From sequence record MK327944.1: a DNA stretch of 64,000 bases. The stretch is one strand, 5' to 3'. Below, piece after piece: positions 1 to 64,000 of the stretch. The position numbers and the translations under genes are program-made. This DNA comes from Escherichia phage vB_EcoM_G2540-3. The notes under the pieces were generated by a model. It was not told the DNA's origin. It saw only the letters and a program-made list of their open reading frames with translations, and did no database searches. Positions within the stretch are counted from its first letter, which is position 1, and the number at the start of each line of letters is the position of its first letter.

Positions 1-2178
1 TTAGGCCGCAAGGGCCTTCATAGTTTTAGCGATTTGGGAGACTTCATCATCACTTAAAGAGTTGCGATAACCGATGAAGTCGGAAACAATACGGAATTTC
101 TTGGTAAACTCAGCAACCATTTTATCACTGTTTTTTGAAGCATTATTTGATAATACATCAAAAAGATTAGTTACTGTCCAGATGTCATGACCGATGGTAT
201 CTTTTCCACCATTAAAATATACACCGCGCAATGAACTAACTATATTAGCGAGTCGTGTATATTCTTCAGAAACTTCATCTGTACTGAAGTACTTCATCAT
301 AAAATCTAGTTCAGGATACTTGATAATTTTATCAATATATCGTTGAGCTGAACTTGAATAACCTACGTACTTATCATAATCTACATCATCAAAAGCATCT
401 ACATATAAATCACGCAGAGTTTCAAAAATACATTGGCACTGACCGAGTTCTTTTACCTTTTTCTGCAAAAGCGGACGAATAACATAAAACTCATTAATGC
501 CAATAAGATTAGCCATACGAATCAAAATATTCATAGATGGATGACAAAGAGATGTAGTACCATCCATAGAGAAAATATCAGAACGATGCATATACGCTAC
601 ATACCCAGTAATTTCATCTGCTTCTGATGTGAGCGTAAATAATTCCTCTTTTTCCCAGCGCCCGTCTTTAATTTCAAACTTAAATGCTGTAGCAGCTTTA
701 GGACGAGGAGCTTTACTTTTAACTACCTTTGGAATATAGCTTTTAACTAAAGCTTCAATTTCTGACAAATAATGAATGTTAACTTCATCACTTTCAAACA
801 TCGCCATAATATCAGGAAGCAAATCAATCTGCGATTCTACTTCTGGATTAATAAACAGAAGGCGTTCGTTGTGATGAATATTCAAAGTGTTATTAAATTC
901 ACTATCATCTAACGCATGTGCTAATCCACGGACAATATTAACACGATTTTTAATATTATCAATAACGATATTAATTTTTGTTGCATTAATACCAAACAGA
1001 CGATAACTTGATGCAACGGCTGAAGTTTCATGACTTTGCTTAATGCGCTTCAGTCGAGGGTCAAGATTTACTTCATACACAACTCCTGCATTGCATAACT
1101 TACTGTCAGGTTCAAACATGCTCTGCATCTTTTTATATGACAGATTTTTAGTCGTAAATTTGACTGAATTACTAATCATATAATCTCGAGCAGAATACCC
1201 CATCTTCATCAATTCACGATATGTATGACGGGGAGATGTGGATTCTTTAAATCGTTTTACATCTTCATTAAATGCTTTCTCACTGAGTTCTTTAACTCGT
1301 TCAATAATATTTTTACGAGTACGATCATCCAGTGAAAGAGCCTCGCGAGATGGAGCAATATCAAGTGAACCCATTGGAAACTTAATGTAATTCACTTCAT
1401 TGCGAATGCTTAGCCAGTTACGGTCTCTAATAACACCATCGATAGGATAAACAATACCGCCATAGATAGCATATAATCCACCACGATCAGGCCAGTATCT
1501 TTCTGGATTTACACCGTAATAGTCATTAAAATCCGGAAAATAATCAATTTCGCGGTCAAGACCATTAATGATAGCCAAATCTTTGAATGGTCGCATGATA
1601 TAAGAAACTTCATAAGCAAAGTTTCTAAAGTCTTTTTCTTCAACTGGAACTACGATTTCAATACCAGTTTTATCATCTGGACCCATTTCTTTTACGAATG
1701 TAGGTTTAATCTGCGGACCGTCACCATCCATGTAAGCTACATAACCACGAATTTCGCCTTTATGATATGAAGTAATACTAAATGTATCAGTATAACTAAA
1801 CGGAGATTTAGAACCTAAACCAAATCCACCAATGAAATCGTTAGATTCAGCCTTAGATGAACTGAAGTATGAATTATACAACCCAGGAGAATTATCATCA
1901 CCCTGAATATCAAAATCGCTCATACCCGGACCAAAATCTCGACAAACAAATCGCGGATCTAATCGTCCTGGAACTTGTATGATAAATTTTTCAGGATTTC
2001 CATTAAGTGCATGGGCATCAATCATATTAGTAATTAATTCACGGACTACTGCACGAATCTTGTTTGTATACAAATCAGATGACAGAATTTTAAATACTTT
2101 AGGAGATGCTGTGATGCTAAATGCTTTTGATTTAGAACCATTGCCAAGAATTGTTTCTTTTTCAGTGGTGATAATCAT
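1..2178 (-). CDS. rIIA: rIIA protein, 725 aa (rapid-lysis / Rex-exclusion locus; N-terminal GHKL-type ATPase-like region)
   Basis: Complete 725-aa ORF with stop at 1-3; length and position beside rIIA.1 and gene 39 match T4 rIIA; N-box-like motif [11 protein letters not shown]. Confidence 0.85.
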
Positions 2179-2188
2179 AATTTCCTCA

Positions 2189-2392
2189 TTAATTCATATT
2201 ACGCTTAATAACTTCAGCAACTTCTAGTAATTCATCTTTAGTTGCAGTGTCGGATTGAATTTTATCTCTAATATCTTTAAAGCGGTTTTTAAATTCTTCG
2301 GCTTCTCCCATATCGAAAAAGCGTTGAATGATTCTATATTCTCGATGAACTGCTTTATCAAAAAGTTCTAAATTTACTTTATATGATTTCAT
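2189..2392 (-). CDS. rIIA.1-like small protein, 67 aa
   Basis: Small ORF immediately upstream of rIIA, in the position of T4 rIIA.1; early promoter directly upstream. Confidence 0.55.
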
Positions 2393-2417
2393 TTCAATAT
2401 CCTCATTTGCCCAATTA

Positions 2418-2447
2418 ATTATACCACATCCTTGTGGTAAAGTAAAC
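2418..2447 (-). promoter_or_regulatory. T4-type early promoter (before rIIA.1 and rIIA)
   Basis: Minus strand GTTTAC, 18-nt spacer, TGGTATAAT. Confidence 0.65.
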
Positions 2448-4267
2448 TACTGGCTCATCCATTCTTTACGAAGGTCAGCATTATCTCCCATGAGCATTTC
2501 AAAAAGCTCTTTCCAGTTCTCAGGAAGTTTAACAACATCATATACTGGATTTTGAATCATCTCACGATATTCAGATTTTTCCAAAGAGCCAAGTCCTTTA
2601 ATATAACGGATGCTATGTTTAGGTAGAGCATCTTTAGCACTCTCATATTCAGCGACTGTATAAAACCATTCTTGTTTTTTACCAATCTGTGCGATGATTA
2701 CAGGAGTTTTGACAAAGCGAATTCGTCCTTGCTCAAACAGTTCTGGCCAATTACTAAAAAATCCAAGCAGAGAAGGATAAATGCTTCCTAGACCATCATG
2801 GTCAGCATCAGTCATAATAGCAATATTATGATAATTCAAGTTTTCAGCTTTTTCACCGAGAACTAATCCAGTGATTGCGCAAATATCAAACAGTTCTTTG
2901 TTTTTAAGCATGTCAGCATATGACATACCCCAACTGTTGAGAACTTTACCACGTAATGGATAACCACCGTGAAGTTCTTTATCACGAACATCAATAAGAT
3001 ATCCGATAGCCGAATCACCCTCAGTCAAGAAAAGAGTAGTATCAGCATCTTTACCACAAAGATTCGCTTTAATATGTTTATGAACCTTAGCTTTAGAAGC
3101 CTTTTTAGCTGCTTTAGTTTCTGCTGCTTTTTCTGCCGCTAATTTACGAGCCAAAGCAGCTTCAATAATCGGCATTAGAATTGCTTCATTATTTAGAATA
3201 GCACGTGAAATCTTTTTAGCATCAAGTTGAATATGACTACGGATTTCACCAAATGGAGAAGTCAAACGCTCTTTAGTTTGAGAATCAAATCGCATGTTTT
3301 TCATATCACGGACAAACATAACGATAGTCAAACATTCTTTAACGCGTGCTTTAGTCACATCAATTTTGAACTTACGTTTGATTTGTGGAATAAGGTCTTC
3401 ACAAATATCATCCATAACACAGTCAATGTGATGGCCACCATTCTTAGTGTGAATGTTATTCACATAAGTTAATTGACGAAAACCATCCGGTGAACGACCA
3501 ACCGCAATAGAGCAATTTTCTTGTTCTTGAACGATAGCATGCTCATCATATTGGCGTGCATATTTCTTAAAATTGCCCTGAACCTTTTTACCATTAAAGG
3601 TAAATTGAATATCAGGATAAACTACTGCAAGTGTCTGGAGACGATCTAGTGTAATGTCAAGATAAACTTGGGACAGCTCATTAGTTTCAAATGACATAAA
3701 ATCAGGAATGAAAGTAACGCGAGTTCCTTTCCATTTTCCTGGAATAGTTTCCCATGATTTATTTTCCATGCCATTTGAACAACGAACTACAATATTATTT
3801 TGACCATCACCAGTTTCACCGACAAACATCACAGAAAAAATGTTTGTCAAACTAGAACCAACACCATTCATACCACCGGTGACGCGTTCTTTATCATCAC
3901 CGAAGTTACCACCTGCTTTTGGAATAGTCCAGGCAGCAACAGGACCAGGAATTTCTTCACCAGTAGGTGTTTTGACCATCGCTTGTGGAATACCGCGACC
4001 GTTATCTTCAACTGTTACTTGATTGTTTTTAATAGTAATATTAATTTTATTTGCGAATTTAAACTTAGTACGAATACCTTCATCTACTGAGTTATCGATA
4101 ATTTCATCAATAAGCTTAACAAGACCAGGTACATACTGAACACTTTCCCATTTACCAAACAGAAAGCGCTCATGCATTTCATTAGCAGAAGAGCCAATAT
4201 ACATGCCGCTACGCTTTTTGATATGTTCAATATCGCTCAGAATTTTAATTTCATTCTTAATCATCAC
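2447..4267 (-). CDS. 39: DNA topoisomerase II large subunit gp39 (GyrB-like ATPase) with gp60-equivalent region fused, 606 aa
   Basis: GHKL ATPase motifs (IIDNSVDEG, EDNGRGIP) and TOPRIM-like region; a single 606-aa ORF equals T4 gp39 plus gp60, as in T2/T6. Confidence 0.9.
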   Translation of the reverse strand: MMIKNEIKILSDIEHIKKRSGMYIGSSANEMHERFLFGKWESVQYVPGLVKLIDEIIDNSVDEGIRTKFKFANKINITIKNNQVTVEDNGRGIPQAMVKTPTGEEIPGPVAAWTIPKAGGNFGDDKERVTGGMNGVGSSLTNIFSVMFVGETGDGQNNIVVRCSNGMENKSWETIPGKWKGTRVTFIPDFMSFETNELSQVYLDITLDRLQTLAVVYPDIQFTFNGKKVQGNFKKYARQYDEHAIVQEQENCSIAVGRSPDGFRQLTYVNNIHTKNGGHHIDCVMDDICEDLIPQIKRKFKIDVTKARVKECLTIVMFVRDMKNMRFDSQTKERLTSPFGEIRSHIQLDAKKISRAILNNEAILMPIIEAALARKLAAEKAAETKAAKKASKAKVHKHIKANLCGKDADTTLFLTEGDSAIGYLIDVRDKELHGGYPLRGKVLNSWGMSYADMLKNKELFDICAITGLVLGEKAENLNYHNIAIMTDADHDGLGSIYPSLLGFFSNWPELFEQGRIRFVKTPVIIAQIGKKQEWFYTVAEYESAKDALPKHSIRYIKGLGSLEKSEYREMIQNPVYDVVKLPENWKELFEMLMGDNADLRKEWMSQ

Positions 4268-4316
4268 TTATCCTCGTTTGGTTTCGGGAATATTATACTC
4301 CGGTAATCATAAAGCT

Positions 4317-4334
4317 AAAGGCCCGAAGGCCTTT
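4317..4334 (-). other. intercistronic UUCG-tetraloop hairpin before gene 39
   Basis: Minus RNA AAAGGCC-UUCG-GGCCUUU overlapping the upstream stop codon. Confidence 0.55.
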
Positions 4335-4603
4335 TATTTAAAACGAATAGTCGAATCCTTGAAGAATAGTCCAGAACATACTGTTCCTTCTACTTTCTGC
4401 CCAGTAGGTCCAATAGCACGAAATCCAGTATGCTGGAAATCATTTTCAGAGCAACCGAACCAATTATATCCAGTGATTTCAATATTAGTAAAACCACTTG
4501 AAGACAAAACTTTGGTTGCATTATCAGCATCAGTACATCCTATTAAAGACACTGCTAATACTAATGCTGCGATAGAACGATTAATATATTTCATAATTTT
4601 CAC
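4334..4603 (-). CDS. putative lipoprotein, 89 aa
   Basis: Signal peptide followed by lipobox LIGC (MKIMKYINRSIAALVLAVSLIGC). Confidence 0.55.
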   Translation of the reverse strand: MKIMKYINRSIAALVLAVSLIGCTDADNATKVLSSSGFTNIEITGYNWFGCSENDFQHTGFRAIGPTGQKVEGTVCSGLFFKDSTIRFK

Positions 4604-4971
4604 TTAAATTTAATGGCTTGAAGAAGACTAATAATTCTCAAGCGACTTCCTTCATCTTTAACTGTAAAAGAAAGAGGGTCACCAGATTTCATAGTGATAG
4701 TGCATTCAAAAGCAAAACCTTCGGGAACTTCTTCGAAGAAGTCAAATTCTTCATCATAAATTAGAACATTACTCTGAAAACTGTGAAGAATTTTTCCGTC
4801 ATTTCCAGATGCTGTACTAATCATTGTAACATTATTACCTTTCATATCTTCAACGATAAATTCGCTTGTAGATATTACAGCATTAATAGAACCATTCCTA
4901 TAAATAGCAGAAAATAGATATTTCTTTTCTTCACCTTCGCGAATGCGATATTTCTTACCGATTTTAAACAT
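4600..4971 (-). CDS. hypothetical early protein, 123 aa
   Basis: ORF in the tightly packed minus-strand early array; start overlaps upstream stop. Confidence 0.5.
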   Translation of the reverse strand: MFKIGKKYRIREGEEKKYLFSAIYRNGSINAVISTSEFIVEDMKGNNVTMISTASGNDGKILHSFQSNVLIYDEEFDFFEEVPEGFAFECTITMKSGDPLSFTVKDEGSRLRIISLLQAIKFK

Positions 4972-4973
4972 AA

Positions 4974-5150
4974 TTACCCTTTAAGTAAGTCGTAAAATCC
5001 GCCATTCACATGCTTAGGGGCAGAGACTAACCGAATAGCAATCCGATGACAATCAGGACATACATCAGTATCTCTTTCAGAAATTTTCTTGATTTTTTCG
5101 TATTCTTTTGCGCAGTCTTTTGATTGACATTTATAATCATAAAGCGGCAT
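4974..5150 (-). CDS. FmdB-type zinc-ribbon small protein, 58 aa (below ORF-track cutoff)
   Basis: MPLYDYKCQSKDC...CPDCHR pattern; RBS AAGGAA 5 nt before ATG at 5150; fills the gap between flanking genes. Confidence 0.5.
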   Translation of the reverse strand: MPLYDYKCQSKDCAKEYEKIKKISERDTDVCPDCHRIAIRLVSAPKHVNGGFYDLLKG

Positions 5151-5152
5151 AA

Positions 5153-5566
5153 TTATTCCTTAAAGTGAGCTTTCAACATCTGATACAAGGACCATGCCTG
5201 TTCATCATTTTCAATAGTAACTTTCATTACAGGGAATTTAGATTGATCAGTTATCGGTGCAGATTCTTCCTGCTCTTCAGCTGCCTGGTATGGATTTTCA
5301 ACTTCATTAAAGAATTCAGCTTCATTCGATGAAAGCCAAATAAAATCTTCATCCAAAATATCTTTACCAGAAGATAGTACTAAATTTCCAGCAAATGACA
5401 TAATTTTAATAGGACGCCCAAGAGCATCCACATCTAAAATTTTAAAAGGATGCATACCTAAACGGCGTGCATAGATTCCGTTATCAGTATGGTCTTTAAT
5501 AAAATTTTCTTGAGCTTGTTTATTTTTAAACTGATACCATTTATTAACTTCAAATTTAATAGCCAT
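5153..5566 (-). CDS. hypothetical early protein, 137 aa (occupies the T4 goF position by synteny)
   Basis: ORF only; the synteny-based name is a guess. Confidence 0.5.
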
Positions 5567-5781
5567 TAATAAATTTCCTTCCAGTAAGTTGTACCATCTT
5601 CAGTGATTTCACGAAATACACCGTAAATTGGTTGTTTATCCCCAACCTTTTCATACACATAAACCGAAGTCAAGTGAGTAAACTTAGCAGTGTGTTCCTT
5701 TTGAACTACTACCAAATCTGGATCGAATAACACATCTTCAAATTCGTCATTAGTGCAGTTCTGAACAATTTTACGTTTCAT
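5566..5781 (-). CDS. hypothetical early protein, 71 aa (occupies the T4 cef position by synteny)
   Basis: ORF with RBS GAGGAAA; same size as T4 cef but not verified. Confidence 0.5.
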
Positions 5782-5953
5782 TACAATTTCCTCGTTAATT
5801 GAACATTGGAGCGATGCGTTTCAGAAGAGTAGCAGCACCTTTGGCAAATTTTCCATTTTATTCTCCAAATTATTTTCTATATCAGTAGTTGATATTGATA
5901 TAGTACCATAATCAACTACTGATGTATATAGTTTTATGAAAAAATTTTAAACT

Positions 5954-6445
5954 TTATGCATAGCGAGCTTTGCTGTAGTGTTTAATCCAACTTTCAGGAA
6001 TGACTTTGTATGTTCCTAAAAATACCGCGTTGTATAACTTAACGCCATCTTCTACCCATTGATCAGTAATGTATGCACACATAGCGCGAGTACGCTGAGG
6101 AAGTGGTTGTCCACCTTCGGTAAATTCAAACTCATAAGGAGCAATGAACTTGATAGCTTGACCAAGTTTCCACTTAAAGTCTACACCTACATGCGAAGTA
6201 TCAATCGTTTCAATTCCTTTAGCAGGAACAGCTTTCAAAAACGCAGGCTCAAGAAATTTCCATCGAACATAACCAAACTGGGGCTTAGACATTCCATCTT
6301 TAGCAATGATACGTACTTTTACTTCAGAATCTTCATCTTTAACACCATGTTTAAGCTGAATGCTTACAACTTCGACCAATTTTCCTGCTGCTTTAGAACG
6401 GGATTTATCAGATACACGAGCAATTTCACCGATATTAATATTCAT
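5954..6445 (-). CDS. hypothetical early protein, 163 aa; paralogue of the disrupted gene at 6518..7066
   Basis: C-terminal segment AYITDQWVEDGVKLYNAVFLGTYKVIP resembles the out-of-frame segment of the neighbouring gene; early promoter at 6490..6519. Confidence 0.6.
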   Translation of the reverse strand: MNINIGEIARVSDKSRSKAAGKLVEVVSIQLKHGVKDEDSEVKVRIIAKDGMSKPQFGYVRWKFLEPAFLKAVPAKGIETIDTSHVGVDFKWKLGQAIKFIAPYEFEFTEGGQPLPQRTRAMCAYITDQWVEDGVKLYNAVFLGTYKVIPESWIKHYSKARYA

Positions 6446-6489
6446 AATTATCTCTCACTTGTTAAAAAGATTTTATACTCCACAGGACC

Positions 6490-6519
6490 ATTATACTCTG
6501 GTCCCAAGAGTTTGTAAAC
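6490..6519 (-). promoter_or_regulatory. T4-type early promoter
   Basis: Minus strand GTTTAC, 18 nt, TATAAT; upstream of 5954..6445. Confidence 0.6.
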
Positions 6520-7066
6520 TAGCTTAAACGAACATTAATCACTGCGCTACGAGGAACTACAGAGTATTCTCCAGCATGAACTACGTTCAGAAGTTCAACG
6601 CCATCTTCAATCCACTGGTCTGTTACCCAACCACAGATAGGATTATCAAAAGGACGACGGATAGACACAGCAGCACACAACAGGTCTGTAGGGTCTTGTT
6701 CTTCAACTTCTTGGAACAGGATGAACTCATCTTCATAAACCAGGTTTTCTTTATTTTGTTATTATCTAACCGGCGACCGTGGATGACGTAAGATTTGTCA
6801 AACCACTCACTTTTGGCAAATTCTTCAACAATAAATTCGCCTTCGCCAAAAACATCAGTCAGAGTTTTATGACCAGAAATCAAGGCATTAGTTTTAATTT
6901 TAGGTTCAACCAGTTTGTAGGTTTTGCCGATTTCAATAGCGGTAGTCATAATAGGTTCCTTAATTTCCAGTGGTTTAACAGGGCATACATAAGTGCTTAC
7001 AACATCAAAATCAATCAGTTTAGCTACCGGATTTGGTATGTATTCAGGATTATAATTAAATTTCAT
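6518..7066 (-). pseudogene. frameshifted paralogue of 5954..6445 (N-terminal part 6623..7066, C-terminal part in the -1 frame ending about 6518)
   Basis: Translating the -1 frame downstream of the A-rich run near 6745-6765 gives ...PICGWVTDQWIEDGVELLNVVHAGEYSVVPRSAVINVRLS, homologous to the C-terminus of 5954..6445. Confidence 0.5.
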
Positions 7067-7068
7067 AA

Positions 7069-7569
7069 TTATCTCATTTCAATAAAATCTACGAGTTCAG
7101 CATGCGATTTGCGGAACATTACTTGGTGCCCACCAATGATAACTTCATCTTCAGGAACTTCGTATACAGCGAGATAAAATCCTTTAGAAGATAATTCTTC
7201 CCGCTCTTCTCGTGTGAACCATCTCATCATATCATATTCACTAGCGAAAGCAAAATGATAAAGACCTATAAACCATCCTGGAATATGATATTCTACTCCA
7301 ACATAATCTTTCTTGAACTTAGTATTAATTACTATATTAGCGTTTTTAACTAATAGTTTATCTTCGTGTGGTAAAGGAATTCTTTTATTATTATCGCTAT
7401 GATGCATAAAATTAGGTCTGTCATAACCTACGTGTAATAGCCACTCTTCGCTCCATGAATCTATTATACTCCTGTACGGCGTTATTTGAACACAAAGATT
7501 TCGACGTATTGTTATAGCATCTTCATAATCAAGAATACTAAACGATGATTCAACACGATAAATTTTCAT
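7069..7569 (-). CDS. hypothetical early protein, 166 aa (occupies the T4 motB position by synteny)
   Basis: Start moved to internal ATG at 7569 with RBS GAGGA, so that the early promoter at 7597..7626 lies upstream. Confidence 0.5.
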   Translation of the reverse strand: MKIYRVESSFSILDYEDAITIRRNLCVQITPYRSIIDSWSEEWLLHVGYDRPNFMHHSDNNKRIPLPHEDKLLVKNANIVINTKFKKDYVGVEYHIPGWFIGLYHFAFASEYDMMRWFTREEREELSSKGFYLAVYEVPEDEVIIGGHQVMFRKSHAELVDFIEMR

Positions 7570-7596
7570 TTTATTATCCTCAGTAGCTATGGTGTT

Positions 7597-7626
7597 ATAA
7601 TACCACAACTAACCGAGGAAGTAAAC
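7597..7626 (-). promoter_or_regulatory. T4-type early promoter
   Basis: Minus strand GTTTAC, 18 nt, TATTAT; upstream of 7069..7569. Confidence 0.6.
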
Positions 7627-7632
7627 AACTTT

Positions 7633-8316
7633 TTATCGTTTTGTTGTAAGAGATAGAGGATCGCAATCTTCCTCTGACGGAGCATCTTCAAGACCCATAG
7701 CATATCGCAAAGCATACTTCATCATCAGAATATCTTTCGCACAGTCATGAATAGAATCATGCGCAACGAATCCATCTAAAGTTCCTTTTGGAAGAGGACA
7801 CGTGGTCATATCACGAACAAGCAGAAGTGCTTCAATTCTGGTACGAATATCACGCTGATTCCAGAATTTACATGGTTCTAACTTAAATGTGTCAAGCTCA
7901 TTCTCAGAAACACCATTAAGACGTTGAATATCACGAATGAGATCGACTAAAATTGGAAAATCAAACGACATTCCACGGCACCAGCCTTGAGATTTCCAAG
8001 GATCGATATTATGTGCATTGATGTAATCATTAAATTTTGCAATACCATCGATGGTGCTTACATCTTCATCTGATGGTGCAATATTTTTTCGAGCTTCAGG
8101 AGACTGATTTTTCCACCATTCGATAGTGCTTTTAGTAAAAAGACGATGTCCTTTTTGGCTTTTTAAATCAAATTTGATTTTAATGCCGCGTGAAACTAAT
8201 TCATCAAATGTTTCAACTACTTCTGGGTTAGGGTCAAAAGCAATTACAGCTAAATCAATAACAGCTGCTTTTTCACCACTTCCCATTGTTTCAAAATCTA
8301 TAATAAAATCAAACAT
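7633..8316 (-). CDS. dexA: exonuclease A (DexA), DEDDh 3'-5' exonuclease, 227 aa
   Basis: 227 aa with N-terminal MFDFIIDFETMG (exonuclease motif I) and a later HDSIHD motif; position before dda. Confidence 0.8.
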   Translation of the reverse strand: MFDFIIDFETMGSGEKAAVIDLAVIAFDPNPEVVETFDELVSRGIKIKFDLKSQKGHRLFTKSTIEWWKNQSPEARKNIAPSDEDVSTIDGIAKFNDYINAHNIDPWKSQGWCRGMSFDFPILVDLIRDIQRLNGVSENELDTFKLEPCKFWNQRDIRTRIEALLLVRDMTTCPLPKGTLDGFVAHDSIHDCAKDILMMKYALRYAMGLEDAPSEEDCDPLSLTTKR

Positions 8317-8591
8317 TAAATTTTCCTTGCTAAATCGCGAATTTGACCTACAGTATAGTCTTGAATATAAACTTTATTAATAGGTTCATCAATAAATTTT
8401 GCCATAGATTCAATATCTTTTTGCATCTCTTCAAGACTGTATATTATCTTTAAAGCTTTTTCGCGAATAGTAATATTTTCAGGACCAGAATTTTTCTCAA
8501 TGACAGCTTTAACATTTGTCATAAGAGATTTAAACTGACACCAACTTAATTCAATCATTAATAACCGCCTTATAAAGATGGCTAATTTCAC
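8316..8591 (-). CDS. hypothetical small protein, 91 aa (dexA.1 position)
   Basis: ORF only; start uncertain and overlaps the upstream gene. Confidence 0.45.
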   Translation of the reverse strand: MKLAIFIRRLLMIELSWCQFKSLMTNVKAVIEKNSGPENITIREKALKIIYSLEEMQKDIESMAKFIDEPINKVYIQDYTVGQIRDLARKI

Positions 8592-8811
8592 CTAAAATGT
8601 AATCACTGATTGTAACAGTTTTTACTTCACCACAAAAGAATTCTAACGCAATCAAATCTCGTTCGATTTCTTCCAATTGAAGCATTAACTTGCCTGATTC
8701 AGTTTTCACATTTTTGCGATTTTTGCTATAAGCTATTTCATAAATTTCGCTTACTTTATCTTGAAGAAGATAAAACTGATCTTTAGTTATTTCCACGAAT
8801 AGCTTCCTCAA
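8551..8811 (-). CDS. hypothetical small protein, 86 aa (dexA.2 position)
   Basis: ORF only. Confidence 0.45.
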   Translation of the reverse strand: MRKLFVEITKDQFYLLQDKVSEIYEIAYSKNRKNVKTESGKLMLQLEEIERDLIALEFFCGEVKTVTISDYILGEISHLYKAVIND

Positions 8812-8817
8812 ATTTAA

Positions 8818-10137
8818 TCATACATAAAATACATCATAACGACCACGGGTAACACCAACATAAAGAAGTTGTTGAGCTAATTCAGCATCTGCATAATGAA
8901 TACAAGGCGTATAAATGAAAGCACGGTCTACAGACATACCCTGAGCTTTATGGAATGTTGATGCAGGAAGTGCTTTCACTTTACTGAACTGTGATTTAGC
9001 ATCCCAAAAATCACTCCACGGAGCTTTTCCGCCTTTGTTCCAATTTTTATAAGTTTCTGCCGTTTTACCTAAAAATAGGTTAAACTTATATAGCTCTTCA
9101 TCAGATGAAATTATTTTAATCTTTTCACGATAATATTCATCATCGCCATAAGTTTCTACTGTTAAATCCCAATGACGAATTAAGTATTCTCCAGGAACAC
9201 CACGAGCTTTAACAAACGTTGATGTATACTCTGCTTCTATAATACGAACTAATTGTCCGTTATTAAAAATAATTTCTGATACAGGCTTTCCATCAATTTT
9301 ATATGTTTTAATTAATGGTTCCTGCATTACAATAATTTCACCGACAATAAAATCTTTATCAGTTTCAAAAATCTTTTTACGAATAATGCTATTTAACTTA
9401 TCAACAGATTTATTCGTAAATGCCATTACGCGATTTTCAAACAAATCATCTAGTGATTTTACGATTGAAAAATAATTTACCATAAAATCGCGTAAAGCGG
9501 TATCACCAATAAATCCACGTACTCCATGCCCGTCAACAATTTTATCATAAATCCACTTACCGTTACGAACGTCAGTAGCTACATCAATAATAGGAGCATT
9601 ACTGCGTTTAACTTCAGTGAGTTCGCACTGATAAAAATCTTTATGCGTAAAGAATGGACTGATATAAGCAGTATTTTCTCCTGGGTCAACAGGTCTAATT
9701 TGCTTATTATCCCCTATTCCAATTATAGTACACCAAGGTGGAATAGTTGAAAGCAGAATTTTAAATAGCTTTCTATCATACATTGACACTTCATCGCAGA
9801 TTAATACTCTGCATTTAGCTAAATCTGGTACTTCCTTCTGTTCAAAAAGAACATTTTCTTCATATGTTACTGGGTTAATTTTAAGAATACTATGAATAGT
9901 ACTTGCTTCTTTCCCTGATAGTTTTGAAAGAATCTTTTTAGCTGCATGAGTAGGAGCTGCTAAAATAATACCAGTTTCACCCGTAGATATTAAAGCTTCA
10001 ATGATGAACTTGGTAAGAGTAGTCTTACCAGTACCAGCAGGTCCATTAATAGTTACATGATGTTTCTTTTCTTTAATAGCCTTCATAACAATGTTAAAGG
10101 CATTTTTCTGGCCTTCGGTCAAATCATCAAATGTCAT
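8818..10137 (-). CDS. dda: Dda SF1B DNA helicase, 439 aa
   Basis: Walker A GPAGTGKTT, Walker B LICDEVSM; 439 aa as in T4 Dda. Confidence 0.9.
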   Translation of the reverse strand: MTFDDLTEGQKNAFNIVMKAIKEKKHHVTINGPAGTGKTTLTKFIIEALISTGETGIILAAPTHAAKKILSKLSGKEASTIHSILKINPVTYEENVLFEQKEVPDLAKCRVLICDEVSMYDRKLFKILLSTIPPWCTIIGIGDNKQIRPVDPGENTAYISPFFTHKDFYQCELTEVKRSNAPIIDVATDVRNGKWIYDKIVDGHGVRGFIGDTALRDFMVNYFSIVKSLDDLFENRVMAFTNKSVDKLNSIIRKKIFETDKDFIVGEIIVMQEPLIKTYKIDGKPVSEIIFNNGQLVRIIEAEYTSTFVKARGVPGEYLIRHWDLTVETYGDDEYYREKIKIISSDEELYKFNLFLGKTAETYKNWNKGGKAPWSDFWDAKSQFSKVKALPASTFHKAQGMSVDRAFIYTPCIHYADAELAQQLLYVGVTRGRYDVFYV

Positions 10138-10445
10138 CGTAAATTCCCTGCAATTGGTATACTAACAATACGCCCAGTATCTAAAATTCGCTGATATAAT
10201 CTTTGTGTGTCTACGTCAGGCTTAACATGTTTAACTTCTATTTTATTAAACCAAAATTTACGTGGAGTCTCAACTAATCTTGGAATTCCCTTACCTAAAG
10301 CTAGTTGATACTGCTCTTTAAGAGTGGTAAATACTTTATCAGCAATCTCCCTTTCAAAAAATACAGCAGGACGATGTTCATCAAGAGGAACAGGAACCGC
10401 AAATCCATCTTTATCTCTATACACTATCGCATATACATAAAACAT
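10134..10445 (-). CDS. hypothetical protein, 103 aa (dda.1 position)
   Basis: ORF translationally coupled to dda. Confidence 0.5.
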   Translation of the reverse strand: MFYVYAIVYRDKDGFAVPVPLDEHRPAVFFEREIADKVFTTLKEQYQLALGKGIPRLVETPRKFWFNKIEVKHVKPDVDTQRLYQRILDTGRIVSIPIAGNLR

Positions 10446-10446
10446 A

Positions 10447-11193
10447 TTATCCTCGGATAAGTTTAAAAATTGAACAATTTAGCGGGTATCCTCTTTTCAG
10501 TTTAAGTTTATCAATAAAAGACAAGTTTTGATACCGCTCTACACCTTGAATAATTTTATCACACATATCATATTGCATTTCTGCTTCTGACAACTTTTTC
10601 ACAGTTTTCCAATCCGAGCCTTTAAGAAGAACGTTCAATTTAACAACTTCAGCGCCTTCTGCTATACGAGAACCATCAATACGAGCTTTGAGTGCTATAA
10701 TCGTTAGCTTAACGTCAGAAGTTTGTTTTGATTTAGAAAGCTGAGAAATGTGTTCAATTCGGTTTTCACGTTTTTTCTGTATAGCTTTAATTTGATTATA
10801 AGTCTTTTTGATTTTAGCCCATTTCTTTTCATCTAAATTTAGTTTATGAACTTTTTTCGCAGATGAACGACCAATTCGCAAAGCAAATAAATCACGCTTT
10901 TCAATCAACTCTTCTAAAGTATAATCAGAACGAAATGTATTATACTTTTTCTTTACTGCAATAACATTCCCTTTAATATATCCAACGTTATTATCAAAAC
11001 GTTCTAACGATAATTTCTCTCCTTCAATACGATTATCAAAAGGTTCTCCTGAGTAAGCGCAAACTTTCTGATCTAAAATGTTCTTAATGTAATTGAAGTC
11101 TAAGTTAAAATCTTTAGAACGTCTTTTAGCTGATGCCTGAGTGTGCTCTAAACGACGTGTAATTTTACGAATTTGATTTTTAGATAGTTTCAT
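10447..11193 (-). CDS. hypothetical early protein, 248 aa (T4 srd position; degenerate HNH-like segment)
   Basis: Size and position consistent with Srd; segment CAYSGEPF...ERFDNNVGYIKGN; early promoter at 11224..11253. Confidence 0.45.
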   Translation of the reverse strand: MKLSKNQIRKITRRLEHTQASAKRRSKDFNLDFNYIKNILDQKVCAYSGEPFDNRIEGEKLSLERFDNNVGYIKGNVIAVKKKYNTFRSDYTLEELIEKRDLFALRIGRSSAKKVHKLNLDEKKWAKIKKTYNQIKAIQKKRENRIEHISQLSKSKQTSDVKLTIIALKARIDGSRIAEGAEVVKLNVLLKGSDWKTVKKLSEAEMQYDMCDKIIQGVERYQNLSFIDKLKLKRGYPLNCSIFKLIRG

Positions 11194-11223
11194 ATTTTTC
11201 TCACGGACGGGTTAACTACTTAT

Positions 11224-11253
11224 ACTATAACATTTTTACTTCAGCTTGTAAAC
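11224..11253 (-). promoter_or_regulatory. T4-type early promoter
   Basis: Minus strand GTTTAC, 18 nt, TATAGT; upstream of 10447..11193. Confidence 0.6.
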
Positions 11254-11309
11254 AACTTTATGAAAAATGCTTTAAAACTTTCATGGTATAATGAATCTAA
11301 GTCCTTCCA

Positions 11310-11912
11310 TTATAGATTAAATCCTTCAAAATCAAGAGTATAGATAGTGTATGTTGAATACTTTTTATACTCATATCTATCCGCAATTCTAAATACACTT
11401 CCAGCTGGTATCATTACTTCTTGTTCATCTGAAACTAATTCCATATTACGATAGCGATGGCTATCCGGAAACTTAAAACTTGGACTATATTCTTTACAAC
11501 GTAGAGCTTTTATAGCATACTCCTGGAAATTAAATACCATAGGAGCTTTGAATTCAAAAATAACTTGCGTATTGTATTCTAATCCAGAAGCAAAATGTAG
11601 AGCTATATTTTTATCATATGAAGCTGATACTACTTTATCAAATGTAATAATATCAATTCCTTGATTTAACACTTGCTTAGTCTCAACTGGAACACCTCTC
11701 CAAAGAGGTTTATCGTTTGGTTCCAAACGAGATTTGATTATTTCATTTAACCAAGAATGATCGTCTGGCTTATTAGTAATACAATGAATTAAAAGTTCAA
11801 TTTCGGATAAATTAAATCCTTCAGAAAGTAATTCTTCACGAATAGAAGCACGCACCGATGCATCCATTGATTTGATTTTAAAATCTTTTAATTGCATTGC
11901 TGAATATTTCAT
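11310..11912 (-). CDS. modA: ADP-ribosyltransferase ModA, 200 aa
   Basis: R-S-E ART signature: LWRGV, SAS, EQEVMIP; 200 aa; tandem with its paralogue. Confidence 0.8.
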   Translation of the reverse strand: MKYSAMQLKDFKIKSMDASVRASIREELLSEGFNLSEIELLIHCITNKPDDHSWLNEIIKSRLEPNDKPLWRGVPVETKQVLNQGIDIITFDKVVSASYDKNIALHFASGLEYNTQVIFEFKAPMVFNFQEYAIKALRCKEYSPSFKFPDSHRYRNMELVSDEQEVMIPAGSVFRIADRYEYKKYSTYTIYTLDFEGFNL

Positions 11913-12544
11913 TCAACTACCTCAATATCATACACTTTAAATGTTCCAAATGAATCATGTAATTTTTCTTTTGAAATAGAAGTTATTTTATACTTTCCAA
12001 TTGGAATCATCCATTCTTGTTCACGCACAATCATCATTAAGTTATCAGTACGTTCTGAATCTAATCCATCAGTATCTTCATATGTATACTTAAACTCAGT
12101 ATTAGGAGAAGAAAGTATAATATCGCTGATATGGTCAGAATAATTAAAAGCTTTATCAGTTTTTAAGCGAAGTACTATTTCAGTGAAATATTCAGCATAA
12201 GAAAAAGAACACGCTGTATGCAAACTAGTAGTAAATGAATCTACTCTGTTCGTTGAAAACACTTCTCCAACTTGTAAATCTTTAATGAGTTCTTTTGTCG
12301 ATTTTGATATACCACGATATAGCTGATAAGGTGATTTAGTTAAATGCTTTTTAATGATTTTATTCAACTGCCGATGAAGAGCTTCATTCTTTTTGGCTTC
12401 CATACATTGCCAAAGAACTGACTGTTCAAAGTCAGTAAATTTTTCACAGACCTTTTTATACATATCATATTGAAAATCAACGCTTTCAGCTTTTATAGAT
12501 AACTGTTCAACATCTGCAAGATTAATAATCATGATAGCCTCCAT
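11909..12544 (-). CDS. modB: ADP-ribosyltransferase ModB, 211 aa
   Basis: R-S-E ART signature: LYRGI, STN, EQEWMIP; RBS GGAGG; early promoter at 12559..12588. Confidence 0.8.
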   Translation of the reverse strand: MEAIMIINLADVEQLSIKAESVDFQYDMYKKVCEKFTDFEQSVLWQCMEAKKNEALHRQLNKIIKKHLTKSPYQLYRGISKSTKELIKDLQVGEVFSTNRVDSFTTSLHTACSFSYAEYFTEIVLRLKTDKAFNYSDHISDIILSSPNTEFKYTYEDTDGLDSERTDNLMMIVREQEWMIPIGKYKITSISKEKLHDSFGTFKVYDIEVVE

Positions 12545-12558
12545 ATACTTCAGAAGCT

Positions 12559-12588
12559 ATCATATCATTGTTAGGAAGGAAAGTAAAC
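12559..12588 (-). promoter_or_regulatory. T4-type early promoter (modB-modA)
   Basis: Minus strand GTTTAC, 18 nt, TATGAT. Confidence 0.6.
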
Positions 12589-12599
12589 AACTTTTTGAA

Positions 12600-12782
12600 T
12601 TATTTTGCCCAGGGAGCCCAGGGCGGAGGGTCAAGATGGTATGAAGCTAGTTCTTCTAAAAGAGCATCTGGAGCTTCAATTCCATAATTCTGTAATACTA
12701 TACGGTACTCTTTCTTATAATCACTAGAATCATTCTGGATATTCATAGAATGATTATCTTCTAACATCTCAAATAAATCCAT
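12600..12782 (-). CDS. hypothetical small protein, 60 aa
   Basis: ORF only. Confidence 0.4.
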   Translation of the reverse strand: MDLFEMLEDNHSMNIQNDSSDYKKEYRIVLQNYGIEAPDALLEELASYHLDPPPWAPWAK

Positions 12783-12790
12783 ATTAATTC

Positions 12791-13273
12791 CTAGCGATAA
12801 AAACCAAAATAACGATTAGCTTCAATAATTTTTCTTTCTTCTTCGGACATTCTCCAGCGCAGTCCAACATCAAAATGAGCCCAGACCATCTTAACAAATG
12901 CATTTATATCTTTAATATCTTCAATAATGAATGTTTTACTTTTAGAAGGTTGACCTGCTAAATTAAGCGCTAATTTAACTTTATCGTCTTCAAACAGGTC
13001 AAAAAGACCATATTCATGGGCTCTTTTATAGCCTTTAATAGTTAAAGCTTCAGAAGAAGAAAAAGGTGAATCAGTATTCTGCAAAATATCTTCAGTATGC
13101 TTTATAATTAGAATAACATTTTCTGGATATTTTCTTTCTTTTATATCTTTAATTAAAATATCCGGATTTTCTGCTAAAGGAATAATTAATGAGCACTTTT
13201 TATCAAGTGTATTTACTGATTTACCTTCTTTAGACATAAATTCTATTGAATAATGTTTTGCTACTTCAATCAT
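12791..13273 (-). CDS. hypothetical protein, 160 aa
   Basis: ORF in the early array (T4 mrh region). Confidence 0.5.
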
Positions 13274-13430
13274 GTGATTTCCTCTTGCCTACTAATGGGC
13301 CGTCAGGAATTTTGTTTTCCTGGATATATTTCTCATTTTCTTCCATCATTTTACTGCCAATTTTAAGAAGCAAATCCAGTGCTTCATTTGCTTTAGCCTT
13401 GGCCTCTTCTAGCGTCATGTTCTTGTTCAT
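13266..13430 (-). CDS. hypothetical small protein, 54 aa (below ORF-track cutoff)
   Basis: [21 protein letters not shown]...; exactly fills the gap between neighbours, with ATGA overlap to the downstream start. Confidence 0.4.
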
Positions 13431-13630
13431 GATTTATCCCCATAGATATCTCTCATCAATTTAAGTGCTGAGCGTTCTAATTTCTTTTCTTTCTCAGCAC
13501 TAATCATTGATTTCATCCATTCTTCCGATTCATTCTGCATTTCTTTATTTGCTTGTTCAACCCAACCATCATCAATATACATTGAGTTTGGTCTACTGAA
13601 CCATTCAAGCATCTTCTTCAGAACTTTCAT
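13427..13630 (-). CDS. hypothetical small protein, 67 aa
   Basis: ORF only. Confidence 0.45.
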
Positions 13631-14090
13631 TTGTTTTACCTAAAACAATAGTAGGAGCATCGTCAAATTCATGAATTTTTAGCAATTTTGGATTTAAATT
13701 ATTCCATACATAATAAATAAAGTATGATAAAGCATCTTCACTCGCAATTATAAATTTATTTCCTTCATTTATTTTCCAGTCATATACTGAATCGTACGAA
13801 TAAAAAGATAAAGGATTACCATTATATTGTTCTGCGCTAACATTAATGTATTCGGATTTAGTAAATGCTTCAATTGCTCTAAACGGACTATTTGGCACAG
13901 TTTCAATAATTCCGATCTTTTTAAGTTTTATTTCAACATCTTCTGGAACTGGCATTGAAACGAAATTTTCTACGAGATACATAGGGTTACAATAACCCTT
14001 ATCAATCACTACGGCTACAGTAATTGGAACATCTTTAGCAAACAACATGCTATTACTGCTAATATACATTTCAAACAAAATCGCTTCCAT
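13605..14090 (-). CDS. hypothetical protein, about 161 aa
   Basis: Start set at ATG 14090 with RBS GAGGAAAATT. Confidence 0.5.
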
Positions 14091-14098
14091 AATTTTCC

Positions 14099-14593
14099 TC
14101 AATCGCAAGATGTAGATGAACAACCAGAATCACAAGAACTTCCACATGAATCACCAGTCCAAGAACTAACAGCCGTGACTGTTATAATAGGAGCGGTATC
14201 GATATAGCTTTCTGAACGTCTTGAATCTAAATGTTCTTTTAACTTTTTAGAATTCAATGGAAGCGCACCTGCACCAACATTACCAGCTTTTTCTGGTTGA
14301 CGAATAATTTCTTCCATCGTATCGTCGCTCGCATAAACATTAGTATCATATGAATCAGAACTAGACTGTGTATTAGATGATGTAGTAGGTGTTGACCAGC
14401 GCCAAGGATTTTTATAATATTCTTGGGCTTCTTCATAAGTCATAGTAACTGCTTCTACTGTTCCATCTCCCATATAAACATACTCAACTACAGTTAAAGG
14501 AAGGTAGTCATTTGAAATAGGAACTACACCTTCCCCAGGAGTCGTAGAGAAAAAATCCGTAAAGAAACTTTTAAACCAATTAAAGATAAACAT
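14099..14593 (-). CDS. hypothetical protein with hydrophobic N-terminus and Cys/Ser-rich C-terminal tail, 164 aa
   Basis: N-terminus [15 protein letters not shown]; C-terminus [21 protein letters not shown]. Confidence 0.5.
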
Positions 14594-14799
14594 TACAAAA
14601 AGCCTCTTTTGAATTCAACTTGCTTCTCACCATAATCATATCGAATCTCTGCATTAAATTCGACAGAGCCATCTGCGTACATCATAAATGAATGCACAAC
14701 AACTTCTGTAGACCATGGTTGTAGTTCATATTTCTTCATTACATGTCGTGAAATGATAATATCTAAATCTTCATTTGGTTTAATCCAGCGATTTAACAT
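14593..14799 (-). CDS. hypothetical small protein, 68 aa
   Basis: ORF with early promoter at 14826..14855. Confidence 0.5.
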   Translation of the reverse strand: MLNRWIKPNEDLDIIISRHVMKKYELQPWSTEVVVHSFMMYADGSVEFNAEIRYDYGEKQVEFKRGFL

Positions 14800-14825
14800 A
14801 GTGCTCTCCTCTATAAGATAATTCT

Positions 14826-14855
14826 ATTATACCATACTCATTTTGGAAAGTAAAC
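14826..14855 (-). promoter_or_regulatory. T4-type early promoter
   Basis: Minus strand GTTTAC, 18 nt, TGGTATAAT. Confidence 0.65.
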
Positions 14856-14860
14856 CGTTT

Positions 14861-14890
14861 AAATGAAAAAAGGACTCCCGAAGGAGTCCT
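14861..14890 (-). terminator. intrinsic terminator after soc
   Basis: Minus RNA GGACUCC-UUCG-GGAGUCC followed by UUUUUUCAUUU. Confidence 0.8.
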
Positions 14891-14897
14891 TGAATTA

Positions 14898-15134
14898 TTA
14901 ACCACCTATTGATGTAGGCGTAAACATTGCAGCATTCTTAGTTTTCCAAGTTGCTGCATCGGAAACTACATCAGAATATGCTGCCTTTTCAGAAGGAAAG
15001 GTCTGATAATGAGAATCTGCAATACGATGCTCGTTAGAATAGATTTCAAATGGAACAGAAACTTCCATACCTTTAACTTCTTTGCCTTCACCCGCTGGAT
15101 GAGTAAAGGTCTTGATGTTAACGAAACCACCCAT
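14898..15134 (-). CDS. soc: small outer capsid protein Soc, 78 aa
   Basis: VNIKTF...HYQTFPSEKAAYS matches the Soc signature; late promoter upstream and strong terminator downstream. Confidence 0.85.
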   Translation of the reverse strand: MGGFVNIKTFTHPAGEGKEVKGMEVSVPFEIYSNEHRIADSHYQTFPSEKAAYSDVVSDAATWKTKNAAMFTPTSIGG

Positions 15135-15165
15135 AATAAACTCCTTTATTGTTTAATTACAAGTG

Positions 15166-15173
15166 TATTTATA
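15166..15173 (-). promoter_or_regulatory. late promoter (soc)
   Basis: Minus strand TATAAATA about 30 nt before the soc ATG. Confidence 0.7.
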
Positions 15174-16020
15174 AACCATTTTCAAACCTCTTTATCATAT
15201 TTATATAGTTTTCATCGGGATAACCTAGACTAACTGCTAACTTTCTAAAATTGACATATTTAGGTTTGTTGTTATTAATCCATAATTCTCTAAGCTCTTT
15301 TTCATAATTCCATTTAAGTTGATTTCTGCGTGCAGTTTTGCTTAAAGTTTTTCCTTTAGCTTTTAAAGCCTTTTCGGATGACTGTTTTAATTTTTGAATA
15401 TTTAAAACTTCTTCTATAGATAAATTATTTTCCTTTGAATACCTTATGCAAAAATCTTTTACTACGGCTATTAGGCAATTTTTGTGAGTACCTAAAATTT
15501 CTGGATTATTTTCTTCAACTAAAATTCCCCAATATCTTCGGTAGCGAGGCATATCCCTTGAAATCCAGTCATTATACCAAAAATCAAAGTTGGAATACAT
15601 GAAAGATTTTCTTTTGCGAAGAGTATCTTGGTTTATCCATTGCTCACGTTTATCAGCCCATAACTTAATAGTAAAGTCTTTCTCTAAGTCAGAAAGCTTC
15701 TTAAATTGCGAGCTATTTACTGAGGTCATTCTCTGGAATGCATTCAGCAGTCCAAATCTTCCAGTTGAACATAAGAGATAGTGAACATATATGTGTTGAT
15801 ATATTGGGAGATATACTCTATTCCAAGGATATATTTTAAAATCACTATACTCAGGAAATGCGCATTTAGGAAGTATATGATGGGCTTCTGTTTTAGATTT
15901 AATGTTAGTGTTTAACTTATACTTATCTATAATTTTTAAGTACTCATCTAAAAGTTCCCATTGCGGGAACTTTTCTTTAAGAGCAGATTTGAAATTAATA
16001 TCCATTATCTTGACGTTCAA
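15169..16020 (-). CDS. HNH (Mob-type) homing endonuclease, 283 aa
   Basis: EAHHILPK...H motif; C-terminal LRELWINNNKPKYVNFRKLAVSLGYP module shared with four paralogues in the window. Confidence 0.75.
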   Translation of the reverse strand: MNVKIMDINFKSALKEKFPQWELLDEYLKIIDKYKLNTNIKSKTEAHHILPKCAFPEYSDFKIYPWNRVYLPIYQHIYVHYLLCSTGRFGLLNAFQRMTSVNSSQFKKLSDLEKDFTIKLWADKREQWINQDTLRKRKSFMYSNFDFWYNDWISRDMPRYRRYWGILVEENNPEILGTHKNCLIAVVKDFCIRYSKENNLSIEEVLNIQKLKQSSEKALKAKGKTLSKTARRNQLKWNYEKELRELWINNNKPKYVNFRKLAVSLGYPDENYINMIKRFENGL

Positions 16021-16513
16021 AATTATGTTTGTTCTTCAGATAATAAAGTTTAAAGATTTCTTCAGCAGTAAGACCAAGACCTTGGAACATATTCAGAACG
16101 AAATGGAGAATATCAATCATTTCAAATTTAATTTCCAACTGGTCTTGCGGAGACAAATCAGTAATCAGAGTTTCACGACGTTCACCATGCTGCGACTTCC
16201 AAGGTTTCCATACAGCAGATGCATCTTTTTCACCATTACTCATACCACCGAGAGAAGTCAGAAGTTCACGGAATTCATCGTCAATATAATCTTTCTGATT
16301 ACGCAACCAATCAACAACTTCACCGGCAGTAGCCAAGTCATCAGGATGACGATTATATTCAGGTTTATCTTTAGCTAAACGAATCTGCAGAGATTTCTGC
16401 ATGTCAAGCATAACCTGCAGCGGGTCTTTTTCATCACCGAGAATATCCCAATATTCATTTTGAGCTTTATCAGCGCCTTCGATCAGTTGACTACATTCGT
16501 TGAAATGTGGCAT
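15995..16513 (-). CDS. 56: dCTP pyrophosphatase gp56 (MazG-like), 172 aa
   Basis: Size and all-alpha MazG-like sequence; position between soc and gene 61. Confidence 0.8.
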   Translation of the reverse strand: MPHFNECSQLIEGADKAQNEYWDILGDEKDPLQVMLDMQKSLQIRLAKDKPEYNRHPDDLATAGEVVDWLRNQKDYIDDEFRELLTSLGGMSNGEKDASAVWKPWKSQHGERRETLITDLSPQDQLEIKFEMIDILHFVLNMFQGLGLTAEEIFKLYYLKNKHNFERQDNGY

Positions 16514-16514
16514 G

Positions 16515-17165
16515 TTATTTTTCCTTTCTTATGAAGTTTTCTATCATATGTCTATAGCAGATATTAGGATAACCTGCCTTGACAGCTATTTTATTAAATT
16601 TTGTGCGCTTAGGTCTATTATTATAAACCCATAATTCATAAAGCGCATCATAACTATTCCATATTTCTCCTCGCCTAGGATTTGGTAAACCATATCGAGG
16701 CGAATTTTTACCGCTAAATCTTCCTTTTCGGGCTTTACTCATATTAGCCTTGGCTTCATCGGATATAATTTTACCTTTATGAGCTAGACGCATTTTGGCT
16801 TTAGTTTCTTCTGGAGTCTTTTTACCTTTAATCCATGACGGCTTGCCATATCTAGGATTATTTTCACCCGAGAAAAGAACAGAGTTTTGGATTTTAAGGG
16901 TTTCTATTAATCTACTTGTTAATTTAACACCTTTATTATATCGCATTAAATTTACAGCATAATGCAATCCTCTCACATCTGGATATATTTTAGTTAATAA
17001 TCTATGAGCTATAAAATGCTCACGCGCAGTTAACTCAACAAGATTGTTTTTGCCATCTGCTCCTCCCATACATCTAGGAATTATATGATGGCGTTCTTTA
17101 TATCCGCCAAGATGCCGGCATTTAGCTTTTGTAATTAAAGCCGAGTAAATTTTTTGGTAATTCAC
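16515..17165 (-). CDS. HNH (Mob-type) homing endonuclease, 216 aa
   Basis: HHIIPRCMGG...NLVELTAREHFIAH motif; MotA-box middle promoter upstream. Confidence 0.8.
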   Translation of the reverse strand: MNYQKIYSALITKAKCRHLGGYKERHHIIPRCMGGADGKNNLVELTAREHFIAHRLLTKIYPDVRGLHYAVNLMRYNKGVKLTSRLIETLKIQNSVLFSGENNPRYGKPSWIKGKKTPEETKAKMRLAHKGKIISDEAKANMSKARKGRFSGKNSPRYGLPNPRRGEIWNSYDALYELWVYNNRPKRTKFNKIAVKAGYPNICYRHMIENFIRKEK

Positions 17166-17198
17166 ATATATCCTTTCAATTCATGGGTTAGTAGATTA

Positions 17199-17222
17199 AT
17201 TATACAATAAATATATAAAGCA
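17199..17222 (-). promoter_or_regulatory. MotA-box middle promoter (before HNH gene 16515..17165)
   Basis: Minus strand TATTGCTTTAT, 13 nt, TATAAT. Confidence 0.5.
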
Positions 17223-17235
17223 ATAAGGAGGACAT

Positions 17236-17436
17236 ATGGTACAAAAATTAATGGCACTTGTTAATGCCATAAAAGGTAATAAAAAACGTATAGCTTTTAC
17301 TATTTCTGCTATGATAGGAATTTTACTTTGGAATTTTGTTTTATCGCCAGTTGCTATTGCACATGGCGTTAGTATTCCAGTAATTACTCTTGATACATTC
17401 GTAGATTTAGCATTTGCTTTAGTTGGGTTAATTTAA
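17236..17436 (+). CDS. small hydrophobic protein with two predicted transmembrane helices, 66 aa, on the plus strand
   Basis: Perfect SD AAGGAGG 4 nt before ATG; two hydrophobic segments; convergent with gene 61. Confidence 0.5.
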   Translation: MVQKLMALVNAIKGNKKRIAFTISAMIGILLWNFVLSPVAIAHGVSIPVITLDTFVDLAFALVGLI

Positions 17437-18461
17437 ATCTTAGCATATTTAGATAACCGCATTTTAGCCATCAACCCCTGGGCGATATTATTTTTCATAT
17501 ATTCCATAATTTGTTCAGGGGTTGCACCTTCCTTTCTAATCATATCATTAACATCTTTTGATTTCCAGGGAGATTTATCCCAAAACATAACCCTTTCTCC
17601 TGCATCAACTAATTTAGTCATTCGTTTGATAGTGTCAGGATGACGAGGTTCATTATCTAAAACCCACACACGTCTATCTTTAAATGGAACAATTTCTAGG
17701 TCTAATTGACCGCCCGTAATAGCTATACCATTTTCAATAAAAAGTGAATCTATAGGTCCTTCTAGAACATATACATCGCCATCTTTAACTCGTTCAACAC
17801 CATAGATTTTTGTTGCCTCAGGATAAGCTTTGATGGTGATATATTTTTGAGGAGCATCTTTCTTTAATGCACGTCCTTGAAAAGACTCAGCTTTTCCATT
17901 AGCATTATAAATTGGAATAACAAGACGAGGCTCAGGTATTTCCTTTTTATATGTTCCTGGTGCTATACTATTAACTAATTTAGGCCATTCGGTTGTAAAC
18001 CAAAGATATTTCCATTTATCCTTTGGAATACAACGAGCTTTTACGTATTTTATAATTGGATGGTCTTCCGTCAGTTTATCTAATCTAATGCATGACGGAA
18101 GAGATTTAATTATTTTCTTCTCAGGTTGTTTAGGAAGTTCTTTAGGTTTTTCTACTGGACGACTTTTACCTTTTTCTTTTCTTATTTCAAAGATATACTC
18201 ACGATATAAATCAGGTTCAAACTCCTTTAAATATATTCCGATTGGTGCATGATAGTTACAGTTATAACAATGAATATTTCCTTCATTATTATCACCGTAA
18301 TACCATCCACGGGCTTTATTTTGGTCGGTTTTTGAATCTCCACAAACAGGGCATCTAAACCGTAATTTAAAAGTTGAACTATTATTTACTTGTGTGAATT
18401 TAGGTAAATGAGCTAGCGCACGATATGCAAACTCATTATCAATCCAAGGTATTGATGACAT
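17433..18461 (-). CDS. 61: DNA primase gp61, 342 aa
   Basis: Zinc ribbon CPVCGDS...CYNCNYH plus TOPRIM region; 342 aa as in T4. Confidence 0.9.
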   Translation of the reverse strand: MSSIPWIDNEFAYRALAHLPKFTQVNNSSTFKLRFRCPVCGDSKTDQNKARGWYYGDNNEGNIHCYNCNYHAPIGIYLKEFEPDLYREYIFEIRKEKGKSRPVEKPKELPKQPEKKIIKSLPSCIRLDKLTEDHPIIKYVKARCIPKDKWKYLWFTTEWPKLVNSIAPGTYKKEIPEPRLVIPIYNANGKAESFQGRALKKDAPQKYITIKAYPEATKIYGVERVKDGDVYVLEGPIDSLFIENGIAITGGQLDLEIVPFKDRRVWVLDNEPRHPDTIKRMTKLVDAGERVMFWDKSPWKSKDVNDMIRKEGATPEQIMEYMKNNIAQGLMAKMRLSKYAKI

Positions 18462-18627
18462 TTTTACTCTTCTTTTTCTTTAGATTCCTCTTTTTCTTTT
18501 TAGGAATCTGTTCAGGACCTTTATTTACTACAGCGCCTGACGTTGTTCCAGTAGAGATATTTTCAGGATTACCACCTGAATCTCCAGCTACCATATCTTC
18601 TTTGATAAATTCTTTATATGTTTTCAT
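18439..18627 (-). CDS. hypothetical basic small protein, 62 aa (61.1 position)
   Basis: ORF with RBS AGAGG; lysine-rich C-terminus. Confidence 0.45.
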   Translation of the reverse strand: MKTYKEFIKEDMVAGDSGGNPENISTGTTSGAVVNKGPEQIPKKKKRNLKKKKSKNVINTLD

Positions 18628-18650
18628 ATTAACCTCTATTCATAAAAGCA

Positions 18651-19256
18651 TTAAAAATTTGGGTCATCAATAGAAACTTTTACTTTAAACTGTTTTTCTG
18701 ATGGTAATTCATATCCGCATATTACAATTTTGTGATCAATATCAAAATACACAGAAGCAATATGATTAATGATGTTTTCAGTAAAGTCTAAATCAACCTC
18801 AATATCTTTTTGACCACAACCCAAAGGATAAATAATGCGAGTAATTCGATTATCTTTAACAAAGATTCCACCAATATACTCTGTGCTGCGTTTAAAGTCT
18901 ACGCGCCGCCGAAATGAAAAATATTCAGGCTCTTTATGAGCTCGGCTCATAGGACACAACGAATAACTAGAATAAGAGATGTCAAATCCTACACCTTCAA
19001 TATGAACTAAATTGTCATGATTAAACCAATTATAATCGTACGCCAAGTCCATTAGATTATAATATGTAAAAGGCACCGGATTAACATCACTAGTCACAAG
19101 CACGTAATTAGCAACTGCTATAATTTCGTTGTTTTTAACGAATACAAACCGCGATTGATGCGAATGACCTGGACCTGCGTTTTCACGATTAATGATATAA
19201 CACTGGGCACCTTTATATTTGTACGTGTCTTTGCACTTGTGCATTTGATAAAGCAT
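18651..19256 (-). CDS. hypothetical protein, 201 aa (61.2 position)
   Basis: ORF only; identity not verifiable from sequence. Confidence 0.5.
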   Translation of the reverse strand: MLYQMHKCKDTYKYKGAQCYIINRENAGPGHSHQSRFVFVKNNEIIAVANYVLVTSDVNPVPFTYYNLMDLAYDYNWFNHDNLVHIEGVGFDISYSSYSLCPMSRAHKEPEYFSFRRRVDFKRSTEYIGGIFVKDNRITRIIYPLGCGQKDIEVDLDFTENIINHIASVYFDIDHKIVICGYELPSEKQFKVKVSIDDPNF

Positions 19257-19549
19257 TATTCACCTACCACTTCAGCGATGATATTTTTATTATTGAAGTT
19301 TTTATCGCAATACAGAACGTAATTATACTGCATTACACCACCAGACTTAAGCTGTTTTTGCACTTCAGCTTTCATTTCAGGACGATCACGCTCAACGATA
19401 TTCATAATATCTGCTTCAATCTGAGTTTCAACCTCAGTCTGATCTGCAGTCATAGACCATTCGCACAAATCTTTATCATAACCTGCCATAGCAGGCTGAG
19501 CAGCGCAAGAAGCTAAAGCAAAAATTGCAGCAAAAACAAATTTTTTCAT
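19256..19549 (-). CDS. sp: periplasmic protein, 97 aa, likely Spackle (Sp)
   Basis: Signal peptide MKKFVFAAIFALASCAAQPAMA; 97 aa; position between 61 and 41; RBS GGAG; early promoter at 19578..19607. Confidence 0.55.
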   Translation of the reverse strand: MKKFVFAAIFALASCAAQPAMAGYDKDLCEWSMTADQTEVETQIEADIMNIVERDRPEMKAEVQKQLKSGGVMQYNYVLYCDKNFNNKNIIAEVVGE

Positions 19550-19577
19550 GATAATCTCCTCAGTAGTTTATGTTTAT

Positions 19578-19607
19578 ATAGTATCTCAATTTCTAACAAA
19601 AGTAAAC
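19578..19607 (-). promoter_or_regulatory. T4-type early promoter (before the sp-like gene)
   Basis: Minus strand GTTTAC, 18 nt, TACTAT. Confidence 0.6.
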
Positions 19608-19861
19608 TATTTTATTTCCTCAAGTTCGTTAATCAATAAAAGTTCTCTGACGCTAAAAACAAAGAAAAATGTGTTCCCATCAACCAGAGCATGACCGCTA
19701 ATAGAACACCCTCTGCGGAATTTAGAAACTTCACAATCTAGAACTGTAAAGGGTTTTAATCCTATGACTTTAGCTGTGCGTCTATTCAGTTCACAACCAC
19801 TTGCGAATTTTTCCAAATCTTCTTCTGATTTAAACTGATATTCTCTATTAACTAGCATCAT
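19607..19861 (-). CDS. hypothetical protein, 84 aa
   Basis: ORF with RBS GGAG and early promoter at 19893..19922. Confidence 0.5.
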   Translation of the reverse strand: MMLVNREYQFKSEEDLEKFASGCELNRRTAKVIGLKPFTVLDCEVSKFRRGCSISGHALVDGNTFFFVFSVRELLLINELEEIK

Positions 19862-19892
19862 TTTCTTTTCTCCGCGATTAGCTGATAGAATT

Positions 19893-19922
19893 ACTATAAC
19901 ACAACTCTATCAGCTTGTAAAC
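19893..19922 (-). promoter_or_regulatory. T4-type early promoter with -10 inside a 9-bp inverted repeat
   Basis: Minus strand GTTTAC, 18 nt, TATAGT; arms GCTGATAGA and TCTATCAGC. Confidence 0.6.
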
Positions 19923-19924
19923 TA

Positions 19925-20167
19925 CTATTTTACTAGCATCAATAACTGTTTCTCTAACTTGACGATTTTACGAAAGTATCTTTTGCATTGGCGAATCTGT
20001 CGCTTCGTAGGGCGCACAGCAAACTTAATAAATTCCACTCGACCAAATGGAGGACTTTCTTCTGCTGGAATATCTAACACCAATTCCCACGTATCCGCAA
20101 TAAGTGCCTTGAATTGAGTATTTTTCCTGACATTATACGGAGTAGGTTTAAATAAAACAATATGCAT
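19925..20167 (-). CDS. hypothetical protein, about 80 aa
   Basis: Start set at ATG 20167 just after the upstream stop. Confidence 0.45.
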   Translation of the reverse strand: MHIVLFKPTPYNVRKNTQFKALIADTWELVLDIPAEESPPFGRVEFIKFAVRPTKRQIRQCKRYFRKIVKLEKQLLMLVK

Positions 20168-20168
20168 A

Positions 20169-20351
20169 TTATCCTCGGCAATCCACTTCACATACTTTCT
20201 TGTCATCAATGAAAGCTTTAACTAGCGCTTTATTAACTTCAGCATATTGAGTAGTAGCCCATTGAACGTCATCTTTCATCATTGTGATTTCTTTAGTAAA
20301 CATGCTTTCATTCTTAAACCACCCCATAAAAACTACCTTTACCAATTCCAT
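20169..20351 (-). CDS. dmd: Dmd-like antitoxin (discriminator of mRNA degradation), 60 aa
   Basis: 60-aa ORF in the 61.5 position with RBS GAGGAG and its own early promoter. Confidence 0.55.
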   Translation of the reverse strand: MELVKVVFMGWFKNESMFTKEITMMKDDVQWATTQYAEVNKALVKAFIDDKKVCEVDCRG

Positions 20352-20380
20352 AAAAATCTCCTCATTTAACCAACAAGACT

Positions 20381-20410
20381 ACTATACCATAGTCTTGTCA
20401 GCTTGTAAAC
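20381..20410 (-). promoter_or_regulatory. T4-type early promoter (dmd) with -10 inside an 8-bp inverted repeat
   Basis: Minus strand GTTTAC, 18 nt, TATAGT; arms CAAGACTA and TAGTCTTG. Confidence 0.6.
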
Positions 20411-21837
20411 TAAAATTTTAATTCATTCGCCAAAGCATCTAACTGGGCTCGAGTAGATTCATTTCTTTGATAGCGATTCTGCTCAGCTTGTATCTGTTGT
20501 GAACCTGCTACTTCGTTCACTTCAGTTGGAGTAGAATCTTGCTCAATTTCTACCCATTTCTGATTTCCTTTTTGAACACCCATCAAAAACTTATTCCATT
20601 TATTCTTATCACCATATCGTGATTTGATTTGCTTAATTAGTTGTTGTTCAGCAGCTGCTAACTCCTCGGTTTCAATGACCGCAAGCATAAAATCGGCTGT
20701 TGCTGGAAGACCGGCAGATTCTGCAATATCGCTCATGTTAACATCAGAAGAATCCCAAGCTTGTTTACCAACCTGTGCTGCGGTCCAAAGAACAGTTTCG
20801 GTTTCAACAGCCAGAGCACGTAATTCTTCTGCGATAGCTTTAACAGTTGTGTAACTATTTTCTGAATAAACTCTGATGCGGCAAGATTTACAAATACCCA
20901 GATAGTCAACAATAATGATTGTTGGAACAAAATTCTTCTTGAGCTTTAATTCATTTAAAAGCGACCGAAATGTATTAGCGTCTGCTCCACCAGTAGGATA
21001 CTGTTTAACGATTAAACGGCCGAGAGTAGATTTCTCACGCCATTTTTCCATTTTTCCTTTATATTCAGCGTAAGAAATATGCCCATCATCAATGTCATCA
21101 AGAGAAACATCGAGCATATTAGCGTCAATACGTTTAGCACAGACTTCTTCTGCCATTTCCATGGAAATGTAAAGAACATTATGTCCGAGCTGCAAATAAT
21201 CTGCTGCCAATGAACACAGACCTAATGACTTACCAACGTTAACACCAGCCATTAAAACGTTCAGTGTTCCAGTTTCAGCTCCGCCTTTAGTAATTTTATT
21301 TAGAATTTTGAGTCTAAATGGAACCTTACGAGCTTTATTCATATAAGATAGCCAACGTGCTTCATAGTCATCCATCCAATCATGACCAACGTAACTATCA
21401 AATGAAATTGATAATGCTTGACGCATGATGTCAGGAATAGCACCTACATCTGGCATTTTCTTATTTCGTTTTTCCGGAGGAAGCTCAGCATTAGTTTGGA
21501 TTTCAATTATTTTAGACGTAGCATTAAACATCGCCCTTTGCTGAACATATTTTTCTGTTTCTTTTACTAACCAGCTGTGGTCTTCTGGAGAATCGGTTAG
21601 TTTCGAAATAAGTGTTTTTACGCCAGAATATTCCGTTTCAGTAAATGAACTATTTTCTAATGCAACATTTAACGCATTAATAGATGGAACGCTATGATAC
21701 TCATTAACATGAGATTTAATTAATTTGAATGTATTTTTAGCTGGACCACTTTCAAAATATTCTGAATCCATATATGGCCAAACTTTTGAAAAATAAGCTT
21801 GATCAAATATGAGATGAGAAAGAATAATTTCTACCAC
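20410..21837 (-). CDS. 41: replicative DnaB-like helicase gp41, 475 aa
   Basis: Walker A GVNVGKS, 475 aa, position between 61 and uvsX. Confidence 0.9.
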   Translation of the reverse strand: MVEIILSHLIFDQAYFSKVWPYMDSEYFESGPAKNTFKLIKSHVNEYHSVPSINALNVALENSSFTETEYSGVKTLISKLTDSPEDHSWLVKETEKYVQQRAMFNATSKIIEIQTNAELPPEKRNKKMPDVGAIPDIMRQALSISFDSYVGHDWMDDYEARWLSYMNKARKVPFRLKILNKITKGGAETGTLNVLMAGVNVGKSLGLCSLAADYLQLGHNVLYISMEMAEEVCAKRIDANMLDVSLDDIDDGHISYAEYKGKMEKWREKSTLGRLIVKQYPTGGADANTFRSLLNELKLKKNFVPTIIIVDYLGICKSCRIRVYSENSYTTVKAIAEELRALAVETETVLWTAAQVGKQAWDSSDVNMSDIAESAGLPATADFMLAVIETEELAAAEQQLIKQIKSRYGDKNKWNKFLMGVQKGNQKWVEIEQDSTPTEVNEVAGSQQIQAEQNRYQRNESTRAQLDALANELKF

Positions 21838-21846
21838 ACTTACTCC

Positions 21847-22203
21847 TTAAAAGAATTTAAATTTTTTCTTTGACCTTTTATTAAATGCATCTTGTAGTTG
21901 CATTGTAATACATTTTTCTACATGAGGAGCTAACTCAGCTTTTCTTTCTTGGTCAAGAACAGCAAAGTCCATTACGACTTTTCCATCAACCCAATCTAAT
22001 TTTGTCACATACACAATGTGTGTAGAACCATCTTCTAGTTTAATGACAATCTCCTGGATAACATTTTCCATGGCAGATTTAATTATCTTAAGAGATTCAT
22101 TAAAAAGACGTTCTTTTCTTTCTTCTTCCCCCTCCGAAGAGGGGGATTCGTCGATAATTTCTAGATCTAAATCATCTTTATTCATTAAATTCTTCCATAT
22201 CAC
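21847..22203 (-). CDS. gp40-like protein, 118 aa
   Basis: Position between 41 and uvsX; acidic N-terminal region. Confidence 0.45.
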   Translation of the reverse strand: MIWKNLMNKDDLDLEIIDESPSSEGEEERKERLFNESLKIIKSAMENVIQEIVIKLEDGSTHIVYVTKLDWVDGKVVMDFAVLDQERKAELAPHVEKCITMQLQDAFNKRSKKKFKFF

Positions 22204-23359
22204 TTAACTGATCTAGGTCAGTTTCTAAATCAGCTGCTGATTTACTTTTACTTTCTGGAGATTTAAATTTTTCAACCTTTGAGTTAATCAATTCATCAAC
22301 TTCAGCTTCAACAATTTTATTACTATCAATAGCACCTAATTGATAAGCACGTTTAATAGCATCTCGGAATGGTTGATGCTTAAATAAAGGACCCCAGAAT
22401 GTAGTGCAATTGGTATCTTTTGCGCGCCAAGATTTTTCTTCGCGAATCATCTCGCCGGTTTCTTCATCAAGAAATTCACGAGCATACCAGCCATTTTTAG
22501 GTTTTACTACAAATCCTAATTCAAGAGCCATATCTAACAACCCAGAATAAGGATCGATACCACCGTCAAATTTAACATCAATAAAGAATTTACTTTTTTC
22601 TTTGACGGTACGAGATTTTTCTACATTTAGAACAAATTGATACCCCTGAAGATCAGAACCATCTTTAATCTGACGCTTACCGATAATGAATACAGTATCA
22701 GCCGAATACATCACGCCTGTACCACCTGTCATCACGGTTTTACTAAACATTTCAATTGTTTCAATTGTATGGTTAACCGCAACGCATGGAATGTTTTTAA
22801 TACTAAAATAAGGAGTAACGATACGGAATAATGACTTCAGTGATTTAGCACGAGTCATATCTGCCACAGATTTTTCATTCAAGGCATCTTCCGTTTCTTT
22901 CTTAGAAGCCATATTACCGATTGAGTCGATGAATACAATAACTTTTTCACCACGCTCGATAGCTTCAAGCTGATTCACCATATCAATTTTCAGTTGTTCA
23001 ACTGACTGAATTGGTGTATGAATTACTCGTTCCGGGTCAACTCCCATGGATCGCAAATAAGCTGGAGTGATACCAAATTCGCTATCATAAAATAGACAAA
23101 CTGCATCAGGATATTTGTTCAAATACGCCGCAACCATAGTCAAAGACATATTTGATTTAAAGTGTTTAGAAGGACCTGCAAAAATGGTTAAACCAGACTG
23201 CATACCACCATCAATCGCACCGGAAATAGCAATATTAAGCATTGGGATTTTTGTACGGATTACATCCTTTTCATTAAAGAATTTAGATGTAGTCAGTTCA
23301 GCAGTCATTTTAGAAGTGGAAGCTTTAATCAAACGGGATTTTAAATCTGCAATAGACAT
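22178..23359 (-). CDS. uvsX: UvsX RecA-like recombinase, 393 aa
   Basis: RecA fold with Walker A GPSKHFKS; size close to the 391 aa of T4 UvsX. Confidence 0.9.
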   Translation of the reverse strand: MSIADLKSRLIKASTSKMTAELTTSKFFNEKDVIRTKIPMLNIAISGAIDGGMQSGLTIFAGPSKHFKSNMSLTMVAAYLNKYPDAVCLFYDSEFGITPAYLRSMGVDPERVIHTPIQSVEQLKIDMVNQLEAIERGEKVIVFIDSIGNMASKKETEDALNEKSVADMTRAKSLKSLFRIVTPYFSIKNIPCVAVNHTIETIEMFSKTVMTGGTGVMYSADTVFIIGKRQIKDGSDLQGYQFVLNVEKSRTVKEKSKFFIDVKFDGGIDPYSGLLDMALELGFVVKPKNGWYAREFLDEETGEMIREEKSWRAKDTNCTTFWGPLFKHQPFRDAIKRAYQLGAIDSNKIVEAEVDELINSKVEKFKSPESKSKSAADLETDLDQLSDMEEFNE

Positions 23360-23412
23360 TCATTTTTTCCATAGGCATCATTATATTTTCCTCACTGGTT
23401 AAAGATAGGGTA

Positions 23413-23436
23413 ATTATAACACAATAAATTTAGGCA
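23413..23436 (-). promoter_or_regulatory. MotA-box-like middle promoter (uvsX)
   Basis: Minus strand TAATGCCTAAA (one mismatch to TGCTT), 13 nt, TGTTATAAT. Confidence 0.45.
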
Positions 23437-24279
23437 TTAATCAACTGCTATTGGATGAATAGCATTAAACTTATGAAACGCTTCTGATTTTTCTTTGCGC
23501 GAAACACACATGCGAAGAACCTTTAATGGCTCATCTTCTTCACCCAACGATTTTCTCTTTTCAATATTCGATGTTTTCCAACGAGCTTGCTCTGGAAATT
23601 CTCTATTGATTTGCTCAAGCGCTCTATTATGTTTAGAATTACTACGAATTGAGCTGCATCCGCCAGGAGCTTGTGCTTTTCCGGATACAACCAGATATTT
23701 GAACAAGGCCAAATGTGGATAACCTTGATTAATTAAATTGAGAAATGCATACATATCTTCGCATAAATCAATTTTTCCATACCCAATTTGTTCTGTTGTA
23801 AGTTTTCCAAGGTCATACCATGTATTCGTGAATCCATATGAATTTTCACGATAATTACCCCAAGATGAAGTAATTTTAAAAATAGGTAGACGAGCATGGC
23901 CATGATAATACCCGCAATCCATGGCATCTTCAACGTATTGAATTAATTCATAGAACTGTTCACGGGTTAATTGATTAATTTTATCTACGCAGCGACGATC
24001 ATCTTTCTTTCGCATTGAACTCATACGAATAGTAGTATCATCATCGATCATCCAAATTCGCTGACCTGCATACATATCAGTAATTGCTTTACGAGTTCCA
24101 GCAATTCCATTAACATCATCAGGAATAGTTATAATTTTAGCTCTAGACCCATAAGCGTCATAATAAGCTTTTTCTTCGTGTTTACGTACTACAATATGAG
24201 GTTCATAATCAGATGGAAACATATCAAGGGCAGAAACTGCCCCTACGCGTTGATAGCTCGGAATTACGAATTGAATCAT
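23437..24279 (-). CDS. GT-A-type glycosyltransferase (DxD), 280 aa; candidate beta-glucosyl-HMC-alpha-glucosyltransferase of T2/T6 type
   Basis: IWMIDDDTT DxD motif; sits where T4 carries beta-gt (between uvsX and gene 42) but is not T4 beta-gt-like. Confidence 0.5.
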   Translation of the reverse strand: MIQFVIPSYQRVGAVSALDMFPSDYEPHIVVRKHEEKAYYDAYGSRAKIITIPDDVNGIAGTRKAITDMYAGQRIWMIDDDTTIRMSSMRKKDDRRCVDKINQLTREQFYELIQYVEDAMDCGYYHGHARLPIFKITSSWGNYRENSYGFTNTWYDLGKLTTEQIGYGKIDLCEDMYAFLNLINQGYPHLALFKYLVVSGKAQAPGGCSSIRSNSKHNRALEQINREFPEQARWKTSNIEKRKSLGEEDEPLKVLRMCVSRKEKSEAFHKFNAIHPIAVD

Positions 24280-24917
24280 TTAAGTGCCTTGCATTTGTCA
24301 AAATGGTATCTTGTCATATTTGGCCCACGTCCTTTTAGTCCGCAATGCGGACATATTTTTTCTATCAAATTATGAGGTTTTCCTTTACGATTTTTAGACA
24401 TCGTTTCTTTAATTATTTTAGCTTTTTCTGCGCCAAAAATTTCTTCATAAGTTTTACCAGAATTTTCCTTTGCTCGATTTATAATTCCATATGCCTGCTC
24501 ATTTTTACCATACATTGGATTACCTTCGCCTTTCATTCTTTTAGAATGATCAGGACGCTTGATTCCACGAAAGGCATTTCCGCACTTATATCTTTCTTCT
24601 GGAGATAGTTTTTTACCGTACATTCCATTTAATTTGCCTGGAAAACTTCCTCCCCATGCTTCATTCTTTAAATTATATGAATCCGGACAATTAGCAGCAT
24701 CTAAACAAGTTAAAATAATTTCTTCAACCTGTCTAAACATTGGTCCTTCATATAATATTTCTTTATTAAAGGATTTTATTCCATATTTCTTTTTAGCATG
24801 TTGCCAAACTACACCCGAACCATCATAATTCGGGTTGTGACCATCATGACTTCCTATATACCACTTTTTAGTTTTAGGATGTTTATACTTATAAACATGT
24901 GGCACATTTACTTCCAT
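24276..24917 (-). CDS. GIY-YIG homing endonuclease (Seg-like), 213 aa
   Basis: N-terminal VYKYKHPKTKKWYIGS GIY-YIG motif; C-terminal zinc-finger-like CPHCG. Confidence 0.75.
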   Translation of the reverse strand: MEVNVPHVYKYKHPKTKKWYIGSHDGHNPNYDGSGVVWQHAKKKYGIKSFNKEILYEGPMFRQVEEIILTCLDAANCPDSYNLKNEAWGGSFPGKLNGMYGKKLSPEERYKCGNAFRGIKRPDHSKRMKGEGNPMYGKNEQAYGIINRAKENSGKTYEEIFGAEKAKIIKETMSKNRKGKPHNLIEKICPHCGLKGRGPNMTRYHFDKCKALK

Positions 24918-25648
24918 TTTCCAGTATAATCCTTTTTAGCAATATGAGTTTCACCAGTGTTCCACCAATGGTCAACTAAATAAAACTGATTTTCGTACAC
25001 ATGAAGACTTCCAACGTTCCATATAATAGAACCTGCTTTATATTGCCGCGATGGGTCGCCTGCATTCAAATCAGATACTAATTTATCTAATACGTATTTT
25101 TGCCATGCATAGTCATTACGATAGCCTGCCCAGCAATCATTGCTTCTCATGTTAACTACTGCATTGACTTTCTTATCACGAATCAGATACTGTACTGTAT
25201 TCGTACACATGAAATCTGACATACCATCTTTATTGTAGTCAAACTGCATGGATGGACGAGTATAAATCATGATACCACGTCGAGAATCAGGATTTTGACC
25301 AAGTTCAGCTAAACACATATCATACTGGGCATAGTTATCTTCTGACCAGATAGCCCAACCATAATTCGAGTTAATTTCACCTTTAGAAGATGCTACCTGT
25401 TGCCAAATCTTTGGCGTTTCGCCTGGAATATCTTTAACAAACAGACTTTGAGACTTATACCATTCAAGTTCACGTTGAATGTATTCATCATTAAGAGCAC
25501 CAAAAATAAAAGGTTCATCTGCTACAAATGATGCGCCAATAATTTCAATAGTTTTAACACCAGTTTTATCAACTACGAAATCTTTTTCCTTTAATGCAAT
25601 TCCCAAATGAAGACGGGTTTCTTCAACTGTCATAGAGTCATTAATCAT
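24908..25648 (-). CDS. 42: dCMP hydroxymethylase gp42, 246 aa
   Basis: Thymidylate-synthase-like fold, 246 aa as in T4 gp42. Confidence 0.85.
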   Translation of the reverse strand: MINDSMTVEETRLHLGIALKEKDFVVDKTGVKTIEIIGASFVADEPFIFGALNDEYIQRELEWYKSQSLFVKDIPGETPKIWQQVASSKGEINSNYGWAIWSEDNYAQYDMCLAELGQNPDSRRGIMIYTRPSMQFDYNKDGMSDFMCTNTVQYLIRDKKVNAVVNMRSNDCWAGYRNDYAWQKYVLDKLVSDLNAGDPSRQYKAGSIIWNVGSLHVYENQFYLVDHWWNTGETHIAKKDYTGKWK

Positions 25649-25655
25649 TTAAACC

Positions 25656-25805
25656 TCAATTGATACATTCATATTTAACTTGTAACAGTAATAAGCTCCA
25701 GCCTAAAATAATAGTTGGAATCATACAAGGAACTGCTACGCTATAGTATATACTTATTATAATCATCAAGATTAAAAGCAACACTGCTAAAATTTTGCTT
25801 TTCAT
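25656..25805 (-). CDS. small membrane protein, 49 aa (below ORF-track cutoff; imm.1 position)
   Basis: MKSKILAVLLLILMIIISIYYSV...; ATGA overlap with the imm stop. Confidence 0.4.
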   Translation of the reverse strand: MKSKILAVLLLILMIIISIYYSVAVPCMIPTIILGWSLLLLQVKYECIN

Positions 25806-26053
25806 TCCTTCTCTCTGATGATAATTACTTGATTTTGCTGTACAGATTTTTTAGTTTCACCCGCAATTGACCAAATAAATGTAATAAACCAACCAATGAT
25901 TGACCAGTTAAACAGTAAAGATGTGAAAAAGATTCCTACTGTCGATTTTGACCCACGCATCAAGGCGATGAACCACGGAAGCATGTATATAATAATAGCC
26001 AACACACCTGAAACTAAAACCATAAAAATTGAACCTGCTACTAAAGTTTCCAT
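25802..26053 (-). CDS. imm: superinfection immunity protein Imm-like membrane protein, 83 aa
   Basis: 83 aa with two hydrophobic helices; position between 42 and 43. Confidence 0.6.
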   Translation of the reverse strand: METLVAGSIFMVLVSGVLAIIIYMLPWFIALMRGSKSTVGIFFTSLLFNWSIIGWFITFIWSIAGETKKSVQQNQVIIIREKE

Positions 26054-26060
26054 GTTTTCC

Positions 26061-26441
26061 TCACTTAGTCAAATTTTTTACACATGAATTATAAGAATTT
26101 ACTACATACTCCATCGGAGCATTTTTACCAGTACGCCATTGATAATTATTAGCCCAATTTGCCCAAAGCACGGCGCAGTAATTTTCAATTTTTTCTTCGC
26201 GTGTAATTACATCTGAATTACGATATGCTTGTGCAGATTCATCTGGACGAATAGCTTCGTCAAAATTCGCCTGCATTTGTTCTACTGTCTGTTTTGGAGC
26301 TTCTTTATAACACTTAACATTAGGATTATAAAATTTGCTTGAACAGTTTACAATTTTTCCTACATCAGATTGATTTACTACCGGTCCTTGAGCTACACAA
26401 CCAGTAAGACCCAATGCAATAACCAAAATAGCGATTTTCAT
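26061..26441 (-). CDS. lipoprotein, 126 aa
   Basis: MKIAILVIALGLTGC lipobox; start trimmed to ATG 26441, since the ORF-track N-terminal extension is translated promoter/leader DNA. Confidence 0.55.
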   Translation of the reverse strand: MKIAILVIALGLTGCVAQGPVVNQSDVGKIVNCSSKFYNPNVKCYKEAPKQTVEQMQANFDEAIRPDESAQAYRNSDVITREEKIENYCAVLWANWANNYQWRTGKNAPMEYVVNSYNSCVKNLTK

Positions 26442-26475
26442 TTCATTCTCCAAATCCGCATCAGTTGATAGTTGT

Positions 26476-26505
26476 ATAGTACCATGGAAGAACAAGGATG
26501 TAAAC
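26476..26505 (-). promoter_or_regulatory. T4-type early promoter with conserved leader module
   Basis: Minus strand GTTTAC, 18 nt, TACTAT, followed by ACAACTATCAACTGATGCGGATTTGGAGAATGAA-ATG. Confidence 0.6.
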
Positions 26506-26585
26506 AGTTTTGTGAAAAAATTTTTAATGAATTCAAAGGATCCAGAATCATCTGTTTTTCATAAGTATAGATTTATATTACTTGT

Positions 26586-26610
26586 ATGAAAAAGGGACCC
26601 GGAGGTCCCT
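26586..26610 (-). terminator. intrinsic terminator after gene 43
   Basis: Minus RNA AGGGACC-UCCG-GGUCCCU followed by UUUUUCA. Confidence 0.7.
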
Positions 26611-26622
26611 AGATTTATTCTA

Positions 26623-29319
26623 TCAGCCAAACAGGAAGTCTAACGAAGCTTTTTCTTCATAGTCCATACCAGCCGATTCACACATACCTGCAAGCGGTTT
26701 AACAAACGATTTTTGGAACAAAGTTGAGTAGTCAATCCAAGACAGTACATCAGAACGAATTTCTTTTGGAAGTTCTGTACCCGACGGCCAAGCAATGCAC
26801 TTATCACCAAATGGATTTCCTTCACGTAATGGAAGAACCATTACCTTATTTCCATCCAAAATTGGAGCTACACCCAGACCACTAACAGCTCGACGATAAG
26901 TTAGCACACCACGAATATGGAACGGACATTTAAATCCTGGCCAACCTTTATCATCATATTTCGCTATATCGTTCGCAGTTTTTACTTCAGCAATAACTTT
27001 ATAGTCAAGTTGACGATATTCTTTCTCGAAGTTCTTGTAATATTCTTGGACAGACTCTTCACCTTCCTGAAGAATACGACGAATACTTTCTTCGAGAGCT
27101 TCTTGCACTGCCTTTGGTGTTGAACTCTGCTGAGTTTCCATACCCATGATTTTTAGATGCGGTTCAGCAAATCGTTTATCTTCCATATCATAAACGTTCA
27201 GAGCATAACGCTTTTTCGCTTTCCAAAATCCGCCGACGCCCTTTGAACCAAGTGGAGGGCAAGAAATAGCTTCACGGTCCATATGCATCAGATGCTCGCG
27301 GTTATTCATATAATCACATAACTCACGATATGCAACATCAATCATAGGTTCCATCTTTTTCTTACCGAACTGATTCATGAATTCAACTAAATCGTTCTGC
27401 TCTTTGAATCGGTCAAGACCAACTTTTTCAATAACTTTATCTACGCAAACATATACCGAATCAGTATCACCTGCTGCAATGAAATCTTCATCATTAGTTC
27501 CGCATACTTTATTCAGATATTCATTAATTTTACGAGCAATCCACTGAATACCGACTTGGCCAAAAATTGTGATAGCAGTAGCATTTCGCAAATCATAGTA
27601 ACGGAAATGAATATTACCAAGAGCACCATAAAGACTGTTAATAAGAATTTTACGGTTCAGCTGATTTGTATTAGCAAGTGTAGCCGCTTTTTCACATTCT
27701 TCAATCAGACTATTAAGAACAGATTCAGTATAATTCGATAGCTCATTTAAGAAATCATCACTGAACTTAACATATCGTTCAACTTCTGGTTTAGTTGAAC
27801 AAGACCCTGCGCCTTTCATAATAATCTTTTTAATAGCTTCGGCATTCATTTCTTCAGCGAACATTTTCTTTTTCCAGTCTTTACGCTGGAAAAATACTTT
27901 AGCGATTTCCTTTGGAATGATACCTTCTTGATGCTTATCATACATCCATCCATTCGGAGAACAAGAATATTCATCACTTGGTTTAGGAGCTGTTCCTGCG
28001 ATATATTCATGAATTGGATGAACTTTGAACTGACCACGAATAGTTTCAGGACTAATGTTAACCTGACGAATAATGCTAGGATACAGAGACGTCAAGTCAA
28101 AACTCATAATATATCGACGAGCAATCGGTTTAGGTTCAAACACAAATGCACCCGGAAAACTCTGTTTAACGTGCGAACCTTGTTGAGGAATAACCTTGTG
28201 TTCACCTTTCAACGAGTTAAAAATAATAGCATCCCAAGTTTTAATAGGACTCATTACACCAGAAAAAGGCATTTTAGCGTAATAAGACATACTTAAAACT
28301 AGATCGATAAACCCGCGAATTTTATCGATTGCTTGAACTGATTCTACGTCAATGATGTTATAACTAATGTATCGTTGATGATTAGTCTCACGAAGTTTAT
28401 TAATAGGACCGTCGTATGGTAATTTACCTTTTTTGGTTTCATGTTGAGCAACTGATTCCAAAGAGAATGACGGCAAATTAGTAAATGCGAACTTCTTGTA
28501 CAAATCTAAATAATCAAGAATAGATACGCCATCAATAGAATAAATTTCTTTGCTACCGTACATATTTTGAATTAGTTTAGATTTTACCCGACCGATTGGA
28601 GAGAAACGTTTCATACTACGTTCGCCCAGAATCATTTTAACGCGATTCATAATATATGGAACGTCAAATCCCTCAATATTCCAACCAGTAAAAATAGCAG
28701 GTCGTTTCTGTTCCCAAAGATTGATATATTCCATGAGCATATCGCGCTCATTATCGAATGGCATATAAATTACTCGGTCAAGAATTTCTTGAGGAACTTC
28801 ATCACCACCTTCACAGTCAAGCTTAGCAGCTAACTTTGCATCCCATTTTGATACTGAACCGTACATTGAATTCAAAAGGTCGAAAACATAAAAACGGTCG
28901 TCAATTGAATCATAATGAGTGATAGCATCAATTTCATATTCTGCTTTCATTGGGTCAGGAAATTTATCACCAGTAACCTCAATGTCGCAGTTAGCTACAC
29001 GAACAAATTTTCGGTCATAAACAATTTCTGAACCATACGTATCACTGATATAAGCGAGTTTAAAATCGTTCATACCGAGAGCTTCGAGACCGATGTCTTC
29101 CATTCGCTTCATCCAATCTCGAGCATCTTTCATTGATGGAAATTTTTGAGGAGCGCAATTTTTACCATAAATGTCTTTGTATTTTGACTCTTCCTTACAA
29201 TGCCTAAACATAGTTGGAAGATATTCTACTTCACGAGTACGTTCCTTTCCGTTTTCATCAATATAACGTTCAACAATGTTATTTCCGACTGTTTCAATAG
29301 AGATATAAAATTCTTTCAT
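26623..29319 (-). CDS. 43: DNA polymerase gp43 (family B), 898 aa
   Basis: 898 aa, exonuclease and polymerase motifs (for example YGDTDS at IAAGDTDSVY). Confidence 0.95.
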   Translation of the reverse strand: MKEFYISIETVGNNIVERYIDENGKERTREVEYLPTMFRHCKEESKYKDIYGKNCAPQKFPSMKDARDWMKRMEDIGLEALGMNDFKLAYISDTYGSEIVYDRKFVRVANCDIEVTGDKFPDPMKAEYEIDAITHYDSIDDRFYVFDLLNSMYGSVSKWDAKLAAKLDCEGGDEVPQEILDRVIYMPFDNERDMLMEYINLWEQKRPAIFTGWNIEGFDVPYIMNRVKMILGERSMKRFSPIGRVKSKLIQNMYGSKEIYSIDGVSILDYLDLYKKFAFTNLPSFSLESVAQHETKKGKLPYDGPINKLRETNHQRYISYNIIDVESVQAIDKIRGFIDLVLSMSYYAKMPFSGVMSPIKTWDAIIFNSLKGEHKVIPQQGSHVKQSFPGAFVFEPKPIARRYIMSFDLTSLYPSIIRQVNISPETIRGQFKVHPIHEYIAGTAPKPSDEYSCSPNGWMYDKHQEGIIPKEIAKVFFQRKDWKKKMFAEEMNAEAIKKIIMKGAGSCSTKPEVERYVKFSDDFLNELSNYTESVLNSLIEECEKAATLANTNQLNRKILINSLYGALGNIHFRYYDLRNATAITIFGQVGIQWIARKINEYLNKVCGTNDEDFIAAGDTDSVYVCVDKVIEKVGLDRFKEQNDLVEFMNQFGKKKMEPMIDVAYRELCDYMNNREHLMHMDREAISCPPLGSKGVGGFWKAKKRYALNVYDMEDKRFAEPHLKIMGMETQQSSTPKAVQEALEESIRRILQEGEESVQEYYKNFEKEYRQLDYKVIAEVKTANDIAKYDDKGWPGFKCPFHIRGVLTYRRAVSGLGVAPILDGNKVMVLPLREGNPFGDKCIAWPSGTELPKEIRSDVLSWIDYSTLFQKSFVKPLAGMCESAGMDYEEKASLDFLFG

Positions 29320-29321
29320 AG

Positions 29322-29357
29322 ATATTCCTTAGTTTATAGCCCGAGTTATTAGGCTCT
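29322..29357 (-). promoter_or_regulatory. gene 43 translational operator (hairpin plus RBS)
   Basis: Minus strand RNA GAGCCUAAUAACUCGGGCUAUAAACUAAGGAAUAUCU-AUG: short hairpin immediately 5' of the gene 43 SD. Confidence 0.55.
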
Positions 29358-29378
29358 TGATATATTATACTCCAAATA

Positions 29379-29394
29379 AGGGGCCGAAGCCCCT
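29379..29394 (-). other. intercistronic UUCG hairpin (regA to 43)
   Basis: Minus RNA GGGGC-UUCG-GCCCC at the regA stop. Confidence 0.55.
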
Positions 29395-29397
29395 TGC

Positions 29398-29766
29398 TTA
29401 ATTACCAATCGTATATTTAGGAACGAGTTTCCATTCATGTTTTTGTTTAAAAGAAATAACTCGGAAGTTATTAGTTAAATCTTTCATAAAAGTTCTTTGA
29501 CCAGGAACGATTTCAATCAGTCCCCAATCTTCTAATAGCCATGCAATCGAATCACGACGAACTTCATCTTCTTCTGTCATTTCAACTTGGCGACCATCCA
29601 TACGAAGCATTTCTTTAAAATGAACGATATAGTATAGTCCTTTTTTCTGAAGAATATGACAGGACTGATACAGAACTTTATCTTTATTATTAGCAATTCC
29701 CATACGAGTCAAAGTTTCTTTTACTTTCAGAAAATCTTCAGGTTTTTTAAGAGTAATTTCAATCAT
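29398..29766 (-). CDS. regA: translational repressor RegA, 122 aa
   Basis: 122 aa, position between 62 and 43. Confidence 0.85.
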   Translation of the reverse strand: MIEITLKKPEDFLKVKETLTRMGIANNKDKVLYQSCHILQKKGLYYIVHFKEMLRMDGRQVEMTEEDEVRRDSIAWLLEDWGLIEIVPGQRTFMKDLTNNFRVISFKQKHEWKLVPKYTIGN

Positions 29767-29767
29767 T

Positions 29768-30331
29768 TTACCATTCCAATGCTAGTTTTTTGAGTTGTTT
29801 CTGTTCTTTTACGTTCTTAGTCACTTCTTTCAAAAAATCATCCGTGACTAAACCTTTTAGTTCTTTTAATACTAAAGGAAGTTTTCCATTTTTAGTAAGA
29901 ATTGATTTATAGTTAATTGCATCATTTGTATTAACTTGATACCGCTTAGCAAGTAACTTAATAACCAATACTTCGGTGGAATCTTCAACCAGTTTTGCCC
30001 ATTTACCATATCTTTTACCACGAGGAACTGCAGCCATTAGATAATTAAAATGAGCTTCATCACTTAATCCAGAACCGATTAAATTCATAGCATATACGGC
30101 TGGCATGCACTCTGGAAATTGTGATAATGCATTTTCAACCATGAATTTTGAATAATCTTTTTGAGCAATAGAGCATTTAGTTTTATTATTGATAGCTCCA
30201 ATTATTTCAAAAAATTCATTTTCAGCTTTTTCTTTAAAAGAATCAGCAGCGGATTGGACAGCTGTCCAATCTTTTGAATACCAAGCAACTTGATGCTCGT
30301 TTAATTGAATATCATCTTCAAATAAGCTCAT
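29768..30331 (-). CDS. 62: clamp loader small subunit gp62, 187 aa
   Basis: 187 aa, coupled downstream of gene 44. Confidence 0.85.
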
Positions 30332-30332
30332 A

Positions 30333-31307
30333 TCACTTCCACTGCATTTCGCATGCTAATTGAATGAAAAGATATGCTAAATGTAATTCCGTATTAGCCG
30401 CAATTCCGTGATACTGGTTATTTTCACCAACAATTTCATACATACGAATAATACTTTGCGGAGTTACGCGTGTATAGATTTCTTCGGCAAGTTTACCTAC
30501 GAACCACGAATAATCAGCTGCATATTTTGGTGCTAAAGCTCTGAGCTGTTTAACATCTTTATTTTTGAGAGACTCAAGAACATCATCAATAGCACCACGA
30601 TCGTTAGTAACCAGTGATAAAATACCAGCATCCAAAACACCTTTAGATGAATAACTATCGAGCTCGCCAATAGTTTTACGAAAATCAGGAAAATTCTTTT
30701 TAACCAAAGCTGCTACAACTTTCATATCAGCTATAGCAATTCCTTCATGCTTACAGATTTCAGTCAATCGACGAATCATCTGCTTCATCATTTCAATTTT
30801 ATCTTCATCGGTCGGTTGACCGAATGTAATAACTCGACAGCGTGACTGAAGTGGTTTAATAATACCATCAATATTGTTAGCAGTAATAATAATACTACAG
30901 TTTGAACTATAAGCTTCCATAAAGGAACGAAGATGTCGCTGAGACTCTGCTAATCCTGAACGGTCAAATTCATCAATGACGATTACTTTTTGACGACCAT
31001 CAAATGAAGCTGCACTAGCAAAATTAGTCAAAGGACCACGAACGAAATCAATTTTACAATCTGACCCATTCACAAACATCATATCAGCATTTACGTCATG
31101 ACACAATGCTTTTGCTACGGTTGTTTTACCTGTTCCTGGAGAAGGAGAATGAAGAATAATATGTGGAATCTTACCTTTACTTGTAATAGATTTAAAGGTT
31201 TCTTTATCAAAGGCGGGAAGAATACATTCATCGATAGTAGATGGACGATATTTCTGTTCAAGAATGTGTTCTTTTTCATTTACAGTAATCATAATTTCCT
31301 CATTCAA
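30333..31307 (-). CDS. 44: clamp loader ATPase gp44 (AAA+), 324 aa
   Basis: Walker [11 protein letters not shown], Walker B VIVIDEFD. Confidence 0.9.
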
Positions 31308-31322
31308 GTTTTAATGTAAATT

Positions 31323-31345
31323 ATAGAGGGCCGAAGCCCTCTATT
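31323..31345 (-). other. intercistronic UUCG hairpin (45 to 44)
   Basis: Minus RNA AUAGAGGGC-UUCG-GCCCUCUAU between the gene 45 stop and the gene 44 start. Confidence 0.55.
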
Positions 31346-32030
31346 AAAAGTCGTGGGTAGAATCAGCTTCAAGAGCTACTACATAATTCGCGTGTTCACC
31401 TTCAAATTTAGCAGCACCTTGTTTACCTTTTGCCCAGAGCAGAAGTTTATAATTTCCTGGTTGCATTTTCATATTTGCCATATTGATAATGAAATTAAAT
31501 GTATTTTCACCATCATAATCACCAAGAGTCAAAGAATATTTAACACGGGTCAAAGCAGAATCTTCTACTTTATTAAAACCGTTAATTACGATTTTACCTT
31601 CTTTTACTGTGATAGCGATTGTATCAATCTGCAGACCACGAGATACACGCAATAGTTGTTGAAGGTCTTCAGCTTTAATTTCAGTAACAACAGATGCTAC
31701 CGGGAATGGAATTGGTTTATTAGGAGCAACTACTGTACTCGGATCGGCTGCTGGCCAAAAAATTGTTGAACGGGCATCAGCAATTTTAATATTACCATCT
31801 TCTGACTGGGAAATTTCTGCATCGTCATTAACTAGAGACAGAATACCGAGAAAACCGTTCAAATCGTAAATTGCTACATCAAAATCAATAGTGTCAGAAA
31901 TATTTGCTTCCGCATAAGTGGTACCATTAACCGCGCGAGTCATAATAAATTGACCGGATTTAAGCATAATACCGGAGTTAATAGTAGCGAAATTTTTAAG
32001 CAGAGCAGTAGTATCTTTAGACAGTTTCAT
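31344..32030 (-). CDS. 45: sliding clamp gp45, 228 aa
   Basis: 228 aa, position 45-44-62-regA-43. Confidence 0.9.
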   Translation of the reverse strand: MKLSKDTTALLKNFATINSGIMLKSGQFIMTRAVNGTTYAEANISDTIDFDVAIYDLNGFLGILSLVNDDAEISQSEDGNIKIADARSTIFWPAADPSTVVAPNKPIPFPVASVVTEIKAEDLQQLLRVSRGLQIDTIAITVKEGKIVINGFNKVEDSALTRVKYSLTLGDYDGENTFNFIINMANMKMQPGNYKLLLWAKGKQGAAKFEGEHANYVVALEADSTHDF

Positions 32031-32061
32031 GTAATTTCCTTCAATTCAAATGAGATTTAAT

Positions 32062-32084
32062 TTTATAACTAATTTAATAAAGCA
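32062..32084 (-). promoter_or_regulatory. MotA-box middle promoter (gene 45)
   Basis: Minus strand AATTGCTTTAT, 12 nt, TATAAA. Confidence 0.5.
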
Positions 32085-32085
32085 A

Positions 32086-32475
32086 TTAACGATTAAAATC
32101 AGCAGCAATTGTTTCCGCAACAATTTGAGCAGCAACAATTAGACGTTCATCTGCATTACCACAATAATCATCTTCAAGGCGTTCACCACATGAAGTCATA
32201 ATAAATTTGGCGCCAGCGTTTAGAGATTCTGCCGTATGTTTGCGCATCAGTTCAATCCATTTATCACTCACTTCACGATCGATAGCTTCATAATACGCAT
32301 GACGAGCAGGTGCAGATTTAATTTTGTTCTGAATAACTTCCATTGCGTTATCAGAAAGAGACAAAACCCATGCTCGACGAATTTTATTTTGGTTTTGCGG
32401 ATTTGATTCAGAACGCACGTGTTTTGGCTGAATATCTTTTACATCAACAGTATAATTCACAGTAATTTTAGTCAT
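32086..32475 (-). CDS. rpbA: RNA polymerase binding protein RpbA-like, 129 aa
   Basis: 129 aa, position upstream of gene 45. Confidence 0.6.
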
Positions 32476-32484
32476 AATACACCT

Positions 32485-32673
32485 TTAGTCATAATAATCA
32501 GTAACAGTCCAAGCTTCATTTCTATTGGACATTATTTTCGTATATTCTGCTTTAAATGCATTTTTGAGCATAGATTCAGTAACTATATGCTCTTCATTAG
32601 AAAAATTATTTCTCAGAATATATCGTTTTATTTCAGGAATAGTTAATAGATGCTGTCCAGTTGAATATTCCAT
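32485..32673 (-). CDS. hypothetical protein, 62 aa (45.2 position)
   Basis: ORF only. Confidence 0.45.
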   Translation of the reverse strand: MEYSTGQHLLTIPEIKRYILRNNFSNEEHIVTESMLKNAFKAEYTKIMSNRNEAWTVTDYYD

Positions 32674-32728
32674 GTTTTTCCTCCATAGAGATTATACTCT
32701 AATAAATTAAAGCATAATCTCTTATAAA

Positions 32729-34411
32729 TTAAACCATTACAGTAAATCGACCAACTTTCTTCATTTGAAGATGCTGACCATATTCTTGTGGGTCATGGTC
32801 TTTATGCGAAATTATAAAAACATTAGTGTTTTTCATTGAATTTATAATATTAGCTACACCTTTAATACCTTCGGCATCAAATGACCCATCAAACACTTCA
32901 TCAAGAATTAATGTACTAATACTAACACCAGATACAATAGAAGCAATATCACGCCAAGTAAATAAAAGAGCAATATCGATTCGTGCCTTTTCGCCTTCAC
33001 TAAATGAAGCATAACTAAAATCTTCACGACCACGGGATTTAATTGTCTCATTAAATTCTTCATCTAATGTAAACACATAATCCGCTTCCATTATTTTAAG
33101 ATAATGGTTAATCTGCTTATTAAATAATGGAATGTACTTTTTAATAATAGCACCTTTAATACCAGAATCTTTGAGCATATCAGTCAAAATTCCTCTGTGG
33201 TATTTTTCCATTACTAAATTAGTTTTTGTCTTAACAATTTTATCAAGTTCTTCTTGAAGCAGTGCTATTTCATCAGCATGGTCAATAAACTCAGATGATG
33301 CTTTTTCTATAGCCGCTTTAACTTTTTTAGCTTTATCTACCGTCGTGATTAAGGATTGCTTTTTATTGCGAATATCATTTGCCAGCGTCTGCTGGGTTTT
33401 AATATTATCTCGGTATTCATCAACAAGAACTTTTAAATTATCACGATGTGTTGAAAGCTGTTCAAAAGAATGCGTGCATTCAGAAATTTTATCTTTAATT
33501 TTAGAAACAACTTTATCACCGGAACTTAATTGTGACAAACAGGTTGGACATAATCCACCTTCGTGATACATATTAATGACTTTATTATACGAGTCAATTT
33601 TTGATTTAATTAAAACTGCTTCTTGACCGATTTTATTAAATGCATCAGTTGGGTCTTCATCCAAAACAATATTAACTAATCTTTCGTTAGCTTCTTCTAT
33701 TTCCGATTTTAGCGTTCTAGCTTCTTTTGCCAAATCATCATACATATTTTGCAGACGAGTAAGGTTGTCACCCGTTAATTTTTTCTGGCGTTCAACGTTA
33801 TCATTATATATTTTAATTTGTTGGATAATACTATCTTTTTTAACATCAAGCACTTGGTTCTGCGAATTTAATTCGCGTATTAGTGCTTTATTAAGCTTAT
33901 CCATTTCAGCTAATGTTCCTACCTCAAGCAGGTCTTCCACAAGTTTTCTTCTTGCAGGAGTGGATAGGCCCATAAAAGGGGTATATCCAGCCGTGCCGAG
34001 TACGACGATCTGTTTGAAACTGGTGTATGACATTCCGATAAGCTGTTCAAATTCTGCTTGGAAATCTTTACTGCTGGCAGATTCATTAAGACGTGTACCG
34101 TTAACGGTGATTTCGAAAACATTTGGTTTTTGTCCTCTTTTGATATAGTACTTTTTCTCATCATATTCCATCCACAGTTCAACTAAAAGCTCTTTCTTAT
34201 TTGTGCTGTTTATTAATTGACCTTTCTTTACATCACGAAATGGCTTGCCAAAAAGCCCAAATGTGATGGCTTCTAACATAGTAGACTTACCACCGCCATT
34301 TCGTCCAGTAATAAGAGTTTTTTGAGCCTTATCTAGTTGAATGTCAACTCCATTTTGACCAACTGACATTATATTTTTATATTTTACTCTATTAAGTTTA
34401 AATGATTTCAT
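32729..34411 (-). CDS. 46: recombination endonuclease subunit gp46 (Rad50/SbcC-like ATPase), 560 aa
   Basis: Walker A GRNGGGKST, coiled-coil middle region with CPTC zinc hook, C-terminal Walker B ILDEVFD. Confidence 0.9.
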   Translation of the reverse strand: MKSFKLNRVKYKNIMSVGQNGVDIQLDKAQKTLITGRNGGGKSTMLEAITFGLFGKPFRDVKKGQLINSTNKKELLVELWMEYDEKKYYIKRGQKPNVFEITVNGTRLNESASSKDFQAEFEQLIGMSYTSFKQIVVLGTAGYTPFMGLSTPARRKLVEDLLEVGTLAEMDKLNKALIRELNSQNQVLDVKKDSIIQQIKIYNDNVERQKKLTGDNLTRLQNMYDDLAKEARTLKSEIEEANERLVNIVLDEDPTDAFNKIGQEAVLIKSKIDSYNKVINMYHEGGLCPTCLSQLSSGDKVVSKIKDKISECTHSFEQLSTHRDNLKVLVDEYRDNIKTQQTLANDIRNKKQSLITTVDKAKKVKAAIEKASSEFIDHADEIALLQEELDKIVKTKTNLVMEKYHRGILTDMLKDSGIKGAIIKKYIPLFNKQINHYLKIMEADYVFTLDEEFNETIKSRGREDFSYASFSEGEKARIDIALLFTWRDIASIVSGVSISTLILDEVFDGSFDAEGIKGVANIINSMKNTNVFIISHKDHDPQEYGQHLQMKKVGRFTVMV

Positions 34412-34426
34412 TTTGTATCCAATTGT

Positions 34427-35281
34427 TCACAATGAAGAAAATTCTTTAACTAAAGCCTGTAATGAAGCCTCTATTGGATATCCATTCTTAACTAACATTT
34501 TCCTAAACATTACATGTTTAGGACGATTATATGATATCCACAATTCATACAATTTATCTTTATTATCCCAATGATAGCCTTTTCGTCGAGATGCTATATG
34601 AGCTTTTCTAATCTCCGGATTTTTCCAACTAGCAGCTACTGAATTTGATATAGCTATTTTATATTCAGGTTTTGATAAAGCAGCACGAACAGCCTTTTGG
34701 TGTTTAATTTTATTTTCTTCGTTATTAAACCATTCCCTTGAAGCAATTGAAATTTTTTGTTTTGTTTTAAAATTATTTAATCTTTCTTTGTTATCTTTCC
34801 TATTTTTTGCTACTGAAAAATATTTTAATGCCCTTTCTCTAGCAGCATTTCTATTTTGCGGATTTGAATAATACTGTTGAAGCCTTTTTGATATTGTGTC
34901 ACTTACATCTTGTTTTATAAAACTATATTCAGCAGCTATTAAATCAACTTCGGCTAAAGATAAATTTTTATATGTTTTTCCTGACATCATTCTATTTAAA
35001 GCATTTAGCATTTTTCCATTTTTACCTTTTGCTAATAAGAAATGTGCTTTAAAATGATTAAAATGACTTAAATTAACTAAATTCCATGTAGATTTTAAAT
35101 ATTCAGGAAATATTGATTTAGGAAGCACGTGGTGTGCTTCCGTTTTACCTGGAGTTTTAACAGTTGAATTCATAGAAATAAAATTAATGTAAGACTTGGC
35201 GTCTTCTTCACTCAACGCTAATTTTTCAACTAATTCCTTTATTAAAAATTCATCATTAATGTCAAGTTTAAAATTCTTCAC
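34427..35281 (-). CDS. HNH (Mob-type) homing endonuclease, 284 aa, GTG start
   Basis: EAHHVLPKS...H motif; C-terminal LYELWISYNRPKHVMFRKMLVKNGYP module. Confidence 0.75.
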   Translation of the reverse strand: MKNFKLDINDEFLIKELVEKLALSEEDAKSYINFISMNSTVKTPGKTEAHHVLPKSIFPEYLKSTWNLVNLSHFNHFKAHFLLAKGKNGKMLNALNRMMSGKTYKNLSLAEVDLIAAEYSFIKQDVSDTISKRLQQYYSNPQNRNAARERALKYFSVAKNRKDNKERLNNFKTKQKISIASREWFNNEENKIKHQKAVRAALSKPEYKIAISNSVAASWKNPEIRKAHIASRRKGYHWDNKDKLYELWISYNRPKHVMFRKMLVKNGYPIEASLQALVKEFSSL

Positions 35282-35493
35282 AAAAGATTCCTTTTAATGT
35301 ATCTTTTAGACCATTCTATCATATCATCATAATCTAAAAAGTATTCGTCAAATTCAGCCATGCAAACAACGCCTTGTGCTGTTTTTGATGTAATGTAAAT
35401 TATTCCAACATATCTAGAATCTTCTTCGATATAATCAATATTTGCTATGAATTCATCATTAATGTCAAATGTCGAAAACTTCACAGTATGCAT
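35278..35493 (-). CDS. hypothetical small protein (46.1/46.2 position)
   Basis: ORF; an alternative GTG-AAG start at 35484 mirrors the start of the adjacent HNH gene. Confidence 0.45.
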   Translation of the reverse strand: MHTVKFSTFDINDEFIANIDYIEEDSRYVGIIYITSKTAQGVVCMAEFDEYFLDYDDMIEWSKRYIKRNLL

Positions 35494-35728
35494 CCTTAAT
35501 ACAAGATACAGCCATATCTCGTAATGATTTAGGTGTGTCATTATCTAAAATGTTGAAGTTAAAAGATACAGCCCAGTCAGTGCAGACTGTAACCTTTTTA
35601 ATACAATTATCTTCAACCTCTAACGGTTCAAACCAATATTCAATAATTTCTTTATGCCCAATATCATCTTTTACTTCGCATTCAAAATGCTGACTCATCA
35701 TAACATTTTTAAATTCATCAAAAGTCAT
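35465..35728 (-). CDS. hypothetical small protein, 87 aa
   Basis: ORF coupled to gene 47. Confidence 0.45.
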   Translation of the reverse strand: MTFDEFKNVMMSQHFECEVKDDIGHKEIIEYWFEPLEVEDNCIKKVTVCTDWAVSFNFNILDNDTPKSLRDMAVSCIKDAYCEVFDI

Positions 35729-36744
35729 TGTGTTGCCTCTACATATAACTGATTTGCATATTGAATAAGTGCTTCACGGTCAGAATCAGTGATGTCTGGA
35801 ATTGCATTAATGTATTCTTCCATCAACGTCTGAAGAGATTGAACTTCAACTTCTTCACTGTCATCTGACTCGACAGAGTTATCAATCTTTGACACAACTC
35901 GTAATGAATGCACAACTTTTTCTAGTTCAGATTCGAACTTCGTCAGATTTTTGTCTACTTCAGTTACTATAACACGTACTGATAGATTTGTAAAATCTTT
36001 ATAGTCAATTTTTCCTTTAAACGGATAATGAATTCTACGATGCCAGGTAGTATTGTTTGGAATAAATTCCATTCGTTCTGTTTCTGTATCAAACATCCAG
36101 AACCCGCGAGGGTCATTCTCGTCACCTGCAGTTAGTGTCCATGGTGTCCCAATATATCTGACGTTAGCAGCCTCAGAGATAGTATGGAAGTGACCAGACC
36201 ACACTTCTTTATAAGTCTTAAGGAAATCAGGTTCAAGACCGTGAGATTTCATTCCTTTATAAAAATAAAATCCATTCAGTTCCCAGTGACCAACACAAAA
36301 AGAAGCAGAAGAAGTTTTTATGTGCTCGAGAATTTCACCAGTATTTTCTTCACACATCCAAGGAATTAAATCAATTAAACATCCGTCAAAATCTACTGTA
36401 GTAGGCTTATCATACACTTTAACATTAGGATATTTAGCCAAAAGCTCAGTAGAAGCATTTGGATGCATTACATTTTTGTAGTGGAGATCGTGATTTCCTA
36501 CAATAGTATGTAATGTGATTCCAGCGTCATCAAGCATTTGAACTATTTCACGGGCAAACTCCATAGTTTTATGTGTAATTGCTTTTCGCACATCAAAAAT
36601 ATCACCATATTGAATCCATACAGTAATTCCATTTTTCTTAGAATATTCTATCGCTTGCTTAATTCCATCAATTTGAATACCGCGAATCCACTCATCATCA
36701 GCTTTAACGCCTAAATGCCAATCACCCAAGTTTAGTATTTTCAT
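35725..36744 (-). CDS. 47: recombination nuclease gp47 (Mre11/SbcD-like), 339 aa
   Basis: Phosphoesterase motifs MKILNLGDWHLG, GDIFD, GNHD; 339 aa. Confidence 0.9.
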   Translation of the reverse strand: MKILNLGDWHLGVKADDEWIRGIQIDGIKQAIEYSKKNGITVWIQYGDIFDVRKAITHKTMEFAREIVQMLDDAGITLHTIVGNHDLHYKNVMHPNASTELLAKYPNVKVYDKPTTVDFDGCLIDLIPWMCEENTGEILEHIKTSSASFCVGHWELNGFYFYKGMKSHGLEPDFLKTYKEVWSGHFHTISEAANVRYIGTPWTLTAGDENDPRGFWMFDTETERMEFIPNNTTWHRRIHYPFKGKIDYKDFTNLSVRVIVTEVDKNLTKFESELEKVVHSLRVVSKIDNSVESDDSEEVEVQSLQTLMEEYINAIPDITDSDREALIQYANQLYVEATQ

Positions 36745-37345
36745 GGTGTCTTTTCCATCCTAATTTAGCTGCTTTTGAAACCAGTTCTTTAATTTTTCCT
36801 TTTGTCCATTCAGGACCAGGAGGTTCATGACATAACATTTGCTTAACTCCGTTATTATACCATTTTTTACCTTTATTATGTGATGAAGCTTTAAATTTAT
36901 TTGACCTTCCTTTTACATAACCTTCTGGAATATAAGGCAAAAAGGCAGATTTTCCTGTTAATGGATCATGTGAATGTATATTTCCTTTACAATTATGAGA
37001 ACCATATAATGGATGATTTTGTCCTTTATTATCTCTTCCAAATGAACCTTTTGGAGCAGCATATGACATATTAAAGAATAATGGATTTTTAACTGCATCA
37101 TGCAATCGTTGATAATATAACTCGCATTTAATAGCTTCTTCACGCGTATCAAATTCAGCTAAAATGCATGAATCAAATAAGTGAGGATTATCTGAAAGCT
37201 CTTTATTATAAATTTTCTTATACTTTTTAGATAAAACTGAACCATGATATCCAGCTAAATGCCTATCTAAAGACGTAGATCCAATATAAAAAGGAGGAAG
37301 TTTATCTCCGCTATATATTGTTAAATAAGTTATATATTTTTTCAT
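36722..37345 (-). CDS. GIY-YIG homing endonuclease (Seg-like), 207 aa
   Basis: N-terminal YITYLTIYSGDKLPPFYIGST... GIY-YIG-like motif. Confidence 0.65.
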   Translation of the reverse strand: MKKYITYLTIYSGDKLPPFYIGSTSLDRHLAGYHGSVLSKKYKKIYNKELSDNPHLFDSCILAEFDTREEAIKCELYYQRLHDAVKNPLFFNMSYAAPKGSFGRDNKGQNHPLYGSHNCKGNIHSHDPLTGKSAFLPYIPEGYVKGRSNKFKASSHNKGKKWYNNGVKQMLCHEPPGPEWTKGKIKELVSKAAKLGWKRHHENTKLG

Positions 37346-37482
37346 ATATCAAGAACCGTCATTGAAATGCAAAATAAAATTATTGAAATAAACCCATCTG
37401 GTGTGCTAAAGAACCCAATCCAACATGCTCTAGTGAATAGATAAAATGCAAGAAAAAGTATCACATATCCAAGAAATATCAT
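37342..37482 (-). CDS. small hydrophobic peptide, 46 aa (below ORF-track cutoff)
   Basis: MIFLGYVILFLAFYLF...; RBS GGAG; stop overlaps the start of the GIY-YIG gene. Confidence 0.35.
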   Translation of the reverse strand: MIFLGYVILFLAFYLFTRACWIGFFSTPDGFISIILFCISMTVLDI

Positions 37483-37505
37483 TATATCAAACTCCGTATA
37501 AAGCT

Positions 37506-37523
37506 AAAGGGCCGAAGCCCTTT
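37506..37523 (-). other. UUCG hairpin after alpha-gt
   Basis: Minus RNA AAAGGGC-UUCG-GCCCUUU overlapping the alpha-gt stop. Confidence 0.55.
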
Positions 37524-38724
37524 ATTTTGTAATAATGTCAAACTGTTCTTTAAAGCAGAAGCTTGAATCTTGATGCTGATACAAAAATTCATAAGCTTTT
37601 TCGCGTTCGCGGTCATAAAGAGTTCGGTCAGATGACAGTTCTTTAATACGTTCAAATGTTGATTCCATGTCATTTTCATCAAACCAAATGATACCGCTAT
37701 CATGCGAGGTCAAAGGAGTATTATCAACACGGAATTTTAAATTTTCGCCAGTAGATTTCCAAAATACCGGAATTGTTCCACATGCACCAAGCTCGAGATG
37801 AGTATATTCTAAAGAGCGCTGTAGATATTTTTTATCCAACTTACTCAACTGATAACCAAAACCGGATTTACTCATACGTTCAAGCATTTCGCTATTTACA
37901 TAACGGTCAAGAATTTGCGTTGGCAAATTAGGAGCAATTTTAATTTGGTCTACTTGATGAAGACGATAATACTCGTATGGAATTCCTTTTTCTTTAATAG
38001 GAATGAACGCTGGAGAACGTTCCAGACCTTCCATAATAGTACTTAGTCCTGCAGGTTTAAGATGTTTTTCATGAAAATCAAACATCTGATAAAAACCTTT
38101 CCATGTAGTCGTACGACCAATCCAACGGTTGATATTCATGTTAATTTCAGAAACATCTTTCCAGTAGGTTGATCGAACCTTCGCAATATCCATAGGAGGC
38201 TGAAAGTTATATACTGTCGGCGCTTCTTCAATATCATCAAACAGAGAAACTGTTTCCGGATACCATTCTTTCATCAGAACTTTATTAAAATCGCCATTAT
38301 CAGAATGGCTAAAAATAACATCAGCTCGACGAACAGTTTCTTCTAATCCCAAATTTCGACGCAAAGAAAGAGAAGAATGGTCATGCTGATAAACTACAAC
38401 ACGAACAGAAGGTTTAATGTTATCAATAATTTTTTTATAGTTATTAATAGTGTCTTCTTCAACCCAAGTAGCAGGAACTGAATTGATAATTAGAATATCA
38501 CAATCATTTACCAGCTTAAGTGTTTTATCGTATTCTTTTGCCAATAAAACCGGAATTGAAAATGATTTATAATCATGCGCGCAATTACGAGTAAATGATT
38601 TATCTTTAGCATAAACCAAAGTCACTTCATGACCATTTTTAATAAACCAATCACGTTGCTCGAGTGAGAATTTAGTTACACCACAACCTTCAAGACCTCG
38701 AGCCATAAAAATACATACTTTCAT
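37522..38724 (-). CDS. a-gt: DNA alpha-glucosyltransferase, 400 aa
   Basis: 400 aa; N-terminus MKVCIFMARGLEGCGVTKFSLEQRDWFIKNGHEV is alpha-gt-like. Confidence 0.85.
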   Translation of the reverse strand: MKVCIFMARGLEGCGVTKFSLEQRDWFIKNGHEVTLVYAKDKSFTRNCAHDYKSFSIPVLLAKEYDKTLKLVNDCDILIINSVPATWVEEDTINNYKKIIDNIKPSVRVVVYQHDHSSLSLRRNLGLEETVRRADVIFSHSDNGDFNKVLMKEWYPETVSLFDDIEEAPTVYNFQPPMDIAKVRSTYWKDVSEINMNINRWIGRTTTWKGFYQMFDFHEKHLKPAGLSTIMEGLERSPAFIPIKEKGIPYEYYRLHQVDQIKIAPNLPTQILDRYVNSEMLERMSKSGFGYQLSKLDKKYLQRSLEYTHLELGACGTIPVFWKSTGENLKFRVDNTPLTSHDSGIIWFDENDMESTFERIKELSSDRTLYDREREKAYEFLYQHQDSSFCFKEQFDIITK

Positions 38725-38748
38725 TTAATATCCTCTTTGTTTTGGTTT

Positions 38749-38772
38749 ATTTTACCAAAAATTTATAAAGCA
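38749..38772 (-). promoter_or_regulatory. MotA-box middle promoter (alpha-gt)
   Basis: Minus strand ATTGCTTTA, 13 nt, TGGTAAAAT. Confidence 0.5.
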
Positions 38773-38774
38773 AT

Positions 38775-38794
38775 ATAGGAGCCGAAGCTCCTAT
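38775..38794 (-). other. UUCG hairpin before the alpha-gt middle promoter
   Basis: Minus RNA AUAGGAGC-UUCG-GCUCCUAU. Confidence 0.5.
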
Positions 38795-38964
38795 CCACAT
38801 AATACGCCATACAGAGGCTCGTTAGAACTTTTAAATTTTATGCGCTTATATTTTATAGTTCCTTCTGCTTTAGCTTTATCATGAGACTCTTTAAAGCGTC
38901 TCATCATTTCCTCTTTAGAGGAACGAATTTTATTATAATCTATTTCAGAAGTCTGGGTGTTCAT
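38791..38964 (-). CDS. hypothetical small protein, 57 aa (below ORF-track cutoff)
   Basis: MNTQTSEIDYNKIRSSKEEMMRRFK...; stop abuts a UUCG hairpin. Confidence 0.4.
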   Translation of the reverse strand: MNTQTSEIDYNKIRSSKEEMMRRFKESHDKAKAEGTIKYKRIKFKSSNEPLYGVLCG

Positions 38965-38967
38965 CTT

Positions 38968-39174
38968 TCATAACTGCCACCATTTTTTGACTTGATAAGA
39001 ATCAACCCACACTTTCATATTAGGGTCTGCTCTTACAATAGGAGAATTAACTTCTTTAATTGAACTATCATGGTATTCTTTTTCAGAAATTTTCACACAA
39101 AGATGACCATTCAAAGATTCAGTAAATCCTGCATTAATTTTAAGACGCTTGAATTTTACGTGTGTAAGCATCAA
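38968..39174 (-). CDS. hypothetical protein, 68 aa
   Basis: ORF only. Confidence 0.45.
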   Translation of the reverse strand: MMLTHVKFKRLKINAGFTESLNGHLCVKISEKEYHDSSIKEVNSPIVRADPNMKVWVDSYQVKKWWQL

Positions 39175-39457
39175 TCATATCCTCAATCTGCGATCTAGTA
39201 GTCTTCCAAAGAATACTGATGAGTTCATCGTTATATGGCTGTTTTAGAATATCCCGACTTTTCTTGATAGCATATTCGTATTGAGCAAAATTATTATTTT
39301 CAGCTGCAATCTGAGCGTGCTTATAAAGACGATTCAGTTCGCGTTTGTTTTTAGACAATAACTTATTTGCTTTTCTTTCTGCTTCAAGACGGTTCTTTTC
39401 TTCAATAGAAGAAATAAGCTTTTCCACTTCATCATTAATTTCGGGTTTATCAGTCAT
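39140..39457 (-). CDS. hypothetical helical protein, 105 aa
   Basis: ORF only. Confidence 0.45.
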   Translation of the reverse strand: MTDKPEINDEVEKLISSIEEKNRLEAERKANKLLSKNKRELNRLYKHAQIAAENNNFAQYEYAIKKSRDILKQPYNDELISILWKTTRSQIEDMIDAYTRKIQAS

Positions 39458-39458
39458 A

Positions 39459-39677
39459 TTATTTCTCTAATATAAAATAAAAATCATCATCTGTTAAATG
39501 ATACCGATAATTTAATTCTACACCATTAGATTTAAAAGCGGTATCATACGGATTTTCTGGATCAATATCAATGTCAAGAGCTAAAACTTCCCTGAGATAC
39601 ATTTTAAGTAAATAGGGAATAGCTTCAACTTCAGGTATTTCTTCCAAGAATCCGGAGAGGTTAATCGTTAGCCTCAT
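39459..39677 (-). CDS. hypothetical protein, 72 aa
   Basis: ORF coupled to gene 55. Confidence 0.45.
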
Positions 39678-40224
39678 ATAAAAAATCCAAACTAGGAGAA
39701 TCGTCTACAACACTTTTCTTTTCAGCCCCCGGTGTTCTATAGGTTGATTCTTCGTAATGCGTCATTTTATCGTAGATGTCTTGAATAAAAGTTTCATCTA
39801 CTAACGCAACCATATCGTCGTCACGGCTGTCATAGACATTGTGAACGAAGTAACTATATTTCTTTGCAACTTCCTTACGTTCTTTTTTAATACGTTGGAC
39901 GAATGCATTAAAACAAGCTTGAGTTATATACGCATGTGGGTTTTTATATTTCGTTTCATCAAAATTATGAAGCCCCTTAATAGAAGCTTCTATACCATCT
40001 GCAATCATTTCTTGTTTCCAAGACTGGGTGTATCCTGAAAAGTTGAAACGTTTAGATAAGCCTTCTGCAATAAGCATAATGGCTAATCCGATAGTATCAT
40101 TTTGACGAACTACTTTATTTGGGTCTTTATTATTTGCTAATTCTGTTTTCCAATCAATAATAGCTTGTAAAAGCTCTTTATTGTTTACGTAATTATATTT
40201 AGGCTTAGTTTCTGACATTTTCAC
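39661..40224 (-). CDS. 55: late-transcription sigma factor gp55, 187 aa
   Basis: Size and position after alpha-gt; region-2-like sigma segment. Confidence 0.85.
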
Positions 40225-40296
40225 CTCTTAGCTCAATTCATAGATCTATTATATCATAATATTTGAAGATCTATCTTAAAGCACAGAGGATATCAG

Positions 40297-40566
40297 TTAT
40301 CTAAGTAAACAGTATGCTTGGAACACTTTCTCCATCATCTTTTTAAATTCATGAATATCTATATAATGACTAGTTAAATCAGCATGATATAAAAAGTCTA
40401 AAAACTTTTCATGTGTGCTAACATATTCACTTTCATTTAATTCAGAAACATGACTTTCCCAATATCCAACACCAGTCTTATTTGGGAAAAATGAAATTTT
40501 CATGTATTGGTCAACATAGAAAATGCCATAATTTTCAATAGTAATAGAAATATTAATAAATTTCAT
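40297..40566 (-). CDS. hypothetical protein, 89 aa
   Basis: ORF only (55.x region). Confidence 0.45.
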   Translation of the reverse strand: MKFINISITIENYGIFYVDQYMKISFFPNKTGVGYWESHVSELNESEYVSTHEKFLDFLYHADLTSHYIDIHEFKKMMEKVFQAYCLLR

Positions 40567-40778
40567 ACATTCATCAACTTAGCCGCTTCAAGAGCTGCAT
40601 CTAGTGAATCAAATTGGTCAACATATTCAATCAATTCGCCATAATTGGCATATAACCACCATTGGCTAAATTCATACTCAAGGATGAATCCGTTTCCTTC
40701 AATTTGAGTTAAACCAATGCCATTTGTATTTACTTCATATCCAGCAAGACGCAAATCGTTAATAAGAGCTTCGTTCAT
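40563..40778 (-). CDS. hypothetical protein, 71 aa
   Basis: ORF only. Confidence 0.45.
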   Translation of the reverse strand: MNEALINDLRLAGYEVNTNGIGLTQIEGNGFILEYEFSQWWLYANYGELIEYVDQFDSLDAALEAAKLMNV

Positions 40779-40780
40779 AA

Positions 40781-41107
40781 TTATACCTTAGTAATTTTCA
40801 GGTCTGCAAATTTTTTCTTGCGTTGATTTTTCATACGACGAATAGTTTTATCGGAAATTTCATGCTTTTGATAAGCTTTAGATTCTACACCAAAAGCTTT
40901 AACATCAAATTCTGACAAGATATATTGAACCAACAATTCACGGACAGTATTGCGTCCAATCTTCTGATCATTCTGTTTCATCGTCTGATGAAGCTCTTTT
41001 TCCCATTTATCCAAAATTTGAGGAGTTACAATATCGCCTTTTTCTAGCAAAGAAACTACTTTATCATATGCGTAAGAATTAATGACGTTTTTAATTTGAA
41101 TAGTCAT
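40781..41107 (-). CDS. hypothetical protein, 108 aa
   Basis: ORF with RBS GAGGA. Confidence 0.5.
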   Translation of the reverse strand: MTIQIKNVINSYAYDKVVSLLEKGDIVTPQILDKWEKELHQTMKQNDQKIGRNTVRELLVQYILSEFDVKAFGVESKAYQKHEISDKTIRRMKNQRKKKFADLKITKV

Positions 41108-41142
41108 ACATTATCCTCAATTACGTTAAAATTTTATTATCC

Positions 41143-41161
41143 AAAAAGGGCCGAAGCCCTT
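41143..41161 (-). terminator. UUCG hairpin, possible terminator or attenuator
   Basis: Minus RNA AAGGGC-UUCG-GCCCUU followed by UUUGG; overlaps the stop of 41160..41360. Confidence 0.5.
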
Positions 41162-41360
41162 AGCTAAACTTTTTGGCACCCTTCCAGCCTTCATACATCA
41201 TTGCGGCTGATATTAATATTGCTCCTGAGCAACTTGAATATTTGTGATTCCAAAACCAGTTCAGAAAAACTTCATCATCAATACCTTGGGCTATCATATT
41301 TTCAAAGAACTGACGACGAGATTCGGCAATTCGTTGCGATAATTTAGATTCAGGATTCAT
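41160..41360 (-). CDS. hypothetical protein, 66 aa
   Basis: ORF only. Confidence 0.45.
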   Translation of the reverse strand: MNPESKLSQRIAESRRQFFENMIAQGIDDEVFLNWFWNHKYSSCSGAILISAAMMYEGWKGAKKFS

Positions 41361-41492
41361 TTAAATTTTCCAGTTACCATTTTCATCAATAAATTTAATC
41401 CAGTCATTTACTGACCACTTAGTTGTATCACCTTTTGGAGTAACATTTAAAGTATATAGCCCTTGCTTAAAAAGCATTCGTTTGATATTCAT
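41361..41492 (-). CDS. hypothetical small protein, about 43 aa
   Basis: Internal ATG 41492 with RBS GAGGAAAAT, immediately after the upstream stop. Confidence 0.35.
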   Translation of the reverse strand: MNIKRMLFKQGLYTLNVTPKGDTTKWSVNDWIKFIDENGNWKI

Positions 41493-41499
41493 ATTTTCC

Positions 41500-41793
41500 T
41501 CAGCTGTAACGATAACACTCGTTTGATTTGCGTTTAGCAACTCGTTGAGAAGTATTATAATCAAAATCATCGTCAATGTAAACTGATTTTTTCAACTTTC
41601 TTACTTCACCGCGTAATTGACGATTTAACTCATCTTTAACTTCTGAATCAATGCCTTTCATTCTACGCCATTTATCTGAGCGAAAAATGTTTTCAACCAT
41701 ATCTTTATGACTTACACCGTCTGGAGCTTTACGCTTTCCAAAATAGTCATAATCACGAACTTTCAAGTCTTTACGACGATACGTTTTACCCAT
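41500..41793 (-). CDS. hypothetical basic protein, about 97 aa
   Basis: Start set at ATG 41793 with RBS AAGGAA. Confidence 0.45.
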   Translation of the reverse strand: MGKTYRRKDLKVRDYDYFGKRKAPDGVSHKDMVENIFRSDKWRRMKGIDSEVKDELNRQLRGEVRKLKKSVYIDDDFDYNTSQRVAKRKSNECYRYS

Positions 41794-41962
41794 GGAGTTT
41801 AATTTCCTTAGCAACTGAACTAAATACAGCACGATCACAAATCATACGTTTGTTCCATTTAATCACAGTATAATGAACATCTAGATCATCGACTGCTGTA
41901 ACAATAACGATATGTCCGTTAACGCGATAATACTGGTCAATTTTAATCTCTTTATCAACCAT
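41786..41962 (-). CDS. hypothetical small protein, 58 aa (below ORF-track cutoff)
   Basis: MVDKEIKIDQYYRVNGHIVIVTAVDD...; RBS GAGGAA; early promoter at 41993..42022. Confidence 0.4.
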   Translation of the reverse strand: MVDKEIKIDQYYRVNGHIVIVTAVDDLDVHYTVIKWNKRMICDRAVFSSVAKEIKLHG

Positions 41963-41992
41963 ATCAATTCCTCAAAGGCAATTCATATGTTA

Positions 41993-42022
41993 ATAATACC
42001 ACAGTTTGAACTTGTTGTAAAC
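41993..42022 (-). promoter_or_regulatory. T4-type early promoter
   Basis: Minus strand GTTTAC, 18 nt, TGGTATTAT. Confidence 0.6.
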
Positions 42023-42103
42023 AACTTTGTGAAAAATATTTTAGGGAATGATAAGAAAGGAACGATAGCTTAGAATGGTAATATACAGAATGTTAGAAAG
42101 AAA

Positions 42104-42117
42104 GGCCCAGAGGGCCC
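42104..42117 (-). terminator. GC hairpin after nrdH
   Basis: GGCCC-AGAG-GGCCC stem-loop just after the nrdH stop. Confidence 0.45.
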
Positions 42118-42120
42118 GTC

Positions 42121-42444
42121 TTAATCTTCTATGATATCTCTATCATATCCAAGTGAAATGAGAGTTTCTTTGAAGTGTTTAATGTTCTTTTGTCTAGAAT
42201 CATTAATGAAAATGACTGGATAACGAATGTTAAGAGATGTGAATCCAGCGCGTTTAGCAAGAGATACAATCAGTGGACGATCATACTCAATCTTACCGTT
42301 ATTTGTAAGAACTTTATAGAAAGTAAAAGGAGCATTGAGCTCCTTTAGAAGTTTTGTAACTGATTGACATCCAGGACAACGACCTACTTCATCTGGAATT
42401 CCATAGACTTCAATCTTATTCTTTAAGTTCGAGTTTTGTTCCAC
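42121..42444 (-). CDS. nrdH: NrdH-like glutaredoxin/thioredoxin-fold redoxin
   Basis: CPGC redox motif; the start is uncertain (a GTG at 42444 is proposed; the ORF-track start overlaps the upstream gene). Confidence 0.55.
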   Translation of the reverse strand: MEQNSNLKNKIEVYGIPDEVGRCPGCQSVTKLLKELNAPFTFYKVLTNNGKIEYDRPLIVSLAKRAGFTSLNIRYPVIFINDSRQKNIKHFKETLISLGYDRDIIED

Positions 42445-42727
42445 GAGAAATAATTCCTTGGTAAGCCCAATAAGGAGGATTAACAGAATCATCACCAGAA
42501 TTTTCTTCAGGGAAATAAACCTGGATAACGAAGCCGGATTCATCAAAGGTAAAATAAACCGTAGGCAGTTCACCTAACAAATCGGCACGAGCATTAATTT
42601 CTTCGAGATCTCGTTCACGTCCAGCCCAAAAACTAGGATTTAGACTACATTCGTAAAAATAATAGTCATTACCGAACATATCAAACCCCTTCCAACTCTC
42701 TACCACATACTGCTCAAAACTAATCAT
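42416..42727 (-). CDS. hypothetical protein, 103 aa
   Basis: ORF only. Confidence 0.45.
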   Translation of the reverse strand: MISFEQYVVESWKGFDMFGNDYYFYECSLNPSFWAGRERDLEEINARADLLGELPTVYFTFDESGFVIQVYFPEENSGDDSVNPPYWAYQGIISRGTKLELKE

Positions 42728-42729
42728 AA

Positions 42730-42969
42730 TTAAGCCTTTTTATCAAGAACAGCATTCAGCTTGTTAGTAATTTTATCCAGACGCTCATTGAATTCGCTAG
42801 AAGATAAGCCTTTTTCTGGAGAAATCAAACTAATCACGAAAAATATAGCAATAAAAGGAATAAGGAAAATAGCTCCAACTGCCATAAACAAAAAGAACGT
42901 TACGGTTGTAAGAAAATCAGCTAAACCTTTACGAAATTTATACATATTTACCCTTAATTGATTAACCAA
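42730..42969 (-). CDS. small membrane protein, 79 aa
   Basis: Central hydrophobic stretch FLTTVTFFLFMAVGAIFLIPFIAIFFVISL. Confidence 0.5.
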   Translation of the reverse strand: MVNQLRVNMYKFRKGLADFLTTVTFFLFMAVGAIFLIPFIAIFFVISLISPEKGLSSSEFNERLDKITNKLNAVLDKKA

Positions 42970-43059
42970 GCATTGATAAGCACTAAACTGTATTGCGAAT
43001 AAAATTCTGGACCAAAATGAAAAATCATATCATTTATAGTGTCCATAATATAATTCAAT

Positions 43060-43530
43060 TTAATCATGTTTCCACACCCCATCGGTATTTGACCAAAGTC
43101 GCTGATTATCTGATCCTCGCCACAGCTTTTTAGTCGGAAGATTTTTCTCATACTTCCCATCAATAATAACATCAACATATTTAAGCATTTCTAGTTGTTT
43201 AATATCTTCAAACTTATATCCTGTCCACAACCAGATATCTTTCTCCGGAAATCTTGCTTTAACCCAAGAAACTAAATTTGAAATCTCTTCTCGGTTCTGT
43301 GGATAAAGTGGGTCACCACCGGTTAAGGTAAGGCCTTGGATATACGATTTGCTTAAATGGGACGCAAGTTCTTTAACGGTATTCATAGTGAATAACTGTC
43401 CGTTACGAGCATTCCAAGTACTACGATTATAACAACCTTCGCATTTATGCAAACATCCAGTGACGAAGAGAACGACCCTACATCCAGGGCCGTTAACGAA
43501 ATCGCATGGATAAATTCTATCATAATTCAT
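43060..43530 (-). CDS. nrdG: anaerobic ribonucleotide reductase activase NrdG (radical SAM), 156 aa
   Basis: CxxxCxxC cluster CLHKCEGC after MNYDRIYPCDFVNGPG; start trimmed to ATG 43530. Confidence 0.85.
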   Translation of the reverse strand: MNYDRIYPCDFVNGPGCRVVLFVTGCLHKCEGCYNRSTWNARNGQLFTMNTVKELASHLSKSYIQGLTLTGGDPLYPQNREEISNLVSWVKARFPEKDIWLWTGYKFEDIKQLEMLKYVDVIIDGKYEKNLPTKKLWRGSDNQRLWSNTDGVWKHD

Positions 43531-44152
43531 CTTTATATTTCCAAGTATATCCCTTATGAATAGATTGAATTCCTTTGCAACATTTATAAACAGCAGAATG
43601 AAAAAATCCTGCATTTCTTATTTCAGTTGCTCCAGTTAGTTCTATTGTATTTCCGTCTGGTGAATAGCCAATAACCGTTTTGGTGTTAAAGCGATTTCTA
43701 GAACTATTTTTGATATGCTCTTTATGATTAGTAGACAAAGTTCTTCCTGTTAGCCCATCAGATATCCTTTTTCCAAAATCATCAGGAAGAGTTACTTTAG
43801 ACCTAGCTATGCTCATTAGCTTCTTAGTTTTATCGCTTCTTTTTGCGCCACGCTGATTTTCAAATTTCTTAGCTTTTGCATACGCGTATTGTGAAGAAGT
43901 AACTTTTCTATGCTTACTATTACTCATTATCCAATATGCATCATACATCTTTCCACCATATATTTTAGCCAATAAATGGTGAGCAGTATAGTGGGCCTTA
44001 TAAGTTAAAAATACTAAGTTGTCTAAATCATCTGAACCACCCATACTTCTTGGAATTATATGATGAAGTTCATACCCGGCTTTAGTTTGACGGGGCTTAG
44101 ATGGGTGTTCAGCAGAATTAACTAGATTTGAATAGATTCTGTCATAATTCAT
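43520..44152 (-). CDS. HNH (Mob-type) homing endonuclease, 210 aa
   Basis: HHIIPRSMGGSDDLDNLVFLTYKAHYTAH motif; inserted between nrdD and nrdG. Confidence 0.8.
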   Translation of the reverse strand: MNYDRIYSNLVNSAEHPSKPRQTKAGYELHHIIPRSMGGSDDLDNLVFLTYKAHYTAHHLLAKIYGGKMYDAYWIMSNSKHRKVTSSQYAYAKAKKFENQRGAKRSDKTKKLMSIARSKVTLPDDFGKRISDGLTGRTLSTNHKEHIKNSSRNRFNTKTVIGYSPDGNTIELTGATEIRNAGFFHSAVYKCCKGIQSIHKGYTWKYKDEL

Positions 44153-45966
44153 TGGTGTTTAACCCTATGCATGATTTCTTTGTTTTTACCGAGATTAAAT
44201 CCGCGTTCGTTCGGATTTCCCAAATAACCACATGTTCTTCTTATTGTGTTCATCTTTTTAGGATCAGTTTCTCCACAAATAGAACAAACAAATCCGTTTT
44301 CAGTAGGAGTCATTTCATGGGTACTTCCACATGTAAAACATTTATCTACTGGCATATTAACACCAAAATAATCTAAATGTTGTGCAGCATAATCCCATAC
44401 AGCCTCAAGACCCTTTAAGTTATTTTTCATATCAGGAAGTTCAACATAAGAAATGTGACCACCTGTCGCAATGAAATGATATGGCGCTTCACGAGAAATC
44501 TTTTCAAACGGAGTAATATTTTCTTCTACTGAAACATGGAAACTATTAGTGTACCAGCCTTTATCGGTAACATCTTTTACACTTCCATATTTTTCTGTAT
44601 CAAGTTTACAGAAGCGATAACAAAGGTTTTCAGCAGGAGTCGAATATAAACTAAAAGCAAATCCGGTTCTTTCAGTCCACTGTTTAAGATGAGCATTCAT
44701 TTTAGTTAAAATTTCTTGTCCAATATCACGACCGACAAGAATATTCAATTCGTGAATACCAATGTATCCTAAAGACACTGAACTTCTACCGTTTTTAAAT
44801 AACTCAATTATGTCGTCATCAGGTTTAAGACGAACCCCGAATGCACCTTCTTGGTAAAGAATAGGAGCAACAGTCGCTTTAACTCCTTTTAAGGAACTAA
44901 TTCTACACATCAAAGCTTCAAAACATAAATCCATTCGTTCATTAAATAGCTCAACAAATTTCTGTTCATTGAATTGTGTTCCAATATAAGAATCTAACGC
45001 GATGCGAGGAAGATTCAGTGTTACAACACCAAGATTATTACGTCCATCAAGAATTTCATTACCAGTCGAATCTTTCCATACGCTCAAGAAACTACGGCAA
45101 CCCATCGGAGAAACAGGAACTGAAGAACCGGTAATAGCTTTATTGTTCTTAGCTGAAATAATGTCAGGATACATTCTTTTGCTTGCGCACTCTAGAGCAA
45201 GCTGTTTAATATCATAGTTCGGATCGTCTTTATAAAGATTAACACCTTCTTCAACGAACATAACAAGCTTAGGGAAAATAGGAGTTATCCCGTCACGACC
45301 AAGACCTTTAATACGATTTTTCAGAATTGCTTTCTGAATCATTCGTTCAGTCCAGTCAGTTCCCGTACCAAATGTAATTGTTACAAAAGGCGTTTGTCCG
45401 TTTGAACTAAAGAGAGTATTTACTTCATATTCATAAGCTTGGAATGCATCGTATACGTCTTTTTCTGTTTTAGACTGGGCGTAATTCAACGCATCAGCGA
45501 TTTGCCATTTTTCTGCATCTTCAATATGTTTTGCATAGGTGCGTTTAACATAAGGAGAAAGTACTTTGTCTACATTCGCAAAAGTCGTTCCACCATATTG
45601 ATGGGAAGCAACCTGTGCAGTAATTTGTGCCATAATTGCAGTAGCAACACCGATTGATTTAGGAGTTTCAATCTGTGCATTACCAAGCTTAAATCCGTTC
45701 TCAAGCATTCCTTTTAAATCTACTAAACAGCAATTAGTAAATGGAAGAGCAGGGGAATAATCAATATCATGGAAATGGATAATTCCGCTTTCATGCGCTT
45801 TCATAATAAAAGACGGGACCATATTTTTGGCAATGTGTTTAGACACAATACCAGCCATAAGGTCCCGTTGAGTTGGAAAAACACGAGAATCTTTATTAGC
45901 ATTCTCGTTCAAAAGGTCTTTATTAGTTTTATGAATCAATCCTTCAATTTCTTTTTCAATTGTCAT
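44149..45966 (-). CDS. nrdD: anaerobic ribonucleoside-triphosphate reductase NrdD, 605 aa, uninterrupted
   Basis: 605-aa continuous ORF; C-terminal zinc ribbon CFTCGS...CSICG and glycyl-radical region. Confidence 0.9.
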   Translation of the reverse strand: MTIEKEIEGLIHKTNKDLLNENANKDSRVFPTQRDLMAGIVSKHIAKNMVPSFIMKAHESGIIHFHDIDYSPALPFTNCCLVDLKGMLENGFKLGNAQIETPKSIGVATAIMAQITAQVASHQYGGTTFANVDKVLSPYVKRTYAKHIEDAEKWQIADALNYAQSKTEKDVYDAFQAYEYEVNTLFSSNGQTPFVTITFGTGTDWTERMIQKAILKNRIKGLGRDGITPIFPKLVMFVEEGVNLYKDDPNYDIKQLALECASKRMYPDIISAKNNKAITGSSVPVSPMGCRSFLSVWKDSTGNEILDGRNNLGVVTLNLPRIALDSYIGTQFNEQKFVELFNERMDLCFEALMCRISSLKGVKATVAPILYQEGAFGVRLKPDDDIIELFKNGRSSVSLGYIGIHELNILVGRDIGQEILTKMNAHLKQWTERTGFAFSLYSTPAENLCYRFCKLDTEKYGSVKDVTDKGWYTNSFHVSVEENITPFEKISREAPYHFIATGGHISYVELPDMKNNLKGLEAVWDYAAQHLDYFGVNMPVDKCFTCGSTHEMTPTENGFVCSICGETDPKKMNTIRRTCGYLGNPNERGFNLGKNKEIMHRVKHQ

Positions 45967-46436
45967 TTTAAACTCTTTCTAAGCTGCTTCTTAAATGAAG
46001 CTATTAACTGTGTTTTGGTGTCAGATTCATTATATTCAAATCCTCTTTGAAGCATCTCGGCCATCATTTCCTCTTTTCCTAAACGAGAAAATTCCTTTGA
46101 TTTATCTCCAACAAAGTTAGGGTGAATATTATTTTGGGTGTAATCGGATTTTAAATAAGTAAGTAAATTTTCTAACCATTCAAGATAATCAACCCCTTGT
46201 CCCTTTAAGCCAGAACGATTAAATTTGTGCTTCATTTGACCTTCTGCGGCATTGCAGAGATTACAAAGCAATCCACGCACCTTTCCTGCTTTTGGTCCAT
46301 TTAATTCATGGTCATGGTCGAGGTGATTAGCTTGAACATCAGGATTTAGTTCTCGTTGGCAAATTAAGCATTTACCGTTTTGTGCATCATAAAATTTCTG
46401 TTTTTCTTCTTTATATAATTTGCCAGTCAATAACAT
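45963..46436 (-). CDS. 49: endonuclease VII (gp49) Holliday-junction resolvase, 157 aa
   Basis: 157 aa; CLICQ...HLDHDHE...CNLCN zinc and His motifs. Confidence 0.85.
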   Translation of the reverse strand: MLLTGKLYKEEKQKFYDAQNGKCLICQRELNPDVQANHLDHDHELNGPKAGKVRGLLCNLCNAAEGQMKHKFNRSGLKGQGVDYLEWLENLLTYLKSDYTQNNIHPNFVGDKSKEFSRLGKEEMMAEMLQRGFEYNESDTKTQLIASFKKQLRKSLK

Positions 46437-46477
46437 AATAAACCCTTACCTTAAATAGATAAGGGTATTTATTATTT

Positions 46478-46981
46478 TCAAGTATTGTAAAACATTTGAT
46501 TCAATCGCTTATATTGCCGAATCTTTTGGTCAGAAAAAGAAATTTGGGTTTCAAGCCATTCAATGTACTCTGCGGCAGCTTGCATTAAATTTCCTTCATA
46601 ACCATCGTTATTTTCTTGTGCAGCTAATTTAGCTAATGCGTATGAAATACGTTCACCTTGAAAATCAGCTTTAGGCTTCTGAACAACTTGATTAGTTCTC
46701 TCTACAACTTCTTCAATTTCGCCATTTTCTACTGATTCAGTATTCCACAAGCACCAATACGTAATTGGCTTATCGTAGATGTTAATAATCTTTCCATCAG
46801 AAAGTTCAATTTCAATAATTCCAGTATCAGGCTCTATATCATCTTCACATTCTTTTGCAAGTTCACGAACTTTAAAGACAGTACCTGCACTAAGTTCCGG
46901 CCAGTAATTACACAGCCCTGTATCAGCACGATTAATTCTAAACCACTTATCTACTGTAATCATGTCCCATCTCCATATCAA
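46478..46981 (-). CDS. hypothetical protein, 167 aa (T4 pin position)
   Basis: ORF only; the synteny assignment is tentative. Confidence 0.45.
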   Translation of the reverse strand: MIWRWDMITVDKWFRINRADTGLCNYWPELSAGTVFKVRELAKECEDDIEPDTGIIEIELSDGKIINIYDKPITYWCLWNTESVENGEIEEVVERTNQVVQKPKADFQGERISYALAKLAAQENNDGYEGNLMQAAAEYIEWLETQISFSDQKIRQYKRLNQMFYNT

Positions 46982-47086
46982 TTAAGTCATTTATCGTTGG
47001 TTCATTATATATTGTTTCTTCATCAGTGTAAACCGGTTCTTCCGGCTCTGGCTCTACAGTTTCCCATCTAGCCGCCCACCAAGGTT

Positions 47087-47407
47087 TTATAGCGTAATCC
47101 ATTCTCGTACTGTCTGAGTTACTACACGTTCATGGGGCTCGACTAGTTCAACAGTCGGAACTGCATAATACCAGTCAGAATGATAAGAACCTGACCGAGA
47201 TTCATTTACAGCCACATGTACATTATGTTTTGGACTAAAGTAAACACACTGACGATATTGACATTTACCATCTTGCACCCAGTCTTCTATTTCGACAGGT
47301 TTAAGATAATCGGAAAAATCGAAATCATAGTTTTCCGAAAATGCATCATGGTCTTCAATGATTTCGCTCAGAACTGCATCAACATCTAATTTATTTTCAA
47401 TAGTCAT
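47087..47407 (-). CDS. hypothetical protein, 106 aa
   Basis: ORF only. Confidence 0.45.
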   Translation of the reverse strand: MTIENKLDVDAVLSEIIEDHDAFSENYDFDFSDYLKPVEIEDWVQDGKCQYRQCVYFSPKHNVHVAVNESRSGSYHSDWYYAVPTVELVEPHERVVTQTVREWITL

Positions 47408-47417
47408 TTTTCACCAA

Positions 47418-47627
47418 TTAATTTCGCAATTTATTAAGTTCTTCATCATCAATCCAGGATTCTAGTCCTGATGGCAGGTCACATTCAATTTCCCAAAGAA
47501 GTTCTTCAATTTTCTGAAGACGATCTAGTTCTTCGGCTGGAATAGTAACCATTGACGGAGCTCGTGATACATTAATATCGTAAATCATATTTACCCCAGT
47601 TTGACCATGCAATCGCCGTATTTCCAC
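47418..47627 (-). CDS. hypothetical protein, 69 aa
   Basis: ORF only. Confidence 0.45.
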   Translation of the reverse strand: MEIRRLHGQTGVNMIYDINVSRAPSMVTIPAEELDRLQKIEELLWEIECDLPSGLESWIDDEELNKLRN

Positions 47628-47806
47628 TTAGAAATAGACTTTTCGCCATTAGAATAATAAACTTCGAGTTTAGCACGATTATTTTTAATTTGAATAACCT
47701 TGGCTGTCATCAAAGTTCCATACCCATAATAAACTGCAACTTCATCACCTACATATACCGCGCTTCCGCGGTAATCATGAATATAGTCAGTTCCTTCGAG
47801 CATCAT
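47591..47806 (-). CDS. hypothetical protein, 71 aa
   Basis: ORF coupled to nrdC. Confidence 0.45.
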   Translation of the reverse strand: MMLEGTDYIHDYRGSAVYVGDEVAVYYGYGTLMTAKVIQIKNNRAKLEVYYSNGEKSISKWKYGDCMVKLG

Positions 47807-48066
47807 TTAAAATATTCTCGCAGTTGGTCAAATCCACCAATATGACTTCCATTAGGAGCAAATACCTGAGGCATTGTCAAGCCGATTTGAGTATCACGAC
47901 CTAGTTTAGTCAGAAGCTCAGCGATTTTCTCATCATCAAAAACACCTTTTTCCGGCATAATGTTGATAAATTCAAACGGCTGTTTCTTCACAGTCAAAAG
48001 ACGTTTTGCATTATCGCAATACACGCATTTATGAATGTTGCTATCATAACCATATACTTTAAACAT
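47803..48066 (-). CDS. nrdC: thioredoxin NrdC, 87 aa
   Basis: MFKVYGYDSNIHKCVYCDNAKRLL with CVYC redox motif; 87 aa. Confidence 0.85.
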   Translation of the reverse strand: MFKVYGYDSNIHKCVYCDNAKRLLTVKKQPFEFINIMPEKGVFDDEKIAELLTKLGRDTQIGLTMPQVFAPNGSHIGGFDQLREYFK

Positions 48067-48067
48067 A

Positions 48068-48310
48068 TTATTCCTTAATTCCTAGTACTTGTTTAAAAGT
48101 CTCGTCGTAATCAAGACTTTGGCCCGTTTGTTCTTTATGTTTGTATATAATATCACTTACTTCTGATAGCATATTTTTATATGAACGAGTTAAAGCTGAT
48201 TTAAGCACGCTGTATCTATCAGGAAATTTACCATGTTCATTATAATAAGCTATTGCTAATTCACGGACTGCCTTTTCAGCAGTCTCCATATATTCTTTAC
48301 GCTTTGTCAT
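48068..48310 (-). CDS. hypothetical protein, about 80 aa
   Basis: Start set to internal ATG 48310 to limit overlap with the upstream gene. Confidence 0.4.
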
Positions 48311-48611
48311 TTTCTTCTCGGTCAAATCGGTGTTTACAATGGCGACATTTATAACGAAGATTACTAGTCTGCCAATGGACCAATTGCACCTGTTCAGTTC
48401 CACATTCAGGGCAATTAGGAACGTTTTTAGAAGCACGTTCGCGGCGTTCAACCATGACCATTACAGAATCCCAATTAATAGGGCTGCTATAATCATCACA
48501 ACCATGAATCTTTCCACGCATTTCCAAATCGTCTTCTTCACCGGCCATAATAATTTTAATTAAACTGGAATTACTTGAAGCTGCAATGTCTTCTAATAGA
48601 CGCTTTTTCAT
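48297..48611 (-). CDS. zinc-ribbon protein, 104 aa
   Basis: CPECG...CRHCKH four-Cys ribbon near the C-terminus. Confidence 0.5.
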
Positions 48612-49540
48612 TTCAATATCTCAATAGCATTACGTAAACCATTTGCTTTTGCATTAAGAGCTTTTAACAATTTGGTGTGTTCTGCAATTTGGGCTTCAAC
48701 TTCAATCAAACGAGCATTGAGATATTCGCGTTCTTCACTCAGATTATCAACCTTTTCTACTTTAGGCTCTTTTACAACTGTCTTATATGTATTAGGGTTC
48801 TTCAGTTTAATTAGAATGCGTGAACTGTATAACATTGAACCATTATCTTCGGTTTCGTCATACATTTCCACTACGTCCATAATTTTTAACATCATGCGGA
48901 GTTTATAAGACAACGAACGAATAGTTTTGTTGTGCTTATTAATTTCTTTAGCTGTCATGGTGCCAAGATTACGTGAGTAATAATAAGGAACCTGGATATT
49001 AATTAATACTGATGAACCACCTGGCTTGTGTGTTACTTCATCAGCAATAACCCAGTCCTTAACATGAACTGTATTTGTACGGTCATCGCCCGCGGTAAAT
49101 AGTTTGCGAGCATGCTTAAAAAGCATATTCACTTGGTCATTGAATTGACAAGCAAATTTATCAGCAAATTTAGTTTCAGGAATGGTAGAAAACCAATCAG
49201 CCAAATGAGTCTTTTTAACATCATTAACAATAGTAAATTCAACCAAATCGGTTATAGATGTCTCAGATTTAATGAAGCTCGGCTTCATAAAGTTTTTAAT
49301 GTTCTCATGAGCTACAGTAGAAGATAACATACGAGAACGTTTAAACCATTCAAGCAAATTGCCTAACGAATGAGAATAAGCGTTTTGAGTATCTTTACAG
49401 ATATGATTTTCCTGACCAACATATTGAAGGAAATCACGAAGAATATTATTATTGATTACTGCCCTGTGTCCTATCTGATAATTACGATGTTTAGTAATAA
49501 GACTGTCAAAATAATCAATATAATGTTTACGAGTTTTCAT
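48608..49540 (-). CDS. hypothetical protein with C-terminal coiled coil, 310 aa
   Basis: Long ORF; C-terminal heptad-like region EEREYLNARLIEVEAQIAEHTKLLKAL. Confidence 0.55.
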   Translation of the reverse strand: MKTRKHYIDYFDSLITKHRNYQIGHRAVINNNILRDFLQYVGQENHICKDTQNAYSHSLGNLLEWFKRSRMLSSTVAHENIKNFMKPSFIKSETSITDLVEFTIVNDVKKTHLADWFSTIPETKFADKFACQFNDQVNMLFKHARKLFTAGDDRTNTVHVKDWVIADEVTHKPGGSSVLINIQVPYYYSRNLGTMTAKEINKHNKTIRSLSYKLRMMLKIMDVVEMYDETEDNGSMLYSSRILIKLKNPNTYKTVVKEPKVEKVDNLSEEREYLNARLIEVEAQIAEHTKLLKALNAKANGLRNAIEILK

Positions 49541-49548
49541 GGTGTTCC

Positions 49549-50460
49549 TTAAGATTTAAGTAAATCAACAATTTTAATTAACTTTTCACGCTCAGATTTA
49601 GCTTTACTACTCAGTCCAGATAGTCTGAAAATTTCATCATCATATTGTTGAATAGAAATATTCAGCTCTTCAATCTGTTTATTAAAATAATCAATTTGTT
49701 CAGAATGTTTTTCGTTACTACGAACTGATACAGGTTTTGTAGGCAATTTAGTTGAACTAGATTCATCCGGGCGATAAATTAAAATACAACTTGAACCAAT
49801 TGGACATTTTGCACCAGATGAATATTCTAATGTTCCGGCTTCTTTTAAAACTTCAAAAGCTAAACAGAGATGATGCCCCATATTAACATAATCAGTAGAG
49901 CGAGCTCTGATGTAATAATCATCTCCGCGAATACTAAATTTAAAGCATTTAAGGTCTTCTGTATTATTGGTCTTAAAAATCATTTGTTTATTTAGACCTT
50001 TAGCTAATCGAGCGCCTAATGCTAATAATCGTCGTTGATTTTCCCACAAATCTGCGATCATTTGGTCAAATGATAATTTCGGCATTAGTCGACCATAAAG
50101 GTCATATCCTTTATTATAATTACGAAGGATTTCACTCGCATTAATACGAGACAATGCTCCAATTTTATTAAGGGCTTTCATAATGCGATTAGATAAACTC
50201 ATTCCAGATCCGTTTGTTCGCTGCAAATGTTTTTCTAATCCAAATCCAATATCAACTTTAAACTTATCTAAAATTTCTGCATGAACATCTCTGTCAATAA
50301 CATTCAAATCCAAAGTTGAGTTAAATCTATGAAAAAATTTATCTGGCTCTGCACTGCGAAATACAGTCCATTCATTCATCATTTTTTTATTAACTAAAGA
50401 TTTAATTACTGCATTGACATTATTAATTACTACTGACATATTTTCCTCACTCAATTTCAA
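49549..50460 (-). CDS. hypothetical protein with C-terminal coiled coil, 303 aa
   Basis: Long ORF; C-terminal coiled-coil-like region. Confidence 0.55.
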   Translation of the reverse strand: MKLSEENMSVVINNVNAVIKSLVNKKMMNEWTVFRSAEPDKFFHRFNSTLDLNVIDRDVHAEILDKFKVDIGFGLEKHLQRTNGSGMSLSNRIMKALNKIGALSRINASEILRNYNKGYDLYGRLMPKLSFDQMIADLWENQRRLLALGARLAKGLNKQMIFKTNNTEDLKCFKFSIRGDDYYIRARSTDYVNMGHHLCLAFEVLKEAGTLEYSSGAKCPIGSSCILIYRPDESSSTKLPTKPVSVRSNEKHSEQIDYFNKQIEELNISIQQYDDEIFRLSGLSSKAKSEREKLIKIVDLLKS

Positions 50461-50854
50461 TTTTACTAAATATACAGAATAAGATGGAACAGACTATATA
50501 AGCACCACACACAGATTGAACTAATACCATTCCAAAGAACCAAATAATATTATCAAACAGTGTCTGTTTTACGTCGAAAGGACGTAAACTTACAGTAATA
50601 TTATCACCTTTTTCTATTGAAGAATACATCTCTGGGGAAATATATTCACTAAATCTATAACCGTCTTTGAGTTCATATACGGCAATAAACGATAAACTAG
50701 ACCCCTTTCCTTGAGTTCCTGCAAGGGTATTAACTACAGTAACATCATAATCTTTATAATGCATATAATCATTAATAGCATAATAACCATATGCAATTAC
50801 TATACATAAACAACATATCAATAAATTCAATCTTTTAATTATCAACTGTTTCAT
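50447..50854 (-). CDS. membrane protein, 135 aa
   Basis: N-terminal and C-terminal hydrophobic helices. Confidence 0.5.
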   Translation of the reverse strand: MKQLIIKRLNLLICCLCIVIAYGYYAINDYMHYKDYDVTVVNTLAGTQGKGSSLSFIAVYELKDGYRFSEYISPEMYSSIEKGDNITVSLRPFDVKQTLFDNIIWFFGMVLVQSVCGAYIVCSILFCIFSKIEIE

Positions 50855-50909
50855 AATAATCTCAATTAAAAGGGCTTAGAACCATTATACCATCCTTGGT
50901 ATAAAGCAG

Positions 50910-51437
50910 TTATGCGAGTACCGTCTTTAACCGTTCTTCAAACTTCCGAAGAGTATTCTGGCGTTCAGCTCTTTGCTTTTTGTAAGTTTCAATACGTTCT
51001 GAAATGAGAGTGTATCGTTCATTTACTGATTCTTTCATAAAATCAGGAATTTCACGAGAAGCTTTAATCTCGTCAAATTTATCAATAACAGCTTGCTCTT
51101 CAGCAATTAAGTTATCATACATCAAAATATCTTTCTTGATGAACTCAATATCTTCTTGAGTTACACGAGATAATTTAGATGCTTTATCCTTTTTGTACTG
51201 TTCGTTAGTATCACGAGACCAGTGTAATGTACGATTTTTATTCGTATTCTTGTAAATTTCTACAATACCAATCTCATCAATAATAACGATCCAATTCCAA
51301 CGAGATTTGTAAATTTGCCCTCCGTCAACCGTGATTTCACCTCCGATTGAGATGTCATTAAAGAACTTGCTTTGTGCTTCAGATTTAAATTTACCATCGT
51401 TGTAATTTACCGGGTTGAAAATATCTTTAGCGTTCAT
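50910..51437 (-). CDS. hypothetical protein, 175 aa
   Basis: RBS GGAGG; early promoter at 51465..51494. Confidence 0.55.
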   Translation of the reverse strand: MNAKDIFNPVNYNDGKFKSEAQSKFFNDISIGGEITVDGGQIYKSRWNWIVIIDEIGIVEIYKNTNKNRTLHWSRDTNEQYKKDKASKLSRVTQEDIEFIKKDILMYDNLIAEEQAVIDKFDEIKASREIPDFMKESVNERYTLISERIETYKKQRAERQNTLRKFEERLKTVLA

Positions 51438-51464
51438 TTGTGTTCCTCCGTAGTTGATAGTTGT

Positions 51465-51494
51465 ATAGTACCACAGAGGAACAGTCTTGTAAAC
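51465..51494 (-). promoter_or_regulatory. T4-type early promoter
   Basis: Minus strand GTTTAC, 18 nt, TACTAT, followed by ACAACTATCAACT. Confidence 0.6.
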
Positions 51495-51496
51495 AA

Positions 51497-51811
51497 CTAA
51501 AAGAAACTTCTTTCACAATTTTTTCCACTGAACCAAGCGCTCACTGCTTTCTTAGTCTCAGGAGCAGTGTTATCCATAAACCATTCAAAGGCAGCCTTTT
51601 TATGATTCTGGAGGGCTTCTCGGGCTTTAATCTGCTCACGGTCTATTAACACTAACATATGAGCCTTTCTTGTCACCAAGGGCTTCTTATGATTCTTGGA
51701 GTATTCCCAGTCATTTGTCCAACGCATTGTCGTTGCGAACTGATGAATCGCGTCTTTAATTTTAGTTTCATAAATTTCACGAGCCTTTGAGTATAACATC
51801 ACTACCTCCAT
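51497..51811 (-). CDS. hypothetical protein, 104 aa
   Basis: ORF only. Confidence 0.45.
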   Translation of the reverse strand: MEVVMLYSKAREIYETKIKDAIHQFATTMRWTNDWEYSKNHKKPLVTRKAHMLVLIDREQIKAREALQNHKKAAFEWFMDNTAPETKKAVSAWFSGKNCERSFF

Positions 51812-51900
51812 TTACCAGTTTAATTCTAATCATCTTTTTGATGGCAGTCCATATAATCTATTTCTGAACTGCCTTTTTGTCATAGAAGTCCTCTTATGAA

Positions 51901-52869
51901 TTATTTCAGAAGAGTAACCTCAGCAATTTCTTCCCAACCGTTTTTGTCGGTCATAATAAAGTCAGCAAGATAAAGAGCAGTACGCAGTGAAACATTGCGT
52001 AAACGATTAACATTAACTTTCATCCATGATAATGCTTTATAAGTTTCTTCATCAGAAAGACCGCGCTTTTGCATCATGTCAGTTGAAAGAATAACATCTT
52101 CAACCCTGACCATAATTTCTTCATTAGTGTGAACACCCAAATCCAAATAAACCGAGCGGGACACTAATGCTTGTAAATGTGGAGCAAGTTTAGTACCACG
52201 GTCTAATTCGCGGTCAATGTCAACGTTTGTGATAAAAACAATCGTTCCTTTAAATTCAAACTCACGCTCAATGCCTTTTTCTTCTAAGTAAGAAGACGCA
52301 GTGCTCCAGCAGACTTTACGGGTCTCTCCGGTGTCCAGAGCAGCTTTCAGAAGATTAAGAATGTCCATATCAGAGAAAACATCCACATCATCAATCAAAA
52401 GGACAGAATTCTCTTCACGATTATTCCAAAGCTGTTCATAAAGACCAATACCAGAGATTTTACCATTAATGCTTTTATATTCAATGTATCCAATATCATT
52501 TGCTTTATTTAAAGCTTTATCTAAAGAATACGTTTTACCAATGCCTGCCGCACCAGAGATAATTAATGAACGAATGTTTCCGTTAATAATACCATTCGTC
52601 ATCATTCCCATAACATTAAATCTTTTATTAATGCGGGTTTTCATATCTTCATACGATTCTTTAACTTCTTCAACTTTTACACCATCATATGAAATGTCTG
52701 ATTTGTAAACCCAAACACCGCGACGTTTACCGTCAATTTCAACAAAAACTTTACCATCTCCTTGTGCATCTACTGGAGCATTATCTGGGAACCATTCGCC
52801 TAAGAGCTCAAAAGTTCCAGAGATTTCTTTACCGAAGTAGATACCCTTATTGATAGTTACAGTTTTCAT
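51901..52869 (-). CDS. P-loop (AAA-like) ATPase, 322 aa
   Basis: Walker A GAAGIGKT and Walker B LLIDDVD; start trimmed to ATG 52869 after RBS GGAG. Confidence 0.6.
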   Translation of the reverse strand: MKTVTINKGIYFGKEISGTFELLGEWFPDNAPVDAQGDGKVFVEIDGKRRGVWVYKSDISYDGVKVEEVKESYEDMKTRINKRFNVMGMMTNGIINGNIRSLIISGAAGIGKTYSLDKALNKANDIGYIEYKSINGKISGIGLYEQLWNNREENSVLLIDDVDVFSDMDILNLLKAALDTGETRKVCWSTASSYLEEKGIEREFEFKGTIVFITNVDIDRELDRGTKLAPHLQALVSRSVYLDLGVHTNEEIMVRVEDVILSTDMMQKRGLSDEETYKALSWMKVNVNRLRNVSLRTALYLADFIMTDKNGWEEIAEVTLLK

Positions 52870-52903
52870 TTTATTCTCCAAATCCGTATCAGTTGATAGT
52901 TGT

Positions 52904-52933
52904 ATAGTACCATAAAGCTTTATGCTTGTAAAC
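52904..52933 (-). promoter_or_regulatory. T4-type early promoter with conserved leader module
   Basis: Minus strand GTTTAC, 18 nt, TACTAT, followed by ACAACTATCAACTGATACGGATTTGGAGAATAAA-ATG. Confidence 0.6.
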
Positions 52934-52956
52934 AATTTTGTGAAAAAATTTTTGAA

Positions 52957-52984
52957 ATAAAAAAAAGGGAGCCCGAAGGCTCCC
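52957..52984 (-). terminator. intrinsic terminator after 52987..53997
   Basis: Minus RNA GGGAGCC-UUCG-GGCUCCC followed by UUUUUUUUAUUU. Confidence 0.8.
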
Positions 52985-52986
52985 TA

Positions 52987-53997
52987 TCATTTATAATAAC
53001 TTCGGTGGTTTTCAAGATAAACCTGTTCGAGGAAATTATTCCAAAAGCTCATATCTACTGTTTTAGGCATACCATTCTTAGAAGCTTCAGTAGATGCTGC
53101 TTCTACTTGATCGACCACATCTTCCAAAAACTCTTGAACTGTTTTAAATGGATGTTTACCCAACTTCACGTCGAGAATAAATGGAGCATCTTGGAGTGGA
53201 TAAACCAAGTCACCAGTTTTGTAAATTTCCAATAGTTGAAGTCCACCACGACAAGCATGACTCAGAGCTTTCCAGTCAATACCTTCATTGGCTTCGGCCT
53301 TACGAGCACGTTCACCATATTCAGCATCTAATTTGTTCAGTGACTGCTTAAGCTCAATAAGAGAAAGAGTTGTCTGATATTTACGACCCAACACTGTGTA
53401 AAACGTTTGTGGGCCTGTTTTCTCATGATTATGGAACACCCATTCACAGAATTCGTTTTCTGGAAGACGATGCTTAATATCTTCAACTTTAGTACGACGC
53501 TGCTTAATGGAACCGTCTTCTTGGTAATCAACCCATTGCTCAGGGATTTGATTAACTACTTTCAATACATCGCGTAATGCAGCCAAACGAGAACCCTTGA
53601 CACCATATTTAGAAGCTTGCTTGCGGACATATCCTAAATAGGATTTCATGTTAGTCGTATAAAAACGAGAACGGTTGTCTTGAATAAACTTCCACACATC
53701 AGGCAAATCAGATTTAACCACTAGTTCAGGTGGAGTGTGAAGCATATCCAATGCTACAGTTTCACCATCTACTGCTAATTTAAAGAAATATTTAAGACTG
53801 TATAGTTCATGGTCAATATCATCTTTAGTGTTTTTAGATGATGTGTTGTTGGTATTTTTACTCATATGCTCTTTAACATTTCCGATAAGAATATCACGAG
53901 CAGGAGGAACAAAGATTTCTTTAAAATCTACATCAGATTCTGGGGTAGAAGTTCCATAAAGATGACTACCAAAATAAGACTTAACTACAGTTTTCAT
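52987..53997 (-). CDS. Pol-beta-superfamily nucleotidyltransferase-fold protein, about 336 aa
   Basis: GS...DVD motif (SYFGSHLYGTSTPESDVDF) typical of minimal nucleotidyltransferases; start set at ATG 53997. Confidence 0.55.
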   Translation of the reverse strand: MKTVVKSYFGSHLYGTSTPESDVDFKEIFVPPARDILIGNVKEHMSKNTNNTSSKNTKDDIDHELYSLKYFFKLAVDGETVALDMLHTPPELVVKSDLPDVWKFIQDNRSRFYTTNMKSYLGYVRKQASKYGVKGSRLAALRDVLKVVNQIPEQWVDYQEDGSIKQRRTKVEDIKHRLPENEFCEWVFHNHEKTGPQTFYTVLGRKYQTTLSLIELKQSLNKLDAEYGERARKAEANEGIDWKALSHACRGGLQLLEIYKTGDLVYPLQDAPFILDVKLGKHPFKTVQEFLEDVVDQVEAASTEASKNGMPKTVDMSFWNNFLEQVYLENHRSYYK

Positions 53998-54760
53998 TAT
54001 TAGACCTTTCATAATCTTCATTAAATTGTACAATCAATCGATGATAATTAGATTTTGGATATCCTAATTTACTTATATAAGTTCCGAATGACCCACGTTT
54101 AGGTCTATTTAATTTAATCCATAACTTATAAAGTAAGTCATAGTCTTGCCAATGTTTACCAGTTCTTTGTCTAATTTTAGATGAATTTGATTGTTTCTTT
54201 TTAGTTTCAAAATTATTCAAAGATTTTTTGACTGCAGCAGAGTGTTTTTCTTTAACTCCCGGTCGTTTAAAAGCAGCTTTCACCCCTTTAGATATTTTTT
54301 CTTTAACTTCCGGTTTGTTTTGTGCTTCTAACTGGGATTCTGAAATTTTAGCCCTTATTTCAGGAAGACTTAATGTTATCGAACGTTTTTCTCTGTATTC
54401 ATTAGACTTCCACATTTCTTTCATTGTATTAGAATGTATTTTTGAAAATTTTTCTCTAACTAACTGATATCCTCTTGAAGTTAATTTGAGATTTCTTCCT
54501 AAAGAATCTTCTCCAAAATTATAAAATGACCACCATGCATAAATTAATCCAGGCGAATTATAATGAATTTTAGCTAAAAGCCAATGGGCTATAAAATGCT
54601 CTCTAGCTGTTAATAAAACTAGATTATCAGAATCATCATTACCACCAATACAAGATGGAATAATATGATGCTTTTCCGTATAAAAATTTAATTTAGATTT
54701 ATCTAATTTTCTGAGTTTTCCTTTCTTAATTAAATTATTATATACTTTAGTATAATTCAT
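53981..54760 (-). CDS. HNH (Mob-type) homing endonuclease, 259 aa
   Basis: HHIIPSCIGGNDDSDNLVLLTAREHFIAH motif; C-terminal LLYKLWIKLNRPKRGSFGTYISKLGYP module. Confidence 0.8.
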   Translation of the reverse strand: MNYTKVYNNLIKKGKLRKLDKSKLNFYTEKHHIIPSCIGGNDDSDNLVLLTAREHFIAHWLLAKIHYNSPGLIYAWWSFYNFGEDSLGRNLKLTSRGYQLVREKFSKIHSNTMKEMWKSNEYREKRSITLSLPEIRAKISESQLEAQNKPEVKEKISKGVKAAFKRPGVKEKHSAAVKKSLNNFETKKKQSNSSKIRQRTGKHWQDYDLLYKLWIKLNRPKRGSFGTYISKLGYPKSNYHRLIVQFNEDYERSNNENCS

Positions 54761-54834
54761 TGGTTCTTCGTCTCATTTAATTTTGCTTTGCATTTATAAC
54801 ACATGTCTGTTCCACTTGAAATAAACATATTTCC

Positions 54835-55401
54835 TCACTTTGAAATCATAGTTGGAATGACAGAATCAAGATAAGTCTTTAGCGCAATAGCTTCGTCTTT
54901 TGTAAATGTAACAATATGTGCTCGAAAATCGTCAATTTGGCGAATAGTTAAGACATCTCCTTCTTCATAACATTTTGATACATTTAAAACAGTTTCATCA
55001 TTCTGATCGCACTGATCGCAAGCGTTAGTAATAATAGCATTGCAATTTTTGAGCCATTTTAAACTATGTTTTCTTTCATTAGAATAATAAAAATATTTAA
55101 TCTTAGCTATAAAACTATCCCAATGGATAACTGATAAACACATTGACTCACTTTTAATATTAAATCCTGGGCATGAAGAATAAAAATGAATTTTGTGCTC
55201 ATCATTGATGCTTACTATTTTATCAGTATAAGGATATTCAATTTGGATTAAATGAACGATTTCACTAGGCGTAAAATATAGCATATCGTCTTCTTGCGTC
55301 AAACGATACATGTTATTTACTTTTTCTATAGCCAATTCACCAAAAAGCGGACTAACTTCTAATACTAATCGTTTCATATTGATTCTCTTCGACTCACTCA
55401 C
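54835..55401 (-). CDS. hypothetical protein, 188 aa, GTG start
   Basis: RBS AAGGAG 10 nt upstream of GTG; Cys-containing C-terminal half. Confidence 0.5.
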   Translation of the reverse strand: MSESKRINMKRLVLEVSPLFGELAIEKVNNMYRLTQEDDMLYFTPSEIVHLIQIEYPYTDKIVSINDEHKIHFYSSCPGFNIKSESMCLSVIHWDSFIAKIKYFYYSNERKHSLKWLKNCNAIITNACDQCDQNDETVLNVSKCYEEGDVLTIRQIDDFRAHIVTFTKDEAIALKTYLDSVIPTMISK

Positions 55402-55536
55402 AATTACATACTCCTTTGAATAATATCAATAATGTTGTTCACCAGATTATAAGTAAACATTGGGTAATTATATTGAATCATCACATACACAACAAACAAA
55501 ACTTTCATTCTCTTCTCCTTGACCGTTGACAAGATT

Positions 55537-55566
55537 ACTATACCATAACCTTGTCAACTTGTAAAC
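55537..55566 (-). promoter_or_regulatory. T4-type early promoter with -10 inside a 9-bp inverted repeat
   Basis: Minus strand GTTTAC, 18 nt, TATAGT; arms GTTGACAAG and CTTGTCAAC. Confidence 0.6.
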
Positions 55567-55568
55567 CA

Positions 55569-55742
55569 TTAAATGACGTTTTCAATAAAATTCTGAAGCT
55601 TTGTGTGAGCATCAACCATAATTTTCATTTCTTCCTTTGCGAAAGCTGTACCTCTTTCCCGAGCAGAATACTCATAGTCAGAAACTGCATTAGCATATTC
55701 TTCAATTAGCTTCATTAAAAACATTTGCTTTTCAGTTTTCAT
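55569..55742 (-). CDS. hypothetical small helical protein, 57 aa (below ORF-track cutoff)
   Basis: RBS AGGTGG 5 nt before ATG; first member of an array of four small genes. Confidence 0.45.
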   Translation of the reverse strand: MKTEKQMFLMKLIEEYANAVSDYEYSARERGTAFAKEEMKIMVDAHTKLQNFIENVI

Positions 55743-55926
55743 TATTCCACCTAATCATTTCAAGATATTGAACTAACTTAGCTTTGGATTTATCCAAATC
55801 CTTTTTAGCTGCTTCTATACCGTCGTATGAATATCCTTCACAGTGCTCAACTGCCAATTGATATGAATCTATTTCAATATCACGTGCTAATTTAATGATT
55901 TTTTCAAACTGTTCACGTGTTAGCAT
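55732..55926 (-). CDS. hypothetical small helical protein, about 64 aa
   Basis: Start trimmed to MLTREQFEKIIKLARDIE; resembles the next gene upstream. Confidence 0.45.
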   Translation of the reverse strand: MLTREQFEKIIKLARDIEIDSYQLAVEHCEGYSYDGIEAAKKDLDKSKAKLVQYLEMIRWNNEN

Positions 55927-55927
55927 A

Positions 55928-56131
55928 CTAAACTCTCGTATTATGATCAATAATTTCATCAAGAAACATATCTAACGCTTCTAAAGCATTATCAACTTTA
56001 GCTTCAAATTTTTCAATACCTTTATTTGCAATGCCTGCCGAAAACCAAGCAAAGTCACTAAGTTCCTCATCTGCTTTGCGAATTAAAGCTACCAATTCTT
56101 TAATTTTATCTGCTTGTTCAATTCTAGTCAT
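55928..56131 (-). CDS. hypothetical small helical protein, about 67 aa
   Basis: Start trimmed to [19 protein letters not shown] with RBS GGTGG; resembles its neighbour. Confidence 0.45.
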   Translation of the reverse strand: MTRIEQADKIKELVALIRKADEELSDFAWFSAGIANKGIEKFEAKVDNALEALDMFLDEIIDHNTRV

Positions 56132-56319
56132 TATTCCACCACATATGAAAGAGAGAATATTGCACACGCCATATGAGTTGCAGCTTCATCACACATATCA
56201 TAACGTTTCTTAAGAAGTTCTACAAGTTCTTCACTAGTAACTTCATCCATGTCGACGAAAAAATCACCATTAATGATGACGTAGATATTTCCTTCTTGAT
56301 TGAGTGCTTCAATTTTCAT
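56131..56319 (-). CDS. hypothetical small acidic protein, about 62 aa
   Basis: Start trimmed to [10 protein letters not shown] with RBS GAGGAG; early promoter at 56348..56377. Confidence 0.45.
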
Positions 56320-56347
56320 GATGTTCTCCTCTTTATCCGATAGTTGT

Positions 56348-56377
56348 ATAGTACCACAGCTCAAACGGAAAGTAAAC
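56348..56377 (-). promoter_or_regulatory. T4-type early promoter
   Basis: Minus strand GTTTAC, 18 nt, TACTAT, followed by ACAACTATC. Confidence 0.6.
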
Positions 56378-56381
56378 CGGC

Positions 56382-56410
56382 AAAATGAAAAAAGTCTCCC
56401 GAAGGAGACT
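56382..56410 (-). terminator. intrinsic terminator after 56415..56801
   Basis: Minus RNA AGUCUCC-UUCG-GGAGACU followed by UUUUUUCAUUUU. Confidence 0.8.
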
Positions 56411-56414
56411 AATG

Positions 56415-56801
56415 TTATTCGAGGGAAAGAAGATACTTACTCTGGTAAAACATTCCAGTAATATCATCTATCGTGCTTTGAATGGCTGGAGGCATTTCTT
56501 TATAAATGCTGTTAGATTGATCTAGTATGCGATCAATCATTTTAATTGTGTCGGTAGGAAGTTTACTGGCATCTGGAATTGAAGGCGTGTATTTTCTACC
56601 AGAATACCCCAAATATTGCTCACCAAATTTATCAATCAAATCTGGCAACTCGGAGAAAATAAAATCGTATGCTTTGTGTCTAGCATAACTTTTAGTTTCA
56701 AAATGTGCAGAATGAAAATAAGCTTGTGCAGCCATTAATAAACCTAAGTATTCATCTGCCTTTGAAGGTTTTCCACTTTGTGAAAAGTCGCTGAATTTCA
56801 T
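56415..56801 (-). CDS. hypothetical protein, 128 aa
   Basis: ORF followed by a strong terminator. Confidence 0.5.
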
Positions 56802-57091
56802 TCAGTCTCCAATTTAATGTTCATAATTCTAGCGTATGATTGTGCCATCTCCGCGCCTCGCTCTATACATTCAAAATCGGAAGAGCACGGGTCATTTTTA
56901 TAAGTCGTTCGCATAAAACTATAGAACTGTTCAGATGATTCTACGCTTTTGTTTTCAAAAAGCATATAAACGTGTCTAATACCAGATTCCATAAATTTAT
57001 CAAAATGAGAATCGACATTCGCTTCAATTGGTGGAGATAAAGCAAATGCTAATCCTAGCATGGCAAATAGTGCCGTTGCTTTTAAGGCCAT
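56798..57091 (-). CDS. rI: lysis-inhibition regulator rI, 97 aa
   Basis: 97 aa with N-terminal signal-anchor MALKATALFAMLGLAFALSPPIEA; position before tk. Confidence 0.75.
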   Translation of the reverse strand: MALKATALFAMLGLAFALSPPIEANVDSHFDKFMESGIRHVYMLFENKSVESSEQFYSFMRTTYKNDPCSSDFECIERGAEMAQSYARIMNIKLETE

Positions 57092-57103
57092 AAAGGCCTC
57101 CTA

Positions 57104-57316
57104 TCATTTTTGTCCTGTATTTACTTTATGCCGATGCACGGCCTTAACTTTATCAAGGTATTTTTCAAAATTTCGCAATCTAGTATAGTCTGCCGGAGAT
57201 TGGTTGAGTGATACTTCTCGACGCAAAGCTGAAATGATATTTCCAACTTCCCTACGAATTTCATCTAATTGAAGAACAGTAAGATTGCGAAGTTGCTTTT
57301 CAGTTAATTGTAGCAT
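57104..57316 (-). CDS. hypothetical protein, 70 aa (rI.1 position)
   Basis: Late promoter TATAAATA at 57342..57349 upstream. Confidence 0.5.
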
Positions 57317-57341
57317 ATATACCCCTTTAGTTAGATAAACC

Positions 57342-57349
57342 TATTTATA
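57342..57349 (-). promoter_or_regulatory. late promoter (before 57104..57316 and rI)
   Basis: Minus strand TATAAATA. Confidence 0.55.
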
Positions 57350-57358
57350 ACTTTTGCA

Positions 57359-57940
57359 CTAACCGAGCTTTTTAGTTAATTCATTCCAATGTTTTCTACA
57401 CAAAGAAACATAAATTTCATCACCAATACAGATTTGATTACCTTCTTTAACTGGTGTTCCATCTTCCATTAATCGAGCTGTTATAATAGCTTTTTTACCA
57501 CAATGACAAACTGCCTTTAGTTCAATAAGTTTATCTGCAATCGCCAAAAGTTCTTTAGAACCTTCAAATAATTTTCCAGCGAAATCAGTCCTTAGCCCAT
57601 AAGCCATAACAGGAACATTATATGTATCAACAATTCGACTTAATTGATGCACCTGTTCAGTTTTTAAAAACTGAGCTTCATCTACAAATACACAATGAAT
57701 ATCTTTTTGTGCTTCAGCCCATTTATAGAACTCAAAAATATCCATATCATCCGTAATAATATTCGCTTCCTGCTTAATTCCAATGCGAGAAACGACTTCA
57801 CAGACAGAATCGCGAGTATCAATAGCAGGCTTAAGAACTAATACACCCATTCCGCGTTCTTTATAATTATGTGCAGCAGTCAAAAGAGAAGCAGATTTTC
57901 CAGCATTCATTGCTGCGTAAGTAAAAATTAAACTCGCCAT
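57359..57940 (-). CDS. tk: thymidine kinase, 193 aa
   Basis: P-loop AAMNAGKS; 193 aa; zinc-ribbon-like CHCGK...C near the C-terminus. Confidence 0.9.
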   Translation of the reverse strand: MASLIFTYAAMNAGKSASLLTAAHNYKERGMGVLVLKPAIDTRDSVCEVVSRIGIKQEANIITDDMDIFEFYKWAEAQKDIHCVFVDEAQFLKTEQVHQLSRIVDTYNVPVMAYGLRTDFAGKLFEGSKELLAIADKLIELKAVCHCGKKAIITARLMEDGTPVKEGNQICIGDEIYVSLCRKHWNELTKKLG

Positions 57941-57949
57941 ATCACCTTC

Positions 57950-58135
57950 TTAAAGCATATTCACATAAGCTATTAATTCGTTTTCTTTCTTATCAAACCG
58001 ATCAGCAAATTCTTCTTGCTGTTCGGGAGATAGCGGGCCGTATTCATCATAAAAGGTGTTTGCTTCTGTATGCTCATCTAGAAGTTCATGGATAAGCTCA
58101 AACAATTTATCTTTTTGTTCTTTACTCAGACTCAT
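57950..58135 (-). CDS. hypothetical acidic protein, 61 aa
   Basis: ORF only. Confidence 0.45.
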   Translation of the reverse strand: MSLSKEQKDKLFELIHELLDEHTEANTFYDEYGPLSPEQQEEFADRFDKKENELIAYVNML

Positions 58136-58305
58136 ATATTAATTTCCAGGAGTTTTAAAATAATTCGCTTTTGCTTAAATATTTCCATAGTTAAATGACC
58201 AGTATCTTTTTGACCGATTCCAATGGCAAAACCTTTATTGACAGCGAGTTCAATTAAATTATCAAGCTCACGTAACACTTCATACTGTAACTCAAAACTA
58301 TTCAT
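58132..58305 (-). CDS. hypothetical small protein, 57 aa (below ORF-track cutoff)
   Basis: MNSFELQYEVLRELDNLIELAVNKG...; ATGA-coupled at both ends. Confidence 0.4.
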   Translation of the reverse strand: MNSFELQYEVLRELDNLIELAVNKGFAIGIGQKDTGHLTMEIFKQKRIILKLLEINI

Positions 58306-58514
58306 TTCGGTTTACCTTCTTTAACGAAATCTGGATAAGGATAAAATCCCGAATAAAATCCTTCACCTTTATGATTGATGCATCCTTTATTAGAACAATA
58401 GCACCAATAATCGAAATCACAAGCCATTTCATCGTTGCATAAAGCAAAAACAACTGGCCATTTACACTTTTCACAATGGGCATTTTTAAGAATACTAGTT
58501 TGGCTCATAACCAT
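58302..58514 (-). CDS. Cys-rich small protein, 70 aa
   Basis: CEKCKW...C..D...YWCYCSNKGCINH pattern suggests metal binding. Confidence 0.5.
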   Translation of the reverse strand: MVMSQTSILKNAHCEKCKWPVVFALCNDEMACDFDYWCYCSNKGCINHKGEGFYSGFYPYPDFVKEGKPK

Positions 58515-58732
58515 GTAACCTTTAAGCAGTATTCTTCTACATGCTGTTTACGACCTTTCTTATCAATAAAGGTATATTCAACGAATGTTCCAATGTAGTC
58601 TTTATCTACATCATGCGGACTATTAATTGGACATTTAGTACGGCAAATGCGTTCCCATTGACGAATAATTACTGCCTTATTCTTTGGGTCATATGGATGT
58701 GGATAATGTATATTCATAATAACGGTTCCCAA
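58505..58732 (-). CDS. hypothetical protein, 75 aa
   Basis: ORF only. Confidence 0.45.
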   Translation of the reverse strand: MGTVIMNIHYPHPYDPKNKAVIIRQWERICRTKCPINSPHDVDKDYIGTFVEYTFIDKKGRKQHVEEYCLKVTWL

Positions 58733-59181
58733 TCAACAATCACAATTTCTAATTTAGAGGAATATGTATCTAAAATCCCCTCAATAATATCCCAGTTCCC
58801 TTTACCTATGCCTGCACCAATCCTAGGCATATAGATTGTAGGTTTAATCAGTTTATTTTCACCAAACTCATTTAATTCTAACATACAATTCATTAAAGCG
58901 GAATACTCAAAATTTGGCCCTGGTTGAAATTGAGTATAAAGGTTGAAGCAATACGCTTTATGAGTCCTAAAATATTTTTCATAGACTGAGTAAGAACCGA
59001 GTTTAGTTACATCACCCCATTCAGTCTGTAATTTATCAGCTTCCAAAATTTTAGGGAAAGCTTTGGTTAATTGACCCGCTACGCCTGAACCCATAGTATG
59101 AAAACAATTGCATCCATGCGCAATATTTTTACCTTCAGCGAAAAGGGCGACAATATCGCCCTTGATATATTTTACAATCAT
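58714..59181 (-). CDS. macro-domain protein (putative ADP-ribose binding or hydrolase), 155 aa
   Basis: KGDIVALFAEGKNIAHGCNCFHTMGSGVAGQL and IYMPRIGAGIGKGNWDII match macro-domain core motifs. Confidence 0.6.
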   Translation of the reverse strand: MIVKYIKGDIVALFAEGKNIAHGCNCFHTMGSGVAGQLTKAFPKILEADKLQTEWGDVTKLGSYSVYEKYFRTHKAYCFNLYTQFQPGPNFEYSALMNCMLELNEFGENKLIKPTIYMPRIGAGIGKGNWDIIEGILDTYSSKLEIVIVDWEPLL

Positions 59182-59519
59182 CTAGTACTCAATCCTCGAT
59201 TATAAGAATCTACCAAACGGTCAACCATTGAATGACAAGCGGCTTTATCTTTCTCCTCCGCAACTGAACATTCTAAGGTATTCCACTTTTTAGCATATCG
59301 TTTTAATAATGTATCGTTTTTGTATCTGCTTGATTTATCTCTTTCTCCGTCTTTATATGCATATATTAATTTCTGCGCAAATTCAGCTTGGCATGCTTTA
59401 TTTTTCCCACAATAATCTGCCGCAGTGCGATTTACATATTCTCTAATTTCAGTATATGATGTATCTGCTAACGCAGAAAATGAAATTAATCCTATACATA
59501 AAACCAAAATTTTAGTCAT
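59178..59519 (-). CDS. secreted or periplasmic protein, 113 aa
   Basis: Signal peptide MTKILVLCIGLISFSALA; paired cysteines. Confidence 0.5.
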   Translation of the reverse strand: MTKILVLCIGLISFSALADTSYTEIREYVNRTAADYCGKNKACQAEFAQKLIYAYKDGERDKSSRYKNDTLLKRYAKKWNTLECSVAEEKDKAACHSMVDRLVDSYNRGLSTR

Positions 59520-60057
59520 TTACTATTTCCAAAAGTTTATTATTTTTAAGGTAATTAGCCTTTTCTAGGACTTCAGAAGCATATTTAGAACCTGCTTTAA
59601 CATTCCATCCCGAATTATAAGATGATATTGCTTTTCTTATATCGCCCTTATGTATATTTAACCAATAAGAAAGTTCAATGTACGCCCAGGAAGCTGAATT
59701 GGATCGTTTATTCAACATTCTTTTTATTTCAGCATCGGTCATATTATAACCAAGTTCCTTAACTCTTGCTCGCATAGTAGGCAAATAATTTTGGAACATT
59801 CCATAAGCGTGATGCTTTGGTTTAGATTTTAAATTAACTCCGCCAGAGCTTTCTTGCCATAAAATAGCAGCCATTATATGACCTAATCCGCTCTTGTGGA
59901 TATTTTTGTGTGTTTTATATTTTCCATCCTTAGAAAATTGTTCCCCGAATTGATACGCGTAACGCATGTTATCGAGTTGGACATTACTGAAAGTATGCTC
60001 GGAGCTATGTGCCATCATTGAAATGGCCAATAGACCAGCGAGTAGTGCTTTTCTCAT
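59512..60057 (-). CDS. lytic-transglycosylase-like (SLT domain) exported protein, 181 aa
   Basis: Signal peptide plus an ILWQESSG segment resembling the SLT catalytic E-S motif. Confidence 0.5.
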   Translation of the reverse strand: MRKALLAGLLAISMMAHSSEHTFSNVQLDNMRYAYQFGEQFSKDGKYKTHKNIHKSGLGHIMAAILWQESSGGVNLKSKPKHHAYGMFQNYLPTMRARVKELGYNMTDAEIKRMLNKRSNSASWAYIELSYWLNIHKGDIRKAISSYNSGWNVKAGSKYASEVLEKANYLKNNKLLEIVND

Positions 60058-60064
60058 GCTTACC

Positions 60065-60526
60065 TCATTGAGTTTTAATTACTGCTTTAGAAGCCTTTCC
60101 TGGTAAACGACGACTGTTGATAATTGCCATCCTGCATTGAAGTGACGGGTTTTTGAACTTCTCGTTAGGTTTACAAACTGTAAATCCAAGCCAAAGATTT
60201 CCATCTGTGATTTCTAAACGTCCAGGACGATATTCAACCCCATCAATAAAATCCTCGTCAATGTCAGGACGCGGAGGCATACTCAGGAATTCATTAACTT
60301 CTAAAACATGGTCTTTTATTTTATGGAATAATTCAAAAACATATGTCTCATCAATCTCCCGTTGAATTGCACGATCAAGAAGATGTTGAGAATATTTTAG
60401 ATGAAACGATGAGACTCCTGCTGCTTTTGATGCCTCACGAATCTCATTGTTAATTTGACGAAACTCCGACTCAAAATGACGACGAAGCTTATTTCTACGG
60501 ATAAAAACTTCTGTATTGATAGTCAT
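60065..60526 (-). CDS. regB: RegB site-specific endoribonuclease, 153 aa
   Basis: 153 aa; position between the tk/vs genes and denV; RBS GAGGAG; early promoter upstream. Confidence 0.65.
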   Translation of the reverse strand: MTINTEVFIRRNKLRRHFESEFRQINNEIREASKAAGVSSFHLKYSQHLLDRAIQREIDETYVFELFHKIKDHVLEVNEFLSMPPRPDIDEDFIDGVEYRPGRLEITDGNLWLGFTVCKPNEKFKNPSLQCRMAIINSRRLPGKASKAVIKTQ

Positions 60527-60553
60527 GTTATTCTCCTCTTAACTGATAGAAAA

Positions 60554-60583
60554 ATTATACCACAGTCAAGAGGAAAAGTAAAC
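60554..60583 (-). promoter_or_regulatory. T4-type early promoter (regB)
   Basis: Minus strand GTTTAC, 18 nt, TGGTATAAT. Confidence 0.65.
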
Positions 60584-60585
60584 AG

Positions 60586-60906
60586 TTATTCTTTAAATCT
60601 AATCAATTTATTCATAGACTTTGTAACTTCTGCACGAACCTCATGTAAGTTTTTAAGCTGTTCAAGACTTTGCTCATAGTAAGCAATTTCATCTTCTTCG
60701 AGGCAGTCCTGTGAATCTTCTTTAAGATAACGTGCATAGTCCTGGAAAGCTTTACGGACTACTTCCTGGAAGTCATCAAGACTTTGAATTTTCTTAGGAG
60801 CAACAGATACACGACGAGGGGCAGTATAATACTCATAACCAAACCCTGCGCTTAATTGAGCCATTAGTATTTTTCCTCTGGTTGGAACACTGCGCGACAA
60901 GCCCAC
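60586..60906 (-). CDS. hypothetical protein, 106 aa
   Basis: ORF only. Confidence 0.45.
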
Positions 60907-61130
60907 ATACTGGCTTCTTTGAGTTTCGTTTTAGCAATAGTTAACTGATCGAGGCTTTCGGCGTAATTCTTCGCGAGTTCATCATCTTCACAGCTATCAA
61001 ATGCTTCCCAGAATTCATCATATAAAGCATCAAAGATAAGCCCTAAACGAACTTCAGCATCTTTGATAGCATTCACTTTACTGATTTTATCGTCAGTATG
61101 TGGTTTATAACCTTTAATGTCTTCAATCAT
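60864..61130 (-). CDS. hypothetical acidic helical protein, 88 aa
   Basis: ORF only. Confidence 0.45.
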
Positions 61131-61344
61131 ATTTTACTTCCTCACCTGTTCCCAAATCATATTCAACTAAACGAATAGGTTCATGAATGCCATATCCTTG
61201 AACAGAAATTTCTGTCGTAGGATAAATTCCATTAATATCACCCATGTTCCATGCTTCGTTAAATTGCTGTTCGCCTGAATTACTAAACCACTCGGCGAAA
61301 GCATTTAGCACATCTTCAGAACCTTCAATAATTATCTTTGCCAT
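61123..61344 (-). CDS. hypothetical protein, 73 aa
   Basis: ORF only. Confidence 0.45.
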   Translation of the reverse strand: MAKIIIEGSEDVLNAFAEWFSNSGEQQFNEAWNMGDINGIYPTTEISVQGYGIHEPIRLVEYDLGTGEEVKYD

Positions 61345-61706
61345 TACAAACTCTCGGTGAAGGTACGAGCGATAACGTCGCGCTGCTGTTCCGGAGTCAG
61401 AGAGTTAAAGCGAACTGCATAACCGGATACACGGATGGTCAGCTGCGGATATTTTTCCGGATGCTTAACTGCATCTTCCAGAGTTTCACGACGCAGAACG
61501 TTAACGTTCAGGTGTTGACCACCTTCAATTTTAACTGTAGGCTGTTGCTCAATTTCAATTTCACGGGCATGCAAACCATAGAAAATTTCTGGGTCTACAA
61601 AAGAGTCCTCTTTAAAGGTTTTAGAGACAATAATTCGTGCTTGAATACCATCTTCAAAATAAATAGTACCTTTATGTGTGCCTTCAAGAATTTGATATGC
61701 TTTCAT
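61344..61706 (-). CDS. autonomous glycyl-radical cofactor (GrcA/YfiD-like), 120 aa
   Basis: C-terminal [27 protein letters not shown] carries the glycyl-radical RVSGY fingerprint. Confidence 0.75.
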
Positions 61707-61712
61707 ATAACC

Positions 61713-62042
61713 TCAATTAGAAAATAAATTTATCCAAGATTGTTCTTTAATTAAAAATGGCTCAGAATCATATGCCATTAAACTCTGTGTGATTAGTCCT
61801 TTAAAAGGCCCATCAATAAATTCCATGGTAAAATATGGAATTTTATTCATTAGCCGTGCATTAGGAGCCGTGCACAAAACTCTGCATCCTTTGAATACGC
61901 CTTTTTGTAATTTGTATTGCTTGGGATAAAATTCGCTCAAAATGTTATTTTTTGCCAAAATTTCAAAATGATTCACCAATTTATTTTTAATAGTTTTTGG
62001 CGAAAAATAAAGATATTCGAAAAGCTGAGTGTCTGTCATCAT
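61713..62042 (-). CDS. hypothetical protein, about 110 aa
   Basis: Start trimmed to ATG 62042, ATGA-coupled to the upstream gene. Confidence 0.45.
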   Translation of the reverse strand: MMTDTQLFEYLYFSPKTIKNKLVNHFEILAKNNILSEFYPKQYKLQKGVFKGCRVLCTAPNARLMNKIPYFTMEFIDGPFKGLITQSLMAYDSEPFLIKEQSWINLFSN

Positions 62043-62578
62043 TGCATTCCGATTACGAAAAACTGTGGACGAGTAATACCACCAATGCAACATTTAATAT
62101 TACAGCAGCAGTGTACAGTGTCAATATGGACACTATAAATCTTATCCATATCAGGAGATTTGACAGGCTCATCAATTATATACAAAATTCGCGAAAGCGA
62201 TAAACCTCTGAACTTGCTTCCTTTATTACCAATAAAACTGCGCACAGAATCAGTAAATAAACGAAAACGTATATCATCATTAGAATAACGCGAAAATTCC
62301 TTTTTAATATTATCTGCGGAAATTTTAGCGTAAGCTGAAGTATTAGAAAGAACAATAACTGTTCCACCGTCATACAACCAATTAGCGGCAAAATTAGTTA
62401 CTGCAGTTGATTTACCAGATTGACGCCCACCATCTAGTCGAAGTGTACAATACTGTTTAAGTAAGTCTTCAAATGGCGGGATATATTCGTTTTTACAAAT
62501 TTCTTCTACTCTAGCATCAGAATGGTGTGTAAAAGCATTCATCAGGGATAGATAAGGACCAGTTAAAAATGTTCTCAT
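62039..62578 (-). CDS. small P-loop NTPase, about 180 aa
   Basis: Walker A GGRQSGKST and Walker B ILYIIDEP; start trimmed to ATG 62578. Confidence 0.5.
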   Translation of the reverse strand: MRTFLTGPYLSLMNAFTHHSDARVEEICKNEYIPPFEDLLKQYCTLRLDGGRQSGKSTAVTNFAANWLYDGGTVIVLSNTSAYAKISADNIKKEFSRYSNDDIRFRLFTDSVRSFIGNKGSKFRGLSLSRILYIIDEPVKSPDMDKIYSVHIDTVHCCCNIKCCIGGITRPQFFVIGMQ

Positions 62579-62723
62579 TTTGTTCTCTCTAGGTTTGGGC
62601 CATTCCATGGCGCATGAATTGTCCATTTCTGTATTTACCCATTACCGCACTTGGGCTCGACCTTATTACAGGTTGGCGGGAATCCCTCACAGAATCATGA
62701 GGTCCAGGTTATTCCCATGTTAT

Positions 62724-63140
62724 TTAAATGTAAATATTTTTGCCGTAATACTTATACCAGTGTGGCTTCATTAAAATTTTTTCATCGAGTCGTTGTTGAC
62801 TCAACTTAATAGCTGATTTGCATGGATTATAATCATTTTTCCATTCTACTGGAATATCGCTGATGTCAGGAACTTCAGTATCTTTTATACTGAACCCGCG
62901 TTTTAAGCATTCCGTTATAATGTCCGATTGACGCTTTCGCAAAAATTCTAACTTATCGTAAAAGAAAGTAACATGACCAGAACCTAAAATAAATTTAGAA
63001 GATATTTTAAAATCTTTAACGCGCTTACCGTTTGCCACATGCTTACGAACTATACCAAAAACACGCGGCAATTCACGGTATTCTGCGATTAAATGTTGAT
63101 CAGCAAGTTCAGATACTAAAGTCAAATTAATACGAGTCAT
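62724..63140 (-). CDS. denV: endonuclease V (DenV) pyrimidine-dimer DNA glycosylase, 138 aa
   Basis: 138 aa; N-terminal [27 protein letters not shown] matches the DenV family. Confidence 0.9.
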
Positions 63141-63165
63141 TTTATCCCTCCAAGTAACTGTGAAT

Positions 63166-63195
63166 ATACTATCACAATTCTAGGAGAAAGTAAAC
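63166..63195 (-). promoter_or_regulatory. T4-type early promoter (denV)
   Basis: Minus strand GTTTAC, 18 nt, TAGTAT. Confidence 0.55.
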
Positions 63196-63199
63196 AACT

Positions 63200-63730
<531 letters not shown>

Positions 63731-63731
63731 T

Positions 63732-64000
63732 TAAAAGAGGCTGTTCATTATTCGGTAAAGTGAAGGACCCATCACATATTGCCACTGAGTACGAGGAATA
63801 AGAGCAAAAGCATCCATCTCTGGAATCATAACGCCATCTTTATTTTCAAAATAAGACTCGCAATGGCAATTTCTAAACATCTCATGCTCTACTGGAATCG
63901 TATAATAAAATAACTGTAAGTCTTTATTACTAGAATATTTAAATACACCTAAGTCTTCTAGAAGGTCTGGATTATAATCGATAAAACCAGTCTCTTCTGA
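63732..64000 (-). CDS. hypothetical protein, C-terminal part only (gene continues beyond the window end)
   Basis: Open frame ending ...ALIPRTQWQYVMGPSLYRIMNSLF with stop at 63732; N-terminus outside the window. Confidence 0.5.

Follow-up and report, generated by a model that had tools for sequence, protein, structure and literature searches.

T4-type phages already possess a holin (T), antiholins, spanins and lysozyme, and lysis fails in t mutants. The T4 holin T comprises 218 aa and features a large periplasmic domain. Among the exclusion genes of T4, imm and sp are early-acting.

The late promoter of T4 has been published as TATAAATA, spanning positions -13 to -6. Its commonest published variant, in which A(-13) takes the place of T, occurs at 9 of 50 listed T4 late sites, and such variant promoters are used. 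Moreover, late transcription in T4 proceeds in either direction, and relatives of T4 conserve T(-13) poorly. A small open reading frame (ORF) beside the primase gene (gene 61) is annotated as dam.1 in phage T4T, and the locus described here is compared with this gene and with the T4 systems named above.

The DNA analyzed, in the following termed the window, comprises 64,000 nucleotides of Escherichia phage vB_EcoM_G2540-3 (MK327944.1) and is a segment of a Tequatrovirus (T4-type) genome, with positions 16400-17700 sharing 98.8% identity with Yersinia phage fPS-2 and more than 97% with many Escherichia phages. It contains an ORF which, with a probability of about three in four, is the orthologue of T4T dam.1 and a genuine coding gene held tail-to-tail with gene 61 by the Tevenvirinae.

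A reading frame convergent with the primase gene

The ORF and its immediate surroundings feature the following elements:

15995..16513, minus strand: gene 56, dCTPase, the neighbour on the HNH side
16515..17165, minus strand: HNH/NUMOD3 homing endonuclease gene (phrog_655, E=3.7e-59, and NUMOD3), inserted variably between gene 56 and dam.1
17225-17231, plus strand: Shine-Dalgarno (SD) sequence AAGGAGG, followed by ACAT (4 nt) and the ATG at 17236
17236..17436, plus strand: ORF of the dam.1 family (phrog_2024), 66 aa, read from the sequence
17433..17436, both strands: TTAA shared by the convergent stop codons, with the TAA of dam.1 at 17434-17436 and the TAA of gene 61 as the reverse complement of 17433-17435
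17433..18461, minus strand: gene 61, DNA primase, the constant convergent neighbour of dam.1

All neighbours of the ORF are located on the minus strand, and 94.5% of the window lies under minus-strand ORFs of at least 50 aa. Within these 64 kb, it is the sole plus-strand ORF of at least 40 aa that is situated in a gap between minus-strand ORFs and features a strong SD. The original prediction of a 66-aa ORF opposed to all its neighbours, with a perfect SD 4 nt ahead of its ATG and a convergence on the primase gene by overlapping stop codons, was correct in each of these points. Likewise, an SD of the form GGAGG or GGAG is kept in the same place in all relatives compared, and the sharing of TTAA between the two stop codons recurs in T4, JK42, Kosakonia phage 305 and others.

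The product matches the phrog_2024 profile with E=1.9e-30, residues 2-66 being aligned to profile positions 1-65 of 65. A tblastn search with the product retrieved 867 phage records, 692 of them at a coverage of at least 80%, and the retention of synteny among these records marks the ORF as more than a chance reading frame, a matter for which the original prediction had pointed to a homology search. A protein identical to that of the window was deposited from 170 contigs, every time as 'hypothetical protein'. The same position and orientation were found in Tequatrovirus, Mosigvirus, Gaprivervirus, Kanagawavirus, Jiaodavirus and an uncultured T4-like contig; the gene is convergent with gene 61 and downstream of gene 56 in the window, T4, T4T, ELT1, JK42, VR7, MN01, Kosakonia phage 305, KPV15, T2, AR1 and others. 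In T4 itself (NC_000866, AF158101), the same 66-codon ORF with the same SD lies intact and unannotated within the 309-bp 'intergenic' gap between dam and gene 61:

NC_000866 17738..17938, plus strand: T4 dam.1 ORF, missing from the annotation of NC_000866 and AF158101

In the collection searched, no NCBI protein accession corresponds exactly to the T4 protein.

Further searches delimited the family. A profile search of 1.84 billion representatives gave 22 matches only, all of 33-99 aa and without annotation, and a search for related loci with the single window protein gave 5 loci. Pfam and NCBIfam scans of the window protein and 20 family members produced nothing above threshold. A sequence search of the PDB yielded spurious transmembrane matches only and no related solved structure, and Foldseek against BFVD returned family members only. 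Within the window, no paralogue of dam.1 was detected, Spackle being included in the comparison, and the literature searched on dam.1, on Ribo-seq of T4, on unannotated ORFs and on the mapping of late promoters yielded nothing specific.

In Gaprivervirus, a second tandem copy is located between the first copy and gene 61, namely in MN01 (locus 1701..1901) and P479 (locus 1401..1601) and probably also in VR7 (about 1700-1898 of its locus). This copy shares about 20% identity with the first, features its own SD and shows a dN/dS of 0.13 between MN01 and P479. Klebsiella phages carry the same 'b' type as this second copy.

The content of the slot between gene 56 and dam.1 differs from phage to phage. 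It is empty in AR1 and JK42 and harbours dam in T4, dam together with another ORF in T2, G3F9 and OE5505, the HNH gene in the window and both HNH and dam in ELT1, while the HNH gene at the position found in the window is absent from T4, AR1 and JK42. Judged by these gene orders, dam.1 is the constant resident beside gene 61, and dam and HNH are variable inserts. The original prediction, according to which the ORF and the HNH gene together fill the dam slot of T4, therefore does not hold, as T4 features dam and the ORF, and ELT1 features HNH, dam and the ORF. A role of the ORF as a replacement of dam was likewise rejected, T4 carrying both genes and AR1 and JK42 carrying the ORF with neither dam nor HNH. 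Nevertheless, the accompanying remark that the window lacks a DPPY-motif methyltransferase was confirmed, since tblastn with T4 Dam revealed no Dam homologue anywhere in the 64-kb window (best E-value 0.78). The pattern (D/N/S)PP(Y/F/W) occurs a single time in window ORFs of at least 100 aa, as NPPY at 42481.

Two HNH genes, at 15169..16020 and 16515..17165 (both minus strand), flank gene 56 in the window; both belong to phrog_655 and are alike at their C-terminal ends. The T4 counterparts at these two sites are the GIY-YIG gene segF (first) and dam (second), and the gene 56 region looks like a hotspot of mobile endonucleases.

The ORF is under purifying selection. Nei-Gojobori estimates of dN/dS from informative pairs, which are based on few substitutions, range from 0.20 to 0.33 within Tequatrovirus and from 0.31 to 0.37 among Mosigvirus and Gaprivervirus. 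The reading frame is kept even at dS above 1.2, and OE5505 as well as NRG-P0074 feature an in-frame deletion of 3 codons. Invariant residues across subfamilies with just 20-30% identity are W32, N33 and P38, and nearly invariant ones are G44, P48 and G64; with its length within 60-70 aa, the window protein shows the motif W-N-x4-P...G...P...(D/E) in the residues W32, N33, P38, G44, P48 and D53. Additionally, variable sites among nine Tequatrovirus sequences are distributed as 10/3/12 over the three codon positions, which is a weak signal (chi-square p about 0.07). Each of these lines is modest alone, and their combination renders a non-coding reading unlikely.

Such a reading would regard the ORF as untranslated, being either the 3' UTR or terminator of gene 61 or the first part of an antisense RNA, made late, which lowers primase expression, and is considered very improbable. 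It can draw on a signal in the 5' end of the ORF that was called a terminator in a related phage:

17241..17270, minus strand: weak hairpin with a T-run, inside codons 2-12 of dam.1, an annotated terminator in fPS-2

It is possible that this hairpin ends gene 61 transcripts; moreover, no plus-strand terminator is present between the ORF and gene 61, and the transcription of both strands at different times has been published for some sites of T4. However, the hairpin is weak and, as it is absent outside Tequatrovirus, cannot explain the conservation of the ORF, so that a minus-strand terminator was rejected as the cause of this conservation. Frame, length of 60-70 aa, SD and residue pattern outlast saturating synonymous divergence as well as the in-frame deletions, the Gaprivervirus tandem duplicate comes with an SD of its own, and family members exist in prophages where no primase gene adjoins. 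The Rfam scan matched no family, and the RNA fold of the leader was not significant (z=-1.1). All of this argues for the translated gene.

Predicted late expression from a box nested in a middle promoter

Two promoter elements, one on each strand, are located upstream of the ORF:

17206..17213, plus strand: predicted late promoter (gp55-dependent) with the box AATAAATA, which differs from TATAAATA by A(-13) and precedes the ATG by 22 nt
17199..17225, minus strand: middle promoter of the MotA type, serving the HNH gene and gene 56, with the box tatTGCTTtA at 17225..17216, an 11-nt spacer and the -10 element TATAAT at 17204..17199

The promoter-like box on the plus strand is conserved. ATAAATA was found 12-22 nt ahead of the ATG in all 20 loci compared, whose flanks represent at least 7 unrelated sequence types. 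A perfect TATAAATA is present in a single one of these 20 loci, and the box of T4 itself is GATAAATA, a rarer kind of deviation from TATAAATA. In the window, the plus strand has 5 copies of ATAAATA and the minus strand 6, compared with 16.7 and 25.3 copies expected from a first-order Markov model; among the 21 permutations of this composition, ATAAATA ranks as the rarest. On the minus strand, 5 of the 6 copies are located upstream of four ATGs, belonging to e (two copies, 63727 and 63714), soc, gene 49 and a 70-aa ORF, with TATAAATA ahead of soc and e and AATAAATA ahead of gene 49, which encodes endonuclease VII. On the plus strand, the dam.1 copy is the one out of five that is followed by an SD and an ORF. 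The conservation of the box in 20/20 loci, together with the depletion of the 7-mer elsewhere in the window, suggests that dam.1 is probably expressed late from a gp55-dependent promoter. Among the roles listed in the original prediction, a late-expressed peptide is accordingly the one backed by the sequence, namely by this conserved gp55-type box.

The remaining plus-strand copies of ATAAATA are located at 4899 (a perfect TATAAATA), 13713, 18828 and 61659, none of them with an SD and ORF behind. Going by the motif, they are candidates for late antisense promoters inside early genes.

Expression of dam.1 could proceed as follows. Replication would load gp45 clamps, and RNA polymerase with gp55 and gp33 would start at AATAAATA (17206-17213), giving rightward transcription from about 17219, counter to the early and middle direction. 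The transcript would carry a 17-nt leader with the strong SD, from which the 66-aa product would be translated. Past the ORF, the plus strand features only a weak 5-bp terminator-like stem (18059..18072). As no convincing terminator follows dam.1, its late RNA should read on antisense into gene 61, where it should collide or pair with the primase mRNA.

The divergent promoter, at 17225..17199 on the minus strand, conforms to the MotA pattern, in which (a/t)3TGCTT(t/c)A precedes a -10 element TAnnnT by about 12 bp. Yersinia phage fPS-2 carries the annotation 'predicted middle promoter' at this site, and AR1, which has no HNH gene, features the identical promoter sequence directly ahead of gene 56. 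A dual use of this DNA had been proposed, with the SD as the reverse complement of the MotA box. The minus strand does feature a good MotA-type promoter sequence, but the SD is not the reverse complement of its box, the overlap of the two being 1 nt (17225). The part with a true dual use is the spacer of the middle promoter, since it is the reverse complement of the plus-strand late box.

A 31-codon, GTG-initiated ORF (17162..17257, minus strand) coincides in part with the promoter region and with the beginning of dam.1. Phage G3F9 has a similar ORF annotated as a CDS; being little conserved between T4 and the window, this frame is probably spurious.

Predicted topology and candidate roles

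The 18 N-terminal residues of the dam.1 protein carry a net charge of +5, residues 19-42 are uncharged and hydrophobic, and residues 43-66 carry a net charge of -2. Kyte-Doolittle hydropathy gives two maxima, near residues 28-33 and 54-57, and AlphaFold2 with an alignment of 25 sequences (mean pLDDT 79) models helices at 2-12, 16-42 and 52-63. The claim of two hydrophobic helices thus agrees with the hydropathy maxima but only partly with the model, in which one helix is long (16-42) and the other short (52-63). Since the C-terminal segment features E, H, R or K in other family members and the AlphaFold2 helix is short, an amphipathic tail is likelier there than a second transmembrane (TM) span. 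The favoured model is therefore a protein with the N-terminus inside, one TM helix (about 19-42) and a short acidic amphipathic C-terminal helix in the periplasm. The product would enter the inner membrane with its basic N-terminus (+5) remaining cytoplasmic, W32, N33 and P38 lying within the TM helix and the acidic helix 52-63 sitting at the periplasmic face. The original prediction of a small membrane-protein gene on the opposite strand is supported by these predictions.

With regard to function, dam.1 may encode an accessory late envelope or lysis-timing protein that acts in the membrane alongside the holin network. This is a guess and more apt to fail than to hold, and it is ranked ahead of a function in exclusion or host interaction, which in turn is ranked ahead of a holin or toxin proper. 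The guess derives from guilt by association, as the only distant relatives of the protein are located at the tail/lysis end of E. coli-type prophages.

The most distant profile matches, which still match phrog_2024, reside outside T4-like phages in siphovirus-type prophages with a lambda-J-like tail tip, and by their gene order these distant members occupy the tail/lysis end of E. coli prophages. They are always accompanied by two soluble proteins of about 180 and 106 aa. One prophage operon comprises the family member, a 180-aa protein, a 109-aa protein and a lysozyme; other members often have a T4-lysozyme-type endolysin gene no more than about 2 kb away, while some prophages have the lysozyme gene at a place not adjacent to the member. 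One such prophage is the following:

E. coli EC28, NZ_CP049101.1 1879769-1911511: degraded prophage in yegD, roughly 32 kb, in which the terminase and portal genes are split and a serine recombinase is encoded

The last gene of this prophage encodes a 70-aa phrog_2024 member, and the region is common to about 25 complete E. coli genomes. Around its endolysin gene, the TM proteins are a DUF2730 protein and the family member only; a 63-aa two-TM protein with a charged C-terminus, encoded at the other prophage end, is the better-looking holin candidate.

A further record, PQ671644.1 ('Escherichia phage DCP80', 141 kb), is labelled Gaprivervirus and features a lambda-J-type tail, endonuclease VII and endolysin genes beside a T4-type motA; it looks like a chimeric assembly.

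By extension, phrog_2024 as a whole could represent a minimal one-TM lysis-control component of Tevenvirinae and E. coli prophages, acting as a holin partner, an antiholin or a membrane-priming factor, which we regard as improbable. In the window, dam.1 is located 46 kb from e (near 63.7 kb) and thus shows no endolysin linkage, and homologues of the prophage partners of about 180 and 106 aa were not found in the window. The lysis guess is weakened by this distance and by these missing partners, as well as by the lysis proteins already present in T4-type phages, the absence of a holin-type tail, the prophages with a non-adjacent lysozyme and the better-looking holin candidate of EC28.

A holin, pinholin or membrane toxin proper, which would oligomerize and depolarize or permeabilize the inner membrane, is highly unlikely. 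At least one TM domain, as expected of holins, is predicted by hydropathy and by the AlphaFold2 helix 16-42. The copy in OE5505 bears the name 'Holin' in UniProt, but this is a depositor name, and RefSeq calls the same protein hypothetical. PF11351 (GTA_holin_3TM) gave sub-threshold matches in the same register in 4/20 members (E 0.03-0.1), yet these scores amount to 13-15 bits against a cut-off of 24.8, and the window protein matches no Pfam or NCBIfam model at all. In hhalign comparisons with the ICP1 TeaA family, the probability was 0.1-0.2%; TeaA itself misses PF11351 by hmmscan, so that this comparison is not a fair proxy for PF11351. Although some prophage members head an operon that ends in a soluble-type lysozyme, the charged C-terminal tail of holins is missing: the window protein ends in ...DLAFALVGLI, with a net charge of -2 and no basic tail, and the same applies across the family. 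Moreover, dam.1 cannot be a sufficient holin in T4, given the failure of t mutants to lyse.

Superinfection exclusion or host interaction would do without any part in lysis. In this case, dam.1 would be a 'moron'-like membrane protein that alters the envelope against other phages or host defence, which appears rather unlikely. The predicted small inner-membrane protein would suit such a function, the E. coli prophage member is the last gene before the attachment site, a typical moron position, and in T4-type phages the gene lies in a hypervariable region rich in mobile elements, near sp (Spackle). However, no PADLOC defence model matched the protein or 20 family members, no similarity was detected to any window ORF, Spackle included, and the conserved promoter is of the late type, unlike those of the early-acting imm and sp. 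In prophages, moreover, the gene overlaps the stop codon of the late-operon gene ahead of it, with no promoter region of its own.

Significance and comparison with known systems

For now, dam.1 counts as a conserved hypothetical gene of the ordinary kind. It is not novel, since hundreds of recorded genomes contain it and T4T carries it under the name dam.1. What is new here comprises the conserved late box, the nesting of the promoters, the predicted antisense run into gene 61, the Gaprivervirus paralogue and the distant prophage relatives. This conserved gene is still missing from the RefSeq and GenBank records of T4, the reference phage, and T4 transcriptome, proteome and knockout studies that depend on this annotation would probably overlook it. 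Besides, dam.1 is predicted to be a clean case of a late gene directed against the early direction, with its box nested in the spacer of a divergent MotA-dependent promoter. Moreover, knockout and expression tests of such a small, conserved, probably late membrane protein would be inexpensive and well defined. An involvement in lysis timing or exclusion, if there is one, would add a new component to a textbook system; if the lysis-control reading were true, the lysis and lysis-inhibition circuit of T4 would have an undiscovered late member encoded opposite the primase.

Compared with known systems, dam.1 of T4T (ADJ39749.1) is the same gene, with 94% protein identity to the window and equal position, strand and SD. 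The two differ in the upstream neighbour, which is dam in T4T and the HNH endonuclease gene in the window, and the upstream sequence of the window is of the AR1 type with AATAAATA, whereas GATAAATA is present in the T4-type copy. Holins such as T of T4, TeaA of ICP1 and the GTA_holin_3TM family are small phage inner-membrane proteins like the predicted product of dam.1, which is probably also made late; the similarity to them is not significant, however, and dam.1 shows no linkage to lysis genes in T4-type genomes. Imm and Sp of T4 are likewise small and envelope-targeted and are encoded in the same early-region neighbourhood (Spackle at 19256..19549, minus strand), but they share no sequence similarity with dam.1, which is located on the opposite strand and features a late-type promoter in place of early or middle ones. 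With regard to expression, soc and gene 49, two T4 late genes in the early region, resemble dam.1: a TATAAATA-type box precedes the ATG by 13-31 nt, the leader is short and the SD is strong. Both, however, are encoded on the strand of their early neighbours, whereas dam.1 occupies the opposite strand and its transcript is predicted to be antisense to gene 61.

What the first reader, a model, noticed from the sequence alone, without database searches (positions are those of the whole stretch)
18439..20351. Cluster of six small genes between 61 and 41, each with its own promoter, including Dmd-like and Sp-like genes
This interval carries three independent early promoters and six small genes (62, 201, 97, 84, about 80 and 60 aa). 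By position they correspond to the T4 61.1-61.5 set, which includes the Dmd antitoxin and Spackle, and possibly the 61.2 gene that has been linked to DarT escape. The individual sequences are diverged enough that I cannot confirm the functions.
Basis: partly seen in the sequence, partly recalled or inferred. Interest (0 to 1): 0.4.

Follow-up and report, generated by a model that had tools for sequence, protein, structure and literature searches.

The report
T4 anti-toxin island plus goF-like cassette
This is the well-studied cluster of small early genes between the primase and helicase genes of a T4-type phage (Dmd, TifA, Spackle, AdfA, 61.1), nearly identical to T4, plus one extra small gene already seen in about 70 sequenced relatives, so it is ordinary.

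Summary
Six minus-strand ORFs of 62, 201, 97, 84, 80 and 60 aa lie between gene 61 and gene 41. Three T4-type early promoters lie there too, where about 0.2 are expected by chance in the whole 64 kb window. The title is wrong on one point: six genes share three promoters (dmd-tifA | ORF84 | sp-adfA-61.1).

The sequences are not diverged. Dmd is 100% identical to T4, Spackle 97%, gp61.4 97%, gp61.1 95% and gp61.2 94.5%. The DNA is 99.6% identical to phage vB_EcoM-G28. gp61.4 is TifA, the known ToxN inhibitor, and gp61.2 is AdfA, the anti-DarT factor (His allele). With Dmd they form the published "anti-TA island".

The 84-aa gene has no T4 counterpart at this site. It is a stand-alone copy of the N-terminal SH3/LSm-like domain of GoF and is under strong purifying selection. 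It arrives with its own promoter-plus-hairpin (PeSL-type) element, and its right edge falls exactly at the -35 box of the next promoter. It occupies different slots of the same island in other phage lineages. Its function is unknown, and the RefSeq label "goF mRNA metabolism modulator" is transferred, not tested.

Verdict: already known, low interest. The one open lead is ORF84 as a candidate counter-defence or RNA-binding factor.

The parts
20381..20410 (-). Early promoter of the dmd-tifA operon (GTTTACA, 17-nt spacer, TG-extended TATAGT). The transcription start is inferred near 20374.
   Evidence: It matches the aligned T4 promoter and hairpin stretch except for one base in the hairpin 3' arm, a G-U to G-C change. 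T4 dmd-tifA is documented as driven by an early promoter upstream of dmd (PMC9391042).
20368..20403 (-). 15-bp hairpin that spans the promoter spacer, the -10 box and the +1 region of the dmd promoter (PeSL-type stem-loop).
   Evidence: Fold -21.3 kcal/mol, z = -4.7, 0 of 200 shuffles fold as well. The pairing is kept across related promoters, with compensatory changes.
20169..20351 (-). dmd: antitoxin Dmd, the direct inhibitor of the RnlA and LsoA endoribonuclease toxins (60 aa).
   Evidence: 100% identical to T4 Dmd. Pfam PF17587, E = 1.6e-46. Matches PDB 5HY3 chain B, 'Antitoxin Dmd'.
19925..20167 (-). tifA (formerly 61.4): ToxN inhibitor, 80 aa. The C-terminal tail differs from T4 (LLMLVK in place of FVTCDYAEILK).
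   Evidence: 97% identical to T4 gp61.4 over 76 aa. Pfam DUF7279, E = 2e-20. Renamed TifA in PMC9391042. The 3' end diverges from T4 after window position 19944.
19893..19922 (-). Early promoter of ORF84 (GTTTACA, 17-nt spacer, TG-extended TATAGT). It forms a 64-nt direct repeat (70% identity) with the dmd promoter region.
   Evidence: repeat family D1.
19880..19915 (-). 14-bp hairpin overlapping the -10 box of the ORF84 promoter (PeSL-type stem-loop).
   Evidence: Inverted repeat I22. Fold -21 kcal/mol, z = -3.2. 8 of 14 pairs show compensatory changes across 7 related elements.
19607..19861 (-). ORF84: a stand-alone paralogue of the GoF N-terminal (SH3/LSm-like) domain. Absent from T4 at this site; function untested.
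   Evidence: No T4 match at this locus. PHROG 2980, E = 3e-20. hhalign against T4 GoF residues 6-48 gives 96.7% probability. dN/dS is 0.05-0.16. AF2 model pLDDT 87.8; fold hits include T4 MotB.1 and a 141-aa PP01 protein of GoF's length.
19608..19943 (-). Segment that replaces 36 bp of T4 sequence: the variant tifA 3' end, the PeSL promoter and ORF84. Its right edge abuts the -35 GTTTAC of the sp promoter.
   Evidence: Alignments with T4 and GEP001.
19578..19607 (-). Early promoter of the sp-adfA-61.1 unit (GTTTACT, 17-nt spacer, TACTAT). It has no hairpin.
   Evidence: One base different from T4. Fold not different from shuffles, z = 0.14.
19256..19549 (-). sp: Spackle, a periplasmic inhibitor of the gp5 tail lysozyme of superinfecting phage (97 aa, with an N-terminal signal peptide).
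   Evidence: 96.9% identical to T4 Sp. Pfam PF25676, E = 4.8e-45. Matches PDB 6X6O and 7CN6; the mature chain corresponds to residues 23-97.
18651..19256 (-). adfA (formerly 61.2): anti-DarT factor A, 201 aa. It is the His allele (IINHIAS). The C-terminal 7 residues are lost to a +1C frameshift relative to T4.
   Evidence: Pfam PF23813, E = 1.1e-126. 94.5% identical to T4. Alignment with T4 and RB69. Frameshift shown.
18439..18627 (-). 61.1: small protein of unknown function, 62 aa. Loss of one A in an A-run changes the C-terminus, and the ORF overlaps the start of gene 61 by 23 nt.
   Evidence: 95% identical to T4 gp61.1 over residues 1-42. PHROG 1823, E = 3.8e-32. Frameshift shown.

Best explanation
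The interval is the accessory island between the primase gene (61) and the helicase gene (41) of a Tequatrovirus. It is transcribed immediately after infection from three sigma-70-type early promoters, as three units.

Unit 1, dmd-tifA, encodes two small proteins that bind and neutralise host RNase toxins: Dmd acts on RnlA and LsoA, and TifA acts on ToxN.

Unit 2 is ORF84 alone. It is an 84-aa stand-alone copy of the SH3/LSm-like N-terminal domain of GoF.

Unit 3, sp-adfA-61.1, encodes three proteins. Spackle is exported to the periplasm and blocks the gp5 lysozyme of superinfecting phages. AdfA binds the DarT1 ADP-ribosyltransferase toxin. gp61.1 has no known function.

Five of the genes are orthologues of T4 genes at 94.5-100% identity, so their mechanisms are taken from the published T4 work, not shown here. 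ORF84 is an insertion relative to T4. It arrived with, or was lost from T4 with, its own composite promoter/stem-loop (PeSL) element, through recombination at the -35 box of the neighbouring promoter.

My inference for ORF84: it is an early cytoplasmic beta-barrel protein that binds either RNA or a host nuclease or toxin, and so modulates mRNA fate or host defence.
For: Identity of the region:
- 99.6% DNA identity to phage vB_EcoM-G28, and 646 phage records match.
- Protein identities to T4 range from 94.5% to 100%.
- Pfam Dmd, T4_Spackle, AdfA and DUF7279 hits all lie far above their cut-offs.
- Dmd and Spackle match PDB entries.
- 61.4 is TifA, and the 'anti-TA island' is proposed in PMC9391042.
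- AdfA and its His/Arg allele are described in PMC11257639. The window carries the His allele.

Promoters: 3 of the window's 17 strict matches fall here, against 0.2 expected in the whole window.

ORF84:
- It is absent from T4 and present in 83 phage records.
- It is homologous to the GoF N-terminal domain, and the fold search agrees.
- dN/dS is 0.05-0.16.

Cassette behaviour:
- The junction sits at the -35 GTTTAC.
- The same tifA|sp slot holds nothing in T4, ORF84 here, ORF84 plus a 59-aa ORF in GEP001, and imm plus imm.1 in RB69.
- The goF-like gene sits in other slots in SP18 and in metagenomic T4-like contigs.
- The hairpins fold well and covary.
- 8 of 24 early-promoter-like sites in the window carry strong hairpins, against 1.3% of background windows.
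Against: - None of the protein functions was tested here. They are inferred from orthology.
- AdfA lacks the otherwise invariant C-terminal tail and TifA has a different C-terminal tail, so their activities may differ from those of T4.
- Deleting T4 adfA gave no DarTG1 phenotype (PMC11257639).
- Wild-type GoF itself has no demonstrated function (PMC12152347), so the family gives little mechanistic guidance for ORF84.
- The hairpins lack a U-tract (one search finds no intrinsic terminators). Their terminator role is therefore inferred from work on RB49/phi1 PeSLs.
Confidence: 0.9

Rival explanations
1. ORF84 is a true GoF orthologue, the 'mRNA metabolism modulator' named in RefSeq and PHROG annotation, and does the same job as T4 goF.
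For: The best PHROG match is phrog_2980, labelled 'goF mRNA metabolism modulator' (E = 3e-20). The N-terminal 41-43 residues are 35-37% identical to T4 GoF.
Against: - T4 GoF itself belongs to phrog_622 and matches phrog_2980 only at E = 5.5e-06.
- The window already has a real goF orthologue at 5156-5566, 77% identical to T4.
- ORF84 lacks the GoF acidic linker and C-terminal domain.
- It carries invariant C23, C43, C52 and H57, which GoF lacks.
- A profile search of 1.84 billion representative proteins does not reach GoF at E <= 0.001.
Confidence: 0.1
2. ORF84 is a new counter-defence (anti-toxin) protein of the anti-TA island, functionally analogous to Dmd or TifA. It would bind and inhibit a host toxin or nuclease rather than acting on phage mRNA.
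For: - In every lineage examined it stays inside the 41-61 island next to dmd, tifA and adfA.
- In metagenomic T4-like contigs that lack dmd, it sits immediately upstream of tifA, or of a 50-aa ORF followed by tifA. That is where dmd sits in T4.
- It has its own strong early promoter.
- Presence varies among close relatives, about 11% of records, as is typical of host-range accessory genes.
- The authors of PMC9391042 call the other genes of the region attractive anti-toxin candidates.
Confidence: 0.25
3. ORF84 is a chance ORF or a decaying remnant inside an intergenic insertion, not a gene.
For: It is short, has no Pfam family, and its family is tiny: six 90% clusters, one of them a 54-aa truncated form, among 5.8 billion proteins.
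Against: - dN/dS is 0.05-0.16 against homologues at 77-81% amino-acid identity.
- 37 residues are invariant down to a 56%-identical homologue.
- It has a GGAG ribosome-binding site and a dedicated consensus early promoter.
- The predicted fold is confident and matches a phage protein family.
Confidence: 0.02

Closest known systems
Phage T4 genes 61.1, 61.2 (adfA), sp, 61.4 (tifA) and dmd: the 'anti-TA island' of Srikant, Guegler and Laub 2022 (PMC9391042)
   Same: Same position between genes 61 and 41, same order and strand. Products are 94.5-100% identical to T4. The dmd and sp promoters are the same.
   Different: There is one extra gene, ORF84, with its own promoter between tifA and sp. The TifA C-terminal tail is different and 5 aa shorter. 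One-base frameshifts change the C-termini of AdfA (201 instead of 208 aa) and gp61.1 (62 instead of 54 aa).
Escherichia phage vB_EcoM-G28 (NC_054916) and about 70 other Tequatrovirus genomes that carry the same six-gene arrangement (RB3, RB6, RB9, Shfl2, PP01, ime09 and others)
   Same: 99.6% DNA identity over the whole interval. G28 has the same six genes and both frameshift alleles.
   Different: The flanking region around gene 56 (two HNH endonuclease-like genes, no dam) is not like G28. It is 98% identical to Yersinia phages fPS-2 and PYPS2T, so the genome is a mosaic.
T4 GoF / MotB.1 / Frd.2 family of LSm-like-fold early proteins (Kim et al. 2025, PMC12152347)
   Same: ORF84 aligns along its whole length with the GoF N-terminal domain. 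Its AF2 model hits T4 MotB.1 and a 141-aa PP01 protein of GoF's length in BFVD. In the PDB it hits the SH3-like FeoA and IdeR neighbours reported for GoF.
   Different: It has no linker or C-terminal domain. It has invariant Cys23, Cys43, Cys52 and His57 that GoF lacks. It is encoded in the 41-61 island rather than next to gene 39. The true goF is present elsewhere in the window.
PeSL (promoter-early stem-loop) cassettes of T4-type phages (Arbiol et al. 2010, PMC2839356; Comeau et al. 2014, PMC4122927)
   Same: A strong sigma-70-like early promoter with an AT-rich upstream stretch. A stable stem-loop overlaps the -10 box, which is one of the published positions. A Shine-Dalgarno sequence and start codon of a small variable ORF follow. 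The indel junction lies inside the element.
   Different: The -10 box is TATAGT rather than the published TAYWAT. The downstream flank, the sp promoter, has no stem-loop, making it a 'half' PeSL. Terminator activity and mini-circle formation were not tested.

Membership tests
Dmd antitoxin (Pfam PF17587) | Sequence membership: a protein of about 60 aa matching the Dmd profile and T4 Dmd | tested here: met
   100% identical to T4 Dmd over 60 aa. PF17587 at 156.9 bits against a cut-off of 27. Matches PDB 5HY3_B.
Dmd antitoxin (Pfam PF17587) | First gene downstream of gene 41, behind an early promoter, co-operonic with tifA | tested here: met
   Promoter at 20381-20410. dmd at 20169-20351. The tifA start codon at 20167 follows two bases after the dmd stop.
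Dmd antitoxin (Pfam PF17587) | Neutralises the RnlA and LsoA toxins | not testable with these tools
   Inferred from sequence identity to the T4 protein.
TifA (gp61.4, DUF7279) | Sequence membership, with the central cluster of positively charged residues | tested here: met
   97% identical to T4 over 76 aa. PF23945 at 72.8 bits against a cut-off of 24.5. The motif RPTKRQIRQCKRYFRK is present, and PMC9391042 describes this architecture.
TifA (gp61.4, DUF7279) | [quoted passage not shown] | tested here: not met
   The last residues are LLMLVK in place of FVTCDYAEILK, giving 80 instead of 85 aa. RB69 TifA also lacks the extension and is still active, so this is a variant and not grounds for exclusion.
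AdfA (gp61.2, Pfam PF23813) | Sequence membership | tested here: met
   PF23813 at 420.7 bits against a cut-off of 27. 94.5% identical to T4.
AdfA (gp61.2, Pfam PF23813) | His at the position equivalent to RB69 R164, the DarT1-binding allele | tested here: met
   The window and T4 read IINHIAS; RB69 reads NINRIAS. The significance of the allele comes from PMC11257639.
AdfA (gp61.2, Pfam PF23813) | The conserved C-terminal tail IDDQIFNAFMN(R/K)G | tested here: not met
   A +1C frameshift gives ...IDDPNF*. The tail is invariant in T4, RB69, Shfl2 and GEP001 AdfA and in shorter paralogue-like ORFs.
Spackle (Pfam PF25676) | Sequence membership, with an N-terminal signal peptide and a mature chain of about 75 aa | tested here: met
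   PF25676 at 152.5 bits. 96.9% identical to T4. The PDB 7CN6 chain aligns to residues 23-97. The hydrophobic leader MKKFVFAAIFALASCAAQPAMA can be read directly.
GoF (T4 goF / comC-alpha orthologue) | Full-length protein of about 141 aa: N-terminal domain, acidic linker and C-terminal domain | tested here: not met
   ORF84 is 84 aa and aligns only with the N-terminal domain. The orthologue lies at 5156-5566. T4 GoF's own family is phrog_622, not phrog_2980.
GoF/MotB.1/Frd.2 LSm-like-fold family (domain level) | Five-stranded SH3/LSm-like beta-barrel homologous to the GoF N-terminal domain | tested here: met
PeSL (promoter-early stem-loop) cassette | A sigma-70-like early promoter with a stable stem-loop in or next to it, in the intergenic space before a small ORF | tested here: met
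   The dmd and ORF84 promoters qualify. The sp promoter has no stem-loop.
PeSL (promoter-early stem-loop) cassette | Associated with indels or replacements between close relatives, with junctions in the element | tested here: met
   Homology with T4 resumes exactly at the GTTTAC of the sp promoter. In GEP001 three successive cassettes each start at GTTTAC.
PeSL (promoter-early stem-loop) cassette | The stem-loop terminates or attenuates upstream transcription, and mini-circles form by PeSL-PeSL recombination | not testable with these tools
   No U-tract follows the hairpins, and the scan found no intrinsic terminator. These functions were shown only for RB49/phi1 elements.

The most novel reading that the evidence does not exclude
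ORF84 is an uncharacterised counter-defence or RNA-fate factor. It is a minimal SH3/LSm-like GoF-type domain with a conserved Cys3-His set. It moves among slots of the T-even anti-TA island on a promoter/stem-loop cassette. In some phages it takes the place of dmd upstream of tifA. It would then be a fourth anti-toxin-type gene of the island, with a target not yet known.
Probability: 0.25. Interest if true: 0.5.

Novelty: already known. Interest (0 to 1): 0.15.

Why it matters
As it stands, this is a textbook region of a T4-type phage, and the exact arrangement is already in GenBank, so it adds little.

Three practical points follow:
1. The RefSeq and PHROG label "goF mRNA metabolism modulator" on the 84-aa gene is a transferred name for a distant, domain-only paralogue. 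It should not be read as a function.
2. This phage carries variant C-termini of TifA, AdfA and gp61.1. These could change which host ToxN and DarT variants it can overcome.
3. The locus is a clean natural example of promoter-bounded cassette exchange in an anti-defence island. ORF84 is the obvious untested candidate in it.

Tried and rejected
- Rfam scan of 17400-21000 at E <= 1: one sub-threshold chance hit (greA leader, 24.7 bits against a gathering score of 60). No known RNA family.
- PADLOC scan of all six proteins: nothing.
- Word-indexed searches for ORF84 homologues and a full profile search of 1.84 billion representatives. They found five full-length 90% clusters plus one 54-aa truncated form. 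The other profile hits were long multi-stretch proteins. The two whose sequences I read (P0007, P0012) are C2H2 zinc-finger repeat proteins that match the 'KPFKxLxCE' stretch, and I rejected all of them as spurious.
- First AF2 model of ORF84, from a 4-sequence alignment: pLDDT 62, not used. Adding the window's own GoF to the alignment gave a usable model.
Left as an open remark.
- PDB sequence search for TifA and AdfA: no solved relatives.
- IMG/VR scans for the two frameshift alleles: no hits for either. A control scan found the T4 adfA allele 5 times. This does not decide whether the frameshifts are real or homopolymer sequencing errors, though G28 shares both.
- Intrinsic terminators in the interval: none found.
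- The idea that the tifA 3' end (TTGATGCTAGTAAAATAG) is a remnant of a deleted ORF84 copy (compare ATGATGCTAGT...AAATAG): suggestive, but a 9-mer match in 2 kb is expected by chance, so it is not claimed.


Full report
**What is there.** The window is a T4-type (Tequatrovirus) phage genome. Positions 18400-20420 are 99.6% identical to Escherichia phage vB_EcoM-G28, and 646 phage records match at least part of the interval. All genes run on the minus strand:

| Gene | Coordinates | Length |
|---|---|---|
| gene 61 (primase) | 17433-18461 | 342 aa |
| 61.1 | 18439-18627 | 62 aa |
| adfA (61.2) | 18651-19256 | 201 aa |
| sp | 19256-19549 | 97 aa |
| ORF84 | 19607-19861 | 84 aa |
| tifA (61.4) | 19925-20167 | 80 aa |
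| dmd | 20169-20351 | 60 aa |
| gene 41 (helicase) | 20410-21837 | 475 aa |

**Promoters.** The strict T4 early-promoter pattern GTTTACW-N16-18-TAYWRT occurs 17 times in the 64 kb. All 17 are on the minus strand, against 0.20 expected from shuffles. Three fall in the interval:
- 20381-20410, before dmd.
- 19893-19922, before ORF84.
- 19578-19607, before sp.

The first two are also the best generic sigma-70 matches, at 10 of 12 with an extended -10 TG. The third differs from the T4 sequence at one base. The genes tifA, adfA and 61.1 begin at or within a few bases of the preceding stop codon and have no promoter of their own. The units are therefore dmd-tifA | ORF84 | sp-adfA-61.1, which probably continues into gene 61. 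"Three early promoters" is confirmed. "Each with its own promoter" is not.

**Identity of five genes.** T4 annotates five genes between 61 and 41: 61.1, 61.2, sp, 61.4 and dmd.

| Window gene | Identity to the T4 product | Family evidence |
|---|---|---|
| dmd | 100% | Pfam Dmd, E = 1.6e-46 |
| sp | 96.9% | Pfam T4_Spackle, E = 4.8e-45 |
| tifA (61.4) | 97.4% over 76 aa | Pfam DUF7279, E = 2e-20 |
| 61.1 | 95.2% over 42 aa | no Pfam family |
| adfA (61.2) | 94.5% | Pfam AdfA, E = 1.1e-126 |

Dmd and Spackle also match solved structures, 5HY3 and 6X6O/7CN6.

- 61.4 is tifA, a protein inhibitor of the ToxN endoribonuclease. It is co-transcribed with dmd from the early promoter upstream of dmd. 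The authors call the region a possible "anti-TA island" (PMC9391042).
- 61.2 is adfA, whose His allele binds DarT1 (PMC11257639). The window has the His form IINHIAS, as in T4; RB69 has Arg.

The mechanisms are therefore inferred from orthology, not shown here. Dmd and TifA bind and block RNase toxins. AdfA binds an ADP-ribosyltransferase toxin. Spackle is exported and inhibits the gp5 lysozyme of superinfecting phage. gp61.1 has no known function.

**The sixth gene.** ORF84 has no T4 counterpart at this site.
- A tblastn search finds it in 83 phage records. Seventy are at 95% identity or more, all of them E. coli, Shigella or Salmonella T-even phages. Thirteen are below 60% (57% in those listed) and include the Gaprivervirus SP18.
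- Two searches of 5.8 billion proteins and one profile search of 1.84 billion representatives find only five full-length 90% clusters.
- It is a real gene. dN/dS is 0.05-0.16 against homologues of 77-81% identity. Thirty-seven residues are invariant down to a 56%-identical homologue. It has a GGAG ribosome-binding site and a consensus promoter.

RefSeq calls it "goF mRNA metabolism modulator". That label comes from phrog_2980. T4 GoF itself belongs to phrog_622 and hits phrog_2980 only weakly, and the window has a true goF orthologue at 5156-5566. The relationship is nevertheless real at domain level:
- hhalign gives 96.7% probability for ORF84 residues 3-45 against GoF residues 6-48.
- ORF84 aligns end to end with the GoF N-terminal domain.
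- An AF2 model has pLDDT 87.8, though only two of the five models were confident. It shows five strands with a two-helix insert.
- The model hits T4 MotB.1 and a 141-aa PP01 protein of GoF's length in BFVD.

ORF84 lacks the GoF linker and C-terminal domain. It has invariant C23, C43, C52 and H57, which GoF lacks. Wild-type GoF has no demonstrated activity, so the family name says little about mechanism.

**How ORF84 got there.**
- Against T4, homology breaks in the last codons of tifA, after window position 19944. It resumes exactly at the -35 GTTTAC of the sp promoter. Together, 336 bp replace 36 bp.
- Phage GEP001 shows the clean form. After the T4-type tifA stop codon come three successive units, each starting at GTTTAC: ORF84, a 59-aa ORF, and sp.
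- The same tifA|sp slot is empty in T4 and holds imm plus imm.1 in RB69.
- The goF-like gene sits directly after gene 41 in SP18.
- In metagenomic T4-like contigs that have no dmd, it lies upstream of tifA: directly in one contig, and with a 50-aa ORF in between in two others.
- The ORF84 promoter region is a 64-nt direct repeat (70% identity) of the dmd promoter region.
- Both promoters carry a 14-15-bp hairpin that runs from the spacer across the -10 box to about +1 (z = -3.2 and -4.7).
- Across seven related elements, 8 of 14 pairs show compensatory changes.
- Window-wide, 8 of 24 early-promoter-like sites have such hairpins (MFE of -15 kcal/mol or lower), against 1.3% of background windows.

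This matches the published PeSL (promoter-early stem-loop) cassettes, whose stem-loops commonly overlap the -10 box and whose sequences act as recombination points for small variable ORFs (PMC2839356; PMC4122927). The terminator role is inferred. No U-tract follows the hairpins, and no intrinsic terminator was found.

**Variant alleles.** Two one-base changes relative to T4 and Shfl2 are shared with G28.
- An extra C near the end of adfA gives 201 instead of 208 aa. It removes the tail IDDQIFNAFMNRG. That tail is invariant in T4, RB69, Shfl2 and GEP001 AdfA. It is also shared by shorter paralogue-like ORFs of the island.
- A missing A in an A-run of 61.1 gives 62 instead of 54 aa and a 23-nt overlap with gene 61.

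Neither allele occurs in IMG/VR, where a control scan found the T4 adfA allele 5 times. They may be real or may be homopolymer sequencing errors.

**Verdict.** The cluster is an already known and experimentally characterised T4 island, and this exact six-gene version is already deposited many times.

- There are three transcription units, not six.
- The products are near-identical to T4, not diverged.
- The gene of about 80 aa is TifA.
- The 84-aa gene is not a T4 61.x gene. It is a cassette-borne paralogue of the GoF N-terminal domain.

The only open question of some interest is what ORF84 does. I put about 25% on a counter-defence (anti-toxin-like) role. The basis is its persistent residence in the island and its occupying the dmd position in some phages.

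Noticed in passing
window 18651-18680 and 18439-18500 (minus strand): Two one-base homopolymer frameshifts relative to T4 and Shfl2, both shared with phage G28. An extra C truncates AdfA and removes its conserved IDDQIFNAFMNRG tail. A missing A extends gp61.1 into gene 61. Neither allele is in IMG/VR; a control scan found the T4 adfA allele 5 times.
   Followed up: partly
L007 531-1515; L008 531-1521; L006 4074-4875; L011 4984-5418: The tail IDDQIFNAFMN(R/K)G* and an N-terminal 'VVKDNxI'-type motif are shared by AdfA and by shorter ORFs of 118-146 aa next to it in Shfl2, GEP001, SP18 and a metagenomic phage. AdfA seems to belong to a small paralogue family. The shared 3' module flanks the 118-aa indel, so it may serve as a recombination junction.
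   Followed up: partly
window 19925-19945 compared with 19849-19861: The variant tifA 3' end (TTG ATG CTA GTA AAA TAG, reading LMLVK*) resembles the start plus stop of ORF84 (ATG ATG CTA GT...AAA TAG, reading MMLV...K*). It may be the scar of an internally deleted ORF84 copy. The 9-mer match alone is within chance.
   Followed up: partly
window, minus strand, promoters starting at 60583, 51494, 7626, 56377 and 14855, compared with 55566, 20410, 19922 and 6519: Early-promoter hairpins fall into two classes. In the first, the promoter spacer carries an anti-Shine-Dalgarno stretch that pairs with the ribosome-binding site of the downstream gene. Read-through transcripts would then have a masked site, and locally initiated ones a free site. 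In the second, the hairpin ends before the ribosome-binding site.
   Followed up: partly
window 15169-17165: Gene 56 (15995-16513) is flanked by two homing-endonuclease-like ORFs that look paralogous (similar C-termini). The 216-aa ORF hits the NUMOD3 motif; the 283-aa ORF has no Pfam match, but close relatives annotate it as an HNH endonuclease. There is no dam gene, unlike T4 and G28. This arrangement is 98% identical to Yersinia phages fPS-2 and PYPS2T, and only 7 records cover 80% or more of it. The genome is therefore a mosaic.
   Followed up: partly
window 17236-17436 (plus strand): A 66-aa hydrophobic ORF lies on the opposite strand just downstream of gene 61. It is annotated as a hypothetical protein in G28, P8 and RB3 and sits at the same place in RB69 (ORF029w). 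It has no Pfam family.
   Followed up: no
window 5156-5566 (minus strand): The true goF orthologue, 77% identical to T4 GoF. The phage therefore carries both a full-length GoF and the domain-only ORF84.
   Followed up: yes
L010 3179-3940; L011 3179-3940: In metagenomic T4-like contigs, a 253-aa ORF lies between gene 41 and the goF-like gene. It has a weak, sub-threshold similarity to a GIY-YIG domain, so it may be a seg-type homing endonuclease. These contigs have no dmd.
   Followed up: partly
phage records PV390659.2 (P8) and others: Database annotations in this locus are unreliable. In P8, gp61.1 is labelled 'major capsid domain-containing protein' and TifA is labelled 'DNA polymerase'. ORF84 is labelled goF, ComC-alpha or 'RNA metabolism moderator' in several records.
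   Followed up: no

Follow-up and report, generated by a model that had tools for sequence, protein, structure and literature searches.

Genes and promoters of the locus

The window analysed here is the whole stretch of 64,000 nucleotides taken from Escherichia phage vB_EcoM_G2540-3 (MK327944.1). It belongs to a Tequatrovirus; over the tested stretch vB_EcoM-G28 is 99.6% identical to it and T4 about 96%. The genes of the window are carried by the minus strand, and a uniformly negative GC skew agrees with this. Three early promoters, here called S1, S2 and S3, all read GTTTAC-N18-TATAGT on the minus strand, with a TGn motif and A/T-rich sequence upstream. S1 lies between 61.4 (tifA) and a gene of 84 codons, S2 between gene 41 and dmd, and S3 within the mobD.2-mobD.3 region. 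The genes driven and the promoter elements are the following:

19925..20351, minus strand: dmd-tifA operon, with dmd at 20169-20351 and tifA/61.4 at 19925-20182 (PF17587 Dmd, PF23945)
19607..19861, minus strand: 84-aa gene driven by S1 (phrog_2980, E 3e-20)
55404..55508, minus strand: 34-aa gene driven by S3, of the T4 Y05J / mobD.2a type (phrog_3515)
19880..19922, minus strand: S1 composite; -35 at 19917-19922, -10 TATAGT at 19893-19898; 5' arm 19901-19915 (perfect 19906-19915), 3' arm 19880-19894 (perfect 19880-19889); predicted start ~19886, within the 3' arm
20368..20410, minus strand: S2 composite; -35 at 20405-20410, overlapping the gene 41 stop codon, -10 at 20381-20386; 5' arm 20389-20403 (perfect 20390-20398), 3' arm 20368-20382 (perfect 20373-20381); predicted start ~20374
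55524..55566, minus strand: S3 composite; -35 at 55561-55566, -10 at 55537-55542; 5' arm 55545-55558 (perfect 55550-55558), 3' arm 55525-55538 (perfect 55525-55533); predicted start ~55530

Read along the minus strand, S1 is GTTTAC (19922-19917) a AGCTGATAGA gttgtgtTATAGTaat TCTATCAGCT, S2 is GTTTAC (20410-20405) aagctg ACAAGACTA tggTATAG TAGTCTTGT, and S3 is GTTTAC (55566-55561) aa GTTGACAAG gttatggTATAGTaat CTTGTCAAC.

S2 is the recognised early promoter of dmd-tifA (PMC9391042) and drives dmd and tifA/61.4, both of which are anti-toxin genes. The 84-aa gene behind S1 is short and paralogous to the N-terminal portion of GoF (comC-alpha), with 31% identity (E 3e-8) to the window's own goF at 5153-5566. 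A preliminary description of these promoters had characterised the genes driven as small anti-host candidates, the Dmd-like gene included. This is right in part: the genes behind S2 are the true dmd and tifA/61.4, the gene behind S1 is the GoF-like paralog, and the one behind S3 encodes a 34-aa peptide.

Inverted repeats around the -10 element

In each of the three promoters, the -10 element is flanked by a perfect inverted repeat, with arms of 10 bp at S1, 9 bp at S2 and 9 bp at S3. The 5' arm begins 1-6 nt past the -35 element and the 3' arm begins inside or right after the -10 element, which leaves Watson-Crick loops of 16, 8 and 16 nt. The preliminary description had placed inverted repeats of 8-9 bp around the -10 element at three early promoters, with coordinates that were right to within 1-2 nt; the repeats are perfect, as it had stated, and slightly longer. 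The sense RNA folds with -18.0 kcal/mol at S1 (z -4.3), -18.9 kcal/mol at S2 (z -5.2) and -18.3 kcal/mol at S3 (z -5.8). The spacing between the stop codon upstream and the -35 element is -1 to +2 nt at S1-S3 and -1 to +6 nt across the hairpin promoters, and the SD starts 4-8 nt beyond the 3' arm at S1-S3.

Do such repeats occur more often than expected by chance? The measure was the length of the longest perfect stem whose 5' arm lies between the -35 and -10 elements and whose 3' arm lies from the -10 element onward. It was applied to the 14 GTTTAC-N18-TAnnnT promoters within the window, with shuffles of the spacer and downstream sequence and random genomic positions as null models. Stems of at least 9 bp are present at 3 of the 14 promoters, as against 0.36% of the shuffles and 1.3% of the random genomic positions; the corresponding binomial P values are 1.7e-5 and 6.8e-4, so that the repeats described earlier do exceed the controls.

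Have the three sites arisen independently of each other? All of them have GTTTACAAGYTGA in common, as well as AAGYTGA after the -35 element, and S2 and S3 share a CAAG...CTTG core. Because of this core and of the presence of GTTTACAAGYTGA in all three, S1, S2 and S3 are probably paralogous, and hence not fully independent.

Pairing in natural variants

When G.U pairs are allowed, the stems lengthen to 15 bp at S1, 15 bp at S2 and 14 bp at S3. They do so in a single register, in which positions 8-22 pair with positions 29-43, counting from the G of GTTTAC. Natural variants of the three sites were gathered from T4, IMG/VR, metagenomes and public assemblies. Protein-anchored searches of IMG/VR and pattern scans of IMG/VR and metagenomes yielded few T4-type variants, and the hits were mostly unrelated promoters.

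In the alignment of 15 distinct variants, 224 of the 225 pair cells are paired. This count comes from a small set of closely related variants; the cells do not represent independent events, and it was from these very sequences that the structure had been derived. Seven of the 15 pairs have changed on both sides and six have changed on one side, each of the six via G.U. When the 3' partner is slid by 1-3 columns as a control, pairing falls to 21-66%. The proposal that the arms differ in sequence and keep their geometry under selection for pairing is upheld by these figures. The comparison with orthologous promoters, which had been put forward as a check, leads in the same direction: substitutions at S2 and S3 in relatives preserve RNA pairing, and the one change to a non-pairing combination, the A.G in the window's own S3, affects the terminal pair and is the sole unpaired cell.

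The natural changes at S2 are U.G to C-G, G.U to A-U, G.U to G-C (in T4) and A-U to G.U. In most relatives, an A-U pair of S3 has become G.U, which breaks the perfect DNA palindrome in these phages, and a G-C pair of S3 has become G.U in one. S1 is unchanged in 10 relatives except for a loop substitution of TATAGT to TATAAT; like the invariant element at 5923 described below, it is uninformative on pairing.

Is the pairing maintained in DNA or in RNA? Among the non-Watson-Crick stem cells there are 41 G.T and 0 A.C on the sense strand. An RNA read from the coding strand predicts a strand bias of this kind, whereas a duplex-DNA site or a cruciform formed by both strands does not. The bias suggests the sense strand as the target of selection, and hence points to a role at the level of RNA. 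G.T is the best-tolerated mismatch in single-stranded DNA hairpins also. At most sites the antisense RNA, which is without the G.U extensions, folds less stably than the sense RNA by 5-10 kcal/mol, and hairpins calculated with DNA parameters reach only -7 to -9 kcal/mol.

Further promoters with embedded hairpins

The preliminary description had spoken of at least three such promoters. This number is too low, as additional members are found in the window at 5923-5881, 6519, 7626 and 60583:

5881..5923, minus strand: 13-bp perfect arms (5911-5923 / 5881-5893), with TGGTACTAT in a 17-nt loop
6483..6519, minus strand: promoter at 6519, with a weaker stem, GGACCA/TGGTCC (8 bp with G.U), around TATAAT
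7577..7626, minus strand: promoter at 7626, with a hairpin around the -10 element whose 3' arm extends to the SD (GAGGA)
60531..60583, minus strand: regB promoter, with a 15-bp stem (two G.U pairs) around the -10 element and the SD inside the 3' arm

A reverse scan of the window, covering all inverted repeats of short range, found the hairpin at 5923, which lies between motB and cef. Its 5' arm stands right behind a degenerate -35 element (ATATAC), and the whole element is identical in T4 and nine relatives. The stems at 60583 and 7626 reach 15-17 bp, G.U pairs included. For the regB promoter, the sense hairpin has -21.4 kcal/mol (z -5.6) and the antisense hairpin -12.2 kcal/mol; for the promoter at 7626, the values are -23.7 kcal/mol (z -7.3) and -13.7 kcal/mol. 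In terms of predicted structure, the hairpins would form two classes, one in which the RBS is left free (S1-S3 and 5923) and one in which it is covered (regB and 7626).

Some other arrangements were seen in the same window. At 12531-12563, the region of the -10 hexamer of the promoter at 12588 pairs with the SD/AUG region of the downstream gene through a repeat of 8 bp, ATGATAGC/GCTATCAT. On the minus strand at 40240-40274, a hairpin, ATAGATCT...AGATCTAT, has TATAAT at the boundary of loop and arm, just 5' of the start of gene 55. The sites at 9746 and 40274 were considered as members and left uncounted: they have TATAAT in the loop, but a credible -35 element or MotA-box spacing is absent. 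Directly 3' of the 5923 hairpin, at 5821-5856 on the minus strand, a strong SD precedes a mini-ORF of 11 codons (MENLPKVLLLF), which is located 40 nt upstream of cef. T4 has a mini-ORF of the same length, MENSLKVLILF, which is unannotated in the T4 record.

The assembled T4 genome was scanned with a strict early-promoter pattern, with an SD and an ATG required downstream, and the region from just after the -35 element through the ATG was folded. Nine of the 18 strict early promoters fold at z <= -3.9. The hairpin encloses the -10 element in eight of these nine, while the promoter at 13186 pairs its -10 element with the SD/AUG region instead. The ipIII/ipII promoter (65799) and the S3 ortholog (57990) have perfect 14-bp repeats with 8-nt Watson-Crick loops; these two and the 5923 element of the window are without G.U pairs and are thus compatible with DNA or RNA alike. 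The folding promoters also include those at 20612 (the S2 ortholog), 129918 and 133331. The SD is inside the 3' arm at the promoters of regB (62797), alc (136336) and alt.-3 (123093). RB69, a phage of a different genus, has the same pattern: the arms at 7429 match perfectly over 13 bp, and those at 19006 are GGACTA/TAGTCC. There too the SD can be inside the 3' arm (7429 and ORF040c).

Promoters of T4 and RB69 with unrelated arms fold with z down to -7. The arms at T4 65799, 129918 and 133331 and at RB69 7429 are unrelated, in keeping with the earlier statement that there is no shared site. The T4 GenBank records are without promoter and terminator features, a literature search for mapping data on T4 transcript ends found none, and no family in Rfam covers the promoter hairpins.

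The promoter of the dmd operon can be followed into other genera. In Mosigvirus the repeat is perfect over 14 bp and its arms are different. The published PeSL (promoter-early stem-loop) of Krischvirus Phi1, GGGGGT/ACCCCC, surrounds the -10 element; the PeSLs of phi1/RB49 were described by Arbiol et al. (2010) as early promoters combined with stem-loops (PMC2839356). In Gaprivervirus SP18, a canonical terminator stands immediately 5' of the conserved -10 element and RBS, and GTTTAC and the 5' arm are missing. In Dhakavirus, GTTTAC follows behind an upstream terminator and the stem is reduced to TCTCC/GGAGA.

Start sites, terminators and ribosome-binding sites

Which transcripts would carry the hairpin? 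With the transcription start predicted at the standard 7 nt after the -10 element, it falls inside the 3' arm at S1-S3, so that the hairpin would be carried by read-through transcripts only.

The hairpins of S1-S3 were considered as canonical intrinsic terminators, and this was rejected: a terminator scan of 19000-21000 returned 0 sites and there is no U-tract behind the S1-S3 stems, whose tails are AAUCGCGG, AAAUGAGG and GGUCAAGG. Masking of the RBS was likewise rejected for S1-S3. The predicted accessibility of the SD/AUG in read-through RNA and in the promoter's own RNA is 0.77 and 0.68 at S1, 0.35 and 0.16 at S2, and 0.58 and 0.39 at S3; it is thus no lower in the read-through RNA. At regB, the predicted probability that the SD/AUG is unpaired is 0.21 in the read-through RNA versus 0.56 in the promoter's own RNA.

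Six GC-rich hairpins with a UUCG tetraloop are present on the minus strand of the window, at 52966-52985, 38775-38794, 37505-37524, 31323-31344, 22127-22146 and 14870-14891. They are of the classical T4 terminator or stabiliser type, distinct from the promoter hairpins, and at least one of them (14891-14870) is followed by a T-run.

No hairpin is embedded in the promoter at 14855, which is preceded by a UUCG terminator of its own. At the hairpin promoters, the short spacing between the stop codon of the preceding gene and the -35 element leaves no space for a further 3' structure. The two arrangements, a hairpin within the promoter and a distinct terminator upstream of it, may be mutually exclusive, a relation that is only suggestive since it is drawn from single examples (14855 and SP18) and since three hairpin-free promoters also abut stop codons.

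Gene turnover next to the promoters

S1 and S3 are located at breakpoints in gene content. The cassette of S1 and the 84-aa gene is missing from T4 and is found in about 70 of 421 related genomes (about one in six). Its right junction is at the -35 element of the sp promoter, and its left junction is inside the 3' end of 61.4. Directly downstream of S3 (55404-55566; loci L090-L099), relatives have either a 34- or 35-aa Y05J gene, or nothing, or a set of genes encoding a 33-aa protein, a 61-aa DUF7438 protein and an 88-aa Phage_tudor protein; gene turnover has a local hot spot just 3' of S3. Gene content varies after the dmd-tifA operon too. The elements are likely break-and-join points for small genes of accessory and anti-defence kind (dmd, tifA and the GoF-like gene, for example).

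An extra cassette with a 60-aa gene is present in some relatives (L111, L114, L116 and L118, at ~515-580). Its promoter reads GTTTAC TTTTGTTTT ... AAAACAAA; the loop and RBS are those of the ORF040c promoter of RB69, while the arms are different yet complementary. It illustrates that arms have been replaced and the geometry retained.

Interpretation of the composite elements

What do these hairpins do? It is rather likely that S1-S3 are composites of the PeSL type, in which a T4 early promoter is superimposed on a hairpin that works as RNA and punctuates the upstream message. In these elements, the upstream stop codon is placed at the -35 element, the 5' arm fills the spacer, the -10 element sits in or near the loop, and the 3' arm runs across the predicted start. 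Read-through transcripts from the upstream gene would hold both arms and could fold into a hairpin of 14-15 bp with about -18 to -22 kcal/mol; those initiated at the promoter would begin within the 3' arm and form no hairpin. Most likely, the hairpin would punctuate the message of the upstream gene, whether through protection of the 3' end or through attenuation of read-through. The promoter would then restart transcription, and its overlap with the hairpin would economise on intergenic gaps of 55-60 nt. The same conserved cassette ends would mark the spots at which small genes are gained and lost. A single stretch of 43 nt in this highly compact genome would thereby contain two signals, one for the end of one message and one for the start of the next.

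A wider role may be entertained tentatively, namely that the promoter within a hairpin is a general T-even device that labels RNAs by their start point. With the hairpin in read-through transcripts only, immediate-early (promoter-proximal) copies of a gene's message and its read-through copies (delayed-early or middle) could differ in fate. If this were true, the fates concerned would be decay, access of RegB or RNase E, or translational coupling, and about half of the early promoters would be involved, without classical termination.

The association with gene turnover allows a different emphasis, in which the conserved cassette end serves homologous or microhomology recombination that shuffles small genes, and the hairpin is a signal for it or incidental. 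This role has been proposed for PeSLs (PMC2839356, PMC4122927), and T4 is known to recombine at microhomologies of 6-10 bp around dmd-tifA (PMC9391042). The distribution of the S1 cassette among about 70 of 421 relatives, its right junction at the -35 element of the sp promoter and the shifts in gene content directly after S3 and after dmd-tifA all agree with it. As an account of the elements themselves it is nevertheless doubtful. The left junction of the S1 cassette is in the 3' end of 61.4 and not at a promoter, S2 and the 5923 element are flanked by conserved genes, and the arms, which are the least conserved part between copies, are kept paired. Homology needs no pairing and predicts no bias towards G.U alone. 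Recombination at these sites is compatible with an RNA role of the hairpin, and the two are not exclusive. A translational gate, in which the read-through hairpin blocks downstream translation and only promoter-initiated RNA is translated, has a precedent in T4 late promoters (PMC3014915). The required geometry, with the SD in the 3' arm, occurs at regB (60583), at 7626, at T4 136336 and 123093 and at RB69 7429 and ORF040c, and at regB the SD/AUG is predicted to be masked in the read-through RNA only. For S1-S3 a gate is improbable, as their 3' arm stops 4-8 nt short of the SD and the predicted SD/AUG accessibility is no lower in the read-through RNA.

Could the repeats act in DNA? The preliminary description had suggested an operator for a dimeric factor or a cruciform, either of which might modulate promoter activity. 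The repeats are perfect palindromes in duplex DNA centred on the -10 element, with 14 perfect bp and 8-nt Watson-Crick loops at T4 65799 and 57990, S1-S3 share AAGYTGA after the -35 element, and the shut-off of early promoters is incompletely understood (PMC3014915). However, arm sequences across the class are unrelated and offer no common site or half-site, the promoter at 11253 has GTTTACAAGCTGA too but no repeat, and no candidate DNA-binding factor was identified. Substitutions in relatives disrupt the DNA symmetry and retain G.U, with 41 G.T and no A.C cells, a strand bias that is unexpected for a cruciform as well. Watson-Crick arms of 9-10 bp with spacers of 8-16 nt are poor substrates for cruciform extrusion; the loops of 16, 8 and 16 nt at S1-S3 are unfavourable in this respect, and the DNA hairpins do not go beyond -7 to -9 kcal/mol. 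On these grounds neither suggestion is supported and both are highly improbable, although the sequence speaks less clearly against a cruciform at T4 65799 and 57990, with their 14-bp arms and 8-nt spacers. It is harder still to believe that the repeats have no function and are due to chance or to promoter duplication. S1-S3 look paralogous, and the three cases may thus stem from one or two origins, but both the shuffled and the genomic nulls are exceeded, many T4 and RB69 promoters with unrelated arms fold with z down to -7, and there are compensatory changes between the paralogs and polymorphisms that preserve pairing.

If S1-S3 are indeed promoters superimposed on RNA hairpins, a simple rule would follow for the annotation of T4-like genomes: a palindrome around a -10 element would be recorded as a promoter/stem-loop cassette and not as an operator.

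Comparison with known systems

PeSLs have been divided into five subclasses by the position of the stem-loop, which is most commonly between the -35 and -10 elements or over the -10 element (PMC2839356). The same paper noted G-T pairs and found terminator-like activity for the one GC-rich phi1 stem-loop that it tested in a reporter (PMC2839356). PeSLs were extended to T4/PST and nt-1/KVP40 by Comeau et al. (2014; PMC4122927), and both papers proposed that PeSLs mediate the shuffling of genes (PMC2839356, PMC4122927). A 5-bp mini-hairpin, CCACA-agga-TGTGG, lies wholly within the spacer of the promoter at 2447 (and of T4 50973) and corresponds to the subclass between -35 and -10.

Like PeSLs, S1-S3 combine an AT-rich upstream region and, judging by sequence, a strong early (sigma-70-dependent) promoter with a stem-loop, followed by a small gene's SD and start codon. 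The stem-loop is stable (-18 to -19 kcal/mol, z -4.3 to -5.8) and covaries, the element is intergenic, with a stop codon 5' and an SD and start codon 3', and small ORFs have been gained, lost or replaced next to it (the S1 cassette, after S3 and after dmd-tifA). The position of the stem-loop, the G-T pairs and the nearness to indels of small ORFs are as in phi1/RB49, and the Phi1 element upstream of the dmd operon has the same geometry. The differences concern the parts: the promoter here is of the T4 type, GTTTAC and not TTGACA, and the stems are AU-rich, without the GGGG/CCCC motif and without a U-tract. Furthermore, the stem-loops of T4/PST were drawn just upstream of the promoter (PMC4122927), whereas those described here are around the -10 element. 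In the account that the PeSL paper gives after Repoila et al. (1994), AT-rich analogues occur at T-even internal-protein loci (PMC2839356). As far as that account goes, S1-S3 resemble these analogues in their T4 early promoters, weaker AT-rich stem-loops and highly variable loci, but they are outside the internal-protein loci.

In the T4 genes e, soc, 49 and I-TevI, a late promoter is inside a hairpin (PMC3014915). There as here, the promoter is within the 5' half of the hairpin, so that only transcripts started upstream can fold. These late-promoter hairpins sequester the SD/AUG, whereas S1-S3 have early promoters and a free RBS. Pairing of the SD/AUG in the long transcript only is not predicted at S1-S3 and is predicted for the regB promoter (60583); the regB and 7626 promoters resemble the e/soc/49 layout, but with early promoters. 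Like the T4 terminators and the UUCG hairpins, the promoter hairpins follow directly on the stop codon that closes a cistron. Unlike the UUCG terminators, they are without a GC-rich stem, a UUCG loop and a T-run, and the G+C-rich stem followed by a U-run of an intrinsic terminator is absent. The conserved palindromic half-site of a dimeric operator is also absent, as the arms differ and covary.

The three sites belong to the already published PeSL type and not to a new regulatory class, because they agree with it in every sequence-level feature tested. What they add to the PeSL literature is modest: a strand-specific G.U pattern that points to a role at the RNA level, and the division into hairpins that would leave the RBS free and hairpins that would cover it. 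The G.U signature on the sense strand only would be the first comparative evidence that such elements act as RNA.

Follow-up and report, generated by a model that had tools for sequence, protein, structure and literature searches.

A TAGT-family orthologue of the T2/T6 beta-glucosyl-HMC-alpha-glucosyltransferase in the uvsX-gene 42 slot of a Tequatrovirus phage

The genes of phages T2 and T6 for the second step of hmC glucosylation were reportedly cloned in 1993 by Winkler and Rueger, in a study in Nucleic Acids Res. In both phages, an alpha-glucosyltransferase (alpha-GT) glucosylates hmC and a second enzyme extends the alpha-glucose by a further glucose in beta-1,6 linkage, which yields gentiobiosyl-hmC (PMC6024577, PMC11078745, PMC13216743, bioRxiv 10.64898/2026.02.25.707755). 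The extent of this second step differs, with about 5% of the hmC gentiobiosylated in T2 (PMC6024577, PMC11078745) and about 72% in T6. Deletion of the T6 gene leaves alpha-glucosyl-hmC only, presumed to make up about 75% of the cytosines (PMC11078745). The presence of this base in the mutant is supported by the glycosylase Brig1, which degrades the mutant DNA (PMC11078745), and by the deglucosylase BapA, which releases glucose from it (bioRxiv 10.64898/2026.02.25.707755). For Tequatrovirus phage TB37, HPLC/MS of the DNA revealed about one-third hmdC, about two-thirds alpha-gentiobiosyl-hmdC and little alpha-glucosyl-hmdC, and a share of about two-thirds alpha-gentiobiosyl-hmC was also obtained for NR1 and others (PMC13390438). 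High gentiobiosylation is found in most isolates of the genus that carry the gene and were analysed by MS, and some Durham phages with the same gene present an intermediate 1:2:2 ratio (PMC13390438). The T6 enzyme, termed TAGT, adopts a GT-A fold that is sister to GT2 (PMC13216743), and TAGT genes are found at a position syntenic with T4 beta-GT (PMC13390438). The combination of alpha-GT and TAGT is common, and the T4 pair of alpha-GT and beta-GT is rare, being present in 6 of 753 phage genomes (PMC13216743). The gene itself (reviewed in PMC6024577), its position (PMC13390438), its GT-A fold (PMC13216743) and its effect on defence, described below, are all published and already known.

Here, the equivalent locus was analysed in a window of 64 kb, the whole stretch of phage DNA under study. 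The minus-strand genes around the transferase gene, ggt, follow the replication and recombination cluster of T4, and the features considered are as follows:

20410..21837, minus strand, gene 41, helicase
21847..22203, minus strand, gene 40
22178..23359, minus strand, uvsX, flanking the slot downstream of ggt (Pfam T4_UVSX_C, E=4.7e-39, and RecA; 90% amino acid identity to T4 UvsX)
23437..24279, minus strand, ggt (ba-gt), beta-glucosyl-HMC-alpha-glucosyltransferase of the TAGT family, GT-A fold, 280 aa
24276..24917, minus strand, Seg-like GIY-YIG homing endonuclease ORF of 213 aa between gene 42 and ggt (PHROG 314, E=1.8e-31)
24908..25648, minus strand, gene 42, dCMP hydroxymethylase, upstream of ggt (Pfam Thymidylat_synt, E=8.9e-15; 92.7% amino acid identity to T4 gp42)
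25802..26053, minus strand, imm
26623..29319, minus strand, gene 43, DNA polymerase
36722..37345, minus strand, second Seg-like GIY-YIG ORF, 207 aa, immediately downstream of alpha-gt (PHROG 10820, E=1.1e-94)
37522..38724, minus strand, a-gt, DNA alpha-glucosyltransferase of the T4 type, predicted to make the ggt acceptor alpha-glucosyl-hmC (T4 AGT 1XV5, Pfam AGT, PHROG 2888)

The ggt ORF is intact, starts with ATG and encodes a 280-aa protein that contains GQRIWMIDDDTTIRM, which includes IWMIDDDTT. Residues 1-275 match PHROG 842, 'beta-glucosyl-HMC-alpha-glucosyltransferase', at E=2e-88. The protein also aligns with positions 2-205 of the 205 in Pfam PF20691, 'TET-associated glycosyltransferase' (TAGT), at 38.3 bits, which is a full-length match above the curated gathering score of 27.5; NCBIfam has no model for either ggt or alpha-gt. 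A tblastn search located ggt in 689 of 50,697 phage records, 471 of them at an identity of at least 95%. The protein is 100% identical to that of Shigella phage SF2-1, and over 280 aa it shares 97.9% identity with the T2 gene product and 97.1% with that of T6 ggt, both annotated as beta-glucosyl-HMC-alpha-glucosyltransferase (ggt/ba-gt). A group with 62-65% identity is encoded in the identical slot of T4-like phages of Klebsiella, Enterobacter and Citrobacter. At the DNA level, the 4-kb region surrounding ggt is 96-98% identical to many Tequatrovirus genomes. Along the composition profile, the GC content stays at about 0.35; it is no different at ggt than in the flanks and shows no anomaly that would point to a recent foreign origin of the gene. 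Sequence identity and gene neighbourhood together establish orthology to the T2/T6 genes, which have been assigned both genetically and biochemically. The reading preferred here, to which a probability of about 0.93 is given, is that the ORF is the orthologue of the T2/T6 beta-glucosyl-HMC-alpha-glucosyltransferase in a Tequatrovirus phage and that its product would make gentiobiosyl-hmC via the gp42/alpha-GT pathway. A preliminary description of this DNA had placed a 280-aa, GT-A-like protein with the sequence IWMIDDDTT between uvsX and gene 42 and had proposed it to be a second glucosyltransferase of the T2/T6 type. The ORF, the motif and the flanking genes were all verified, the comparison with the T2/T6 enzyme gave a clear match over all 280 residues, and the protein matched neither T4 beta-gt nor an unrelated glycosyltransferase family.

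The closest relatives allow for a detailed comparison. T2 and T6 ggt (97.1-97.9% identity) share with the window the slot that follows gene 42 and precedes uvsX on the coding strand, the presence of alpha-gt and gene 42, the GT-A fold and the DDD motif. Unlike the window, they have no Seg-like gene between gene 42 and ggt, and their proteins differ from the one studied here by 6-8 substitutions at non-conserved positions; in T2, R11 is additionally not kept. The TAGT proteins of TB37 and NR1, Durham Tequatrovirus phages with DNA characterised by HPLC/MS (PMC13390438), are 98.6% and 98.2% identical to the window protein, are encoded among the same surrounding genes and present only 4-5 differences, all outside conserved positions, but both phages lack the homing-endonuclease insertion. 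Specifically, the differences from TB37 are limited to S23T, K33E, K92R and I101V, each at a non-conserved position. The order uvsX-ggt-42-imm-43 is common to the window, T2, T6, TB37 and NR1, and in the latter four phages the stop of gene 42 directly overlaps the start of ggt.

In T4, the same slot contains beta-gt in place of ggt, together with segA between uvsX and beta-gt. T4 beta-gt (PF09198, GT-B, PDB 1JG7) resembles ggt in its location between uvsX and gene 42, its UDP-glucose donor, the beta linkage and the DNA-bound acceptor. In contrast to ggt, it has a GT-B rather than a GT-A fold, and its acceptor is bare hmC instead of alpha-glucosyl-hmC. A kinship of the two enzymes was rejected, as BLASTP of the ggt protein against T4 beta-gt produced a best E of 3.3, without similarity, and tblastn of T4 beta-gt against the whole 64-kb window produced a best E of 1.4, with no beta-gt found; the dissimilarity from T4 beta-gt had already been recognised in the preliminary description. 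A PDB sequence search with the ggt protein returned only noise (E>=0.75) and hence no solved relative by sequence, and T4 beta-gt was absent among the matches at E<=10, though beta-gt structures exist (1JG7, PMC13216743). The description had further presented the gene as occupying the T4 beta-gt slot. The slot is the same, but no unusual replacement has taken place, as alpha-GT plus TAGT is the norm in Tequatrovirus and T4 the exception; likewise, ggt does lie between uvsX and gene 42, but gene 42 is not directly adjacent, since the Seg-like ORF 24276..24917 intervenes. The window represents the common alpha-GT plus TAGT state, and its ggt is an ordinary, intact gene.

The fold and the conserved residues agree with this assignment. 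An AlphaFold2 (AF2) model of the ggt protein, built with 11 homologues, reached a mean pLDDT of 80.3 and a pTM of 0.81 and displays alternating beta and alpha elements from residue 3 onwards. It shows a GT-A fold and lacks the two Rossmann domains of GT-B; B4GALNT1, the chondroitin polymerase K4CP, GnT-I, TarP and others are named with the model. When 1.84 billion representatives were searched with a profile, 2261 members were assigned to the TAGT family at E<=1e-3, and conservation was counted in an alignment of 152 sequences, comprising the ggt protein and 151 of the representatives with a length of 240-340 aa. Conservation is high at R11 (151 of 152, the other being a gap), D79 (150), D80 (152), D81 (146), D175 (152), G186 (149), G206 (150), G207 (152) and R212 (148). 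The ggt protein retains every one of these residues, which confirms the DxD motif and GT-A-like character that had been noted at the outset. Two codon positions read from the sequence are relevant below:

24037..24045, minus strand, codons D79-D80-D81, DxD motif
24247..24249, minus strand, codon R11 (CGC) in the IPSYQR motif after the first beta strand, family-invariant and intact here, His (CAT) in T2

By analogy with GT-A enzymes, D79-D81 would hold the divalent metal and the diphosphate of UDP-glucose. An inverting mechanism is implied because a beta linkage would be formed from UDP-alpha-glucose, and the GT-A fold combined with conservation suggests that the invariant D175, part of an E174-D175 pair, is the likely catalytic general base. 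The same considerations make the loop 131-149 and the PGGxSxxR motif (205-212) candidate binders of glucosylated DNA. The loop LPIFKITSSWGNYRENSYG (residues 131-149; 23833..23889, minus strand) is the sole segment with a pLDDT below 50, yet its sequence varies little between close homologues. N146 is found in 110 of the 152 sequences, and S147, G149, F150, T151 and N152 are nearly invariant (alignment A2); the loop may act as a flexible acceptor- or DNA-binding element. Cellular GT-A glycosyltransferases of the GT2 family (TarP 6H1J, K4CP 2Z86, BcsA 4P00) share 8-17% identity with the ggt protein. In comparison to these enzymes, the acceptor of ggt would be a sugar on duplex DNA, and the conserved PGGxSxxR (205-212) is, like the loop 131-149, specific to TAGT.

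The enzymes that make the acceptor, the dCMP hydroxymethylase gp42 and alpha-GT, are both encoded alongside ggt. The alpha-gt product matches T4 AGT (PDB 1XV5) over residues 1-400 at E=2e-256 and Pfam AGT at E=4.8e-236, in line with the earlier statement that this gene is conserved. In the predicted pathway, gp42 would make hm-dCMP, leading to hmC in place of C in the DNA, and alpha-GT would then glucosylate some of these hmC residues in alpha linkage. Finally, ggt, as a GT-A enzyme with a DxD motif, would use UDP-glucose to attach a second glucose to the alpha-glucose through a beta-1,6 linkage, forming gentiobiosyl-hmC. Support for this last step comes by proxy from HPLC/MS on phages whose proteins are 98% identical (PMC13390438) and from T6 deletion mutants (PMC11078745). 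Because the invariant residues are intact and only four substitutions, at non-conserved positions, separate the protein from its TB37 counterpart, a T6/TB37-like pattern rather than the low level of T2 is expected, in which most glucosylated sites would be diglucosylated. The DNA of this phage is therefore anticipated to contain hmC, alpha-glucosyl-hmC and mostly gentiobiosyl-hmC, with no beta-glucosyl-hmC. The exact level cannot be taken from the sequence, because the T2 (5%) and T6 (72%) genes are nearly identical.

That a second glucose alters the sensitivity to modification-dependent defence, as had been suggested for this phage, is documented for T6: the delta-ba-gt mutant is more susceptible to Brig1, and wild-type T6 DNA is not degraded by this glycosylase (PMC11078745). 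[quoted passage not shown] Partial protection against Brig1, which acts on alpha-glucosyl-hmC, and against BapA is accordingly expected here, and sensitivity to GmrSD/BrxU-type enzymes should persist.

The sole forward-looking point concerns the T2 copy and its substitution at a family-invariant arginine. The T2 ggt protein equals that of TB37 with only R11H and P251S added, and the window protein has neither change. His11 is encoded by CAT in T2 (MH751506, L006:286-1128; PV648364, L002:2501-3343) in comparison to CGC in the window. P251 is variable in the 152-sequence alignment, and R11 is as conserved as the DxD aspartates. Within a stretch of 81 nt, the G-to-A change behind R11H is the only difference of T2 from RB32, Bas44 and PYps32T. 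Each of the 8 database entries that match this T2 81-mer exactly is a T2 stock or SV76, a result that holds for exact matches to the 81-mer. R11H is a candidate cause of the low diglucosylation of T2 (about 5%, compared to about 72% in T6). A tentative extension, which is somewhat doubtful, is that T2 ggt is a natural hypomorph and the R11 enzyme of the window the wild-type, fully active state, so that this phage would be T6-like. No explanation of the difference in gentiobiosylation between T2 and T6 was found in the literature searched, and older publications may hold one.

Alternative readings differ from the preferred one in the activity, specificity or role assigned to the protein. The gene could be the same orthologue with a weak, T2-like activity, so that the DNA would carry mainly alpha-monoglucosyl-hmC and a few percent gentiobiosyl-hmC. 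The T2 gene, in spite of its 97.9% identity, is associated with gentiobiosylation of about 5% of the hmC (PMC6024577, PMC11078745), and expression of ggt could differ here because a homing-endonuclease gene splits it from gene 42, thereby replacing the 42/ggt start-stop overlap of T2, T6, TB37 and NR1 with a seg/ggt overlap. However, ggt thereby keeps a start-stop overlap (ATGA) with its upstream ORF, the window protein carries neither R11H, at a family-invariant residue, nor P251S, and most MS-analysed Tequatrovirus isolates with ggt are highly gentiobiosylated (PMC13390438), which makes weak activity rather unlikely.

A departure in specificity is considerably less plausible still. A TAGT enzyme might use a different sugar donor or directly glycosylate bare hmC or beta-glucosyl-hmC, as the family is large (2261 representatives at E<=1e-3) and varied in function, and many phages combine TAGT with beta-GT or encode TAGT without any other glycosyltransferase, leaving specificity across the family unsettled (PMC13216743). 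For the protein studied here, the full-length identity of 97-100% to the T2/T6 enzymes and to those of phages with MS-proven gentiobiosyl-hmC (PMC13390438) argues against this, as do the presence of the alpha-GT partner and the absence of beta-GT from the window. Least probable, at only a slight chance, is a non-homologous stand-in for T4 beta-gt that beta-monoglucosylates the hmC left bare by alpha-GT, a role suggested by the location of ggt in the genomic slot of T4 beta-gt. The two proteins share no sequence similarity and differ in fold, GT-A here and GT-B in beta-gt (PMC13216743), and phages with ggt contain no beta-glucosyl-hmC and retain about 25-33% bare hmC (PMC13390438, PMC11078745).

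The Seg-like ORF 24276..24917 is an ordinary mobile homing-endonuclease gene and represents context outside the modification pathway. The ORF overlaps both of its neighbours, the stop of gene 42 by 10 nt and the start of ggt by 4 nt, and it presents a weak NUMOD3 match and a TIGR01453 match at E=1.5e-5, below the cut-off of that model. Across 77 phage records there are copies with an identity of at least 95%, which share this slot in the listed records, and a 70% relative occupies the equivalent slot in Klebsiella phages; the ORF is absent from T2, T6, TB37 and NR1. One record labels it 'SegD'. The second Seg-like ORF, 36722..37345, matches Pfam GIY-YIG at E=3e-4, just under the cut-off. A link between the insertion and the intermediate 1:2:2 group of Durham phages is unsupported, with Lutter and phiD1 being listed relatives in which gene 42 adjoins the transferase. 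The insertion is likewise missing from TB37 and NR1, members of the high-level group, so that none of the MS-characterised phages inspected (TB37, NR1) has it. In the T4 record KJ477684 (L003:2049-2886), 838 bp between uvsX and b-gt are unannotated, yet they translate to a GIY-YIG protein, which we take to be segA. Because this T4 stretch encodes a GIY-YIG protein, the slot between uvsX and gene 42 appears to host differing homing-endonuclease genes from phage to phage. Between 23300 and 26000, 14 sigma-70 promoter-like sites were counted compared to 12.2 expected from shuffles, in a scan outside of which T4 middle and late promoters fall, and 2 terminators compared to 1.1 in shuffles, which is no enrichment.

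Individual records of T6 deviate from the window in ways of their own. In MH550421 (L001:2501-3343), which stands alone among 472 records in this respect, codon 10 of ggt is the amber triplet TAG, and the annotated gene begins at M20. In NC_054907/AP018814 (L005:912-1751), the product has 279 aa and one Asp of the invariant DDD is deleted (IWMI-DDTT). These oddities represent either stock mutations, or sequencing errors in the GATGATGAT run, or changes that the enzyme tolerates. In addition, public labels for ggt are inconsistent and include 'b-gt', 'beta-glucosyltransferase', 'putative beta-glucosyltransferase', 'glycosyltransferase like family 2', 'glucosyl transferase' and 'hypothetical protein'; of these, 'b-gt' and beta-glucosyltransferase are misleading, as they imply the T4 enzyme.
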